Below are positions 1 through 64,000 of a stretch of DNA of 64,000 bases, one piece after another. The notes beneath the pieces are model-generated. The model did not search any database. It had not been told where the DNA came from and was given only the letters and a program-made list of their open reading frames with translations. Made by a program: the position numbers and the translations under genes. Location: NCBI RefSeq assembly GCF_964213995.1, contig NC_135830.1, forward strand, positions 13,702,001 through 13,766,000, written 5' to 3'. Positions within the stretch are counted from its first letter, which is position 1, and each line of letters opens with the position of its first letter. This DNA is from Mustelus asterias (lineage: Eukaryota).

Positions 1-13269: not shown

Positions 13270-13559
13270 ACATTTAGCTGCTGTTCCGTATTGGTCAAGG
13301 TACCAGTTCTGTATATTTATTTTCCTTGCACACGGCGGGATTTCTTCACATGGGCTTTGGTTTGAGAACCTCAGCACAATCTCACACCATAGCAGGCTCA
13401 CAAGGAAATTAAAAAAAATTCAATTGGTGACTATGCTTGCGGACACGCATTCAGAGGACCCCATGCCTTCAGACGACCTCCCACGTTGTGGGAGGCTCGG
13501 GAGGAATTTGCCCGTCCCCTTGCAGAGGTATCTGAATAATCGAAAGCCACAGACGAGCT

Positions 13560-15030
13560 GCCTGAAGATTGGAGGGTGGCAAATGCCGTGCTTTTGTTTA
13601 AACAGGGCTGCAGGGAAAAGCCTGGGAATTACAGGCCCGTGAGCCTCACATCTGTAGCGGATAGGTTGTTAGAAGGTAGTCTGAGAGATGGGATCTACAG
13701 GCATTTCGAGAGGCAAGGACTGATTAGAGACGGTCAGCGTGGCTGTGTGAGTGGAAAATCATGTCTCACTAATTTGATTGAGTTTTTTGAAGGGGTAACC
13801 AAGAAGGTCGATGAGGGCAGTGCAGTTGATGTTGTCTACATTGACTTTAGGAGGCATTTGACAAGGTACCGCATGGCAGGTTGTTGCATTAGGTTAAATC
13901 CCACGGAATTCAGGGTGAGGTAGCCAAATAGATACAAAATTAGCTGGACGACAGAAGACAGAGGGTGGTTGTCGAGCTTTGCTTTCAAATTGGAGGCCTG
14001 TGACCAGCGGTGTGCCTCAGTAATTGGTGCTGGTTACACTGTTATTTGTCATTTATATTAATGATTTAGATGAGAATTTAGGACGCATGATTAGTAAGTT
14101 TGCAGATGACACCAATATTGGAGGCATCGTGCACAGTGAAGAAGCTTATCGAGGATTGCAGCGGGATCTTGATCAATTGGGCCAGTGGGCTGACGAATGG
14201 GAGAGTTTATTTTACATAATGGTCGGAGTTTATTTTACATAAATGCGAGATGATGCATTTTGGTAGATCGAACCAGGACAAGACTTGCTCAGTTAATGGT
14301 AGGGCGTTGGTGAGAGTTATAGAAAAAGCATCTCGGATATAGTTCATCGCTCCTTCAAAGTGCACTCAGAGGTGGACAGTGGTGGAGAAGGCATTCAGCA
14401 TGCTTGGTTTCATTGGCCAGAACATTGAACACAAGAATTGGGACGTCTTGTTGAAGTTGTCCAAGACATTGGTAAGGCCATACTTGGAATACTGTGTACA
14501 GTTTTGGCCACCGTCTTATAGAAATTATAGTATTAAATTAGGAGTGCAGAAAAGATCTATGAGGATGCTGCCGGGACTTGACATTTTGAGATATAACGAG
14601 AGGCTGGATAGACTGGGACTTTTTTCTCTGGAGCGTCGAAGGCTGAGGAGTGATCTTATAGAAGTCTATAAAATAATGAGGGGCACAGATCAGCTAGATA
14701 GTCAATATATTTTCCCAAAAGTAGGAGAGTCTAAAACTAGATGGCATAGTTTTGAGGTGAGGGGGGAGAGATACAAAAGTGTCCAGATGGGCATTGTTTT
14801 CACACAGAGGGTCGTGAGTGTCTCGAACAAGTTGTCAGAGGTAATAGTAGAGGCGGGTACAAGTTTGTATTTTAAAAAGTGTTTAGACAGTTAAATGGGT
14901 AAGATTTCTATAGAGGGATATGGGCCCAATGCGGACAATTGGGACTAATTCAGTGTTTCAAAAAGGGGCGGCAGGGACAATTTGGGGCGTAGGGCCTATT
15001 TCCATGCTATGAACCTCTATGATTCTATAT
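13560..15030 (+). mobile_element. 5'-truncated, frameshifted CR1 (RT and C-terminus)
   Basis: GNYRPVSLTS, KSCLTNLIEFFE, ISKFADDT, LVRPYLEYCVQFW motifs; CTATGATTCTAT tail. Confidence 0.92.
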
Positions 15031-15610
15031 TTGTGATTTGGACAGCTGGCTGTGTGTTTATTGTTATTCATTCGCGTGTTGTGTGTGTCCATCCCAATCT
15101 CTGTCTCTCTCTGTGTCTCTCTTTGTCTCTCTATACCTGTCCCACTCTTTCCACCCTCAGTCTCTCTGTCTGTGCATCTATCACTGTTCGCTCTTCTGCT
15201 CTTTTTTCCCACTGCCTCTGTGTCAGCTAAATTCACTGGATTCATTCTTGTGATGAAGCTGTTGTCCAGGGATCAGTCTGTTCTCTCTGTAGTTTACAAT
15301 AACAAGAAGTGAGCTAATTAAAAAGTCTGAATCTGGGAGACAGTTTGATAGTCCCCATATCGAGACGTTGTTTCCATCTGGCTGGGGTACTTAGAACAAA
15401 AATATTAAGGCGAAAGATGTCAGGGGAATTTGTAATGTTTGGATGGAGATGAAACTAAGAAGTGGAAGATGTGAATGAAATTATTGATGATTGAGAGGAA
15501 TACATTAAAACCATGGGGAATCTGTCGGTCGATTAATTGCAAACTTTGTAATCAGAATAAGCTGTTAGTCTTCACTTATTTTATGTTATGGAGTGCCGCT
15601 TCTTCCATGT

Positions 15611-15683
15611 TCCTGGCTCGCTCAGTCCGTAAAGTATGAAGCTCTTAATCTTCGGGTTGTCGGTTTGAGCCCTAGTTAGGTGT
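15611..15683 (+). pseudogene. tRNA-Lys(CTT) pseudogene
   Basis: CCTGGCTCGCTCAGTCCGTAAAGTATG..CTCTTAATC..GGTTGTCGGTTTGAGCCC; inverted paralog at about 23787-23860. Confidence 0.65.
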
Positions 15684-17019
15684 CATTATTTTTAAACTTT
15701 GCTGCTTTCCCGGGTGAACTCCAGCTCTCATTTCCTCCGGCAGTCTCAACGCTCAAACTGAGACTATCTCCATCCCGCTTTGTTAACGTCATTTTTATTG
15801 CTTTCTGCTTTAAAGCTATCTCTGCTTCCCTGCAAGTCGAAGAGTTTAGTGCTTTATTCAGCGAGAAGGTATGTTCTCATTTTGCACCAAATTTGAACCC
15901 AAATTTGGGATATTGTGCCAGTGGAAACAATAACACCCCCCCCCCACCCCCCTGTCATTCAATCACTCCAGCCTTACATCCTATCGTAAGGACGTTTGAT
16001 ATTTCCTCCTCTCGTCCTCAGTTTTCCTTGACTCCGTATTTGTTCGTAAAACATTACATCTCTAATTTCTTCCAGTTTAATCCCACATTGTAACTGTTTC
16101 TCTATATCCCCGTCGGTTACAGGACCTCAACCTATTTTTGCAAATATCTATTTTTACTATCAATGGAGATTTCTGCCTCATCACAGCTCAGGCTGCGAGT
16201 TCTATAAGCCACCGTCTGGGTGAAATACATGACTGCACAACTCCATCTAATCCTGCCACTAATTATGTTACATTGAATAGTTTAATTTGCTGTGATTCTG
16301 TTGGTAACGATTTTGGAATGTCATTCGGCCAAATCGCATTACTAAGACTTATGGACAACAATCTAGGTTAAAACTCCCGCAATGAACTGTGAGATTTTTG
16401 CACTAACGGATATTTTAAACTGAGGTTCCCTCTGTCCCATCAGGTGTTAATGGAATATCCCATAAAGGAATATTTGTTCGGCTGCAATGATAAACGTGTT
16501 CCAATTACTCCCAGTGAAGTGGCGGGCAGTTTTCAGTGACAGCTTCAGTGGATTGATAAACAGAGCCAATCGAGTTGTGCAGAGACACAATGCAATTCCA
16601 ATGAAAGAACATAGACTAGAAATGTAAGCAATGTTTTGCTCTTCACAGATGCACTCAGATTGGCTGAAAGTTCCAGGATTTCCCGTTTTTATTGCATATG
16701 TAAATCATCTGCAGCATGATATCTCTATTTAATTGGTGAGTTTTCATAATGCGGGATTATTGCAAATAAATCTCTGAGATCTCCTTCTGAGCTGAAAACT
16801 GATGGGAAAAATCAAAGTGTGAATAAGGTCTTCACCTGCTGACAGTGAAAAGGGAGTCACTCTGTCATCCCATTCTTTGATCCAATTGCAGTGTCATAAT
16901 GGAGAGGAACTATTCAAATACTTCACGGTTGTGATCGGATTCACACCAGGGCTGGTTCTGACCCGGGATTTCTTAGAATCATCGAATAATACAGCGCAGG
17001 AAGGCCTTTTGGCCGATCG

Positions 17020-17660
17020 AGTCCACACCAACACATTAGAAACACACGAACTGCCACCTAATCGCATCCCAGCATTGGCCCATAGCCCTGAATGTTATGA
17101 TGTGTCAAGTGCTCATCCAGATACTTCTTAAAAGATGTGAGGCAATCCGCCTCTACCGCAGCGCCTTCCAGACCGTCACTACCCTCTGGTTAAAAAAGGA
17201 AATCCTCACATCCCCATAAGCCACCTGCAACTTACCTTAACCCCATGTCCCTTCGTGACTGACCATTCAGCTCAGGGGAACAGTTGTTCCTTGTCCACTG
17301 TGTCCATGTCCCTTATAACTATGAGGACCATAGCGTAAGTACACAGGAATCAACTTTTCCCCTTGGTGGAGCGACCAATGACTAGGAGTAAAGATTTAAG
17401 ATAATTGGCACGAGGTTCAGAGGGAATACGAGGAAAGCAACCTTTCACCCACAGGGTGATGGGAGTCTGGAAATCACTCCCTGAAAGGATGGTGGGGGCA
17501 GAGATCGTCTTAACATTGAAGAAATATCCCGATTTGTACTGCTGTGCCAAAGCACACAAGGCTATCGACGAAGTGCTGGAAAATGTTGATCAGAATAGAG
17601 AGAAGGTTGTTGGACCGGTGGAGACGCGATGAGCCGGAAGGTCGTTTCTGTGTGATTTAT
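17020..17660. mobile_element. Two CR1 3' fragments in opposite orientation
   Basis: Plus-strand FTHRVMGVWKSLPERMV at 17405-17632; minus-strand CR1 tail at 17020-17320. Confidence 0.65.
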
Positions 17661-18074
17661 GACTGGGCACTTGACCCTCTGAAAAAGACACTGAAGCAAA
17701 CGATGTGAGCTCAAATCTTGGTTATACTTTGCTTTACTTTGCTAAAGCCGATGATCGGATTGCTGAAGGACATTTTATTTAAAATTCTCAGAAAGTGGAA
17801 TTCGGAACCCTGAAAAGTTTTCAGCAAATTGCACCGCAATCACATTGCAGACGATGCAGCGAATTGTCTCCTGGCGTCATTGCATCAGCCCCAGAGGACA
17901 ATTGCTCAAGAATACAAAAAGTTCAGAGGCAGAGATGTCACAGAGAGCAGGGGTCCACCAACAGATATCATTCACTCACTCATCTGTCCCAATTTAAATG
18001 AGGGGTGGGATGCCGAGAGTCCAGAGTGCCAACCGTTACAACATGGAAACGGCAGCACTCTGACCTAAAACACT

Positions 18075-18243
18075 NNNNNNNNNNNNNNNNNNNNNNNNNN
18101 NNNNNNNNNNNNNNNNNNNNNNNNNNNNNNNNNNNNNNNNNNNNNNNNNNNNNNNNNNNNNNNNNNNNNNNNNNNNNNNNNNNNNNNNNNNNNNNNNNNN
18201 NNNNNNNNNNNNNNNNNNNNNNNNNNNNNNNNNNNNNNNNNNN
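18075..18243. other. Assembly gap (169 N)
   Basis: Run of N at the position where paralogous units carry a (CA)n/(CT)n microsatellite. Confidence 0.99.
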
Positions 18244-18656
18244 CCAGTCGAATAGTTGTTGTGTGACACCAACTTCTCCTTTCTTTCAACAGAGGAGATA
18301 CAGAGTAGCGAAAGATTAAAACAAACACTGATGTTGCAGGCATCTGTCGCCAGAGGCTCGGCAATGTGCAATATAATTGAAGTTGAGCTGGTTGACAATT
18401 TGTCCTCTCCGTTGGTGAAAAATGTAAACGAAATGTCCTTCAGCAAATCAATCATCAGTTTTTGCAAAGAAATGGGGAATCTGCCTAAATTTAAACCCGG
18501 TTCAGTGGATCCAAGGTGCTCAACATTAGACCAGAGCACATCGAACCAGCTGCAAATGGTGACTCAAAGCATTTCACCCACCTGCTGTTCCTGCCACATT
18601 GAATGAAAGAGGTCACATGCTTTGAGTGACCATTTGCAGCTGGCTGCTGTGTTCTT

Positions 18657-18728
18657 GGTTCTGTGGTGTAATAGTGAGCACTCTGGACTCTGAGTCTTGC
18701 GAACCAAATTTAGATCTCGCCGTAACCT
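18657..18728 (+). pseudogene. tRNA-Gln(CTG) pseudogene
   Basis: GGTTCTGTGGTGTAATAGTGAGCACTCTGGACTCTGA...; T arm degenerate. Confidence 0.75.
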
Positions 18729-18974
18729 TGGTTTTCTTTGCTCAAGCCGATGATGGGTTTGCTCAAGGATATTTTATTTAAAATTCTCAGCAAGCGGAAT
18801 TTTAAACACTGAGTAAGTTTCAGAAAATTGCACTGCAATCACATTGCAGATGATGCAGCGAATGACCCTCCTGGTGTCATTGCATCTGTCCAGAGGACGA
18901 CTGCTCAAGAATACAAAACGCTCAGACACAGAATCCCTACAGTGCGGTCGGGAGCCACTCGGCCCATCGAGCAG

Positions 18975-20900
18975 AGAACATAGAACACAGAACAGTACAG
19001 CACAGAACAGGCCCTTCGGCCCACGAAGTTGTGCCGAGCTTTATCTGAAACCAAGATCAAGCTATCCCACTCCCTGTCATCCTGGTGTGCTCCATGTGCC
19101 TATCCGATAACCGCTAAAATGTACCTAAAGTTTCTGACTCCACTATCACTGCAGGCAGTCCATTCCACACCTTAACCACTCTCTGAGTAAAGAACCTACC
19201 TCGGGCATCCTTCCTATATCTCCCACCATGAACACTATAGTTATGCCCCCTTGTAGTAGCTCCATCCACCCGAGAAAATAGTCTTCGAACGTTCACTCTA
19301 TCTATCCCCTTCATCATTTTATAAACCTCTATTAAGTCTCCCCTCAACCTCCTCCGCTCCAGAGAGAACAGCCCTCGCTCCCTGAACCTTTCCTCATAAG
19401 ACCTACCCTCAAAACCAGGCACCATGCTGGTAAATCTCCTTTGCACTCTTTCCAGCGCTTCCACATCCTTCTTATAGTGAGGTGACCAGAACTGCACACA
19501 ATATTCCAAATGTGGTCTCACCAAGGTCCTGTACAGTTGCAGCATAACCCCACGGCTCTTAAACTCCAAACCCCTGTTAATAAAAGCTGACACACTGTAG
19601 GCCTTCTTCAAAGCTCTATCCACTTGAGCGGCAACCTTCAGAGATCTGTGGATGTGGACCCCAAGATCTCTCTGTTCCTCCACAGTCTTTGGAACCCTAC
19701 CTTTCACCCTGTAATCCACATTTAAATTTGTCCTACCAAAATGAATCACCTCACATTTATCAGGGTTAAACTCCATCTGCCATTTTTCAGCCCAGCTTTG
19801 CATCCTATCTATGTCTCTTTGCAGTCTACAAGAGCCCTCCACCTCATCCACTACTCCACCAGTCTTCGTGTCATCAGTAAATTTACTGATCCACCCTTCA
19901 GCCCCCTCCTCTCGGTCATTAATAAAAATCACAAATAGCAGAGGACCAAGCACTGATCCCTGCGGCACTCCGCTAGCAACCTGCCTCCAGTCCGAAAATT
20001 TTCCATCCACCACCACCCTCTGTCTTCGATCAGATAGCCAGTTACCTATCCAATCGGCCAACTTTGCCTCTATCCCACATCTCCTTACTTTCATCATAAG
20101 CCGACGATGGGGGACCTTATCAAGCACCTTACGAAAATCCATGTATATGACATCAACTGCCCTACCTCCATCAACACACTTAGTTACGTTCTCAAAAAAT
20201 TCTATCAAATTTGTGAGGCACGACTTGCCCTTCACGAATCTGTGCTGACTATCCGGATTAATCCGCATCTTTCTAAATGTTCGTAAATCCCATCCCTAAG
20301 GACCTTTTCCATCAACTCACCAACCACCGAAGTAAGACTTACCGGCCTATAATTACCAGAGTCATTTGTATTCCCTTTCTTAAACAGAGGAACAACATTC
20401 GCCACTCTCCAGTCCTCTGGCACCATCCCCGTGGACAGTGAGGACCCAAAGATCAAAGCCAAAGGCTCTGCAATCTCATCCCTTGCCTCCCAAAGAATCC
20501 TAGGATGTATTTCATCAGGCCCAGGGGACTTATCGACCTTCAGTTTATTCAAAACTGCTAGTACATCCTCCCTCCAAACATCTACTTCCTCCAGCCTATT
20601 AGCCTGTAACACCTTCTCTTCCTTAAAAACATGGCCCCTCTCCTTAGTGAACACTGAAGAAAAGTATTCATTCATCACCTCTCCTCTCTCTACTGACTCC
20701 ATTCACAATTTTCCACTACTGTTCTTGACTGGCCCTAACCTCACCCTGGTCATTCTTTTATTCCTCACATAAGAGTAAAAAGCCTTGGGGTTTTCCTTGA
20801 TCAGACCTGCCAAGGACTTCTTATGCCCCCTCCTAGCTCTCCTGAGCCCCTTTTTCAGCTCATTCCTTGCTAACTTGTAACCCTCAATCGAGCCATCTGA
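18975..20900 (-). mobile_element. 5'-truncated CR1 with near-intact RT, inserted within a SINE
   Basis: ORFs 19114-20268 and 20232-20702 (one frameshift) carry GVPQGSVLGP and KFTDDT; tail at about 18976. Confidence 0.95.
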
Positions 20901-20904
20901 ACCG

Positions 20905-21168
20905 ACAGAGTATGCACCGACAACAATCCCACCCAGATCCTATCCCCGTAAACCCACGTATTTGCCCTGTTAGCCCTCCTGACACCACAGGCAATTTACC
21001 ATGGCCAATCAACGTAACCTGCACATCATTGGATTGTACGCCGGGTGCTCAGTATCGTTCTACACAGGGGAGAAAGTGCAAACTGCACACAGACAGTAAC
21101 CCGAAGACAGATCTGAACAGGTCCCTGGCACGGTGAGGCAGCAGTGCTAACCACTGTGCCACCGTGCC
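20905..21168 (-). mobile_element. HE1-like SINE 5' part (3' part at about 18925-18975)
   Basis: GGCACGGTGGCACAGTGGTTAGCACTGCTGCCTCAC head on the minus strand. Confidence 0.8.
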
Positions 21169-21259
21169 AGAAAAGCCACAGACGTCAGGGTTCTCCTACC
21201 GATACCAGTCACTAAGTCACCTGCCCCAAGTTAAGCAAGAGTTGGGACGATGAACATAC

Positions 21260-21331
21260 TGGTTCCACCGAGATTGAAACTCGGATTACTGGATTCAAAG
21301 AAGAGAGTGATAATCATCACACAATGGAACC
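21260..21331 (-). pseudogene. tRNA-Gln(TTG) pseudogene
   Basis: GGTTCCATTGTGTGATG...CTTTGAATCCAG...GGTGGAACCA. Confidence 0.75.
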
Positions 21332-21655
21332 AACAAGGTGCCTGTTTAAGGTAGGGAACCTTTCACCTAGATCTCATACATACACATTCTTGCTCAATAA
21401 TTGCCAGGCTTCAGTCGAAGGGTTGTTGTTGTTTAGCACCAACTGCTTCTTTGTTTCGATAGAGCGTTGAAGAGTAGCAAATAATGAGAAAGAAAAATAC
21501 AGATGTTGCAGGCATCTGGCGCCAGCGTCCCAGTAATGTGCATTGTAATAGCAGTTGAACTGGGGGACAAATCGTCCTCTCGATTAGTACTTTGTGAACA
21601 TTTTAAACGAAATACCCTTCTGCAAAACAATCAGCAGCATTGGCAACGAAAAGCA

Positions 21656-21728
21656 AGGCTCCACCGAGATTTAAACTCAGATCATTGGATTCAAAGTCTA
21701 GAGTGCTAACCGTTGCACCACAGAGACC
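21656..21728 (-). pseudogene. tRNA-Gln(TTG) pseudogene
   Basis: GGTGCAACGGTTAGCACTCTAGACTTTGAATCCAATGATCTGAGTTTAAATCTCGGTGGAGCCT. Confidence 0.75.
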
Positions 21729-21967
21729 AGAACACCGCAAAGAACTGCAAATGACAAGTGAAACATGACTATTTCTCGTGATATTTCCCAATATGGCTTG
21801 CGAAGGAAATGATTTGCTGCAGGTTTGGGGGACTGTGCCTTCTGACATTTTCTCCTATCAACGGTGGCGCATTATGACACGTTGCTGCTGTATTTGCTGT
21901 TGCTGTCACGTCGATTGGAAGAGATCAAATTCTTCCAGTGACCATTTGCCAGGGTGGGGGCGTTCTG

Positions 21968-22039
21968 AGATCTGTGTTGTACCTCTAAAAGTTTTGGAAT
22001 TTGAATCCAACAATCTGAGTTCGAATCCTGGTGGAGCCT
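21968..22039 (+). pseudogene. tRNA-Gln(TTG) pseudogene
   Basis: TTGGAATTTGAATCCAACAATCTGAGTTCGAATCCTGGTGGAGCCT. Confidence 0.65.
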
Positions 22040-22409
22040 TGTTTTTTTTTGCTCAAGCCGATGATGGGTTTGCTGAAAGGCATTTTGTTGTAAATTCTCA
22101 GAATGTAGAAATCTAAACGCTGAGCAAATCTCAGCAAATTCGACCGCAATCACATTGCAGATGATGCAGCAAATGGCTCTCCTGGCGCCATTGCATGTGC
22201 ACCAGAGGACGTTTGCTCAAGGATACAAAGCGCTGGGAGGCAGGGAAGCCACAGTGGGCAGGGGGTCCGCCTACATGGTGTCGTGTCATTCACTCACTCA
22301 TCTGTCCAAATTTAAACAAGAGTTCGGAGGCGAGAGGCCGGAGTGTGAATCGTTACACCATGGAATCGACAGCACTCTGACTGAAGGCACGAGGCTTTTT
22401 TCCCCCAAA

Positions 22410-22510
22410 ACACACACGCACGCACTTACACATACACACACTCTCTCTCTCTCTCTCTCTCTCACACGCACACACACACGCGCGCGCACGCGCGCACGCA
22501 CGCACACACA
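22410..22510. repeat. (CA)n/(CT)n/(CG)n compound microsatellite
   Basis: Directly visible. Confidence 0.9.
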
Positions 22511-22764
22511 CTTGCTTAATAATTGCCAGGCTCCAGTCGAATCGTTGTTGTGTGGCACCAACTGCTCCTTTCTTTCAACAGAGGAGCTAAAGAGTCGCCA
22601 AAAAATGAAAAACACTGACGTTGAAGGCATCTGGCGCCAGAGGCTCAGCAATGTGCATTGTAATAGCCGTTGCTGGCTGACAAATTGCCCTTTCGATTCA
22701 GAGTGGAACATTGAAACGAAATACCGTTCAGCAAATCAGTCATCTGCATTGAGAAATTGAAGTA

Positions 22765-22836
22765 AGGTTTTGTTAAGATTTGAACTCGGATCGCTGGATT
22801 CAGAGTACAGAGTGCTCACCTTTACACCACGGAACC
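22765..22836 (-). pseudogene. tRNA-Gln(CTG) pseudogene
   Basis: GGTTCCGTGGTGTAAAGGTGAGCACTCTGTACTCTGAATCCAGCGATCCGAGTTCAAATC; 3' acceptor strand damaged. Confidence 0.8.
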
Positions 22837-23984
22837 GAGCACACAATAGTGCACTGCAAGTGATCATGCAATACTTCTGACAGTTTGAACAACAGGGAGA
22901 AGAATCATTCCCTTTTCACAATCCCGTCAATTACCCACAGCAATTCATATTTCCAGTGTCCTTGCTGGTTCTTCCTATAATAATGAGAATGCTACCTTCT
23001 ACTGCATTAAGTTTCACTGTAGCTCATCACATTCAAAGAGACCTGTTAGCATCCACCTGTATAAACCATATTGTAGTAAATCCACTGAACAACACCGGCT
23101 TATCACAGCTTTGCTTTCGTCACATTCGAAGCCAGTGTGAAAATACGAAGAATTTCAAATCCTAACAGACAGGAAGGAGAGTGTGACTGTGGATAATTGG
23201 CGCAGTGCACATTGCTGTCATGTATCTGGGAGAATCAGGAAGATGGGATCCTGGTGCTCTCGTGGTTAGGATTCGGATCTTTCAGGGTCACAGACTGCCT
23301 CCATACATTAAGATTTAACGTTTTTGTCATAAACAAACCTGAAATACTTCCGGATGGTGAACAGCTCTGATGGAATCATTGGAGTGAGATTTGCAGCTTT
23401 GCTTCGAGTTGGAAAGGTCACATGTGCAACATGACAAGAAAAAAATACAGATAGTTAAAGACAGTGATAGGATGCAAAGCGCTGACGATGGAGATGGTGA
23501 TACAAGGTAAAATCTGAGTGATAATAGGTCAGATTTCACCGTTTGCACAGACAGAAATATCACTCATTTCTGGATAAAACTCTCGGGCTAAATGACAAGA
23601 AAACTTCTCATTAAATGAAACACTAAACTATTTGACTTCGACTGATTGCAAGCAGTTTTCATTCAGAAAGCAGTAACTGTGAGGTTAACAAAGCTGGTTG
23701 GAGAAATACTCCTTTTGAGCAGCGACGCTGCCAGCGGAATGGAGTTCTGGAATTCACCCAGGAAAGCAGCAAAGTTTAAAAACAATGGCACCCAACGTGA
23801 GGTTTGAACCCAAGGCTCTGAAATTACACCTGCCATGCAACCGACTAAGATAGTCAGACTACTGCTGCAGCAGACCTTGCTCCAATTCCTAACATACATG
23901 AAGACAACGTTTGTTCAAATCTGGTGTCTTAATTTGTTCTGATTGCAAAGTTTACAATTAATGGACCAACAGCATCCCCAAGGT

Positions 23985-24236
23985 TACCAAAAGATAAAAT
24001 GCTGGAAAATCTCAGCAGGTCTGGCAGCATCTGCAAGGAGGGGAAAAGAGCTAATGTTTCGAGTCCAGATGACACTTTGTCAAAGCTGACATTTCTAACT
24101 GAACTTTGACAAAGGGCCATCTGGACTCGAAACGTCAGCTCTCTGTCTCTCCTTACAGATGTTGCCAGACCTGCTGAGATTTTTCAGCATTTTCCCTTTT
24201 GGTTTTAGATTCCATCATTCGCAGTAATTTGCTTTT
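23985..24236. mobile_element. Palindromic non-autonomous Penelope-type element with 11-bp TSD
   Basis: About 100-bp inverted arms; ATCCCCAAGGT at 23974-23984 and 24237-24247. Confidence 0.8.
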
Positions 24237-24687
24237 ATCCCCAAGGTAACAATGCGTTCCTCTCAATCATCAATAACATCATTCAAATCTTCCACTACTC
24301 AGTTGCACATCCTTCAAACATTACAAACTCCTCTTACATCTTTCATTCTGATCTTTTCTCTGTAACATTTCAAGATTCAATTTTTGAACCAATATGAACC
24401 ATTCTGTGATGGTAAAAAGCTGTACATTCCCATCGGGAACTGAAGCATATTGAGACACACAGAAAAAACGAAGCAAATACACACACCCAGAGTGACAGAG
24501 GCCTAAGGAGAGGCAAACACAATGAAAACAAGTCTGATACTATCATGGCTTTGTTTGTGTTCCCGTTGGGCTGCAGATCCGTGAATGTTTATGTGAATTA
24601 ACGGAAAAGGGAAGACGCCCAAGTGTTTGCATGGATTTGATTTAATTTGCTCTGTCCACACACAATTAAAGGCAGGAATAATGAAAA

Positions 24688-24744
24688 GAGGGAAATCCCA
24701 ATAGATTTTAACTCCATCACGTTAACCACTCGGACACCCATGAC
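24688..24744 (-). pseudogene. tRNA-Ser 5' fragment
   Basis: GTGTCCGAGTGGTTAACGTGATGGAGTTAAAATCTATTGGGATTTCCC resembles the Ser D, anticodon and variable arms. Confidence 0.55.
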
Positions 24745-25011
24745 TGGTCCTTTAAACTATTAAGCCAACCGCACGTCCAACCTAACAGTTACTCTACAAT
24801 TTACTTTAAATGTCATTAATATTATAAACGTCAGTAATCGAACATGTAATCACTAAAAATTCATGCAGTAGAATGTAGCATTATTCATTTTGAATGGAGG
24901 AACCAACAGAGGCAATACAAATATAAATTGCTGTGGGCAATTGATAGGCTTGTGGAACCAGTTTAGTTCCTACTGCAGCAAAGTAGATCCGTTTGCTCAA
25001 AGCCCATCATC

Positions 25012-25086
25012 GTGTTTGTGTACTGAAGTGCTTATCAAATTCGCCTCACACGCGAAAAGTCCCTGGTTCAAAACCGGGCAGGAGCA
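25012..25086 (+). pseudogene. tRNA-Val(CAC) pseudogene
   Basis: TTCGCCTCACACGCGAAAAGTCCCTGGTTCAAAACCGGGC. Confidence 0.75.
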
Positions 25087-25488
25087 CTTCTAATGCGGTT
25101 AATTTCAGAATAATTCCGATTTCAGGATGATTTGGATTGGTCGTTAAGTATCAACTGCGTTGCTGAGTGCCTCCAGCATTTTCTGCTTTCAGTTAATCTC
25201 TGCGAAGGGCAAAACAAGGCTCAACTTCGAGCTGGATATCTTGTATCAGACCTGGCAAAGTCAAAGATGTAACAACAACAAGTTCATTCGATAACTTATA
25301 TGGCGCAAACATTGTTCACCCAAGGATCTGATACATGTTCAATTCTGCCGCTCTCAAGTTCTATCTTTTAAGTTCCTGTTCGACATCTGAGACATTTCCA
25401 CACCCATCAAATATCACCAAACAAACACTCAGCCTGCTCCTCACTCCACGGTTTATGGTAAACTTACAGTCGATCTTCGCAAGTAGTT

Positions 25489-25565
25489 GGCTTCAAAGCT
25501 CAGTTGTCAGAGCACTGTTTTTTTTTGTAAACCAGTGGTCGCGAGTCCAATTCTCACCGGATCCA
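25489..25565 (+). pseudogene. tRNA-Thr(TGT) pseudogene
   Basis: GGCTTCAAAGCTCAGTTG..AGAGCACTG...TTGTAAACCAG.GGTCGCGAGT; internal T9 run. Confidence 0.65.
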
Positions 25566-27080
25566 AAGGTTACGTTTAAACTTCCGGCAACAAGTTGGAT
25601 GGAAATGAAGCTTTGGGGAGGAGACAAATATTTTAGATTAATGAACAAGACGATTTCGTTACGGAGCGGGAGAAGTGGAAAGAAAAGGACCTAATTGAAA
25701 AAGCTGAAAAAGTTATAAGTGTTGATGTTCGAAGTGGTGAATGGGAATTTGGGTTTTTATTACCAGGGGAATGAAGTGCAAGAATCAAGAAGTCTGCCAC
25801 AATTGGAATCTGTTTTTTGTGAGACCACAGCTGCAATACTGTATGCAGTTTTGATCTCCGCGATGCAGAACTGATAGACTTGCATTGGAGGTCGTCGCGG
25901 GAATGTTCAAAAGATTGGATCCTGAGATGAGGGAGTTGTCCCATGATGAAAGGCTGAATAAATTGAGTGTTAATTATCTGGAGTCAGACGAAAGAGAGGT
26001 TATTGTTTTCGCTGGTCCGGGAATCTAAAAGACGGAGACACAGTCTCAGGATGTGGGGCTGATCATTTAGAACTGGGTCAGCTGGTATATCAGAGTGTTG
26101 GTTCAGAATTGATGGGCCACATGTCCTGATCCTGCTTTGCAGGGACACTATGATAGGAATAGAATTAATAGCGTCGATTTCAAATAAATTAGACTAATAA
26201 CATCAGTCCTGTGCATACCATAAAACCGATTGAAATTCTCAGTAATTGATGCTGTGATTCTAGATATCGAAATGTAACCCACTATCACACCGAGTGAATC
26301 CACTGTCCGTTCAAATGTCGATCAGTGAAATTGTAATCATCTTCCGCTATGGAATATGTGGGAACTGAGTCAATAAACAGACTCCACACAAAAAAAAACC
26401 AGGAAGTGCCAATTCCTCTTACAACTTCAAACCTTTTGTTATTTTCTGTACCATTTACCATGGAGATTTATACAGTCAGTGAACAGAGATTTCGATGGTA
26501 AAAACGTGTTCACACACTCCGGGTACATAACCACAGTGACGCACACAGAGGAGCAAACACAAATATAGACAGTGAACGTGACAGACGCTGGAGGATCGAG
26601 AAAGGCGGAGGCTTGACGCTCAGTTGTCGAGCATCTGACGACACATCTAGAGGTTCCTTGTCCAATTCGTGGTATCCTCTTCAGTATTTCACTGGACTTT
26701 TTATCAATTACGACTGTCGTTCATTGGCTGGAAAATTCTTTGTGACATCCGCTGGTCGGAAGAGGCTCTATATAAATGCAAGACTGTCTGTCTTTAATCA
26801 TCTTCAATCCCAGTCCTCTGGTTACTGACTGCCAGCAGTGGAAACAGTTTGTCCCTATATGCTCTATCAAACGGCCTTTTTTCCATGTTAGCAGAAGTTT
26901 TTTAACCATTACATCAAAACAACACTGCGGAGGTAAAGCAGTCGAAGGTTTACATTTGTGAACTGTATCATCATTTGGTCTTCCTGTATCAAGTTTGGTG
27001 CAAGTAGAACTGGCGTCAAATTTGCAGAGAAATCACTTCCACTCTGATTTAGAATGTCACGCGTGGCTACAGTCGTCTCA

Positions 27081-27154
27081 TCCTCTGTGGCGCGATTGGC
27101 CAGCGAGCTTGGTTATTAACTGAAAGATTGGTGGTTCGCGAGCATCCAGCGATG
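27081..27154 (+). pseudogene. tRNA-Asn pseudogene
   Basis: CTCTGTGGCGCGATTGGCCAGCG...TTAACTGAAAGATTGGTGGTTCG. Confidence 0.65.
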
Positions 27155-27534
27155 GAACTTTCTCTGCGTTCTTTTCCCCGCCAACGTCATTGTTACACAA
27201 TTTTTTCTTTGTCATTTAGTCCTTGGGCGACAATGAAAGTATTTCTCGTGTGTTTCCAGCTCTGCTGTTAATCGGTATTATCGACATTATTAATTCAGTG
27301 AATATTTATCCAAACGTATTTGTAGTAATTTATATATTTCAAATGCTATTAAACTTCATAACTGAACGCGAATCTTTAATTCATGATTAATCCTGGGTTT
27401 CAATTTCATTTTCCCGCCCATTCCCCTTCATTCCAGGTTAAATCAGAAATCCGTCTATCCGAGCCTGAAGTGTGTTCAGTGAGGGAGCGAATGTCATTCC
27501 AAATCGCCTGCGAGAAACTCTGGAGAATGGAGGA

Positions 27535-27805
27535 ATAGTTAGTGCTTCGCGCTGCTCCTTCACAATGCCCAGGGACTCGGGTCCGATTCCTGGCTTGGAT
27601 CACTGTCTGAGTGGAGTTTGCACGTTCTCCCCTTATCTGCGTGGCTTTCCTCCGGGTGCTCCGGTTTCCTTCCACATTCTGAAAGACGTGCTGGTTAGGT
27701 GCATTGATCCGAACAGGCGCCGGACTGTGGTGACTAAGGGAATTTCATAGTAACTTCACTACAGTGTTAATGTAAGCCTTACTTGTGGCTCATAAATCAG
27801 TTTTT
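27535..27805 (+). mobile_element. tRNA-derived SINE
   Basis: GGCTTGGATCACTGTCTGAGTGGAGTTTGCACGTTCTCCCC...CCGGGTGCTCCGGTTTCC; same tail type as 11860. Confidence 0.8.
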
Positions 27806-30171
27806 AAAAAATGAGAGGAGATCTTACTGAAGCTTACACAATTTTGACAGGGCTTTAGAGACTTGACACAGGGGTGTGGTTTGCTATGGCTGCCGGGGGG
27901 CTGCGGGGACAGTTCTGGAACAATTGTTCAGAGGTGCAGGATACGAGTGAGCCACTTAGATCTGCGATATGGAGAAATGTCTTTACTCTGAGGGCGGTGA
28001 ACCTGTGGAATCCTCTACCGCATGAGTCTCTGGATGCATTGTTTGTGTATTGGGACTCCAATGAGGTTTCAAATGTGAGAAATGTATGAGTGTTGATGGT
28101 GATTTGGGTGTGTTTGTATAAAGAATGCAGTTTTCTTCCACTTGCGACCAGAAATTTGTAACTAGCTCAGATTTAATGCAGCCGAATGTATCGTAATCAT
28201 TTCACAGGAGCAACCCCAGCAGATGCAATAAGTTGCTGCGGGCAATTGATGGGATTGATGGTCCAATAGACCATCAGGGAAGATAACGATGGAATGTTTT
28301 GCCCACCTTTCCACTTCAGTATTTTTTAAAATACACAAAAATTATATGATTGTTGGACAAAAATCATATCCAGAACGAACACGAGCGACTCCTTCAGCCA
28401 ATGAAATACTAATCATTGTTACCTGGAACAAAAAATCGACAGTGAGGTGAAATAGTTCCAGACTTTTCATGTGTATCTTTCAATTTCCAAAACCGACCAA
28501 ACTCGTCATTGCTGATCCTGTGAAACCGATGAGGTAACACACAGCAAATATTCAGCACTTCAAACTATCTGCTTTCCACCTCAGCATTTTGCAGGTTTAA
28601 AAGCACCGTTCTTTAAAAGTTTAAATCCATCCTCATTCCACTGATCATTACCGACTTGCTGTGCATTTTATATTGTGATAAAACCTATATTTGTAACAAA
28701 AACAGCAGATGGTAGACATGTTCTGCTGTTTTGGCCGCATCTGTGGACACATAAAATTCTAAACACTTCCATGCGTTAGCCGTTTCTGAATTATAGAGAT
28801 CATTGCGTTTGGAAAGTGGCAAAATATTTTCAAAACAACTGACTCATTTCAAATTGTTTTTGTTAAATATTAAAGCATTGCATTATCTCACAGCCATAGG
28901 ACATTTACACTTCGCCATGTCTTGAATGATATTGTACAACTGCATAGAAAAAGGGATAAAAATTGGGACAAATGTTATTTTCTGAATCTTATGTTAAATC
29001 ATTGAATATGCCACATGGTTTTCAGCCGAATTAGAATTCGATGAAACAAGCAATCAGACTGCACCATTTGTGCCGAAGACTGCAGAATGGTATTCTAGGC
29101 CGGCCACATTGGTCATGAGCAGAGTTTCTCTCATGTTCGGGTTATCATACAGGATAGGCTCTCCGATTCCGAACGGGATCGAACATGATTCAAATTTTAC
29201 TGCTTGGAAGTTCCCAGATTGTAGTTCGTTGTTGAATGTGAACTGAATATGGATCCAACACAATATTAATTTGTTCTTCACCAATTATTGGAAAAAAATG
29301 CACTCAGTAAAATTGCCACTGTCATATTGATGCAGTTGATGTCGGTTAGATGGATTAGCCATGGTAAATGTGTGAGGGTAAGTGGGTAAGAATGGCGAAA
29401 CGTGTCTCGGTCAGGCACTCTGGGCTTACATTCTCTGGGTGATGTGTCAGCCATTTATGACTGAGAAAAGGGAACATTTCTTCTCCCAAAGGCTTGTGTA
29501 TCTTCAGTATTCTGCAGCCGCCGAGAGGTGCGTGGATCCTCAGTCGATGAGGATATTGAAGGTTGAGTTGGAGTAATTTTTGGAATCTAAGGGAATGAAG
29601 GTCTATTGGGATAAGCTGGGAAATTGGGGTTGGGGTTGCGGATCTGCCTTGTTTCAGTCGTGGAGGAGGCTCAATAGGACATGTGACCCAGTTCTACATC
29701 ATTGATTCTGTTCACTGTCAATGCCAAATCCGGTACCAATGGCTTCTGCTGACAGCATTGAAGGCTCGGGCATTGAATTCAGGGTAGTCGTATTAGTTAA
29801 GGCGTATGATCGAAGCCCATCACTGCTCAATGTTCAATTAATTAACTTCATGGAGTACCTTTGATTTGATTTATCAGTGTCACATGCATTAGCATGCAGT
29901 GAAAAGTATTTTTCTTGCGCGCTACACAGACAAAGCATATCGTTCATCGAGAAGGAAACGAAAGAGTGCAGAATGTACTGTTGCAGTCATAGCTCGGGTG
30001 TAGAGAAAAATCATCTTCATACCAGGTAGGTCGTGCATGTTATCACACGAATTCCATGCAGTAGAATGTATCGTTAAACATTTTAACAGGAGGTACCAGT
30101 AGACACAATGCAAATATAAATTGCTGTGGGCAATTGATGTGTATGTGGAATCAGTTTCCTTACATCGTTGC

Positions 30172-30246
30172 ATCGCAGCTGTTCTGGTAGTTATCACGTT
30201 CGCCGTACACACGCAAGTTTCCTGGTTCAACCCTGGGCAGAAACGT
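30172..30246 (+). pseudogene. tRNA-Val(TAC) pseudogene
   Basis: GTTATCACGTTCGCCGTACAC...CCTGGTTCAACCCTGGGCAGAAAC. Confidence 0.6.
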
Positions 30247-30261
30247 ATTAAACAGGAATGG

Positions 30262-30415
30262 AAAATACTGGAAAATCTCAGCAAGACTGACAGCATCTGT
30301 GGGGAAACCAACGTTTCAAGTCTGGATGATCCTTCATCAGATTTCCTGATTCGACTCACTGGCTCTGTTCTGTCTTCACAGATGCTGCCAGACCTGCTGA
30401 GATTTTCCAGTACGG
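30262..30415. mobile_element. Palindromic Penelope-type element with hammerhead-like core (30306-30343, minus)
   Basis: Minus strand CTGATGA-AGGATCATCCAGACTT-GAAA-CGTT. Confidence 0.65.
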
Positions 30416-31127
30416 ATCATTAACTGCCGAGTATTTCCAACATTTTCTGATGGTAACGTCATGAATCAGCCTGTGAAAAGAACAAACGGGATGGTCTGTG
30501 ATAGAAAGCAAGGGAGGATGATTAAATGAATCAGGGAGTGAAGGATAAGGCAACATTTATCTGATGATGGTGGAGGCCGGGTGGTCAAGTCGTTCAGAGT
30601 CAATCCGTCCGCCGCCAAGGCTCGGGATTGATGATAAACTGTCAACTAAACAGAACATTTTATTTGGCATGTAATCAGATTCTGGAGGTGAAAGTATCTG
30701 AAAGCAAAGGAAGAGAATATCATTTGCTGCAGAAGGTAGAATGACTATGTGACTATGTCTGTAGCGACAGTGACCTGGAATGAAGCAATGGAGACAGTAA
30801 TGATGATCAATGAGATACAAATCTCTGATATCACAGCAGATTTACCACAAGAAGCTACAGAAGAGGCAGAGGTTAATGATCTGTGAATGTGGTGAGCGAC
30901 AGTGAAATTTAGTGGAGTAGAATGCATTATTATTCATTTTGACAGGAGGAAGCAGCAAGGGGAATGTAATGAAAAATTGCCGGGGACAATTGACGGGATT
31001 GTGCAAGTGGGTTTATTTTGTTTCTCCAGGTAGTTCAAACTGGCACAATGATCACTCCTGTTATCGATCAGGATGTAATTTCAGCCCCTCCTAAATCATG
31101 TGCTGGTCGGCAGCAATAAAATCCACA

Positions 31128-31199
31128 TTCCCTGACCGGGAATCGAACCCGGGCCGCGGCGGTGAAAGCGCCAAATCCTAACCACTAGACCACCAGGGA
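31128..31199 (-). tRNA. tRNA-Glu(TTC), intact
   Basis: TCCCTGGTGGTCTAGTGGTTAGGATTTGGCGCTTTCACCGCCGCGGCCCGGGTTCGATTCCCGGTCAGGGAA; full cloverleaf, TTTT terminator downstream. Confidence 0.95.
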
Positions 31200-31643
31200 A
31201 GATGCGGGCAAGCGTTTTAATCTGACCGATACATTTCAGCATTTTTCAAATACTCGAGAAAGGTTTGGGGGGAAAAAAAACCTCATGTTTAGATCGAACA
31301 CGAATGACTCCTTCAGTCAACAGCAAATTACTGCAGATTCTGGAACTTAAAAGAAAAACTTAAAATGCTGGAAAATCTCAACAGGCGTGACGGCATCTCT
31401 GGAGAGAGAACAGAGGCAACATTTCAAATCTGTCTGGTCAGTCATCAAAGCTGAAGACAGGAAAAGAAGACGAGATTGATACTTTAAGTGTGGGAGATGC
31501 GGGGGTGGGAGCCGTGGGTAAGGGTTGACAAAGTTGTGATGGAAAAAAATTCAAAGGGAATGTAAATGGTGGCGGTAAAAGCAAAATACTGCGGATGCTG
31601 GAATCTGAAACAAAAACAGACAATGCTGGAGCACCTCAGCAGT

Positions 31644-31940
31644 GGCGGCACGGTAGCACGGTGGTTAGCATTGCTGCTTCACAACTCCCAGCTTGGGTCA
31701 CTGTCTGTGTGGAATTTGCGCATTCTTCTCGTGTCTGCGTGGGTTTCCTCTGGGTGCTCTGGTTTCCTGCCACAGTCCAAAGATGTGAGGTTGATTGGCC
31801 AAGCTAAAATTGTCCTGGGATGCGGAGGTGAGAGGGATTAGTGTGTAAATATGTAGGGATAATGGGGGTAGGGCCTGGGTGGCATTGGGGCGGTGCAGAC
31901 TCGATGGGCCGAATGGCCTCTTTCTGCACTGCAGGATTTC
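31644..31940 (+). mobile_element. HE1-like SINE
   Basis: GGCGGCACGGTAGCACGGTGGTTAGC head; CR1-like tail GATGGGCCGAATGGCCTCTTTCTGCACTG. Confidence 0.85.
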
Positions 31941-32704
31941 TGTGAAGAAAGATTTTTTTTGGAATCTAAGGGAATGAAGGGCAATCGGGATACGTTTGGA
32001 AATTGATGTTGATTCCTGGGATTCGTCATGATCTCCTTAAATTGTGGAGGAGACTCCATGGGACATGGGAGCCAATCCTACTCCATTAATTCCGTTCCCT
32101 GCAGCACCAGATCTGATAGGGATCACCTCTGTTAAAAGCGTCGGAAGTGTTCTGAGGCATTGAATTCGAGGCAGCAGCATTTGTGGGGGAAAGTGATCAA
32201 ATGTTGCAAATGTCAGGTGTTCAGTTGATTTGCTTTAGACGTCATGAATACTTTTTCTCGAACATGTTATTACGAAACTTTAATGCAGTAGGAAGTATCA
32301 TTATTCATTTTGACAGGAAAAACCAGCAGAGACAATGTAATATCAATTGCTGTGGGCAAAAGATGGGCTTCTGGAGCCAGTCTAGTTGTTTCTCCAGTGA
32401 ACCGGATCTGCTTGCCCTGAGGTCATCACCGTGTTTCTGTAGTTCGGTGGTTATCACAAGAGCCAGGTTAATTCTGAAAATATCTGGTTAGAACGAGGAA
32501 TGATGGGACGTGTACATGATAGGATTTGAACTGCAGTTAGAAAATTCAAGTCCATCACCTTAATTCCTGGGCAGGGAATACAGTCTCACTGTTTGTAATC
32601 CTGCTATTTATATCATGATGCAAAGATGCCGGCGTTGGACTGGAGTGGGTACAGTAAGAATTCTCACAACACCAGGTTAAAGTCCAACAGGTTTAATTGG
32701 AATT

Positions 32705-32740
32705 GCGAGCTTTCAGGAGCACTGCTCCTTCATCAGGTTG
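32705..32740 (-). ncRNA. Minimal hammerhead ribozyme core in Penelope pLTR fragment
   Basis: CTGATGA-AGGAGC-AGT-GCTCCT-GAAA-GCTC; mutated duplicate at about 33767-33802. Confidence 0.7.
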
Positions 32741-32923
32741 TTCAAATCGGCAGTCAGAATTTCAGCCTGTGTGTGCTCTCAAAGGAGCCACTTGCACACA
32801 CGCTGCTTTACCCCAGCAACGTTTTCAATTGGAGATGTCTCTGCTCGTTGTTCATGATGAAAACGGAACCGCACACACTCCTGCACTCAATCTGAGCTGT
32901 TAGACCAAAACTTAAACCCATTT

Positions 32924-33005
32924 TGGCAGCAGTGGGATTCGAACACACGCCTTCGCAGAGACTGGAGTCTTAATCCAGCGCCTTAGACCGCTCGGCCACG
33001 CTACC
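32924..33005 (-). tRNA. tRNA-Leu(AAG), slightly degenerate
   Basis: GGTAGCGTGGCCGAGCGGTCTAAGGCGCTGGATTAAGACTCCAG...GTGTGTTCGAATCCCACTGCTGCCA; one T-stem mismatch. Confidence 0.85.
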
Positions 33006-33985
33006 ACGTTAAGCAGCATCGCAATCATGTTATTTAATGATAATGTTGCTGAAATTCATTAAAAGCAATTTAGCTTGGAAAGGCCATCAGGAAGCATGAG
33101 CCTGCTCCTTCACTGATTCAGGTAATTCTGAACTGCGTAACAAACAGAAATCATCTCACGCCAGAAACACAATGAGCTGCAGTGAAGGGCCGGCATCATT
33201 TAAACTGTCCTTAAGCTCGTCTCTTCCCAATTTCCTGCCAGAAATGACAAGGGAACCTCCTGTTGAATTTGCTCAGGGTCTGCACTTAAGGACACGAGGC
33301 GAAATTATGTTTTGTATCTTCATCCAGGCAATAACTCACATTTATTTTCAGAGTTTGGATGTGAGCAATAAATCTTCAATTCCAGACCAGTAATCTGAAC
33401 AGCAGGGAAAGAGTCAAACACACCAGACCAGCAATTTACAACCTGTTTTAGAATTTAATTTATCCACGCTGCTTTTCTTCCTTTAATTTTCACGCCACGT
33501 TCGCCACAAACAGCTTTCTCCTGAAAAATGGCGCCTTCTGTTTCAATGCCAGTGATGTGTAATTAATGAAAGCTCCAACAAGGTGAGACTTCTTACTGTG
33601 TTTACCCCAGTCCAACGCCGGCATCTCCACATCAGGAAATACAGTCTCACTGTTTGTAATCCTGTTATTTATATCATGATGTAAAGATGTCGGCGTTGGA
33701 CTGGAGTGGGTACAGTAACAATTCTCACAACACCAGGTTAAAGTCGAACAAGTTTATTTGTAATTACCAGCTTTCAAGAGCACTGCTCCTTCATCAGGTT
33801 GTTTAACTCGGCAGTCAGAAATGCAGCCTCTGTGTGCTCTCGAAAGGAGCCACTTACACACACGCTGCTTTACCCCAGCAACGTTTCAAGTTGGTAATGT
33901 CTCTGCTCGTTATTCCTGACGAAAACGACACCACACACACTCCTGCATTCAATCCGAGCTGTTAGACCAAAACTTAAACCCACGT

Positions 33986-34080
33986 TGGCAGCGGTGGGAT
34001 TCGAACCCACGCCTCCGCAGAGACTGGAGCCTTAATCCGGAGCCTTAATCCAGCGCCTTAGACCGCTCAGCCACGCTACC
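33986..34080 (-). tRNA. tRNA-Leu(AAG) with 13-nt tandem duplication in the anticodon arm (intron-like, 34030-34042)
   Basis: ...CTGGATTAAGG[CTCCGGATTAAGG]CTCCAG...; acceptor stem, T arm, A/B boxes and TTTT terminator intact. Confidence 0.85.
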
Positions 34081-34106
34081 GCGTTAAACCACATCGCAAT
34101 CATGTT

Positions 34107-34439
34107 TTGTTTTTTTAATACTTTTCCAATTCAATCAAATCAAATCCATTTCAGAGTCTCAACAAGTTGAGACATTTCAGATCCCGGCTGACAAGACAGG
34201 GCGAGCGACCAAAATCACCCTGTCCTGGGCCTGATCTACATGAGCCAAGCTGATTGGAGAAGGGGGGGGGGTGTTCCTCCTCCAAGACTTGAGTTTATTT
34301 GCATCTTAGCCCAAAGGCCGAGATGCCGCTTTTAAAAATTGCTTCATATGAAACATATGAAGCTTCAGTGTAACCTAATGACCTCAACCAAGTGCAGCAT
34401 CCAATCCATACGACACTAGATCTTAGCCAAAAGGCCGAA
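34107..34439 (-). mobile_element. U2 snRNA-headed short retroposon (SINEU-like)
   Basis: 5' TCGGCCTTTTGGCTAAGATCTAGTGTCGTAT matches the U2 5' end; second U2 piece at 34303-34323; A-rich tail; TSD AATCATGTT at 34098-34106 and 34440-34448; absent from the paralog at about 33020. Confidence 0.85.
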
Positions 34440-35629
34440 AATCATGTTATTTAATGATAATGTTCCTGAAATTCATTAAAAGCAATGGAGCTGGGAAAGG
34501 CCATCAGGAAGCATGAGCCTGCTCCTTCCCTGATTCAGGTAAGTCTGAACTGCGCAGCAAACAGAAATCATCTCACGTCAGAAACACAATGAGCTGCAGT
34601 GAAGGGCCGGCATCATTTAAACTGTCCTTAAGCTCGTCTCTTCCCAATTTCCAGCCAGAAATGACAAGAGAACCTCCTGTTGAATTTGCTCAGGGTCTTC
34701 ACTTAAGGACCATATTATGTTTTATATCTTCATCCAGGCAATAACTCACATTTGTTTTCAGAGTTTGGATGGGAGCAATAAGTCTCCAATTCCAGGCCAG
34801 TAATCTAAACAGCAGGGAAAGAGTCAAACTCTAACCACCAGACCAGCAGCTTATAGGGTGTTTTAGAATTTAATTTATCCCCGCTGCTTTTCTTCCTTTA
34901 ATTTTCACGCCAGACCACTTTCACCACAAACAGCTTTCTCCTGCAAAATGGCACCTTCTGCTTCAACACCATGATGTGTTCAGCCAATGACAACATACCA
35001 CGAACACTCCAGTGCAATTATCACTTTCGCTTCCGACGGTTCGAAACCGGACAGAAACGTTTCCAAATGCTTTTCAGTGGAGAGTGAGGGAAAAGTTTCA
35101 TTATTCAGTGTCAATATAAACAGCAAAATCTGACCCATTACCAGACAGATTTTACCTTGCAGCAACATCTCAATCGTGAGTACTTTGCAGCCTATCACTG
35201 CCCTTTTTCTGTGTTTGTTCTTGAACTGTGCACAGGTGAAATTTCCAGCTCTGATATAAACTTGCAAACCTCACTCGGCTGATTCTAATAGATCTGTTTT
35301 CGATCAGAGAGCAAATCAGATCATTATTAATGGTTTGCTGAGAGCAAATACTCTTATTTTCCTCAGCGGGAATTGAAACCAGACATCACTGGGGGAGTGC
35401 TGAACATGAACCATTGGACTGCCAGGGAAACCGGTGAACAGTGTTCTTCAAACTGACTTAACATATATCCCTTTGCTTCTATTTTCATCTCAGATCCTTT
35501 TCACTTGTGACACGTTTCTCCTTCAAAATGTCCTGTTTGGATGGAATATGATTGCCTCCTTCAGCTAATGACAACACGGATTGAGCTGGGTCATGGAATT
35601 GACAGTGAGGTGATATGGTCCCACAAGCT

Positions 35630-36055
35630 GCTGAAGATTAGAAGTTTGAAGGGGGATCTGTTCGAGGTATATAAAATTATAAATGGATTGATAAAGTGAA
35701 GGTAGACCAAAAGTTTCTTCTTATGGGGCAATCTAGAATAAGAGGTCACGTGTACAGTTTGAGAGCTGGTAGATTTAAAACTGAGATGAGGAAGAACTAC
35801 TTCTCGCAAAGGGTGGCGAATTGGTGGAACTCGCTGCCCCATAGCGCGGTGGAGTCTGAATCATTGCATGATTTCAAGAAGGGATAGATATATTTCTGAT
35901 AAAGAAAACGCATTAAAGGAATATGGAGAACAGGTGGGGAGGTGGATTTCAGTTCAAGGAGATGTCAACCATGATCTGATTGAATAGCAGAGCAGGATCA
36001 AAGGGCTGAATTTGCCTACATCTGCTCCGAATTCCAATGTTCCTATGTTTCTATG
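35630..36055 (+). mobile_element. CR1 3' fragment
   Basis: RFKTEMRKNYFSQRVANWWNSLP. Confidence 0.8.
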
Positions 36056-36473
36056 TGTAAGGTTCAATTTTCAAGCCCACCAACCTCATCACTGCGGTCC
36101 TGTTGAAATATATGTACAGTACGTCCTCTGGTTCCCCTTCACCCACAACGCAGGTGAGTCGTGCAACTAACTTTGCAATCATCTCATTCTGTGGTGTGAT
36201 CATTCTGTCATTCTCTGTTGCCCTCATTTATTTTCTCCGAGCTTCCACCATACCAGATGCTGTTATGTTTCCTCCCTGCTGGATTTCACTTGTTTTAAAC
36301 TTCCTACATTTCTAAACATTCCCAATGTTAATGAAAGGTCATGGAGGTGTTTCCCTCTGCACACACGCTGGCTGACTTCCTCAGTCGTTCCAACATTATC
36401 ACTTTTCAGTGCAGATGGCTGATCCGCTTTTAGATGGCAATGAAAATATATTTACCTGATGCGTGTTTTCCAA

Positions 36474-36564
36474 CGATGGTTGGTCTAAGGGCACGATTCC
36501 CGCTTTGGGTGTCAAAATCCGCATGACTGTGAAAGGCCTCCCCGGTTCAAATCCCAGACCACCT
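36474..36564 (+). pseudogene. tRNA-Pro(TGG) pseudogene with 18-nt intron
   Basis: GTTGGTCTAAGGGCACGATTCCCGCTTTGGG[TGTCAAAATCCGCATGAC]TGTGAAAGG...GGTTCAAATCCC. Confidence 0.75.
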
Positions 36565-37111
36565 CTTGCTTTGTAATGGATAAGTCGTGGAGTTTGTTCG
36601 TTTATTTCCCGTGACATGGCGAAATTGGCTCAGATGGGTATGATTTGAGAACCTGAGCACGCTCTGCAAGTCTTCTGTTAGCACAACACACACAGAGAAT
36701 CCAGATATTTTCAAAAGGTGACAATGCTTGCGGACATTCACTTAATCCTTATTTACTCATCCAGATGACCCCATGCTTGTGGGTTCAGACAGCTATTTTG
36801 TGTATATTGGGTTGTGGATGTCTGCCCCACTCTCTGTCCCTCTCTGTCTCTTTTTGTCACTGGAGACCTGTCTCAGACTCTTTCACTCTCTCAGTCTCTC
36901 TGTCTGTGCATCGATCACTGTTCCCTCTTCTGCTCTTTGCTCCCTCTATTCTCTCGCTGTCTATGTTTAACCAACGTTCACTGGATTTGATCCTGTGATG
37001 AGGCGGTTGTCCTGCAAATGGTCACTCAGAGCATTTGACCCACTTGCCGTCACTGCCACATTGAATGAAAAAGGCTTTGAGTGACCATTTGCATCTGACG
37101 GCTCTGTTGCT

Positions 37112-37183
37112 GGTTCTGCGGTGTGATGGTGAGCACTCTGGAGTCCGAATGCAGCAATTGGAGTTCAGAACTCGGTGAAGGAT
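37112..37183 (+). pseudogene. tRNA-Gln pseudogene
   Basis: GGTTCTGCGGTGTGATGGTGAGCACTCTGGAG... Confidence 0.65.
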
Positions 37184-37833
37184 TGTTGTTTTTTGCTCAA
37201 GCCGATGATGGGTTTTTTGAAGAGCATTTAATTTTAAATTCTCAGAAAGTGGAAATATAAACATTGAGGAAATTTCAGCAAATTCCACCGCAGTCAATTG
37301 CAGATGTTGCAGCGAAAGACTCTCCTGGCATCATTGCATCAGCCCCAGAGAACGATTGCTCAAGAATACAAAGCGCTGAGAGGCAGGGAAGCCACAGTGA
37401 GCATGGGGTCCACCTACAGGAGTCATTCACACAGTTATTTGTCCCAATTTTAAAAAAAGAGATTGGAGGCGAGAGGCCAGAGTGCGAACCGTTACACCAT
37501 GGAATAGACAGCATTCTGACCGAAGACACTAGATTTTTCTCCCAAAACACACACACGTATCAAGTCTCTCTCTCTCTCTCTCTCAGAAACACACACACAC
37601 ATTTGCTTAATCATTCCCAGACTCCAGTCGAATTGTTATTGCGTGACACCAATTGCTTCTTCCTTTCAACAGAGGAGTTAAAGAGTTGTCGAAAAGATGA
37701 AAAACACTGACATTGCAGGCATCTGGCGCCAGAGGCTCAGCAATGTGCATTGTAATCGCAGTTCGTACTTCGTGAGAAAATTAAGGAAATGCCCTTCAGC
37801 AAATCAATCTTCAGCATTTGGCAAAGGAAGGCG

Positions 37834-37905
37834 AAGCCCCACCGACATTTGAACTCGGATCGCTGGATTTAGAGTCCAGAGAGCTCACCGTTACACCACG
37901 GGACC
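37834..37905 (-). tRNA. tRNA-Gln-derived gene with CTA (amber) anticodon, probably a pseudogene
   Basis: GGTCCCGTGGTGTAACGGTGAGCTCTCTGGACT-CTA-AATCCAGCGATCCGAGTTCAAATGTCGGTGGGGCTT; C61G mismatch. Confidence 0.75.
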
Positions 37906-39057
37906 CACCACACGACAGCAGTTTGAAAATGGTCGCTCAATACTTGTGCCAATTTGAGCAGCAGGGAGAAATATCAGTCCCATTACACAATCCCGTCAAT
38001 TACCCACAACAATTCATATTTACAGTGCCCTGGCTGGTTCCTCCTGGAAAAATGTGTAAGCTACCTTCAACTGCATTAAATTTCACTGTCGCTCACCACA
38101 TTCAAAGAGCAATGTTCGCATAGAACTGATATCAGCCTTACTGCGATAAATGTGCTGAACAACATCAGCTTATCACAGCTCTGTTTCCGTCACAATGGAA
38201 GCCAGTGTGAAAATATGAACAATTTCAAATCTTAACAGACAGGCAGGAGTTTGTGCCTGCGGATAATTGGTACTGTGCACATTGCTGCAATCAGTGTCTG
38301 GGAGAATAAGGCAAGTGAGATCCTGGTGGTCCAGCTTTCAGGGTCGCAGACTGCGTTCGATATATTAACATTTAATAGTTTTGATAAACAGACCAGCAAT
38401 ACTTCCTTGTCCAAAGCAGCTCTGCCAGAATCAGTGGACTGAGATTTGCAGTTTTGCTTCCTAGTGGGAAATGTCACATAGAGAACAGGTCAAGAACAAG
38501 CAGAGAAAGTGAAAGGCACTGATAGACTGCAAAGCGCTGCCGATAGAGATGGTGATACAAGGTAACTACTGGGTGGCAATGGGTCAGATTTAATCGTTTG
38601 CATTGACAGAAATATCACTCATTTCGGGATAAAATTCTCGGGCTAAATGACAAGAAAACTTTTCACTGAATGAAAGACTAATCAATTTGACTTCTACTGA
38701 TTGCAAACAGTTTTCATTCAGAAAGCCGTAACTGTGAGATTAGCAAAGCGGGATGGAGAAGGACTCAGTTTGAGTGGTGACGCTGCCAGAGGAATGGAGA
38801 GCTGGAGTTCACCCAGAAAAGCAGCAAAGATTCAAAATAATGGGAAGCAACCAATGTTGCCCTTGTCCATTATTCCTTGTGCCAGTTAATCCATCCTGTC
38901 TTGCTCGCTATCGCAGACTTTCCCTTTTATATTCTTTACTCAGAGATTCCCGTGTTAAATGCTGTTAAAAAAAAAACTCAACAGCTCAATTAATGTTTCA
39001 TGAGAAACGAGAATAATTCTGAAATCTGAATCACTTTGAAATGAAATCATTTGGAAA

Positions 39058-39130
39058 TGTTTCGGCCCGATCTTGAACTGGGGATTTTCTGCGTGTGAAA
39101 CGAACGTGAGAGCCACTACACGACATAGCC
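39058..39130 (-). pseudogene. tRNA-Val(CAC) pseudogene
   Basis: GTGTAGTGGCTCTCACGTTCGTTTCACACGCAGAAAATCCCCAGTTCAAGATCGGGCCGAAACA. Confidence 0.7.
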
Positions 39131-39303
39131 ATGTGCGCATTTGAAGCAGTTCCGGTTTACTGGTGGAGCAACTAAACTCGTCAGCCAAGCCAATCAGTTG
39201 CTCACTTTAATCAAAAGGGAAAATCTCAATGGGTCTGGCAGCATCTGTAAGGAGAGAAAAGAGCTAACGTTTCGAGTTTAGATGACCCTTTGTTAAAGCC
39301 TTA

Positions 39304-39375
39304 ATGCAGGACCGGGAATCGAAACCGGGCCACGGTGGTGAAAGGGCCGAATCTTAACGACTGGACCATCAGGGA
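39304..39375 (-). pseudogene. tRNA-Glu(TTC) pseudogene
   Basis: TCCCTGATGGTCCAGTCGTTAAGATTCGGCCCTTTCACCACCGTGGCCCGGTTTCGATTCCCGGTC. Confidence 0.75.
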
Positions 39376-41193
39376 GGCTGATGCATATTCCTTAAAACAT
39401 TAATTTATCCAGGAACCATCTGTCTTCTATTTTTATTTCAGACTTTTTATTCACCCAAAACAAGTTTCTCCTTGAAATTGTCATGTTTAGATCGAACACA
39501 AGTGAGTGCATCAGCCAATGAGCAGAGCGATTCCTGTTCGCTGGAACATGAAATCGACAGTGAGGTGAAATAGTCCCGCAAGCTGCTCATGTGGCACTTT
39601 CAGTTTCCAAAACCCACCAAACTCATCACTGTGGCTTCTGTGAAACTTGCAAGGTAACACACGGCAGGCATTAATCACGGAGAGCAACTGACACAAGTCA
39701 TTTGCTAAACACTATCATGTCGCTTCTCTTCCTGTTTCTGTCGCTGCTTCTCATCCAGCTCCCTCTGGCCGGTCAGCTCCCAGGGTCAATTAGCTGCTTG
39801 ATACAGACACAGACCGTTGGTGACAACGAGTTTTACCTGGAAAACAGAGTGTAAGACACACGGTGTTGAGAGGAGATGGTGTTTAGAAATGACAGTATAA
39901 AGAGACACAGATATATCATCTTCCTGATCCTCCCAGTTACTGATTACAGGAATGTACATAGTGCCAATTATCCACTGTCACCCTCTCCTTCCAGCCTTCA
40001 GCACGGAGTTACGTTTTGAAGTGTTTGAAGTCTTGCTACCGTTGTTCAGGGTTTTGTTGAGACCACATTTGGAATAGTGTGTGCAGTTTGGGTCTCCACA
40101 TTTCAGACAGAATGAAAGCAAAAATAATGAGGATGCTGGAAACTAAATCAAAAACAGCAAATGCCGCAAAATAACAACAGGTTTTCCAGCATCTGTGGAG
40201 AGAGGGTAACGTCAACGTTTTGAATGACGATGACACTTCGTCAGTGTAGGCTATACATTTATCGGAGTCGGTACAGCGAAGCTTCACTAGATTCTTCTCT
40301 GGGATGAGGGTGTATCCCTCAACGTCAGGGACCCGTGTTCAATTCCGGTCTCGTGTGACTGTTTGTGTGAAGTTTGCACGTTTTCCCCTTGTCTGTGCAT
40401 TTACTTCTGGCTCCGCTTTCCTGCCACGGTCCAAAGATCTGTGGGTTCGGTGGATTGGCCATGCTAAATTGCCTCTCAGTGTCAGAGGGACGAGCAAGGT
40501 GAATGTGTGGTTTGACGGGGATATAGTGTTGTTGGGATTGTTATTGGCATAGGCTTGGTGTACTGCAGGGATTCTCTGATTCTACGAGTTTGAAGGGTGG
40601 ATGCTGAGATAATATTCTCCTTGGTCCGGGAATCTAAAACACGGGATACAATCTCACGATAAGGCGCTGATGATTTAGGTCTGAGGTGAGGAGAAATTGA
40701 ATCACTCAAACGAGAGCGAATCTTCGGAATTCTCTACGCCAGAGGCTTGTAGATGTTCCATCATTGAACACATTTCAGTCTGGGTTTGGCAGATTTCTGA
40801 TCTCTCCAACAATGACTGGGAACAGGAATATGGAATTGGAACAAATGCTCAGCCACAAATTACTGCTTCTATTCTAATTGTTAAGCTTAACAGTATAATG
40901 GATACATGTATATGTTATATGTAATATATTTGAAATCAAAAGTCATTAAATAACGTTGGCAACACCACAGCCGGTAACTTCAGAGATAATTTTTATGAGC
41001 GTCCACGGACCCATTGCCAACTGTTTGCGTTTGAATGCTGATGTGAGAAAACACTAAGAGCTCCGTCCCTGTGTGGTCTCGAACCACAAACATAGAACAT
41101 AGAACATAGAACATAGAACATTACAGCGCAGAACAGGCCCTTCGGCCCACGATGTTGCACCGACCAGTTAAAAAAAAACTGTGACCCTCCAAC

Positions 41194-44013
41194 CTAAACC
41201 AATTTCTTTTCGTCCATGAACCTATCTACGGATCTCTTAAACGCCCCCAAACTAGGCGCATTTACTACTGATGCTGGCAGGGCATTCCAATCCCTCACCA
41301 CCCTCTGGGTAAAGAACCTACCCCTGACATCGGTTCTATAACTACCCCCCCTCAATTTAAAGCCATGCCCCCTCGTGCTGGATTTCTCCATCAGAGGAAA
41401 AAGGCTATCACTATCCACCCTATCTAAACCTCTAATCATCTTATATGTTTCAATAAGATCCCCTCTTAGCCGCCGCCTTTCCAGCGAAAACAATCCCAAA
41501 TCCCTCAGCCTCTCCTCATAGGATCTCCCCTCCATACCAGGCAACATCCTGGTAAACCTCCTCTGCACCCTCTCCAAAGCCTCCACATCCTTCCTGTAAT
41601 GTGGGGACCAGAACTGCACACAGTACTCCAAGTGCGGCCGCACCAGAGTTGTGTACAGTTGCATCATAACGCTACGACTCCTAAATTCAATCCCCCTACC
41701 AATAAACGCCAAGACACCATATGCCTTCTTAACAACCTTATCTACTTGATTCCCAACTTTCAGGGATCTATGCACACATACACCTAGATCCCTCTGCTCC
41801 TCCACACTATTCAAAGTCCTCCCGTTAGCCCTATACTCAACACATCTGTTATTCCTACCAAAGTGAATTACCTCACACTTCTCCGCATTAAACTCCATCC
41901 GCCACCTCTCGGCCCAACTTTGCAACCTGTCTAAGTCTTCCTGCAAACTACGACACCCTTCCTCACTGTCTACCACACCACCGACTTTGGTGTCATCAGC
42001 AAATTTGCTAATCCACCCAACTATACCCTCATCCAGATCATTAATAAATATTACAAACAGCAGTGGCCCCAAAACAGATCCCTGAGGTACACCACTTGTA
42101 ACCGCACTCCATGATGAATATTTACTATCAACCACCACCCTCTGTTTCCTATCCGCTAGCCAATTCCTGATCCAATTTCCTAGATCACCCCCAATCCCAT
42201 ACATCTGCATTTTCTGCAGAAGCCTACCATGGTGAACCTTATCAAACGCCTTACTAAAATCCATATATACCACGTCCACTGCCTTGCCCCCATCCACCTC
42301 CTTGGTCACTTTCTCAAAAAACTCAATAAGGTTAGTAAGGCACGACCTACCTGCCACAAAACCATGCTGACTATCACCTATCAATTCATTACTCTCCAAA
42401 TAACTATAAATCCTATCCCTTATAATTTTTTCCAACATCTTGCCGACAACAGAAGTGAGACTCACCGGTCTATAATTCCCGGGGAAGTCTCTGTTCCCCT
42501 TCTTAAACAATGGGACAACATTCGCTAACCTCCAATCTTCTGGTACTATACCAGAGGCCAACGACGACCTGAAGATCAGAGCCAGAGGCTCTGCAATCAC
42601 TTCTCTTGCCTCCCAGAGAATCCTTGGATAAATCCCATCCGGACCAGGGGATTTATCTATTTTCAGACCCTCCAGAATATCCTGCACATCCTCCTTATCA
42701 ACTGTAATACTGTCTATTCTACTCCCTTGCAACCCAGTGTCCTCCTCAGCTATATTCATGTCCCCTTGCGTGAACACCGAAGAGAAATATTGGTTCAATG
42801 CTTCACCAATCTCCTCCGGTTCCACACATAACTTCCCTCTGCCATCTATAACTGGCCCTAAACTTGCCCTAACCAACCTTCTGTTCTTGACATACCTATA
42901 GAACGCCTTAGGATTCTCTTTAACCCTATCCGCCAAAGTCTTCTCATGTCCCCTTTTAGCCCTTCTAAGCTCGCTCTTCAACTCCCTCTTAGCTAATCTA
43001 AAGCTTTCTAGTGCACTACCCGAGTGCTCACGTCTCATCCGAACATAAGCCTCCTTTTTCTTTTTAACCAACAAAGAAACTTTTTTGGTGCACCACGGTT
43101 CCCTAGCCCTACCAATTCCTCCTTGCCTGACAGGGACATACCTATCACAGACTCGCAGTAGCTGCTCCTTGAAAAAACTCCACATGTCGGACGTTCCCAG
43201 TCCCTGTAATCTCCTAGTCCAACCTATGTTTCCTAATTCTCTCCTAATAGCCTCATAATTACCCTTCCCCCAGCTAAAACCACTGGCCCGAGGTTCATGC
43301 CTATCCCTTTCCATCACTAAGGTGAACGTAACCGAATTGTGGTCACTATCACCAAAATGCACACCAACTTCCAAGTCTAGCACCTGGTCTGGCTCATTTC
43401 CCAGCACCAGATCCAATATAGCCTCACCTCTAGTTGGCCTGTCTACATACTGAGTCAAAAAACCTTCCTGCACGCTTTGAACAAAAACTGACCCCTCTAA
43501 CGAGCTAGAGCTATAACAATTCCAGTCAATATTAGTCAAGTTAAAATCCCCCATATCAATTGCCCTATTACTTTCACTCCTAAGCAGGATTGACTCCGCA
43601 ATCCTTTCCTCAACCTCTCTAGAACTTTTAGGAGGTCTATAAAAGACTCCCAACAGGGTGACCTCTCCTCTCCTATTTCTAATCTCCGCCCATACTACCT
43701 CAACAGATAAGTCCTCATCAAACCTCCTCTCTGACACTGTGATACAATCTCTGACCAATAATGCTACCCCTCCCCCTCTTCTACCTCCTTCCCTACTTCG
43801 ACTAAAACATTTGAACCCCGGGACCTGCAGCATCCATTCCTGCCCCTGCTCTATCCATGTCTCTGAAATAGCCACAACATCGAAGTCCCAGGTACTGATC
43901 CACGCTGCAAGTTCACCCACTTTATTGCGAATACTCCTGGCATTGAAGTATACACATTTCAAACCCTGCTCCACCCCACCTCTGCAATGCCGTGCATTGC
44001 AGTCCCCATCCAT
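41194..44013 (-). CDS. CR1 ORF2 (APE endonuclease + reverse transcriptase), 939 aa
   Basis: YFNARS, ISETW, GDFN and SDH endonuclease motifs; GVPQGSVLGP and FADD RT motifs. Confidence 0.97.
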   Translation of the reverse strand: MDGDCNARHCRGGVEQGLKCVYFNARSIRNKVGELAAWISTWDFDVVAISETWIEQGQEWMLQVPGFKCFSRSREGGRRGGGVALLVRDCITVSERRFDEDLSVEVVWAEIRNRRGEVTLLGVFYRPPKSSREVEERIAESILLRSESNRAIDMGDFNLTNIDWNCYSSSSLEGSVFVQSVQEGFLTQYVDRPTRGEAILDLVLGNEPDQVLDLEVGVHFGDSDHNSVTFTLVMERDRHEPRASGFSWGKGNYEAIRRELGNIGWTRRLQGLGTSDMWSFFKEQLLRVCDRYVPVRQGGIGRAREPWCTKKVSLLVKKKKEAYVRMRREHSGSALESFRLAKRELKSELRRAKRGHEKTLADRVKENPKAFYRYVKNRRLVRASLGPVIDGRGKLCVEPEEIGEALNQYFSSVFTQGDMNIAEEDTGLQGSRIDSITVDKEDVQDILEGLKIDKSPGPDGIYPRILWEAREVIAEPLALIFRSSLASGIVPEDWRLANVVPLFKKGNRDFPGNYRPVSLTSVVGKMLEKIIRDRIYSYLESNELIGDSQHGFVAGRSCLTNLIEFFEKVTKEVDGGKAVDVVYMDFSKAFDKVHHGRLLQKMQMYGIGGDLGNWIRNWLADRKQRVVVDSKYSSWSAVTSGVPQGSVLGPLLFVIFINDLDEGIVGWISKFADDTKVGGVVDSEEGCRSLQEDLDRLQSWAERWRMEFNAEKCEVIHFGRNNRCVEYRANGRTLNSVEEQRDLGVCVHRSLKVGNQVDKVVKKAYGVLAFIGRGIEFRSRSVMMQLYTTLVRPHLEYCVQFWSPHYRKDVEALERVQRRFTRMLPGMEGRSYEERLRDLGLFSLERRRLRGDLIETYKMIRGLDRVDSDSLFPLMEKSSTRGHGFKLRGGSYRTDVRGRFFTQRVVRDWNALPASVVNAPSLGAFKRSVDRFMDEKKLV

Positions 44014-44063
44014 GCATCCCTCACTTTCAGCCCCACTACTCAGGATCCCTCCCCCCCCCCGAA

Positions 44064-44993
44064 TCAGTTTAAACCTCCCTGCATGGCCTTAGCAAATTTA
44101 CCCCCCAGGATATTGGTCCCCTTCTGATTAAGGTGTAGACCATCCTTCTCATAGAGGTCACACCTTCCCCAGTACGAGCCCCAATTGCTTAAGTACCTGA
44201 ACCCCTCCCTCCTGCACCATCCCCTCAGCCATGAATTCAAACCTTCCCTCTCCCTATTCCTCTCTAAACTATCCCGTGGTACAGGCAAGAGTCCAGAGAT
44301 AACCACTCTGTCAGTCTTGGCCTTTAGTTTCCACCCCAACTCCATAAATCCCTGCCTAATATCCCCTTCCCCTATCCTCCCTATGTCGTGTGTCCCCACA
44401 TGTACAATAACTTGTGGTTTATCTCCCTCCCCCCTAAGAGTCCTGAATACCCTGTCAGACACATCCCGGACCCCAGCCCCTGGTAGGCAACACACCAACC
44501 CTGAGTCCCTACCTTTAGTTCCGACCCTCCTATCTGTCCCCTTAATTGTGGAGTCCCCAATCACAAGGCCCAGTCTTTTACAGCCCCTAACCACCTGAGC
44601 TTTCTCACTCGGCTCACCCCCAGAGATCTGCTCTCTATGCTCAGTTGATTCCTCCTCAACTGTAGCCTCCAGCACCGAAAACCTATTATGGAGGGGAACC
44701 GCCCCAGGGGATTGTCTTCCCGATTGCTTCTTACCCCTCCTCCTGGCATTGACCCAAGCCTCATTTCCAGGAGTTACTATTTCTCTATAACTCCTATCAA
44801 CTTCCACCTCCGCCTCCCGAATTATGCGGAGTTCCTCTACCTCCCCCTCCAGCTCCTTTACACGCTCCTCCAGAAGCTGCAATCTAATGCACTTCTTACA
44901 ACTAAAATCTCCTGAAACACTACTGGATTTCCTCACCACATACATCCCACAGGAGATGCAGCATACTGCCTGAACTGCCATCCCTGAAGCCAT
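44064..44993 (-). CDS. CR1 ORF1 (zinc finger/leucine zipper + SGNH esterase-like), 309 aa
   Basis: CISC...CKKC, coiled coil LLEERVKELEGEVEEL, IGDS, HVGTHD, DGLHLN; probable start MASGMAVQ at 44993. Confidence 0.93.
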   Translation of the reverse strand: MASGMAVQAVCCISCGMYVVRKSSSVSGDFSCKKCIRLQLLEERVKELEGEVEELRIIREAEVEVDRSYREIVTPGNEAWVNARRRGKKQSGRQSPGAVPLHNRFSVLEATVEEESTEHREQISGGEPSEKAQVVRGCKRLGLVIGDSTIKGTDRRVGTKGRDSGLVCCLPGAGVRDVSDRVFRTLRGEGDKPQVIVHVGTHDIGRIGEGDIRQGFMELGWKLKAKTDRVVISGLLPVPRDSLERNREREGLNSWLRGWCRREGFRYLSNWGSYWGRCDLYEKDGLHLNQKGTNILGGKFAKAMQGGLN

Positions 44994-45957
44994 TACCAGC
45001 AAGAAAAAAAGAAAACAAAAAACAAACCTTTCGGTTAACATCCGAACGCGCTGACGAATTGCACCACAGAGACTGAGACAGCAACTTTGCACGATATTCT
45101 AAACCAGGGTGTCAATGACTTCAATTATATTTCTACTGAACCTGTTCCAGAACTACAGCACGACCGTTTACAATCCTATATAAGTCTCTTTGGTTATTTT
45201 GATCCCGTAGTATTGCTGTGATGTAGCGGTTATTCCCTTTCTCCTACGGACATGCAGGTAAAATGAATCCATGTCTCTCATCACAAGAATTCAACGGGAG
45301 AGAAGGGAACTGACCACCAGAAGCCCAAGGAACCAATACTTTCCATTCAAACATCAATAACACCATTCACAGCTGCACCTCTGTCCAAATATTGTGATCC
45401 ATTTCCGTCAGAATTTGTTCCAAGATTAAATATTTACTGTTTCTTCCCCCTCATTTTGAAATGAGATTCGCTTCAATATACAACACAAATGGAATTGCAA
45501 ACCTGACGGACAAACAGTGGGAAACAAGTCACTGGGTAACACAAATCCCTGGGTGCTGATTTCCAGATTCACAACACTCAGCTTTTCACTCAAATGGAGG
45601 AATTTATCACTGAAAAGTTTTGGAAAGTTGGTCTGAATATTGTTTGTGGCTCACTCGTGTATTGTGTAAATGCCGCTCGAAGGTTCAGTGGGCGGGGTTT
45701 AAGCTGCCTTTTTTTTTCCTGAACCTGTGCTTGGTGTATTGGGATGTTTGAACCAACTCAGATCTTTTGTCCCAGAGATGTGCAGTAACCCACAGGTTGA
45801 AGCTGCAGTCGTCGCCGTCTGCTGGCAGCGAATGGGTGAATGGAGAGTTCGGGGTGAAATCCTGCTGCGTGTCCCTGTCTCACTCACTGTGGATATGTGG
45901 AAGAGAGAATCATTGATGGGGTTGTTTCGCCGACTGAAATGTGCTTTTCATAAAAAA

Positions 45958-46288
45958 TCATAGAAACCTTACTGTACAGAAAGAGGCCATTCGGCCCATC
46001 GAGTCTGCACCGACCTCAATCCCACCCAGGCCCTACCCCCATATATTTTACCCGCTAACCCCTGTAATCTACGCATCCCACGACACGAAGGGGCAATTTT
46101 AGCATGGCCAATCAACCAAACCCGCACATCTTTGGACTGTGGGAGGAAACCGGAGCACCCGGAGAAAACCCACGCAGACACGAGAAGGATGTGCAAACTC
46201 CACACAGACAGTGACCCAAGCCGGGAATCGAACCCAGGTCGCTGGAGCTATGAAGCAGCAGTGCTAACCACTGTGCTACCGTGCCGCC
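45958..46288 (-). mobile_element. Full-length HE1-like SINE
   Basis: GGGCGGCACGGTAGCACAGTGGTTAGCACTGCTGC head with B box GGTTCGATTCCC; CR1-like tail. Confidence 0.9.
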
Positions 46289-46362
46289 CTTTTGTGTGGC
46301 TGTGAACGGAGGTGTCGCTGGTGGAGCCATTAATAATATGACGCAAAACAGAAAAAGGTACT

Positions 46363-46457
46363 GCTCCAGTGGCGCAATCGGTTAGCGTGTGGTATTTATA
46401 CAGCAGTACAGCCAGCGGGCGATGCCGGGGTTGTGAGTTCGAACCTCACCCGAGGCA
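46363..46457 (+). tRNA. tRNA-Ile(TAT) with intron 46401-46421; acceptor mismatches suggest a pseudogene
   Basis: GCTCCAGTGGCGCAATCGGTTAGCGTGTGGTATTTATA[cagcagtacagccagcgggcg]ATGCCGGGGTTGTGAGTTCGAACCTCACC. Confidence 0.85.
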
Positions 46458-47265
46458 AGTGTTTTAGGTGAGAAGTTGGCCACGCGGTATCATCGCTCGT
46501 CCAGCGAAGATTCTGGGGGACCGCCACTGCAGCTGGTGGAATTTGAATACAATAAAGGCGATTGGAAGTGAGCATGCAACCAGTGTCCATTGACCGATGA
46601 TTCTCTGATGTCCGTGAGGGAAGGAAATCTGCTGTTCTTAGTTGGTCTGGCTGACACGTGACTCCAGAACCACAGCAAAGTGTTTGCATCTCAACTTGGG
46701 ACGGGCAAATAAATACTGGTCGGCGACGCTTATGTTCCACGAACGAACGAAAGAAAGAGTCTGAACATGCAGGTTTGAGAGAAGCTTTCTGAACCGTCAG
46801 AGTTGGAAACGGGAGTCTATAGAGGGATGGGGAAATGTAAAATACTGTATTCGGTTAATTTTCAACAGTAAATTATTAATCCTCACTCTGAGTTTAAAAC
46901 AACGTACAGGTGCATCTGCAGTCGCTGCTTTCTGCTGTTAGCGGGTGATTGGAGAGTGCGGAGTAAAATCTTGATGCGTGTCCCTATCTCACTCACTGTG
47001 AAGCTGGAGAATAGTTTCCCCGTCTGAAATGTGGGTTCGAGCAGTGACGGATTAACTACCACCCGGACCCCTACGCTGAGCTTTAGTACGGCCCCCTGAC
47101 CTTGCCCCCTGCCCCCTGTCCCACCTTCGTTGAATGGAATAAAGTGACGTTAAATGACGTCAGATAACTTATATCGTTGTACTATGTATAATGTACTACA
47201 TGTGTAATATCATAAAATTATATGAATCAATTACAGCCCTTTTATTCATTTATTTTTCATTTTCT

Positions 47266-49710
47266 TTACATTTGTACTTTAAAAAACTTCCATGTTTTTT
47301 GGTTTACAAAAGTGTCGATAACAGCATGTAAATCAACAGATCGAAGCATGTCTGATTCAATGTGCATGAGTGCCAGATGACTAGGTTTCTCATCGCTCAT
47401 TGTTGAGCGCAAATAGATTTTGATCCTCTTCAGTGCCGAAAATGAACACTCACCTGAACAGTTAGTGATCATTAAGGACAGATAAATTCTAAAGCAAATG
47501 TATGTATTTGGAAACACCTCGTGCAGTCGATCTCTTGCCAGAGCTCGATACATCCCAGTGACAGTGACATCATCATCGGATTGTCCTTGAATGTACTTCT
47601 GAAAGTGGACGTGCTCTTCCACAAAGGCCAAGTCAAAGTCGTCCGGATAAACTTGTATGAGGGTATTCGCTGCCTTTTTAAGTGCGTCGACATCAATATT
47701 GCAAATACGAGAAAGAAATCCAAATCGCTTGGACACAGATTTATATGCTTCAGTGCGTTTTTTAAGCTCTGCTGATAATTTGTCTAAGATCGGTAAGTAC
47801 ACGTTAATTTTGAAACTCTGGCGAGGTGAAAAATCTGTTGCCTGTGCTTTGTTTTCCTGGTACTAACTTTTCGCTTCCTTTGCGTTTCTTCTTTGTGAAC
47901 TGATGTCGCAGTCTTTGCAATGCCTTCTTGCTTAAAGTTCTCAAATGAGTCATTGATCCGGAGGTCTAAGATATAGGCCTCCAAAGACTGCAAAAGTCTC
48001 ACGCCTTCGTTAAGATATATTTCTGGGTTTTGTAAATTCAAGCTAGTTTTGTGGAATCGCTTCAAAATTGTTGCCCAAACGCTGAGAAGTATTCCATACT
48101 CCAGAGATTCCATCTTGCTCACAAGACCTCTCGCTTCTTGTCGCGTGTTTGACTTTTCATCTGCATTGTCAGCAATGCTTTCCAATTGTGATTTCACTTT
48201 CTCGTATCCCTGATTGAGGGCGGCCGCAGCACTTGCGTGAGCAGACCACCGAGTATCACTAAGTCTCTTCACAACTGCAAGATTCTTTCCAAGCTCACCC
48301 ACAAGTATTTCCCATCGGTGGGTTGAAGCACTGAAGAAATTGTACAACTGTTCAACAAAATCAAAAAAAGCAGCAGCTTTCGGAACACAATCCACTGCTG
48401 AATGACCGACAAGGTCCAACGAGTGAGCAACGCAAGGAATATAGTCAGCTACTATATTTCTCTCCTGTATTTTAGCTTGAAGACCATTACACTTGCCACT
48501 CGTGTTGCAGGCGTTGTCGTATGATTGACCTCTGCAGTTCTCTAAGTCTATTTTATCTGTTTCTAAAAACATCAGAATACTCTCGGCAAGTTGTTCACCA
48601 CTGTGACCTCTGCAATTCAGAAATATGACGCATCTTTCAATAGGACCACTCTCACGCACATATCGAAAAATGCAAGACAGCCGATCCGCGTGTGAAATAT
48701 CAGGGGATGAATTCACAGATATTGAAAACTATTTGGCTTCTTTGAGTTCCGAAATAATTTTCTCTGACACCTTTTGTCCAAGTATTTAAATCAGCTCATC
48801 GCATACTGTGGATGAAAGGTAGGAAACAGAGCCTTTACCCTTATTTCATTCATTTCAATATGAGTTGCCAAAAAAAGGATCGAATTGCGCTAACAATTCT
48901 AGTGTCCCTAGAAAATTGCCATTGTTTGGTGAACCACTACACTCGTTGTGTCCCCTAAAGGCTAGTCCCCGCTCAGCAAGAAATTTAATTGTAGCAACAA
49001 CCCTTTCCAGAAGTGCTTTCATGTAATCACGTTCTGACTGGTATTGTCGAGTAATCAAGCGGTTTACACATTCAATACCTCGAGACCTTGTAGTGAGGGC
49101 AATGGTCGCATCCCAATGGCTTTGGCTGTTTTCATGACTTTCGAATCTTTGACTTGCATTTTTCCAGTCAGAGAAGCCATGCTTCGAAAAAGCATGGTCT
49201 TCACTTGAAAACAGTTTGCAGTTAAAACAGAATGCCTTACCTGTGCTTGGAGATTAGCACAGCCAACTTCTCCTGATTTTCTCGCCATTTGTAAGGGAGC
49301 GGTAAAACATGGACTTACTAAAGTAACGTTTCTGTTTAGCGTCATATTTGATAGACTTCACAACACTGGCATTCATGTTCCAACAGACTTCGCTCCCTGT
49401 CTTTAACCAGTATACGGTGATGTCTTCTGTAATTTTGTCAGGCGGCAGGCCACGTGCCCAAATCACTCTCCATCGACTTCGACGACTTGTCTGCGATTTC
49501 TTCATCATCGGATCCGGAATGAACTTCACGTTGCGAATCTTCGCCTACTTTTCCATCGTCCACATCACCGTCCACATCATCAAGTACTGCTTCATTTGCT
49601 GGCTTAAAAACTTGTCAAGCTTGCATGTATTCCTTCGTAGACTTTCTTGTACTCTCTTGGTCTCTTTCCTTTTTTGTGCTCTGCTTTTATGTTTGTATTC
49701 AATAGTAGCC
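47266..49710 (-). pseudogene. hAT transposase pseudogene (ORF pieces 49254-49529, 48855-49058, 47784-48716, 47266-47802)
   Basis: FLAERGLAFRGH, GNFLGTLELLA, RGQSYDNA, CVAHSL, TRWS, and the dimerisation motif ECSFSALKRIKIYLRSTM. Confidence 0.9.
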
Positions 49711-49998
49711 ATTTTGCAGGGGAAAAAACTGTCAACAATACAAAATACTCGTATGAACAGAGAGCTTTAGGTCCACATTTTCATTGCTAACGCCAACTCG
49801 TGATGTAATAACTTCGTCATTGTAAACACAATCTCGCGGTTGCAGTACGATGTCCTAAAAGCATTACTTCTAAATGTTTATATGTTTGGAGCCCAATTTA
49901 GAAAACGAAATAGTATTTGTAATATTCCAGGTATGAAAAAAAGTATATGCAAAAGTAGTGGAATATCATCCAAAATACTCACGAGTACACTCAATTAA

Positions 49999-50713
49999 CC
50001 CTTTGAAGGGTAGAGCGACATGAATGTCGTCCATCGTATTCAGTGTAAGGCGACATAAATGTCGTTTCTCGGTAGGCTGACTTTGTCATGTCTGCAGTGA
50101 TTGGTCAAACATGATTAACGAACAGCTCTTGTTCCAATCAGATGCCTTCTTTCTTCAGCTTCATGATGATGTCATACACGTGTTATGAATGCATTATGAT
50201 AATGAATTAGGACTCTTTGTCTGGTGAGTGGTGACAGCGAGTCATTTGTCGCGTTGTAAACAACAATGGCGGCGCGCAAACAAAGTCTGTTTTGACGTTT
50301 TCACAGGCGGTAAATGCGCTCAACAACAGTTTTGATGTTGGATTTTGCAGTGATGATAGTGGGAGTGATTTAGATGCCGAGGATTTTGATGTTGATATTG
50401 GTGAATTATCAGATGATTATCGTGAATTTGATGAAACATTGATAGCACTGGAGGCAGTGGTGACAGTCATCGTGCTGTGGTGTGGGACTAATACTATGTT
50501 AGGGTGAATGTTGAAAAAAGTACTATATGTAACTAAATATGCACTAAAATAAGTATGTATACATGTTATAGCATGAAAGTAAACTGTTGCATTTATTTTG
50601 TATTTATTTGCATGTAGTACAAGTCCGGGGTGAAGATCCTCTATAAATAGGTATTTGTAATATTAATTCACCCACGGGGTACAGTTATGAAACTTTATTC
50701 ACCCTTAAAAGGG
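49999..50713 (+). mobile_element. piggyBac non-autonomous element nested in the hAT
   Basis: TTAA TSDs at 49995-49998 and 50714-50717; TIRs CCCTTTGAAGGGT and ACCCTTAAAAGGG; acidic N-terminal transposase remnant (SDDSGSDLDAEDFD). Confidence 0.88.
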
Positions 50714-51064
50714 TTAAACCAATTTTGTTTTGCTCTCGGGCCCCCCTCCCTTCCGGGCCCCGAGGCTTAAGCCTACTCAGCCTAATGGTTAATCCGCCAC
50801 TGTCTTCGAGCCACTGTTATTAACGGAGGTGGTGCTGCACGAGCCTTTAATAATCTGAGACAAATCAACAGCAATCAGCCGGAATGTGCAGGTTTGAGGG
50901 AAGCTTTCTGAACCGTCAGAGCTCGAAACGGAGTCAGTGAATGATATTCTGTCGGGTTTGAGTGTGCACTGTGAAGGGGAAGGCTCAATGTAACACAGTG
51001 TGAGACACAGTATTCTGTTGATATTCAACAGTAAACGTGAATTATTGCTCTTTTCCTCGCTCTG

Positions 51065-51282
51065 GGGTTAAAAAAACGTTTTCGACACGCGAAACTTTCG
51101 TGTGTATGTGAATGTGACGGTCACTACACTACAAATGCGATGTTGTATAATCCTGGGACCAGCTGGGATGTCGAACCGTGCAGTTTGATTGCACTTCAGA
51201 TCCATGTTTTATCTGTTTCTGAAGTGTGGTGTTTAATACTTTCACCTAACGTGCGAAAGGTTCCCTGTTTGAAATAGGACAA
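51065..51282. pseudogene. Two divergent degenerate tRNA-Val remnants (about 51065-51135 minus, 51215-51282 plus)
   Basis: TAGTGTAGTGACCGTCACATTCACATACACACGAAAG on minus; GTTTCTGAAGTGTGGTG..CCTAAC.TGCGAAAGGTTCCC on plus. Confidence 0.5.
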
Positions 51283-52500
51283 CAGTCTTCAAACTTACCC
51301 ATCTCTCAGTGTCAGGAAAAGATACCTCAGCCCCATCCGTTTGTTCTTAAGCATTGACAGAAAACATTATCTCACATTTACTCTTACCCAAGTATTAGAT
51401 GCTATTCTGCAAAATGTTCAGTTATGTCGACAGAGACAAGAATTGGCACAAATTTAAATTTATGATTCAAATGTTAGATCAATTTCTCTGCCGCATCAAT
51501 AAGGGTTTCAGCCGAATTGGACTTCCACAACACAGGTTCTGAAGTTCAATCAGACTGCACGGTTTGCCCTTCTAGACCATTCGTTTTTCTCCTGAGAGGA
51601 CTTTGTGTACTGAATGTTACCACATTCAGTTTATATTTGCAGAGGTCCCAGTTGGTCAACGGGGTATCAACATTATTAAAACTCAGTGTTCTGATTTTTC
51701 CGAATTCAATTTTATTGTTGAATGCGAACGGAACTGGGTATCAATCAAAATATTGAATATTTTTATCTTCACCTTTTCTGAGAAAACACACACAGCAAAA
51801 TCGCCAGTGCTTTCTGCTGGCAGGGGGTATTTGGACAGTACCGGGGGGCGGGGGCGGCTGGAATATTGCTGCTCTCCCCTATCTCATTCGCTGTAGAATG
51901 AGGAAGAGAGAATAATTACTGGGGATGTTAGAATGGAATAATTGAATGGATTTCTACTGGGTTCGAAGCAGACACAATTTAAGGCTAATCGTCGCAGAAC
52001 ACCCATTGCAGACACATGCATGTCACCGGGAACCAGCTCTCCTATAATAGGTGCTGTCTCCCTTCAAGCCTTTCGGTGACTTGTCTGTAAACAAACATTC
52101 GGACTGTCCCGAAGCTGATATTAGGTTTGAATTCCTGATGCGCTGTAACGAGAATACTTTCAATATCTCCCATCAGTTAATTTCACTGCTAACGTCAAAT
52201 TCAATGTTCCAGTATCATTCAGAAGGGAAAGACCCCTTTACTGTCTCTGCTCAGTCAGACAGTCCACTCTTTGGGAACAGGAATCTTCTGTGATTCCTGT
52301 TCCCAAAGAGTTTCTAAAAATTCACAACTTTGGCAACCATAATAATATATATCTTTGAAGCAATATAAGTTTGCAATCGATGTTAATATGATATTTCTGT
52401 TTCGATATTTATTCTTTTAGTTACATTTCCTCAATGTGGTTACTGGCCACGGTTGTGAGTCTGGACTTCGCCCCGACGCTGAACCCAACACGGTATTTCA

Positions 52501-52514
52501 CTGCCCTCTGGTGG
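52501..52514. promoter_or_regulatory. Candidate CTCF site
   Basis: CTGCCCTCTGGTGG, the reverse complement of the CTCF core CCACCAGAGGGCAG. Confidence 0.5.
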
Positions 52515-53933
52515 GGGTGAAATGGAACTACAAAGTGCAGCTTGCTCCCACTTGTGAGTCTTCGGGACTCAAGTTCTTGTTCAGCAATTTCCGATCTTGA
52601 ATTCTGCTACGATTTTGTTTATACCCTTTATTCAAATTTTAGACTGCACCTGGGTGAAGAATCTTTTTTGTTATGAGTCCATCTCCCACAGACAAATAGA
52701 ATCCTTTCCCAGATATGCTATCGCCCAGCCGCTGTGCTCAGCAGTTCAGACAGAAGAAGCGGTGAATTTGCAATATATCGATAACACGACATTTTGCTCC
52801 CTGAAAAGGGGAACATTCTAAACAAATCAATTCGGTCGCTTTCTAAGCAAAATAAACCAAATTAGTCTGTTAATCCCTGGCGCTATTCTGATTTATAACT
52901 CCCCCAATTTCTCCGACGACTTGGTGTTCTCTCGACTTCGTTGTCTCCAGGATTTGAACAGAGACCTCGAGCAATGATTTCCGCAGATTTCGCATCGTTT
53001 TCCCAAATGCCTATCAACAGTAACAAAGTCAGTATCTAAAGAGCTCCAATTTAGATATCTGAGCTGCATTTTTGTCTTGGCATATGTTATAGTAAACCTT
53101 GAATCAACTCATCAGGAAAATCCGAACGTGCATTGAAAACGATAGACGGTGCCAAATTCAAGCCCCAGCGTCATAAATTAAATCTGTATGTATGGTAGGC
53201 TTGTGATGACACAGAAGAGTCACCCCCCCCCCTCCCTCACCACCCCCCCCCCATCCCACCCCCACACGCACACACACATACTGCAATCAGCTGAACAGAG
53301 CCCGTGTTCCCTCTCTCCTTCTTAATCTCTGACTCGTCCCATTCCGATTTACTGAGGGGGATTCAGTTAGAGACGTTTCTGATCATACTGGTGACGCTCT
53401 TGCATCGTAACTACTGGAAAACGGTCATCAAGCCGGATAAACATATTGATACATACAGATGGCAACTTAAGTAACAATCCGAAATATTCATAGAATAGAG
53501 AATCATAGAATCCCTACAGTTAACCGGTAAGTTCACAAGTTTCACATCTTTACCGCACATTGCATTAACACATCGAGAACAATGGATTGATCGCAGCTCA
53601 GTAAATGAACCCTATCCACTTTGCCTCCACACACCTTGTGACGAACACTGGAGTTTAAATTCGACGGACAGTTGTTTTAGGTTCCCCTTCAAATTGCAGA
53701 AAACACAGACAGGGAACTGATCCCGATAGACGGTGCCAAATGTGCGTTCGTGAGAGTTTATTACCTCATTCAAACTCCTTCTCGGTACAGTCCCTGAGCT
53801 GTGGGAAATATGTTACACTTTTAGTGGCGCTGATTTGTTTATCGGGCTGTGATTCAGAGCAAAAAGCGGATTCTGTGAGTTAAAAGTAATTGATTGTCAG
53901 CGTTTGATTTGACGATCCTCTGGATTCTTACAG

Positions 53934-54222
53934 GACATTGTGGAGGAGACTCTGTTACACAGACAACGGCTGGAAGGAGATGATGTTCAGTTGTTCTGTA
54001 ACTTTACAGATACAGCCAGCAACCCCGACCTATTTTGGTACCGTCAGTATTCCAGCGGACCCATGGAGTTTCTGCTGCAGAGGAATAGATACAGCTGAAA
54101 AACAGAGAGATTTCCAGGGGACCGATTCTCTGCCGAGTTTGATTTGTTGAAGAGCACTATCCCGCTGAAAGTGTCTAAAACAAAACTGAGAGACTCCGGG
54201 GTGTATTACTGTGCACTGATCC
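53934..54222 (+). pseudogene. TCR alpha/delta-type V pseudogene 3 (decayed leader at about 53800-53845)
   Basis: GDSVTQT / LEGDDVQLFCNFTDTASNPDLFWYRQYSSGPMEFLL...YS*KT..RFSAEFD..LRDSGVYYCALI; frameshift plus TGA. Confidence 0.88.
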
Positions 54223-54261
54223 CACAGAGGCATAGAGCTGCGCTGAACCTCCACAAAAACT
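54223..54261 (+). promoter_or_regulatory. 23-RSS of V segment 3
   Basis: CACAGAG + 23 nt + ACAAAAACT. Confidence 0.9.
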
Positions 54262-56798
54262 CTCACAGCGTCACTCAGTACACCAATTTGGGAAGTTGAT
54301 TGAATGATAGTTGAGTATTTATATGACGCCTTTCTTGATGTGCCACAGTGTGTTCACTGTCACTGTGTTAATGGACTGGACAAGGCACAGCAGCCAAGTT
54401 GACCCCCGCATTATCCTTCAAACAACACCATTTTAATGAATAACATGTTTTAGGACGTTTATTGTTGGGTAGTTACTGACTAGAGCAATTCCACAGCTTT
54501 TCATAGAAATAGTGTCCTTGAGATCGATAACCCCCTTCCGAAAGGGCAGTCGGTGCCCCCGATTTAACATCTTATTCGAAATCTAAGACCTCTCATAATT
54601 CACCATTACCCTAGGACTGCACTGCCGCGTATGAATGGATCCTGGGTCTGGAGTCTCTGGAGAACGACTGGAATTTTGAAAACGTCTGATTCATAGGCGA
54701 TAGAACGAACAACTGAACCTCGCCTGACAATTGGTGTTTGTAGATTAACACTTGTACTGCTAATTCTGAGACACTTTCACCGTTTTGACAATGAATGTAT
54801 AGTTTATATTTACACGTGCAGATAGATTAGTGTAATGAATGGCCTCCTTCTGCACTGTAGAATCCTATGATTCTATGATTCTATGGGCGTTGTGGATCTC
54901 TATCTGAGAGCGTTGTCACACTGAGCCTCATAGTGGAGTGAAGAGATTTGCGAGTCCCATAATTTTCTGGATACTTTGAGTTTGTGATCAATAGTAACCA
55001 AAGTCTTTCGGCATGGAAAGAACTAATGCCCCTCCCCACATCTCATTCTCTCTCTCACTCTCTTTAAACACACACATACGCATACATACACACACAGACA
55101 GACAGACAAAAACACACTGTTTTCTGATCAACGCTATTAATTAGAAACATTGGCTGAATATTTTCGACCAACTAACTTGTGGTATTGGACCATGGAGTAC
55201 AATGGTTTATACAGGTCACTCTCTAACTCACCTGTGCTATATCGTTGGCAACTTAGAAACATAGAGATCAGAAGCAGCGGTAGGCCATTCGGCCCACAGA
55301 CCAGTTGCATTATTCATTTTGAACACGGATGATCATCAAATTTAATATCCTGAACCCCTTTCCCCTATATCCCAAGATCCCTTCAGACTTAGAACCATAG
55401 AACCATAGAAAATTACAGCTCAGAAACAGGCCTTTTGGCCCTTCTTGTCTGTGCCGAACCATTTTATGCCTAGTCCGACTGACCTGCACTTGGACCATAT
55501 CCCTCCACACCCCTTTCACTTCTGGAGCAATATCTAATTTCTTCGTGAAAACAGACAAAGTTATAGAAATATAAAAAGCAGAAATTTATCAGCAGTTGCT
55601 TGTCCGATATATACTGTCGTTCACAGTGCAATGTCACATCGCAAAATTATTTCCTGTAATTTATGGCTGACACCTGTGAAAGCGGTGAACTGTAGTTTCA
55701 TGCAGTTTTGTTCAAACATAATGTCTTGCAGAGCCACCTATTGGAATGTTCTCTGTAAACACATTTAGTCTCCAATATTGCATCATGATGTTACTGAAAT
55801 GTTATTATGCCAGTTCATAACGGATTTTACTGCTTTCATGTTATTATTCCTGCTGCTTATGGCTTTCTCGTTGTTTTGTTTTTGTCACGTTTCCTACTTA
55901 ATATTAATTACAATATTATTTTTCCTCGTTTGCTGGCATTCCAACGTAACTAGTAGAGTACATATTGCTGTGTATGAATATATGGACGTCGCTTAATCGA
56001 CTCATAGATCAACAACTGATGAGTTTGGATTATCGTGTCTCCCGTTTTCCCGAAAGTTCAGAGTGTCGAAAATCTAATTTCTCCACGTCTCGCTGCTTCA
56101 AAGTGTCAGAGACCCTGGATCCTTCCCGGCCTTGCCTGACTGTCAGTGTGGAGTTTGCACGTTCTCCCGGTGTCTGCGTGGGTTTCCTCCAGGTGCTCAT
56201 GTTTCCTTCCACAGTCTTTCATCAGAATGGCTCGGACATTACACTAAAGAAAGAGAATCGTCAGGGTTTAAAATAAAGATGAAATTTGCTCTCTTGTATG
56301 CGTTCATTGCAGTACAATAGTAACAATATGTGCAAGAATAAAGCGACATAATCGTGCAGCAACGCCGTTCAGAACGTTGAGATTTCGATGGTTTTCCCGT
56401 AATTGGCCAGTTAGCTCAGATCACCACCAAAAGGAGCTGCCTCACCAAGGTAGTGGGTTTACTGCAGCGGGTACGGGAACAATAGCATTGAGGTTCTGCT
56501 GCTGGTCTAGTATTCCAGGGAGGCAAGCAGCTCTCCGAAATCAATGATGGATATGGATCAATACCGCGATAACACCTCCAGTGTTTTCCGTTCAGGGAAT
56601 TGCTTGCAAACGATGAAAATTAGAATAAAGAGGAATTTTCCATCAAACAGCCCACATCCAGCGCCACAGAAAGAGAGAATTGGGGCTTGCTGTCCTTTGT
56701 AATATTGTCCTGTTTGTATTAACAGTTCATAATCCATGTTACAAGTTGAATTTATTGAGAGGCAGTGGGAATGCCTTTGCTGGTTTTTGTACGGGCTA

Positions 56799-57125
56799 GG
56801 CGGCACGGTAGCACAGTGATTAGCACTGCTACTTCACAGCTCCAGGGACCTGGGTTCGATTCGCGGCTCGGGTCACTGTCTGTGTGGAGTTTGCACCTTC
56901 TCCTCGTGTCTGCGTGGGTTTCATCCGGGTGCTCCGGTTTCCTCCCACAGTCCAAAGATGTGCGGGTTAGGTTGATTGACCATGCTAACATTGCCCCTTA
57001 GTGTCCTGAGATGCGTAGGTTAGAAGGATTAGCGGGTAAAATATGTAGGGATACGGGGGTAGGGCCTGGGTGGGATTGTGGTCGGTGCAGGCTCTTTCTG
57101 CAATGTAGGGTTCTATGATTCTATG
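56799..57125 (+). mobile_element. HE1-like SINE inserted in the RSS spacer of V segment 4
   Basis: GGCGGCACGGTAGCACAGTG head and CTATGATTCTATG tail; nonamer GGTTTTTGT at 56782-56790 on one side, V end on the other. Confidence 0.88.
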
Positions 57126-57146
57126 AACTGTGCCTCTGCACATGTG

Positions 57147-57585
57147 CGGGGATCAGCGCACAGTGATACATGGCAGAGTCAGAGGCACAGACCCCGGTGA
57201 TATTTAACAGAGCTGTTCTCTTGTTTTTGTCCAAATCAGCAGAAAACAGGTCAGGGAAATCTAGAGACTTATCCCCCTATCTGTTGCCGTAACTCCTCAG
57301 TAAATATCTCGGAGCTTCTCCGGGATAGTGGATGTACCAGAAGAGAGTTGGAGCAGAGTATTTTGTTGTGTAACTGCAGTTTAATATTACTACCTGTCCT
57401 TCCTGAACAGTTAATTCAAGCGGCTCCTGGGAGACTAGATATTGGCACTGGTTCCTGCAACAACATATGGAATGTGTGAGAAATCGGTGAGTAAATATAA
57501 TCCGTGAAACACACACTGATGATTTGAGCTCAGACTCACCGGGCAGCATGTCCATTATTATCAAGAAAGCACACAGGGAACACAT
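57147..57585 (-). pseudogene. TCR alpha/delta-type V pseudogene 4 (leader 57540-57585, V exon 57147-57454)
   Basis: Leader MCSLCAFLIIMDMLPG|gtgagt; VSQEPLELTVQEGQVVILNCSYTT..TLFWYIHYPGEAPRYLL..R*..SDSAMYHCALI; splice-phase mismatch and TAG. Confidence 0.9.
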
Positions 57586-58448
57586 GGTTCGTGATTGGAC
57601 ATGAACATGTTTCAGATGTGCTGGTGCTTCTAGTCTTATATCTAAAAATAAACTCAGATCAGAGGCATCTTGCAATTATTGCGAAATTGTTCCTCAGTGC
57701 CGCGATTGGCTTGTCTCCCTGAGATGATGTCAGCTGTTGCCCAATCATCTAAATGTTTTATACGGCTGAACCACATCAATCACATTCCACCCCTGGTTGC
57801 TTTTACCTGGCGTTCTCTCTCTTCCTCGGTTTCACTTTGTCACTCATTCTGTCTCTACCTCGGTTGAACTTGCCTTCCTTCGAACTCTTTCCTGAGGAAG
57901 ATCATTCTCTCTAATGAAAGTGAAAGATCAAATAAATGTTTTTAAATCAGGTATTATTAAGGGGCATGAGCATAAATGAAAGGTTACTGTCTTAATTACA
58001 CTGGGCGAACGTTGATACCCAACTTCATGTCGAGATGCAGTTCCAGTGGGACTGCTCTTGTACCGTTAAGGTACTTAATTAACCCAGTCAATATTTTGTA
58101 CCCAGAAAATGTGAAACAACTGAGTGTGCCTATGACATTATTTCACTTTAAAAACGTGTCCCCTGACAGCGAGGCATCTGATACAGAAAGGTTAAGTGTA
58201 CAAATAGATGATGGCATTCACTTGGAAGATCTGTGGGTTGTGTGAATGGCATCGCAAAATGGTTGGATTTGATCCAGAAGTAATCTGACCGCCAAAAGTC
58301 AAATTTCTCGACAGTGGCAATCATTGACCTCAGTGAGGGAAAACCATTCAGATGAGGCACAATGTCACGTTCACTATCTGTGCATTTTTTATGAAATTCA
58401 ACTCCATGTGCTTTCCTGACACCAAACTCTTGACTATCGACCTGTGGC

Positions 58449-58487
58449 AGCATTTGTATGAGGCCCAATAGACCCTCGCTCATTGTG
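58449..58487 (-). promoter_or_regulatory. 23-RSS of V segment 5
   Basis: CACAATG + 23 nt + ACAAATGCT. Confidence 0.88.
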
Positions 58488-58815
58488 GTTCTCAGTGCAC
58501 AATAATACACGGCGCTGTCTGTCATCTTCAAATCTTTCATGGACAAGTGAAAAGTGTTTTGTGCTTGCATGTGATTCCCGCTGAAGAGCTCAAGGCCGGG
58601 GGCCGTCTTCTTGTACCCGTAACTATCGGCTCTGAGCAGATACTGAGGAGCATGGAGTGAAGACTGCCGATACCAGAACAGGCCATATACTCTAGCTAAA
58701 CTCTGTACAGGGTAACTGCAGGGTATTGCTGAACCTTCACCCCCTGTTGCTTCAACTCTTGGTTCTGATTGGGACACTGAATCTCAATTACTCATCTCTG
58801 AATATAAACAATAGA

Positions 58816-59926
58816 AGTCATGTTGTGGAGATGACGGCTTTGGACTGGGGTGAACACGGTAAGAAGTCTCACAGCACCAGGTTAAAGTCCAACAGGTTTA
58901 TTTGGTAGCAAATACCATAAGCTGTCGGAGCACTGCTCCTTCGTCAGATGGAGTGGAAATGTGCTCTCAAACAGTGCAAACAGACAAAATCAAGTTGCAG
59001 AATACTAATTAGAATGCGAATCCTACAGCCAGCCAGGTCTTAAAGGTACAGACAATGTGGGTAGAGGGAACATTAAACACAGGTTAAAGAAATGTGTATT
59101 GCCTCCAGACAGAACAGCTAGTGAGATTCTACAAGCCCAGGAAGCAAGCTGTGGGGTTTACTGATAATGTGACATAAATCCAACATCCCGGTTTAGGCCG
59201 TCCTCATGTGTGCGGAACTTGGCTATCAGTTTCTGTTCAGCAACTCTGCGCTGTCGTGTGTCGTGAAGGCCGCCTTGGAGAACGCTTACCTGAAGATCCA
59301 AGGCTGAATGCCCGTGACTGCTGAAGTGCTCCCCACAGGAAGAGAACAGTCTTGCCTGGTGATTGTCGAGTGGTGTTCATTCATCCGTTGTCGTCGTGTC
59401 TGCATGGTTTCCCCAATGTACCATGCCTCGGGACATCCTTTCCTGCAGCGTATCAGGTAGACAATGTTGGCCGAGTTGCAGGTACTGTGTACCTGGTAGA
59501 TGGTGTTCTCACGTGAGATGATGGCATCCATGTCGATGATCCGGCACGTCTTGCAGATGTTACTGTGGCAGGGTTGTGTGGTGTCGTGGTCACTGTTCTC
59601 CTGAAGGCTGGGTAGTATGAGGTTGCGTGGTTGTTTGAAGGCAAGAAGTGGGGGTGTGGGGATGGCGTTGGCGAGATGTTCGTCTTCATCAATGAAATGT
59701 TGAAGGCTCCGGAGGAGATGCCGTAGCTTCTCCGCTCTGGGGAAGTACTGGACGACGAAGGATTCGCATTCTAATCAGTATTCTGCAACTTGATTTTGTC
59801 TGTTTGCACTGTTTGAGAGCACATTTCCACTCCATCTGACGAAGGAGCAGTGCTCCGAAAGCTTGTGGTATTTGCTGCCAAATAAACCTGTTGGACTTTA
59901 ACCTGGTGTTGTGAGACTTCTTACCG
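58816..59926 (-). mobile_element. Penelope-like element (GIY-YIG remnant, inverted pLTRs) in the V5 intron
   Basis: CNSANIVYLIRCRKGCPEAWYIGET..RQRMNEH; 168-bp inverted repeats 58857-59024 and 59759-59926; 13-bp TSD TATAAACAATAGA. Confidence 0.9.
59832..59868 (+). ncRNA. Minimal type I hammerhead ribozyme
   Basis: CCAT-CTGACGA-AGGAGCAGTGCTCC-GAAA-GCTT-GTGG; the mirror copy at 58915-58951 has GAAA changed to GACA. Confidence 0.75.
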
Positions 59927-60339
59927 TATAAACAATAGACACAGGATGGATTAGAAGTAGGATGAAGATGATAATCACGCAGAGACAGGAAGGGCGAATT
60001 GCACAAAGATCGCAATACTTTTTAGGAAGTTTGATTGACTTTTAACCAGGGTAAAAAGCAAAATGAAGAACATTTTCACTACCATGATTCCACTACCATT
60101 AGCTCCTGAAACAGAAACAGCGATAATTGTGTGTACCTGACCTGGAATGCGAGAATTTGAAAGAGACAGGAGAATATAATGCGATTGGCTGGGGTTTATT
60201 TTCCCCGCCCATTTTGATACCTGCAAATCAATCACTTTCGACAGAAGGGGCCGTGATGTATTGTACACGGCATTCCAAATGTTATCCTATCAATGTCCTG
60301 TACAAATGAAGCATCGCCTGCCTATTTTTGTTATAAAAT

Positions 60340-62320
60340 CCGTCACAAAATTGAGAACGGTATGATTTTAATTAATTGTTGTACATGTAGACTAGTCCCC
60401 TGTGATTCATGAACTACGAGATCCAGGTCTCTATGTGCCTCAGAGTTCTGCAATCTCTCTTCATTTAGATTGCCTACTTTATTTTTTATTCTTCCTGACA
60501 GTTGCACATTTGCCCACACGATATTCCATTTACTGGAGCTTCTCTCACTCACTTAATGTGTCCATTTCGCTTTATAGTCCCCTGGCTTTCTCTTTACAGT
60601 TTATTTTCTTATCTACCTTTGTGACATCAGCGAATTTAGTCCCTGCATGCAAGTAATTTATATGAGAAGAAAAAAGTTGATTCCCCAACACTGAGCTCTG
60701 TGGCACACTGCTCATCACCTCCTGCTATCCTGAAAAAGACTAATTAATTCCAATTCTCTGTGTTCTGTTAGCCAACTTCGATTCATGCTGATTTCGTACC
60801 CCGTTACTCCATGAGATTTAATTCATGTAAGAATCTTCGATATGGCACCTTATTAAAAGCCTTCTGGAAATCTAAGTCCATTATATCCCTTCATCCACAG
60901 CACATGTGACTCCTTCAAGGAACTCCAATAAATTGTTTTCATGTGATTTTCCTTTCACAAAATCATGTTGACTCTGCCTAATTACCTTGAACGGTGCCCT
61001 GCTATAACATCATTAATAATCTCTTCGACTGTTTTTCCTCCGACAGATATAATGCTAATTGTACTACGGCGTACCTCGCTATTCAAAAAAAAAGTTACAT
61101 TTGCGATCTTCCACTCCAATAGATTTTTCACCGAAACTCGAGAGTTTTGGGAACTTGAAAACAATCAACAATCTGATCAGCGACTACTTTAAGAACCTGC
61201 CACTGAGGGCCATTCAGACCCCAGAATTTGTCAGCCCATAGACCCAAAAATTTGCTCAATACCATTTGCTGCTTACACTGACTTTCCTGAGTTCTTCCCT
61301 CCCTTTCATTTCCTGATTTACAGCTATTTCTGGGATGTTACTTGTGCCCACTATAGTGAAGCCCAATGTAAATACCTGTTTTAGTAATCCGCCACAGCCC
61401 AACTATCCATTACCGATTTCCCAGATGTACTTTTTATTGGACCATCGCTCACGTTGTTAACTCTATTCTTTCCTAAATCTCGATAGAAATTCTTACTTTT
61501 CATACTTAAGTTAATGGCTAGCTGCCGCTGGTACTCCAGTGTTTTTCTCCCTTTTCTATAATTTTGCCATTCTTTTACGTGCTTTATAACTTTTCCAATC
61601 TTCTGATATGCTACTCATCTTTGCACAAGTTTGATTTTTTCTTCAATTTAATGGTGTCTTTACTTTCTAAGATGCCATCTGAGATTAGGTCCCCATCTGA
61701 ATTTTCCTTTCTAATTGGAATGTATCTGTTTTGTGTTCTGAAGTGTCTATTCAAATGTCTTTCATTGAACCTCTATTGATTTATCCTTTAAAGACATTTT
61801 ACTGTTCTCTCTCGCGAGCTCCACTTTCATGCCCCCATAGTAACCCATATTTATGTTTAAAATAATAGTCTTTTCTCCCTCAAACTAAATGCAAAATTCA
61901 ATCTTATTATTATGAACGCTGCTACCAAGCAGTGCCTTCACCAAAAGTTTCAATGAATCCCATCCCGTTGTACAATACCAAGTCTAGTATAACGTACACA
62001 CTGGTTGGCTGCAAAACGTGTAATTCTATGAAACTACCCAGAAAACATATCTATTATGTCCTCTTCTATGCTACGTTTACCCATCTGATTTTTGCTTTCA
62101 ATATGTAGATTAAAATCATCCATGATTAGTGCCGTACCATTCCGACAAGCACCCATTATCTCTTGCTTTATCATCTGTCCTACCATATAGCTGCAGTTAG
62201 GGCCCACAAGTGACTTCTTACTTTTATCATTTCTTACCTCAACCCAAACTGCTTCCATATCATGCTTTCCTGTTCTTAGGTCATTCCTCTCTAAAGTGCT
62301 AATGTCATCATTAATTGTCA
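60340..62320 (-). mobile_element. Old degenerate CR1 ORF2 fragment
   Basis: EAVWVEVRN..IMDDFNLHI (endonuclease) and WKIANVTFF remnants. Confidence 0.8.
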
Positions 62321-64000
62321 GAAACACACAACATAGAGAAAAAAAAATATTGTAGAAGTCGGGAGACATTTGGAGCACAATGGACATCGGGGGCAGTCCA
62401 TTCTTGGTTTTGACTCAATGGTCACAGTCACTACGTCGTGAGACCTGAAATAAAAATCGAAAATGCTGGATAAACTCAACAGGTCTGGAACTTTCTGTAG
62501 AGATAGACAGAATTAACCTTTAAGATATAAATGATCTGTTTATAGAACTGAGGAAAGGTAAAAAAAAACTACATAGTAAGAGATGGGGCAGAATAAAATA
62601 ACATGGATAGGTCGGCACCAAAGAAATATGGCAGTTTTATCCTGAACATAAGAGAAAGAGGAGTGTTAATGGTTCCATGGAGGGACGAAGAATGTTAATA
62701 GTTGCAAAAGGTCAGATATTGGAATGATGGAACTGAACAAACAGTGACAGGTGGTCAAATGGGTGGATGTTGTCTCTTGTGTTGGGGCAGGCCATGAGAG
62801 CGGAAAAACAACTAACAGCAATCTACAAATGTGGGGTGGGGGGGGGCGGTACAAATGTGGGGGGGGGGGGGAGCGGGGTGGTAAAATTAATAGGGATGGG
62901 GGGGAGGGGTTACTATCCATAGTTCTTGAATTCAACGTTGTATCCAGCAGCCTGTAATGTTCTGAAAGGGAATATGAAGTTTTGTTATTCAAATCATTTG
63001 GGCATCAGCAAAGCACTACAGTAGGTCTACGAAGGGCATGTGAGCATGAGGTGAATTATCTGACATGTTTCCCTGTTAATATTATACTCGGCCCTCGCTC
63101 ATTTACAGAACGATCATTTGCTCCTGAGAAGCTGGATGCTAATTAATTCTATCGACTGCATTTGTACTTCACTCTGCCCTGTCTCCGATGTACGAGGACA
63201 ATATTTATTTATATATTCCATGTATTCTATAACGCCCTGGTGCTGCTCGCATTTCATGAGGTTTTGTCTCAGTTATTATTACACCAACAATTTATATTTC
63301 TATTTAATGTCGATACTGTCTTCATTTTCACTGCACTTGGTGCTATTAGTTCTAAACCACGTCTCGGCAATTACTTGCCCCAACGATATATCAATTTATA
63401 CACAGCAGGACATGCGTCAATTGTTCCTTCACTAGAAATTCTAAATTCATTCTTGATCATTTGAAGGCACTTTCAACAGGTGTGGTTTATCAGAACAACC
63501 GAAGTGGTGTGGTGTTTCCACAGAGCGCAGTATTTGCAAGCGATGGGTTCCACCTCATACATCCCCCCATATTCGCGAATAGTTATTTCAAATAGTTGCA
63601 TCGTAAATCTGTTCAAATATTTGTACAGCAATAGAGCACTGAACACCAGAAAGTTACCAAGTAAGCCAAACACATTAACTCATCCACCAACTATAACCAC
63701 ATCATGGTGGGATGGGAAGAGATGGTTTTTCCATTAGAGATGGGACCTCAGTTCAGTATACAAAACGTGGGTTCTGATTGATGGAGATGCTAGGACATGG
63801 TGTGAGCCGAGGAGGGACGGTAAATTTGTGGACAGCAATTCACAAACATCGGCAATGCATTCATCTCCCTTACAAATGTAACAAATGAAATATATGAGAT
63901 CATCCTTTAATCTGTTTGTTCTCTGACCTGTTAATAAAGTGGATGTTGTAACTTAACTGTCCCTCTGGAGGCTCTCACCTGGTATAAAGGAGAGTGTATT

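Follow-up and report, generated by a model that had tools for sequence, protein, structure and literature searches.

A tandem duplication with tRNA intron geometry in a tRNA-Leu(AAG) gene of Mustelus asterias

How a tRNA gene might acquire an intron is the question raised by the locus described here. Intron gain at position 37/38 has been called hard to imagine, with the question left open (PMC4090602), and no tRNA intron gain was seen among primate orthologue clusters (PMC4981973). We analyzed a window of 64,000 nucleotides of M. asterias DNA (contig NC_135830.1, positions 13,702,001 to 13,766,000), within which a tRNA-Leu(AAG) gene has part of its anticodon arm in duplicate.

A duplicated anticodon arm

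The gene and its parts are located as follows.

33986-34080, minus strand: tRNA-Leu(AAG) gene copy, 95 nt with the duplication included (ARAGORN; Rfam RF00005, 50.3 bits; stem check)
34039-34051, minus strand: copy 1 of the 13-nt unit (tRNA positions 29-41), which includes the anticodon at 34046-34044 (repeat finding)
34026-34038, minus strand: copy 2 of the 13-nt unit, exact (repeat finding)
34030-34042, minus strand: formal 13-nt intron at 37/38, predicted only (geometry and excision comparison)
34032, minus strand: intron base -3 (copied A35), potential partner of U32 at 34048 (geometry)
34069, minus strand: C12U, a substitution at a CpG site (comparison with an intact copy)
34063-34073, minus strand: A box of the internal Pol III promoter (sequence)
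33997-34007, minus strand: B box, identical to that of intact copies (sequence comparison)
33969-33972, minus strand: four-T run, terminator-like, at +14, positioned as in intact array copies

tRNA positions 29-41 are present twice, exactly and head to tail (TRF, period 13; script). An initial annotation of this DNA had described a 13-nt tandem duplication of the anticodon arm equivalent to an insertion between positions 37 and 38, and TRF, a script, and excision all bear this out in the assembly. When 13 nt are excised after position 37, the resulting 82-nt gene equals an intact copy (L018) with C12U as the sole difference, so the C12U change named in the same annotation is present as well. 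This substitution converts the 12:23 pair of the D stem into a U-G wobble and eliminates the ac4C12 site (C12 in a CCG motif), a modification that only one of 26 characterized Leu tRNAs lacks (PMC10275265). Each of the four stems (acceptor, D, variable, and T) is able to pair (stem check), and the promoter boxes, the T4 run, and a pairable cloverleaf are intact. The A box fits the consensus.

The duplication is not a chance match. Its pattern has one match in the 3.68-Gb genome, whereas the unduplicated 28-base anticodon arm has 65 exact matches. Only two other insertions, each of 1 nt, were found in Leu AAG/UAG anticodon arms, and no further duplication-born inserts were found in these arms. 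An exact tandem duplication of at least 6 bases is present in one of 147 non-SINE ARAGORN calls, namely the 33986-34080 gene itself; this set covers contiguous stretches totaling 1.06 Mb together with 50 loci, which were partly selected for Pro and Leu genes and overlap to some degree. The insert is therefore not common to most isodecoder genes, which is the usual pattern of tRNA introns (PMC4090602, PMC10275265). Singleton status excludes only an established intron, as a newborn intron would be expected to be single.

A single occurrence in the assembly (5313 contigs) would also be seen if the second copy were an artefact of assembly or consensus that is absent from the animal. Public runs provide no evidence either way: when the 901 bases around the gene are split into words, the best run contains a fraction of 0.29 of these, and none reach half (20 contig-only runs listed). 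However, the locus lies inside a 20.4-Mb contig, the assembly separates paralogous loci that are 99.85% identical, and alignment of the neighboring 2.9 kb to sister loci shows only indels of an ordinary kind, another 13-base one among these. We consider an artefact to be very improbable.

Intron geometry and predicted folding

In the duplicated gene, the stretch U32-U33-A34-A35 is complementary to intron positions -3 to -6; pairing of the two would yield a 4-bp helix and a 3-nt bulge at the 3' junction, with U32:A(-3) as the proximal, or anticodon-intron (A-I), pair. The geometry thus bears out a proposal of the initial annotation, in which this stretch pairs with the copied UUAA. That annotation also saw a match to the canonical intron position, A-I pair, and 3' bulge, in agreement with the structure of human pre-tRNA-Arg(UCU) on TSEN, where a helix of four pairs begins at C32 and is accompanied by a 3-nt bulge (PMC10539383). 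Only the proximal pair is conserved; TSEN mostly recognizes the tRNA body, which is measured as a ruler (PMC10485636).

These features could reflect a newborn, working intron. A Pol III transcript would be drawn into the intron register by tertiary contacts and TSEN binding, TSEN34 and TSEN2 would cut both ends, and RTCB would ligate the products into a usable tRNA-Leu(AAG) with U12. A geometry equal to that of the human substrate (PMC10539383) and recognition mainly through the tRNA body (PMC10485636) favor this possibility, as do the intact promoter and terminator, the presence of only one substitution, and the splicing of a Leu(CAA) reporter that has a long variable arm (PMC6614914). C12U itself and the existence of only a single copy speak against it, and on all the evidence given here and below we judge a working intron to be unlikely.

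The geometry follows from the duplication and is no second, independent coincidence. When a duplication extends across positions 32-38, the copy of base 35 is placed at -3, that of base 34 at -4, that of base 33 at -5, and that of base 32 at -6. Since positions 32-35 are self-complementary and the duplication spans 32-38, intron geometry arises arithmetically. Among 784 distinct duplications of 10-25 bases of the Leu gene, 224 produce formal 37/38 introns, 210 produce the proximal pair, and 155 produce the full helix. Because 155 of the 784 yield the full geometry, the fit is no evidence of selection or function. By the same arithmetic, the proposed mechanism would be general for tRNAs with self-complementary positions 32-35.

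The A-I helix of the duplicated gene has a ddG of -0.6 kcal/mol, compared with -2.5 to +4.5 kcal/mol for 21 native Pro introns of this genome, and this native-like stability is another point in favor of a working intron. In a fly reporter, a U-A proximal pair lowered splicing and a U-G pair nearly abolished it (PMC6614914); both pairs are frequent in the Pro introns of this genome.

A feature missed by the initial annotation is that copy 1 alone can close a full 5-bp anticodon stem (with one U-G wobble), which shifts 13 bases into the variable region and leaves nothing at the splice position. This first-hairpin fold is predicted to be likelier at 37°C. When the acceptor, D, and T stems are fixed at this temperature, the predicted probability of the first-hairpin register is 0.33, that of the intron register is 0.06, and that of the intron register plus the whole A-I helix is 0.01. 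Fixing the variable arm as well gives 0.32, 0.14, and 0.02, respectively. The best first-hairpin and best intron-register folds are separated by 1.2-1.9 kcal/mol at 37°C. The order of the registers depends on temperature: when the variable arm is fixed too, the probabilities of the intron register and the first hairpin are 0.16 versus 0.13 at 20°C, and 0.14 versus 0.05 at 10°C, in a model that describes secondary structure without tertiary contacts. Competition between anticodon-stem registers therefore argues against a working intron, whereas the competitiveness of the intron register at 10-20°C argues for one.

Native Pro precursors provide a standard for comparison. The stem around the intron has a median predicted probability of 0.97 and a minimum of 0.69 in the 25 precursors whose acceptor and T stems pair completely, from 41 intron-bearing Pro genes; the corresponding value for unduplicated Leu is 0.52. 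A-I pairing is predicted to be low in native precursors also, with a median of 0.04 versus 0.011 in duplicated Leu. Cleavage is irreversible, so even a minor fold can in principle be drained. In yeast, a disturbed exon-intron structure leads to pre-tRNA decay (PMC6913130). Folding without constraints was set aside since its minimum-energy folds are not cloverleaves (z of -0.82 for the gene and -1.50 for its paralog).

The first hairpin could also form the normal 5-bp anticodon arm of an RNA that is never spliced, in which the variable region takes up the 13 bases and the ends of a 95-nt tRNA-like molecule are processed. This register is the likeliest of the named registers at 37°C, has five pairs, and is the one used by the Infernal alignment of the gene, and some predicted folds pair the extra bases with the variable arm. 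However, up to 12 unpaired bases would occupy the core junction, the lead of the first hairpin vanishes at lower temperature, and aminoacylation of such a molecule seems doubtful. An unspliced variant of this kind is quite improbable.

Native tRNA introns in the genome

Introns at the same position are found in other tRNA genes of this genome, and the window itself holds an example. Genes and gene remnants of intron-bearing types in the window are as follows.

13180-13269, plus strand: tRNA-Pro(UGG) gene with an 18-nt insert at 37/38
974-1064, plus strand: decayed tRNA-Pro copy
36474-36565, plus strand: decayed tRNA-Pro copy
46363-46457, plus strand: decayed tRNA-Ile(UAU), with a 21-nt intron as is usual for it; another copy, ∼28 kb ahead of the window, looks intact

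Further tRNA copies in the window (Gln, Val, and Glu) are mostly degenerate: 21656-21727, 22765-22836, and 37834-37905 (minus strand), 25014-25086 (plus strand), and 31128-31199 (minus strand). The "Pyl(CUA)" gene that ARAGORN calls at 37833 is a Gln-type copy within a local segmental duplication.

Genome-wide, there are 173 Pro matches; 91 among the 100 listed have inserts of 13-18 nt at 37/38, and exact matches to an intron-less Pro gene number 9. The inserts are present in tRNA-Pro genes with all three anticodons. In 41 distinct Pro introns, base -4 pairs with U33 in every case and base -3 pairs with U32 in 36. Base -5 follows base 34 in 14 of 17 AGG, 15 of 17 UGG-type, and 3 of 7 CGG introns. 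From their sequences, the Pro inserts look like maintained TSEN introns, with the caution that related copies are not independent. Five of the 41 distinct introns are 13 nt long, as is the Leu insert, and all five have U32:A(-3). That such introns are native to the genome favors a working intron in the Leu gene.

No signature of duplication is evident in the Pro introns. When 39 of the 41 distinct Pro introns were compared with column shuffles in four groups (a 17-nt AGG intron and a copy with a UGA anticodon fell outside), there was no excess of exon matches outside positions -6 to -3 (p=0.20, 0.35, 0.83, and 0.76). At -6 to -3, AGG introns often carry a self-copy wobble pattern; this amounts to one ancestral event and is at most a weak hint of an origin by duplication. 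By eye, no duplication-born insert was evident among the 100 listed of the 173 Pro matches or among 59 Arg(UCG) matches. A general duplication route for tRNA introns has no support yet.

The Arg(UCG) matches represent one tRNA subtype (G000 C85 and related contigs, L165-L184 and L221-L224). Of these, 58 of 59 contain introns, with G at -3 opposite C32. Because a copied C35 would be no partner for C32, the duplication route does not account for the Arg(UCG) introns. Many of them hold a trinucleotide microsatellite that varies in length and resembles the exon junction, for which slippage is a possible origin.

The human tRNA intron families are Tyr(GUA), Ile(UAU), Arg(UCU), and Leu(CAA) (PMC10275265, PMC12168002), and Pro is outside these four. 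No paper on Pro introns in sharks was found in the searchable literature, which offers partial coverage. These additional families, Pro and Arg(UCG), may prove more significant than the Leu singleton.

History of the copy and comparison with known systems

The duplicated gene has a tandem paralog on one side and a SINE on the other.

32924-33005, minus strand: tandem paralog tRNA-Leu(AAG), unduplicated, with four substitutions including G37A and a T-stem mismatch (ARAGORN, Rfam, comparison)
34107-34439, minus strand: U2-snRNA-headed SINE of 333 bases, 27 bases upstream of the gene
34098-34106 and 34440-34448: 9-bp target-site duplication that flanks the SINE

The SINE has two U2 5' fragments as its head and an A-rich tail. 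Copies are ∼95%-96% identical (2350 first-look candidates, 40 scored), and most of 20 copies have target-site duplications. SINEU has been reported solely from crocodilians (PMC4494074). HE1-type SINEs, which suggest a shark, are present as well. A habit of targeting tRNAs is unsupported for this SINE: the best 20 copies have unrelated flanks, three sister loci excepted. Other repeats in the window include a self-inverted 220-base stretch (23986-24203), a 97% identical inverted pair of 169 bases (58856-59024/59927-59759), and an old 1.9-kb direct repeat (18965-20873 with 41091-42996), all of which are probably mobile-element remnants.

Insertion of the SINE displaces the ancestral 5' flank of the duplicated gene, which weighs against a working intron. 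Two sister loci (C108 and C437) share the same SINE insertion, lack the duplication, retain C12, and have a 9-nt deletion in the T arm. Since they share the SINE without the duplication, the duplication postdates the segmental copy. The flanks of the locus and its sister differ at 82 of 2417 sites, and the gene pair has 7 differences from the sister pair over 155 sites, compared with 5.3 expected from the flanks. All changes after the split are private, and all four gene lineages bear a lesion. Thus both genes equaled the reference until the split, and lesions have since accumulated at about the rate of the flanks. That the gene pair changes at the flank rate and that the sister copies are dead count further against a working intron.

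The initial annotation held that the duplicated gene is better preserved than its paralog. The direction of this claim is correct (one substitution versus four) but the difference is not significant (two-sided binomial p=0.375). Taking good preservation as a sign of function is not justified: the duplicated gene alone differs from its sister copy at 1 of 73 sites, within the neutral expectation of 2.5 (P=0.29). This count neither demonstrates nor excludes selection on the gene.

Lesions are found in the wider family as well. Ten of 41 Leu copies compared equal the reference, in a set from which copies with flanks shorter than 300 bases or a mismatch to the search motif were dropped and in which many copies were picked as best hits. 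In other copies of the Leu array (L053, L054, L028, L026/L027), 1 nt is inserted in the anticodon loop, 2 nt are inserted at the anticodon stem, or 9 nt are missing from the 3' end, which is ordinary family birth-and-death. Elsewhere, a locus with three Leu genes (L151, G000 C21:8133388-8135388; two AAG and one UAG-type) has CpG-rich flanks and early T-runs, and its genes differ from the array type in the variable arm. It is likely a core, somatically active Leu cluster, as suggested by these characteristics. The observed/expected CpG ratio is 0.61 in the flank of the duplicated gene, 0.59 in the window, and 0.83-0.98 for the three genes of the C21 locus. Ratios are just as low in intact array copies (0.45-0.69), so CpG content does not set the duplicated copy apart.

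The locus therefore presents a unique, recent, and exact duplication with intron geometry in a redundant gene copy. The explanation we favor, with some reservation, is a neutral lesion in a redundant, decaying array copy rather than a working intron. The duplication would have arisen after the segmental duplication, probably by hairpin-assisted slippage or by nick repair at the anticodon hairpin. The ends of the unit are complementary, as is true of 20 of 1048 possible units, although this is a post hoc observation and the 13-mer alone is not stably folded as DNA. An abortive retroposon insertion was also considered as the source, without evidence. If made, a transcript is predicted to distribute among several folds: first hairpin, second hairpin, base-pairing to the variable arm, and the intron register. 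Only molecules in the last of these, a minority, would be cleaved by TSEN, and the small amount of tRNA produced would lack ac4C12 and have a weakened D stem. The remaining transcript would likely be degraded, and with dozens of intact copies present selection would not act on the effect. For the animal, the copy is probably of little importance.

A separate matter is whether a tandem duplication across the anticodon loop can create a TSEN-spliceable intron in one step. Accurate TSEN cleavage of a supplied Leu(AAG) precursor is a tenable prospect, though we would put it somewhat below an even chance; use of the intron in the animal is unlikely. If the one-step route is real, this gene would be a natural newborn tRNA intron and would point to a means of gain wherever base 32 pairs with base 35 (e.g., Leu-AAG and Pro). 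About one in five short duplications of the Leu gene generates full intron geometry, and the locus thus offers a simple rule together with a natural substrate. It is a plausible natural model for one-step intron birth. No paper that proposes an origin of tRNA introns by duplication was found in the searchable literature, which leaves most subscription journals outside its coverage, and the available portions of three papers (PMC13578239, PMC8450103, PMC3293823) contain nothing on this route.

Compared with known TSEN introns, the Leu insert has the same 37/38 site, 32:-3 pair, 4-bp helix, and 3-nt bulge (PMC10539383, PMC10485636). It differs in being an exact copy of exon sequence, hence the competing anticodon-stem registers. 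Unlike the human TSEN substrate, its proximal pair is U-A and not C-G, and it is a single copy with no family.

A precedent for the general principle comes from spliceosomal introns, for which gain by tandem or segmental duplication was described in vertebrate ATP2A1, with function demonstrated in cells (Hellsten et al. 2011, PMC3265369). As in that case, duplication over a potential junction creates in one step a removable insert whose removal restores the product. In the Leu gene, by contrast, the enzyme would be TSEN and the signal would be structure, and the case is a genomic observation where ATP2A1 is a functional one.

Intron gains in yeast tRNA genes (Lachancea thermotolerans Ala-UGC and Kluyveromyces lactis Gly-UCC) similarly place an intron-like insert at 37/38 of a normally intron-less isodecoder (Yoshihisa 2014, PMC4090602). 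Those gains are present in several genes, and the process proposed for them is cleavage, extension, and reverse transcription rather than duplication of DNA. Within its own genome, the Leu copy resembles other decaying array copies in carrying private indels and substitutions, which elsewhere in the array include 9-nt deletions, a 2-nt insertion, and 1-nt loop insertions. Unlike these other lesions, the Leu duplication alone is formally removable by the tRNA splicing machinery.

What the first reader, a model, noticed from the sequence alone, without database searches (positions are those of the whole stretch)
34098..34448. U2 snRNA-headed, poly(A)-tailed short retroposon (SINEU-like) 26 bp upstream of a tRNA-Leu
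Seen: a 333-bp insert missing from the duplicated paralog at about 33020, bounded by a perfect 9-bp TSD (AATCATGTT). On the minus strand it starts with U2 nt ~9-39 (TCGGCCTTTTGGCTAAGATCTAGTGTCGTAT) and repeats U2 nt 7-27 internally (34303-34323), where the repeat overlaps an ATGCAAAT octamer. It contains hairpins (GCTTCATATG-AAA-CATATGAAGC; GTCTCAAC-AA-GTTGAGAC; GACAGGG...CCCTGTC) and ends in ATTAAAAAAACAAAA. Known: snRNA-headed SINEs (SINEU) were described from crocodilians. The U2-targeting non-LTR families Keno (Tx1) and Utopia insert near U2 nt ~38, about where U2 identity stops here. Inference: either an independently evolved shark U2-SINE, or a non-autonomous partner of a U2-targeting LINE that is transcribed from U2 genes and retroposes elsewhere.
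Basis: partly seen in the sequence, partly recalled or inferred. Interest (0 to 1): 0.9.

Follow-up and report, generated by a model that had tools for sequence, protein, structure and literature searches.

The report
U2-headed short retroposon in a shark
A 333-base mobile element whose front end is copied from the U2 splicing RNA has inserted next to a tRNA gene in what looks like a shark genome, a kind of element described so far only from crocodilians.

Summary
A 333-bp insert (34107-34439, element on the minus strand) is missing from the 92%-identical paralog. It has a perfect 9-bp target-site duplication, an ATTAAA signal and a short A-rich tail. Its first 32 nt match U2 snRNA positions 9-39 at 29 of 31. 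A second U2 piece (positions 7-26, 19 of 20) lies 117 nt further in. The sense strand folds into a chain of hairpins (z -5.2), and helix 1 has 8 G.U among 23 pairs.

It is a retroposed, non-autonomous element with the architecture of crocodilian SINEU-1. U2 identity stops at nt 38/39, the published Keno/Utopia insertion site in U2 genes. That favours a head inherited from a U2-resident Tx1-type LINE.

I could not fetch a second copy, so family status rests on indirect evidence. Exact 31-mers of the element occur in 23 runs from 13 coded organisms, some far too small to assemble single-copy DNA. The scan has noted this before on other DNA of the same genome: 77 unchecked notes hold "U2 snRNA", and four describe U2-headed Tx1 LINEs.

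My literature searches found no snRNA-headed SINE reported from cartilaginous fish.

The parts
34107..34439 (-). The retroposed element, 333 bp: U2-derived head, spacer hairpins, second U2 piece, structured body, A-rich tail
   Evidence: Missing from the paralog at 33023-33031. Whole-element RNA fold -118.9 kcal/mol, z -5.16, against -96.6 and z -3.51 for the opposite strand.
34098..34106 (.). Target-site duplication, copy at the element's 3' side (AATCATGTT on the + strand)
34440..34448 (.). Target-site duplication, copy at the element's 5' side
33023..33031 (.). Empty target site in the 92%-identical tandem paralog
34408..34439 (-). U2-derived head. Element nt 2-32 correspond to U2 model positions 9-39 (29 of 31 identical). 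Element nt 1 aligns to position 8 and is a mismatch.
   Evidence: Rfam U2 alignment; 20-mer search
34372..34436 (-). Hairpin 1: the U2 head paired with the sequence that follows it. 23 pairs, of which 8 are G.U.
   Evidence: -25.8 kcal/mol, z -3.47; pair count
34341..34363 (-). Hairpin 2: perfect 10-bp stem with a 3-nt loop
   Evidence: z -5.14; I2
34329..34340 (-). AATTTTTAAAAG between hairpins 2 and 3. It contains a T5 run, which is a Pol III stop. Rfam laid it on the U2 Sm-site region.
   Evidence: the Sm-like reading is inference
34301..34326 (-). Hairpin 3, containing the second U2 piece (34304-34323, U2 model positions 7-26, 19 of 20)
   Evidence: z -3.57; D1, I5
34294..34304 (-). ATGCAAAT octamer (34297-34304) overlapping an internal AATAAA (34294-34299)
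   Evidence: no function shown
34254..34285 (-). Hairpin 4, with a C10 run in its loop (34262-34271)
   Evidence: z -3.10; I4
34178..34238 (-). Hairpin 5, a long stem
   Evidence: -32.9 kcal/mol, z -3.58; I1
34156..34173 (-). Hairpin 6, small and not significant on its own
   Evidence: z -1.31
34107..34119 (-). ATTAAA (34114-34119) running into the A7-C-AA tail (34107-34116)

Best explanation
This is one copy of a non-autonomous, poly(A)-type short retroposon with a head derived from U2 snRNA. It has the architecture of the crocodilian SINEU class, above all the SINEU-1 subfamilies that carry two U2 pieces.

Shown here:
- The element entered the spacer of a tandem tRNA-Leu unit after that unit had duplicated.
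- It did so through an RNA intermediate. It has an A-rich 3' end after ATTAAA, a 9-bp target-site duplication, no terminal inverted repeats, and an intact empty site in the paralog.
- On the window's + strand the inferred first nick lies between GTT and ATT. That leaves a T-ended primer that can pair with the A-rich tail.

Inferred:
- The enzyme was supplied in trans by a LINE of the L1 group, most likely a Keno-like Tx1 element.
- The head is the U2 nt 1-38 stub that lies upstream of such a LINE when it sits at its specific site in a U2 gene. Source copies would then be transcribed by RNA polymerase II from a U2-type external promoter, or by read-through, rather than by Pol III.
- The second, internal U2 piece records an earlier round of 5' addition, as in SINEU-1.
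- This copy is one of many in this genome and in related species.
- The hairpin chain, which is specific to the sense strand, is a property of the RNA. It may serve stability or recognition by the LINE protein.
For: Retroposition: insert, TSD and empty sites; tail and ATTAAA.

U2 origin: 29 of 31 at model positions 9-39. Second piece 19 of 20. Two sites in the window against 0.00 expected.

Not Pol III: three internal runs of four or more T, at element nt 8-11, 102-106 and 226-229. No tRNA or other Pol III-type head was found.

Link to Keno/Utopia: U2 identity ends at position 39. U2 sequence downstream of Utopia starts at nt 39, and Keno has identical 3' flanking U2 sequence (PMC4640811 section 6). 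[quoted passage not shown]

Architecture like SINEU-1: recurrent 5' additions of U2 pieces, a poly(A) tail and internal oligo-T (PMC4494074).

Multi-copy and multi-species (indirect): 23 runs from 14 studies and 13 coded organisms hold 0.07-0.53 of the 30 sampled 31-mers. No run of bases identical to the U2 consensus exceeds 20, so these words cannot come from real U2 genes. Six holders have only 33-147 million letters.

Leads only: 77 unchecked first-stage notes in this genome hold 'U2 snRNA'. Many titles give sizes of about 330 nt, two U2 pieces and TSDs of 15-18 bp. Four notes describe U2-headed Tx1 or Keno-like LINEs.

RNA-level structure: sense strand z -5.16 against antisense -3.51, a 22 kcal/mol difference; 8 G.U among the 23 pairs of helix 1.

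Not crocodilian: the window's CR1-like ORF2 has its best named relatives in Scyliorhinus torazame, Hemiscyllium ocellatum and Hypanus sabinus.
Against: I saw no second copy.

The family evidence is indirect. In closely related species the orthologous locus could in principle give small shares.

The first-stage notes are unchecked AI readings.

The Rfam U2 match is below the gathering score (26.4 against 46).

The tail is short and impure (A7-C-AA).

An internal AATAAA (element nt 141-146) would be awkward for a polyadenylated Pol II transcript.

No listed holder is on record as RNA, so expression is unknown.

No L1- or Tx1-type LINE lies in the window. Both LINE pieces there are CR1-like and share no tail with the element.

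The agreement with the nt 38/39 boundary is a single observation. The insertion site here is not a U2 gene.
Confidence: 0.62

Rival explanations
1. One-off chimeric retrocopy. A LINE reverse transcriptase copying some polyadenylated RNA switched template to a U2 snRNA, as in the known snRNA/L1 and snRNA/Alu chimeras of mammals. That would give a single insertion and no family.
For: No second copy in the window, and none could be fetched. U1 and U2 chimeras made by template switch, and poly(A)-tailed, TSD-flanked U1 or U2 retrocopies, are on record (PMC4494074 Discussion).
Against: It needs two separate U2 pieces 117 nt apart. Exact 31-mers of the element occur in 23 runs of 13 coded organisms, including runs of 33-147 million letters that could hardly assemble a single-copy locus. 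Many unchecked notes describe the same roughly 330-nt double-U2 structure elsewhere in this genome. U2 identity ends at the Keno/Utopia site rather than at an arbitrary point.
Confidence: 0.06
2. A real multi-copy SINEU-like family, but with no link to U2-resident LINEs. The U2 pieces were added by template switching onto free U2 snRNA. The family is mobilised by an ordinary, non-specific L1-type LINE and transcribed from chance flanking promoters.
For: Kojima proposes template switch for the 5' additions in SINEU (PMC4494074 Discussion). The insertion here is not in a U2 gene. Its nick site (T-ended primer, then A/T-rich) looks like a non-specific L1-type site; the motif is recalled, not tested. 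TSD lengths in the other notes vary from 15 to 18 bp, as with L1.
Against: The head ends at nt 38/39. Four unchecked notes report U2-headed Tx1 or Keno-like LINEs in the same genome.
Confidence: 0.22
3. Retrocopy of a cellular, structured, U2-derived non-coding RNA gene of about 320 nt. The dispersed copies would be its processed pseudogenes, not a self-propagating element.
For: Strong structure specific to the sense strand, rich in G.U. An AAUUUUUAA stretch between two hairpins was laid by Rfam on the Sm-site region of U2. It resembles an Sm site, but the Sm motif is recalled and the match lacks the usual G.
Against: Nothing in Rfam beyond the U2 fragments. The branch-point-recognition region is mutated at model position 35. 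ATTAAA plus an encoded A tail is typical of retroposons, not of snRNAs. There is no expression evidence.
Confidence: 0.08

Closest known systems
SINEU-1 of crocodilians, especially the subfamilies with two U2-derived pieces (Kojima 2015, PMC4494074; Results and Discussion read)
   Same: A short element (under 500 bp) without coding capacity. U2-derived 5' head and a second U2-derived piece inside it. Poly(A)-type tail and TSD. Internal oligo-T that argues against Pol III. No recognisable internal promoter.
   Different: The host looks like an elasmobranch. The paper states that no SINEU was detected outside crocodilians. This copy looks young (perfect TSD, absent from a 92% paralog), whereas SINEU-1 stopped moving more than 80 million years ago. 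I could not compare body sequences, because no SINEU consensus was available and supplements are closed. Common descent or independent origin therefore remains open. No Mariner-type target is seen here.
SINEU-3 of crocodilians
   Same: A 5' U2 fragment of 32 bp, almost the same length as here. Tandem insertions that sandwich a TSD are reported for SINEU-3. First-stage notes report tandem copies for this shark element (unchecked).
   Different: SINEU-3 is essentially an internally deleted U2 gene, with a further 83 bp of U2. Here the rest of U2 is at best faintly recognisable (Rfam 26.4 bits in all).
Keno (Tx1 clade) and Utopia (NeSL clade), LINEs specific for U2 snRNA genes (PMC4640811 section 6; PMC4494074)
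   Same: Their insertion point leaves U2 nt 1-38 upstream, and the element's U2 identity ends at position 39. Crocodilian Tx1 families related to Keno carry U2 heads shared with SINEU.
   Different: The element encodes nothing and is not inserted in a U2 gene. No Keno or Utopia sequence of this genome could be compared.
snRNA retropseudogenes and snRNA/L1 template-switch chimeras of mammals (as summarised in PMC4494074 Discussion)
   Same: snRNA sequence at the 5' end of a TSD-flanked, A-tailed insertion.
   Different: Those are independent single events. Here there are two U2 pieces and indirect evidence for many copies with the same body.
[quoted passage not shown]
   Same: The element sits in the spacer of a tandem tRNA-Leu array, 26 bp upstream of the gene.
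   Different: This is a single observation here. Other noted copies are not described as lying beside tRNA-Leu. No sequence comparison was possible.

Membership tests
SINEU (snRNA-headed SINEs, Kojima 2015) | 5' head derived from U1 or U2 snRNA | tested here: met
   U2 model positions 9-39, 29 of 31 identical. Two U2-like sites in the window against 0.00 expected.
SINEU (snRNA-headed SINEs, Kojima 2015) | Short (under 500 bp), non-coding, poly(A)-tailed retroposon with target-site alteration | tested here: met
   333 bp. Longest stop-free stretch 48 codons. ATTAAA plus A7-C-AA tail. 9-bp TSD and empty site.
SINEU (snRNA-headed SINEs, Kojima 2015) | A family: many copies that share the same non-snRNA body, not a sum of independent chimeras | tested here: inconclusive
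   No second copy was seen. The only support is indirect: element-specific 31-mers in 23 runs of 13 coded organisms, and unchecked notes.
SINEU (snRNA-headed SINEs, Kojima 2015) | Recurrent 5' addition of snRNA-derived pieces (SINEU-1 pattern) | tested here: met
   Second U2 piece, model positions 7-26, 19 of 20, 117 nt downstream of the first.
SINEU (snRNA-headed SINEs, Kojima 2015) | Sequence homology of the body to crocodilian SINEU consensus sequences | not testable with these tools
   No Repbase or Dfam here; figures and supplements of PMC4494074 are not held.
SINEU (snRNA-headed SINEs, Kojima 2015) | Mobilisation by Tx1-clade LINEs (shared target preference, shared heads) | not testable with these tools
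   No Tx1 LINE in the window; both LINE pieces are CR1-like. The only leads are unchecked notes of U2-headed Tx1 LINEs.
Non-autonomous derivative of a Keno/Utopia-type LINE resident in U2 genes | 5' U2 fragment ending at the LINE's insertion point (U2 nt 38/39) | tested here: met
   Identity ends at model position 39. Published site from PMC4640811 section 6.
Non-autonomous derivative of a Keno/Utopia-type LINE resident in U2 genes | 5' and 3' ends shared with the autonomous LINE | not testable with these tools
   No such LINE sequence was available.
Non-autonomous derivative of a Keno/Utopia-type LINE resident in U2 genes | Insertion into U2 genes at the specific site | tested here: not met
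   This copy lies in a tRNA-Leu spacer. No U2 gene is in the window. One copy cannot speak for the family.
Classical Pol III SINE (tRNA, 7SL or 5S head) | Head with an internal Pol III promoter and no internal terminator | tested here: not met
   No tRNA, 7SL or 5S match in the element. Three internal runs of four or more T.

The most novel reading that the evidence does not exclude
Elasmobranchs carry a young, perhaps still active, retroelement system that lives off U2 genes. A Keno-like Tx1 LINE sits at U2 nt 38/39 and borrows the external U2 promoter. It has spawned a structured SINEU-type element of about 330 nt, with thousands of copies across several species.

The element's RNA has a U2 5' stem and an Sm-like site between hairpins, and so may pass through the snRNA export and re-import route. 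The family may also favour the spacers of tRNA gene arrays, as Dewa does.

If so, this would be the first system in which the open question of how promoter-less, snRNA-headed SINEs are transcribed could be tested directly.
Probability: 0.25. Interest if true: 0.75.

Novelty: new member of a known kind. Interest (0 to 1): 0.58.

Why it matters
snRNA-headed SINEs are the one SINE class without a known promoter, and they have been described from crocodilians only. There, most families have been dead for tens of millions of years. The author could not say how they are transcribed or, for SINEU-1, where the body came from (PMC4494074).

A second occurrence in cartilaginous fish, apparently recent, would matter in three ways. 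It would show that the class is either ancient or arises repeatedly wherever U2-targeting Tx1 LINEs live. It would tie the U2 head to the stub left by the LINE's insertion site. And it would offer young copies and possible master loci for 5'-end mapping and retrotransposition assays.

For genome annotation, it is a repeat family that standard SINE finders, which look for Pol III heads, will miss or mislabel as U2 pseudogenes.

Tried and rejected
Fetching further copies failed by every route.
- blastn of the element against the window gave only self-hits and the internal 19-nt repeat.
- Two exact-pattern scans of metagenome contigs and one of genome contigs gave 0 hits. These collections are not expected to hold shark DNA, so the blanks mean little.
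- The search of earlier findings by sequence gave nothing.
- Protein detour: the 48-codon stop-free stretch over the head found no candidate. The 47-codon stretch over the body found 2 proteins with E up to 0.001 among 1.84 billion representatives. Both are long TPR-repeat proteins that match by chance, and I rejected them.
So there are no depth profile, no flanks of other copies and no RNA ends.

Literature. In none of these searches did I see a paper reporting snRNA-headed SINEs in cartilaginous fish.
- 'SINEU' with 'snRNA': 45 papers, 15 listed. Nearly all concern SINEUP RNAs; only PMC4494074 is relevant.
- 'SINEU' with 'shark': 14 papers. Only the review PMC5381603 is relevant, and the passages I read mention SINEU for crocodilians only.
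- Six terms on SINEU, cartilaginous fish and Tx1: none of the 20 papers listed holds 'SINEU'.
- 'SINEU' with 'U2 snRNA' and 'retrotransposon' from 2016 on: 3 papers, listing only.
- 'snRNA-derived' with 'SINEs' and 'shark': 1 paper, the same review.
- Three sequence strings of the element: 0 papers.
- Repbase and Dfam could not be consulted. Supplements of PMC4494074 and PMC4640811, which hold alignments and junctions, were closed.

Considered and rejected:
- DNA transposon or MITE: no terminal inverted repeats, and an A tail.
- Pol III SINE: no such head, and internal T runs.
- CR1-type partner: both LINE pieces in the window are CR1-like and share no tail with the element.
- The ATGCAAAT octamer as a working snRNA enhancer: one 8-mer in 333 bp on two strands has about a 1% chance expectation (my arithmetic), and nothing tests it. 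I give it no weight.
- An Sm site: suggested only by Rfam's placement. It lacks the usual G and is kept as speculation.

Two calls were my own slips: a search term that was too short and a minus-strand region given to the repeat finder. Both were corrected and resent.
Full report
WHAT IS THERE

The window holds a tandem pair of units of about 1.06 kb, each with a tRNA-Leu(AAG) gene on the minus strand. Outside gaps the units match at 717 of 779 aligned columns, 92.0%.

Unit B carries 333 bp (34107-34439) that unit A lacks. The sequence AATCATGTT stands on both sides of the insert (34098-34106 and 34440-34448) and once in unit A (33023-33031). A third, older paralog of the flank (74.9% identity) is also uninterrupted at that point.

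Read on the minus strand, the insert ends in ATTAAA followed by A7-C-AA. Its 3' end lies 26 bp upstream of the tRNA-Leu gene, in the same orientation. It has no terminal inverted repeats and no stop-free stretch longer than 48 codons.

This is the signature of target-primed reverse transcription of a polyadenylated or A-ended RNA. The event took place after the tandem duplication.

THE U2 PIECES

Rfam's U2 model aligns to 34289-34446 on the minus strand. It scores 26.4 bits, below the gathering score of 46, with E 0.025 for 6 kb and 0.12 for 30 kb. Nearly all the signal is at the 5' end. Model positions 9-39 match at 29 of 31, with mismatches at positions 29 and 35. Position 35 lies in the branch-point-recognition stretch, so this is not a working U2.

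Model positions 1-7 were laid on the flank and TSD. Only the final TT of the TSD coincides with U2 positions 6-7. That could be microhomology at the 5' junction, or chance.

A second piece at 34304-34323 matches model positions 7-26 at 19 of 20. A 20-mer from the head, allowing up to 3 mismatches, finds these two sites and nothing else in 64 kb; 0.00 are expected from shuffles. No other snRNA-like sequence is in the window.

STRUCTURE

The sense strand folds at -118.9 kcal/mol (z -5.16; 0 of 100 shuffles do as well). The opposite strand gives -96.6 kcal/mol (z -3.51).

Folded piece by piece, the element is a chain of six hairpins. Five of them have z at or below -3.1.

In the first hairpin the U2 head pairs with the 30-odd bases that follow it. 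Eight of its 23 pairs are G.U, and on the other strand these would be A-C mismatches. This is why that helix disappears in the antisense fold. It suggests that the structure belongs to the RNA of the sense strand. Without further copies I could not test covariation.

Between hairpins 2 and 3 lies AAUUUUUAAAAG. Rfam placed it on the Sm-site region of U2. It resembles an Sm site but lacks the usual G; the motif is recalled, and I treat this as speculation.

The element has three runs of four or more T (nt 8-11, 102-106, 226-229) and an internal AATAAA at nt 141-146 overlapping the ATGCAAAT octamer at nt 136-143.

IS IT A FAMILY?

The window holds no second copy. The public collections within reach gave nothing, but they are not expected to hold shark DNA.

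What remains is indirect.

(a) Sequencing runs. The look-up of sequencing runs lists 23 runs, from 14 studies and 13 coded organisms, that hold 0.07 to 0.53 of the 30 sampled 31-mers of the element.
- The longest run of bases identical to the U2 consensus is 20, so none of these words can come from a genuine U2 gene. They are specific to this element.
- Six holders have only 33, 60, 97, 115, 143 and 147 million letters. For a vertebrate genome that is a small fraction of one-fold coverage. A single-copy locus would hardly be covered, let alone assembled into contigs, whereas a repeat with many copies would be. This is my inference. The library kinds are guesses by the tool, and my recollection that Logan drops k-mers seen only once is not checked.
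- Taking share = (1-d)^31, the shares correspond to roughly 2% divergence (0.53), 4.6% (0.23) and 8% (0.07) from the nearest sequence in those runs (my arithmetic).
- No holder is on record as RNA. Two small-share runs are guessed to be RNA.

(b) Earlier notes. The scan has noted the same kind of element many times on other DNA of this genome. These are AI notes that nobody has checked. I use them as leads, not as support.
- 77 first-stage notes hold 'U2 snRNA'.
- The titles shown describe elements of about 322-371 letters with two U2 5' ends, hairpin chains, poly(A) and TSDs of 15 to 18 bp.
- Three describe tandem copies beside a tRNA-Gln gene.
- Four describe U2-headed Tx1 or Keno-like LINEs.

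WHICH ORGANISM?

The window's intact CR1-like ORF2 (939 aa, endonuclease plus reverse transcriptase) has these best named relatives:
- Scyliorhinus torazame: 68% identity over 67% of the query.
- Hemiscyllium ocellatum: 77% over 37%.
- Hypanus sabinus: 46% over 51%.

That fits an elasmobranch and speaks against a crocodilian. This matters, because in a crocodilian the finding would be already known.

COMPARISON WITH WHAT IS KNOWN

Kojima (2015; PMC4494074, Results and Discussion read) described SINEU in crocodilians. The features reported are:
- short poly(A) retroposons with U1- or U2-derived heads;
- in SINEU-1, repeated 5' additions of U1 or U2 pieces;
- internal oligo-T and no recognisable promoter;
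- the statement that no SINEU was found outside crocodilians.

The element here has the same architecture.

Kojima and Jurka (2015; PMC4640811, section 6 read) state that U2 sequence downstream of Utopia insertions starts at nt 39, so nt 1-38 are expected upstream, and that Keno has identical 3' flanking U2 sequence. The element's U2 identity ends at position 39, within one base of that boundary. The one-base ambiguity arises because a T could belong to either side.

A free template switch onto U2 snRNA has no reason to stop there. I therefore rate a head inherited from a U2-resident LINE as more likely than a plain template switch. This rests on one boundary in one copy.

[quoted passage not shown] The present copy sits in just such a spacer. 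With about ten tRNA genes in the window, a random insertion would land within 26 bp upstream of one in well under 1% of cases (my arithmetic). One case does not make a preference.

MECHANISM, WITH WHAT IS SHOWN AND WHAT IS INFERRED

Shown:
- Insertion through an A-ended RNA, with a 9-bp TSD, after the duplication of the tRNA-Leu unit.
- A U2-derived head and a second U2 piece.
- A predicted structure specific to the sense strand.
- No Pol III-type head, and internal T runs.

Inferred:
- Trans-mobilisation by an L1-group LINE, probably a Keno-like Tx1. The two LINE pieces in the window are CR1-like and 70% identical to each other. They share no tail with the element.
- Pol II transcription of master copies from a U2-type external promoter, or by read-through.
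- Membership in a family of many copies present in several related species.

VERDICT

The element is best filed as a new member of the SINEU kind, in a lineage where my searches found none in print. Repbase, Dfam and the papers' supplements were out of reach and may already hold it.

Family size, partner LINE and transcription remain to be shown.

Noticed in passing
window 32700-34900, and about 10690-11144: The tRNA-Leu gene sits in a tandemly duplicated unit of about 1.06 kb, with the two copies 92.0% identical. A third, much older copy of the flank is 74.9% identical. The window as a whole is a tRNA gene cluster with about ten tRNA hits.
   Followed up: partly
the tRNA-Leu gene next to the element, in unit B: Compared with its paralog, this tRNA-Leu carries a 13-base duplication in the anticodon-arm/variable-arm region, which ARAGORN and Rfam read as a longer tRNA.
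   Followed up: no
window 33590-33720: A long inverted repeat (a hairpin of about 100 nt) in the spacer between the two tRNA-Leu units. It gives a weak mir-628-like Rfam hit (21.7 bits against a gathering score of 75). It could be a MITE or a foldback element.
   Followed up: no
window 41194-45092, minus strand: An apparently intact CR1-like LINE. ORF2 is 939 aa with endonuclease and reverse transcriptase domains. The upstream ORF1 is 342 aa with a GDSL-lipase-like domain just below Pfam's cut-off (32.6 bits against 32.9). A second, truncated copy of the same group lies at 19114-20268 and is 70% identical.
   Followed up: partly
protein P0005: A protein filed as a hypothetical protein of the bacterium Carnobacterium maltaromaticum is 62% identical over 98% of the CR1-like ORF2. 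It is encoded on a 3-kb contig. The likely explanation is fish or host DNA contaminating a bacterial assembly.
   Followed up: no
window 47266-48716, minus strand: Remnant of a hAT transposase: the C-terminal dimerisation domain, E 4.7e-09.
   Followed up: no
window 58148-58777, minus strand: An open reading frame with an immunoglobulin V-set domain, E 2e-12. It may be an exon of an immune-receptor gene.
   Followed up: no
window 30265-30413 and 23999-24190: Palindromic stretches that give weak mir-216-like hits on both strands (27-29 bits against a gathering score of 53.5). They are probably foldback repeats rather than microRNA genes.
   Followed up: no

Follow-up and report, generated by a model that had tools for sequence, protein, structure and literature searches.

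A phase-conserved slippery site at the ORF1/ORF2 junction of esterase-type CR1 LINEs points to probable programmed -1 ribosomal frameshifting

How LINEs translate their second open reading frame (ORF2) is regarded as an open and important question (PMC3894237, in which frameshifting is not mentioned). CR1 elements make up ~12% of the chicken genome (PMC11835228) and, according to PMC13343379, are the retrotransposons that predominate in most vertebrates. The question is raised here by an element on the minus strand of a 64-kb window (the whole stretch of Mustelus asterias DNA that was analysed), for which the initial annotation had proposed that a slippery heptamer at the end of ORF1 couples ORF1 to ORF2 by a -1 frameshift.

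The element is an intact esterase-type CR1 LINE (Table 1). ORF1 combines an N-terminal cysteine motif, a coiled coil (a helix at residues 29-69 in the predicted structure model) and an SGNH esterase, while ORF2 encodes an APE endonuclease and a reverse transcriptase and is followed by a 3' tandem repeat, all of which fit this type. The esterase matches PF13472 with an E-value of 1.4e-7 and 32.6 bits, 0.3 bits under the curated cut-off of 32.9, and a profile comparison matches it to 4C1B, the esterase of ZfL2-1 ORF1, with an E-value of 1.4e-36. Domain order and 3' tandem repeat are shared with canonical vertebrate CR1 carrying an esterase ORF1 (PMC13343379; ZfL2-1 esterase, PMC3905857), and the word "frameshift" is absent from both texts. 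Placement in CR1 was made by this anatomy and by by-eye likeness to CR1-labelled rows, the tree that we built being one of the ORF1 esterase. ORF1 matched 35 homologues; of those that carry a name, most come from sharks and rays. Within the 64-kb window there is no other ORF1/ORF2 junction, the remaining CR1 pieces being 5'-truncated or decayed.

Table 1. Features of the CR1 element and its ORF1/ORF2 junction (window coordinates).
Feature	Position	Strand	Basis
CR1 ORF1, 309 aa from first ATG; second ATG at 44981	44064..44993	-	ORF call
ORF1 N-terminus: two CxxC pairs and long helix (coiled-coil type)	44775..44981	-	alignment
SGNH esterase domain, ORF1	44085..44570	-	Pfam PF13472, profile match to 4C1B
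Slippery heptamer U_UUA_AAC, final ORF1 codons	44067..44073	-	sequence; kept in relatives
ORF1 stop TGA adjoining heptamer (CTG, Leu, in -1 frame)	44064..44066	-	
G-rich motif G10-A-GGG, +7 to +20; candidate stimulator	44047..44060	-	
Additional GGGG and GGG runs, possible remaining tracts of a long-looped three-tier quadruplex in this copy; conservation not seen	44018..44034	-	
35-codon linker between shift site and endonuclease, -1 frame open	43963..44067	-	
First in-frame ORF2 ATG, 50 nt past ORF1 stop; T at -3, preceded 4 nt upstream by an out-of-frame ATG	44011..44013	-	
APE endonuclease domain, ORF2	43339..43950	-	Pfam PF03372, E 1e-15
Reverse transcriptase domain, ORF2	41848..42501	-	Pfam PF00078, E 4.8e-36
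Whole -1 frame as read after shift: 957 codons and stop	41194..44067	-	
3' UTR, 7-nt tandem repeat (4.7 copies) at its end	41089..41193	-	

The junction itself is as the initial annotation had read it. ORF1 ends GGA GGT TTA AAC TGA, with TTTAAAC (44073-44067) in the X_XXY_YYZ phase and the stop immediately after it, and this is the sole in-phase canonical heptamer across ORF1. No stop interrupts the -1 frame between 44088 and the ORF2 stop at 41194, and the first ATG in this frame is at 44013. The G runs begin at offsets of 6 (G10), 17 (GGG), 32 (GGGG) and 46 (GGG) from the heptamer. A homopolymer artefact at G10 was rejected by register: the length of the run holds the downstream GGG at the distance seen in relatives (+18 to +20) and leaves ORF2 in frame -1, both of which speak against an error. 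From base composition, the probability of meeting a canonical heptamer at one given position is ~0.002, and TTTAAAC is common in the window (35 matches versus 12.6 expected), so that a single copy is suggestive only and the case rests on conservation.

We examined this conservation at the DNA level in the supplement of PMC13343379, where 20 junctions are visible among CR1-group consensus rows under 12 species codes. TTTAAAC followed by the T of a stop is present in 19 of these, the 20th row starts inside the motif, and none deviates. Unbiased subsets agree with this: four parts of the supplement file examined whole held 57 CR1 rows, eight of them with a junction (seven full, one partial, none deviating), and retrieval anchored on ORF1 recovered the heptamer in 6/6 supplement rows. 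When six alternative-codon versions of the junction were sought in the supplement, no CR1 junction matched. The stop that follows in relatives may be TAA, TAG or TGA, at the same place. Based on the codon use of this element (TTA for 14 of 107 Leu codons, AAC for 8 of 40 Asn codons), protein constraint alone would yield the heptamer ~0.9% of the time; the heptamer thus appears to be conserved at the nucleotide level beyond what the protein needs. Phase-conserved TTTAAAC was found in DNA from chimaera, sharks, rays, coelacanth, frog, lizard and crocodilians, and at the protein level in turtle and birds. The initial annotation had taken the site as a trait of this CR1; it appears to be common to the whole jawed-vertebrate CR1 lineage. 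Elsewhere, 46 and 48 pattern matches in bacterial and archaeal genome contigs gave no confirmed relative, and one of the two files of the Suh 2014 supplement gave 16 motif matches, of which the two passages inspected are not CR1 junctions.

The same signature can be followed in ORF1 proteins. From 190 ORF1-like sequences, 141 reach the profile end, and 132 were counted after nine with long tails were set aside; the profile was built from 25 sequences that all end in Leu-Asn, which may slightly favour such matches. Leu-Asn-stop closes 87/132, and nine distant ones end in Gln-Gly-Asn-stop, which is compatible with G_GGA_AAC, this group being known from protein sequences alone. After clustering at 60%, the last three residues fit a canonical heptamer in 31 of 55 representatives, as opposed to 3.6% of internal tripeptides. 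Eleven kinds of residue precede Leu-Asn; however, K, Q, E, M and W, which have no T-ending codon, occur there in 1/87 versus 33/87 one position earlier. Gly-Asn is preceded by Gln in 9/9, matching the requirement of G_GGA_AAC. Among the 96 proteins that end in Leu-Asn or Gly-Asn, 26 do so 1-16 residues past the end of the profile match. Residues 303-305 of ORF1 form a low-confidence coil in the predicted structure model, and the solved ZfL2-1 esterase is without Leu-Asn. The terminal motif thus tracks the stop codon rather than the fold. Every named sequence from a shark, ray, turtle or snake falls on one side of the esterase tree, where 60/64 end in Leu-Asn, whereas on the opposite side the terminal signature is missing in 30/57 rows; in a seven-row, ZfL2-1-like clade with a named teleost member, 0/7 end in Leu-Asn. 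Counts across relatives are not independent events because ancestry is shared.

Gene models that read through the junction carry the -1 reading Phe-Lys-Leu in 7/8 cases (ray, turtle, stork, crane), the exception being one crane copy with Tyr-Lys-Leu. Five such models are open over 95-108 codons up to the endonuclease, an openness that is partly ascertained because the models were found through being open. By eye, the linkers of five consensus rows (CalMil-1b, SquAca-17a, SquAca-22, ScyCan-14, PogVit-2) contain a -1 stop; these rows are noisy, with indels in coding parts too, so that the stops speak neither for nor against an open linker. A search for longer proteins returned four stork gene models only, among them P0038, which skips the junction, and no family with a natural single-ORF fusion.

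The analysis thus establishes the anatomy and the conservation of the heptamer, its phase, the adjacent stop and a downstream G-rich motif, from which we infer the slip, its rate and the fusion protein. We consider it likely that ORF2 of esterase-type CR1 LINEs is reached through programmed -1 ribosomal frameshifting, giving a Gag-Pol-like ORF1-ORF2 fusion; for this copy, junction conservation supports the fusion that the initial annotation had suspected. Specifically, most ribosomes would finish ORF1 and halt at the stop adjoining U_UUA_AAC, giving abundant ORF1 protein, while a minority would shift one base backward at the heptamer (tRNA-Leu from UUA to UUU, tRNA-Asn from AAC to AAA), bypass the stop and translate the linker, endonuclease and reverse transcriptase into a product of ~1,266 aa (309 + 957). 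Slippage would set a high ORF1p:ORF2p ratio, and the enzyme would join ORF1p assemblies via its own coiled coil, as Gag-Pol does, with no protease to free it. The G-rich motif and/or the adjacent stop may stimulate the slip. A 2016 review (PMC5009743) counts U_UUA_AAC and G_GGA_AAC among the heptamers on which mammalian ribosomes shift most readily. Counting against frameshifting, in-frame AUGs are present in most linkers.

In a literature search whose reach did not extend to older CR1 papers, we found no report of CR1 frameshifting. A fusion of this kind had been expected of viruses and not of this element type, and it would surprise specialists because frameshift fusions are textbook for LTR elements and viruses, not for vertebrate LINEs. 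The conserved slippery site makes ORF2 translation directly testable with a 60-nt cassette. Frameshifting predicts an ORF2 protein larger than the annotated one and would redefine an intact CR1, in which the ORF2 AUG would be dispensable and the open linker required.

The main rival is that ribosomes terminate after ORF1 and resume at the -1 codon overlapping its stop, either UAAUG as in SART1 or a near-cognate GUG or AUU, which would release a free ORF2p that includes the linker and would make the G-rich motif a downstream element aiding restart. This route has the SART1 precedent (PMC3708506, PMC3894237) and would account for the open linker too. UAAUG occurs in three of the 20 rows (ScyCan-1a, SquAca-17a, SquAca-6c), in ScyCan-1a as the only in-frame AUG ahead of the endonuclease by eye, but is missing from the other 17; this copy has UGAUU in place of a SART1-type UAAUG. 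The overlapping codon is GUG or AUU in several shark rows, AUU in this copy, but GGU, AGC or GCU in crocodilian rows, and Asp or Gly is encoded in bird proteins. Since restart also leaves the nucleotide-level conservation of the heptamer and the Gln-Gly-Asn switch unexplained, we regard it as unlikely in place of frameshifting, although the two routes could coexist.

A second possibility, which we hold to be quite improbable, is reinitiation as in L1, or scanning, at an AUG further downstream (here the one at 44013), with the heptamer a relic or serving another job. An in-frame AUG does lie 50 nt past the ORF1 stop, the 81% identical relative P0192 has a Met equally far from the endonuclease, and L1 ORF2 is thought to use an unusual AUG-independent initiation (PMC5009743). 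Yet AUG positions differ between families (stork versus crane linkers, P0193), chance alone should place an ATG in 62% of stretches of 41 codons and 90% of those of 95 codons, the linker AUGs lie downstream of the conserved motif, and a relic would not stay fixed at synonymous sites across jawed vertebrates. Least probable of all is a non-translational role: two spiny dogfish rows carry TTTAAACTAR in the 5' UTR as well, gene predictors spliced bird models near the site and Leu could prolong the hydrophobic face of the last helix, but a need of ORF1p for C-terminal Leu-Asn leaves TTA, AAC and the preceding T unexplained and the ZfL2-1 esterase lacks the motif, an internal promoter formed by the TATA-like TTTAAA needs neither codon phase nor stop adjacency, and a splice acceptor for an ORF2 mRNA would have no pyrimidine tract upstream in this G-rich strand.

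Returning to frameshifting, we looked for a stimulator downstream of the site. No strong RNA structure was found there: folding z-scores of four downstream stretches range from +1.10 to -0.47, near zero and with no stable hairpin, and a hairpin stimulator was rejected. A perfect 9-bp hairpin at 44002-43982 is 64 nt from the site, too far to serve. An Rfam search gave one chance match (E 2.3) and no family, and a scan for long-range duplexes only bulged, unconvincing pairings. What relatives share is GGGGG-A-T/A/G-GGG at about +11 to +20, a motif that takes the form G10-A-GGG in this copy and stands in exact register in 7/20 consensus rows and 7/8 read-through proteins. The G-quadruplex suggested by the initial annotation is possible in this copy, where four G tracts with loops of up to 12 nt are available, but relatives keep only two tracts, which makes a linear G-rich motif as likely as a quadruplex. 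By G4Hunter, the 45 nt after the site form the top 45-nt window of the element (1.67), and two other 25-nt windows score higher.

Synthetic G-quadruplexes stimulate -1 frameshifting at UUUAAAC, the identical heptamer, with up to about 7% shifting and a best spacer of 6-8 nt (PMC3919603), and the G10 of this CR1 starts 6 nt after the heptamer. Those quadruplexes are compact and three-tier, with long loops or two tiers being weak, whereas CR1 conserves two G-tracts only. The 2016 review knows of no natural use of quadruplex-stimulated frameshifting (PMC5009743), and CR1 may prove to contain the first natural stimulator of G-rich or quadruplex type. The position of the linear motif, ~11 nt downstream, fits that in the protein-transactivated PRRSV nsp2 frameshift, in which nsp1beta and a poly(C)-binding protein act through a short low-complexity motif, CCCANCUCC, ~11 nt past the shift site without RNA structure (PMC5009743); the likeness is one of spacing alone, the CR1 motif being G-rich rather than C-rich and a candidate for binding only.

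More tentatively, and with considerable doubt, we suggest that all jawed-vertebrate esterase-type CR1, and some distant relatives with G_GGA_AAC or A_AAA_AAC, might obtain their endonuclease-reverse transcriptase solely from an ORF1-ORF2 fusion that stays uncleaved. The -1 shift would be driven by the adjacent stop and the G-rich motif at +11, which would need no Watson-Crick structure and could act as a natural quadruplex or be bound by ORF1p or by a host protein that recognizes G tracts. Jawed vertebrates split over 400 million years ago. If true, natural frameshift stimulators would gain a new class, and a LINE would have kept a Gag-Pol-like assembly plan for more than 400 million years.

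Retroviral gag-pol and coronavirus or arterivirus 1a-1b likewise place X_XXY_YYZ at the end of the first ORF, with the polymerase in the -1 frame and the shift setting the structural:enzymatic ratio (PMC5009743). Unlike them, CR1 is a non-LTR element with no protease and a stop that adjoins the heptamer; no pseudoknot or strong hairpin was found, and its candidate stimulator is a short G-rich tract. Among non-LTR elements, ORF2 of Dictyostelium TRE5-A and TRE3-A is stated to depend on a -1 frameshift (PMC5911963) and Drosophila HeT-A to shift within gag (PMC5009743); these elements belong to other clades and hosts than CR1. SART1 and mammalian L1 resemble CR1 in their bicistronic RNA and low ORF2 output, but their (re)initiation gives free ORF2p, whereas the CR1 signal predicts a fusion.

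In the intact CR1 LINE of the window, ORF1 ends with U_UUA_AAC in slippery phase, as the initial annotation had proposed, and has no other canonical heptamer in phase (coordinates are collected in the table). The -1 frame is open starting at 44088 and the first ATG of ORF2 lies at 44013 in a weak context, in agreement with the open -1 frame and start codon first described, and a direct check of the sequence bore out the positions of the downstream G-runs. TTTAAAC occurs often across the window (35 matches vs 12.6 expected), and a single copy is therefore weak as proof; no second ORF1/ORF2 junction is present in the window.

Features of the window and their coordinates
Feature	Position	Strand	Remarks
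Intact two-ORF LINE	about 45100-41089	minus	ORFs, domains, 3' 7-nt tandem repeat at end
ORF1	44993-44064	minus	Cysteine motifs, long helix, SGNH esterase
ORF2	downstream of ORF1	minus	APE and RT
Slippery heptamer	44073-44067	minus	Slippery phase; ORF1 end reads GGT TTA AAC TGA
Immunoglobulin V-set domain	58148-58783	minus	Pfam E 2e-12
hAT transposase remnant	47266-48728	minus	C-terminal dimerisation domain and DUF4371
5'-truncated CR1 copies, other families	18965-20900; 13477-14888	minus; plus	About 68-69% DNA identity to intact element
Assembly gap	18075-18243
Decayed CR1 ORF1 remnant	about 8264-9187	plus	Ends just short of junction
Repeated element, about 300 nt	45960-46290		Copies 56799-57094, 31644-31945, others

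Junction DNA was examined in the consensus elements of the PMC13343379 supplement, of which the first 400 nt per row were viewed, most junctions lying beyond that point. Within this stretch the junction is visible in 20 rows with 12 species codes, read as chimaera, catshark, dogfish, stingray, sawfish, bowfin, a halosaur, coelacanth, bullfrog, bearded dragon, alligator and crocodile. TTTAAAC followed by T occurs at 19 of these junctions, and the remaining row begins inside the motif. Because most rows had been located using the motif itself as a term, we ran controls on subsets that overlap one another. Four of the 58 supplement parts, taken in full, held 57 CR1 rows with 8 visible junctions (7 full, 1 truncated, none deviating). 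ORF1-anchored terms recovered the motif at 6/6 junctions, and a G-motif term did so in 7/7 CR1 rows while also matching 2 unrelated L2 rows. Six alternative-codon terms gave 7 matches in the viewed supplement rows, none of them at a CR1 junction. With the codon usage of the window's element, the amino acids alone would produce the heptamer by chance in 0.9% of cases. Outside junctions, the motif matched in three L2/Rex1 rows and in the 5' UTR of two dogfish rows, SquAca_CR1-3 and -18, which have TTTAAACTAR and then a G-rich stretch about 130 nt upstream of ORF1. The first 400 nt of AldAff_Crack-2, labelled Crack and possibly misclassified, resemble the end of an esterase ORF1 that bears the CR1 junction motif.

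Eight proteins cross the junction in the ORF2 frame, via an indel of the copy or an intron of the gene predictor. Seven have Phe-Lys-Leu at the junction (Hypanus P0033, Chrysemys P0092, Mycteria P0039-41 and P0197, Grus P0136) and the eighth, Grus P0209, has Tyr-Lys-Leu. Phe-Lys-Leu in one frame and Leu-Asn-stop in the other fix T TTA AAY T. Five of these proteins have an open run of 95-108 codons up to the endonuclease motif, an openness that is partly a matter of ascertainment, since being open is what led to their being found. Linker Met positions differ between stork and crane. Among the supplement rows viewed, the linker is open and in frame up to the endonuclease in one catshark row (by eye); a linker stop is seen in five rows that are noisy and not diagnostic.

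ORF1 ends were compared in 35 close homologues, 4 fused gene models and the 150 top-ranked among 7,448 profile hits. Among these 189 proteins and the window's own ORF1, 141 extend to the profile end, and exclusion of 9 with tails >25 aa left 132, ending in Leu-Asn-stop (87), Gly-Asn-stop (9) or otherwise (36). When each cluster is counted once through a single representative, the last three residues fit a canonical heptamer in 80/115 (90% identity), 42/76 (70%), 31/55 (60%) and 10/16 (50%), against a baseline of 3.6-3.9% for internal tripeptides. Eleven kinds of residue precede Leu-Asn, and K/Q/E/M/W, which have no T-ending codon, do so in 1/87, compared with 33/87 and 26/87 at the two earlier positions; Gln precedes Gly-Asn in 9/9. 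This bias is as expected if U_UUA_AAC and G_GGA_AAC impose it. The terminal motif remains at the stop codon in ORF1s with longer tails, does not occur in the solved ZfL2-1 esterase, and in the predicted ORF1 model is a low-confidence coil past the last helix (286-299).

A tree of 121 esterase domains was built with the last 10 aligned residues left out and midpoint-rooted, no order of events being claimed. One side of a 100/94 branch contains every named shark, ray, turtle and snake sequence, with a Leu-Asn end in 60/64 rows; the other has 17 Leu-Asn, 9 Gly-Asn and 1 Lys-Asn ends and 30 others, including a clade of 7 rows, among them a named Astyanax sequence, in which none carries the terminal signature. 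Distant esterase ORF1s (P0091, P0106, P0107, P0110, P0111, P0114, P0124, P0146, P0169, P0154) end in Gln-Gly-Asn or Ser-Lys-Asn, which would be compatible with other canonical slippery heptamers.

We consider it likely that CR1 ORF2 is made by programmed -1 frameshifting, in which a ribosome slipping by -1 at the heptamer would yield a single protein of about 1,266 aa that fuses ORF1 to ORF2. Judged from sequence comparison, the signal is real and conserved, and is probably functional. Stop-start reinitiation at the junction draws real support from UAAUG in 3 of the 20 visible rows and may coexist with frameshifting, but as the explanation it is improbable, leaving the heptamer and the amniote junctions unexplained. 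Scanning to an AUG in the linker is less probable again, and retention of the motif for non-translational roles the least so; neither reading accounts for phase or for synonymous conservation.

Past the ORF1 stop, relatives keep GGG GAT/GAG GGG at +12 to +20 from the putative slip site, with +11 usually G. Of the 20 visible rows, 7 have the exact motif, 11 a G-rich form that is displaced or truncated, and 2 none; Gly-x-Gly stands in its register in 7/8 read-through proteins, and G10-A-GGG of the window copy matches that register. Outside the motif, linker length and sequence vary freely. Folding of the window copy revealed no stable hairpin downstream of the heptamer, and no Rfam family matched there. 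The 45 nt from 44060 form the top G4Hunter window of the element, on a strand that is G-rich throughout and has two higher 25-nt windows. Passages of PMC3919603 and PMC12710887 describe up to 7% shifting on UUUAAAC with synthetic quadruplexes at a 6-8 nt spacer, the effect being smaller when loops are long or there are two tiers. Should slippage take place while the stop codon occupies the A site, a spacer of 7 nt would precede the conserved tract. Passages of PMC5009743 report that one umbravirus site depends in part on a nearby stop and that in PRRSV a linear motif 11 nt downstream recruits a protein stimulator. The linker also contains a perfect 9-bp hairpin with a 3-nt loop, just past the ORF2 ATG (43982-44002, minus strand).

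Our search of full texts, mainly from outside the subscription literature, found no paper that describes frameshifting or a slippery site for CR1, and the original CR1 descriptions may note the overlap. Passages elsewhere state frameshifting for Dictyostelium TRE5-A/TRE3-A (PMC5911963) and HeT-A (PMC5009743) and suggest +1 frameshifting for Paramecium elements (PMC5405496); it is therefore not unheard of among non-LTR elements. The mechanism itself is known, and its occurrence in CR1 has apparently not been described before.

Named ORF1 homologues come from sharks and rays, which makes an elasmobranch the probable host of the element. The one exception is P0012, a CR1 ORF1 of shark type that is recorded as an SGNH hydrolase from Pseudomonas aeruginosa and is probably host contamination. 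The window may lie within an antigen-receptor or related locus. The repeated element at 45960-46290 is probably a SINE. Upstream of ORF1, 45022-45122 matches 27029-27132 in the window at 69%.
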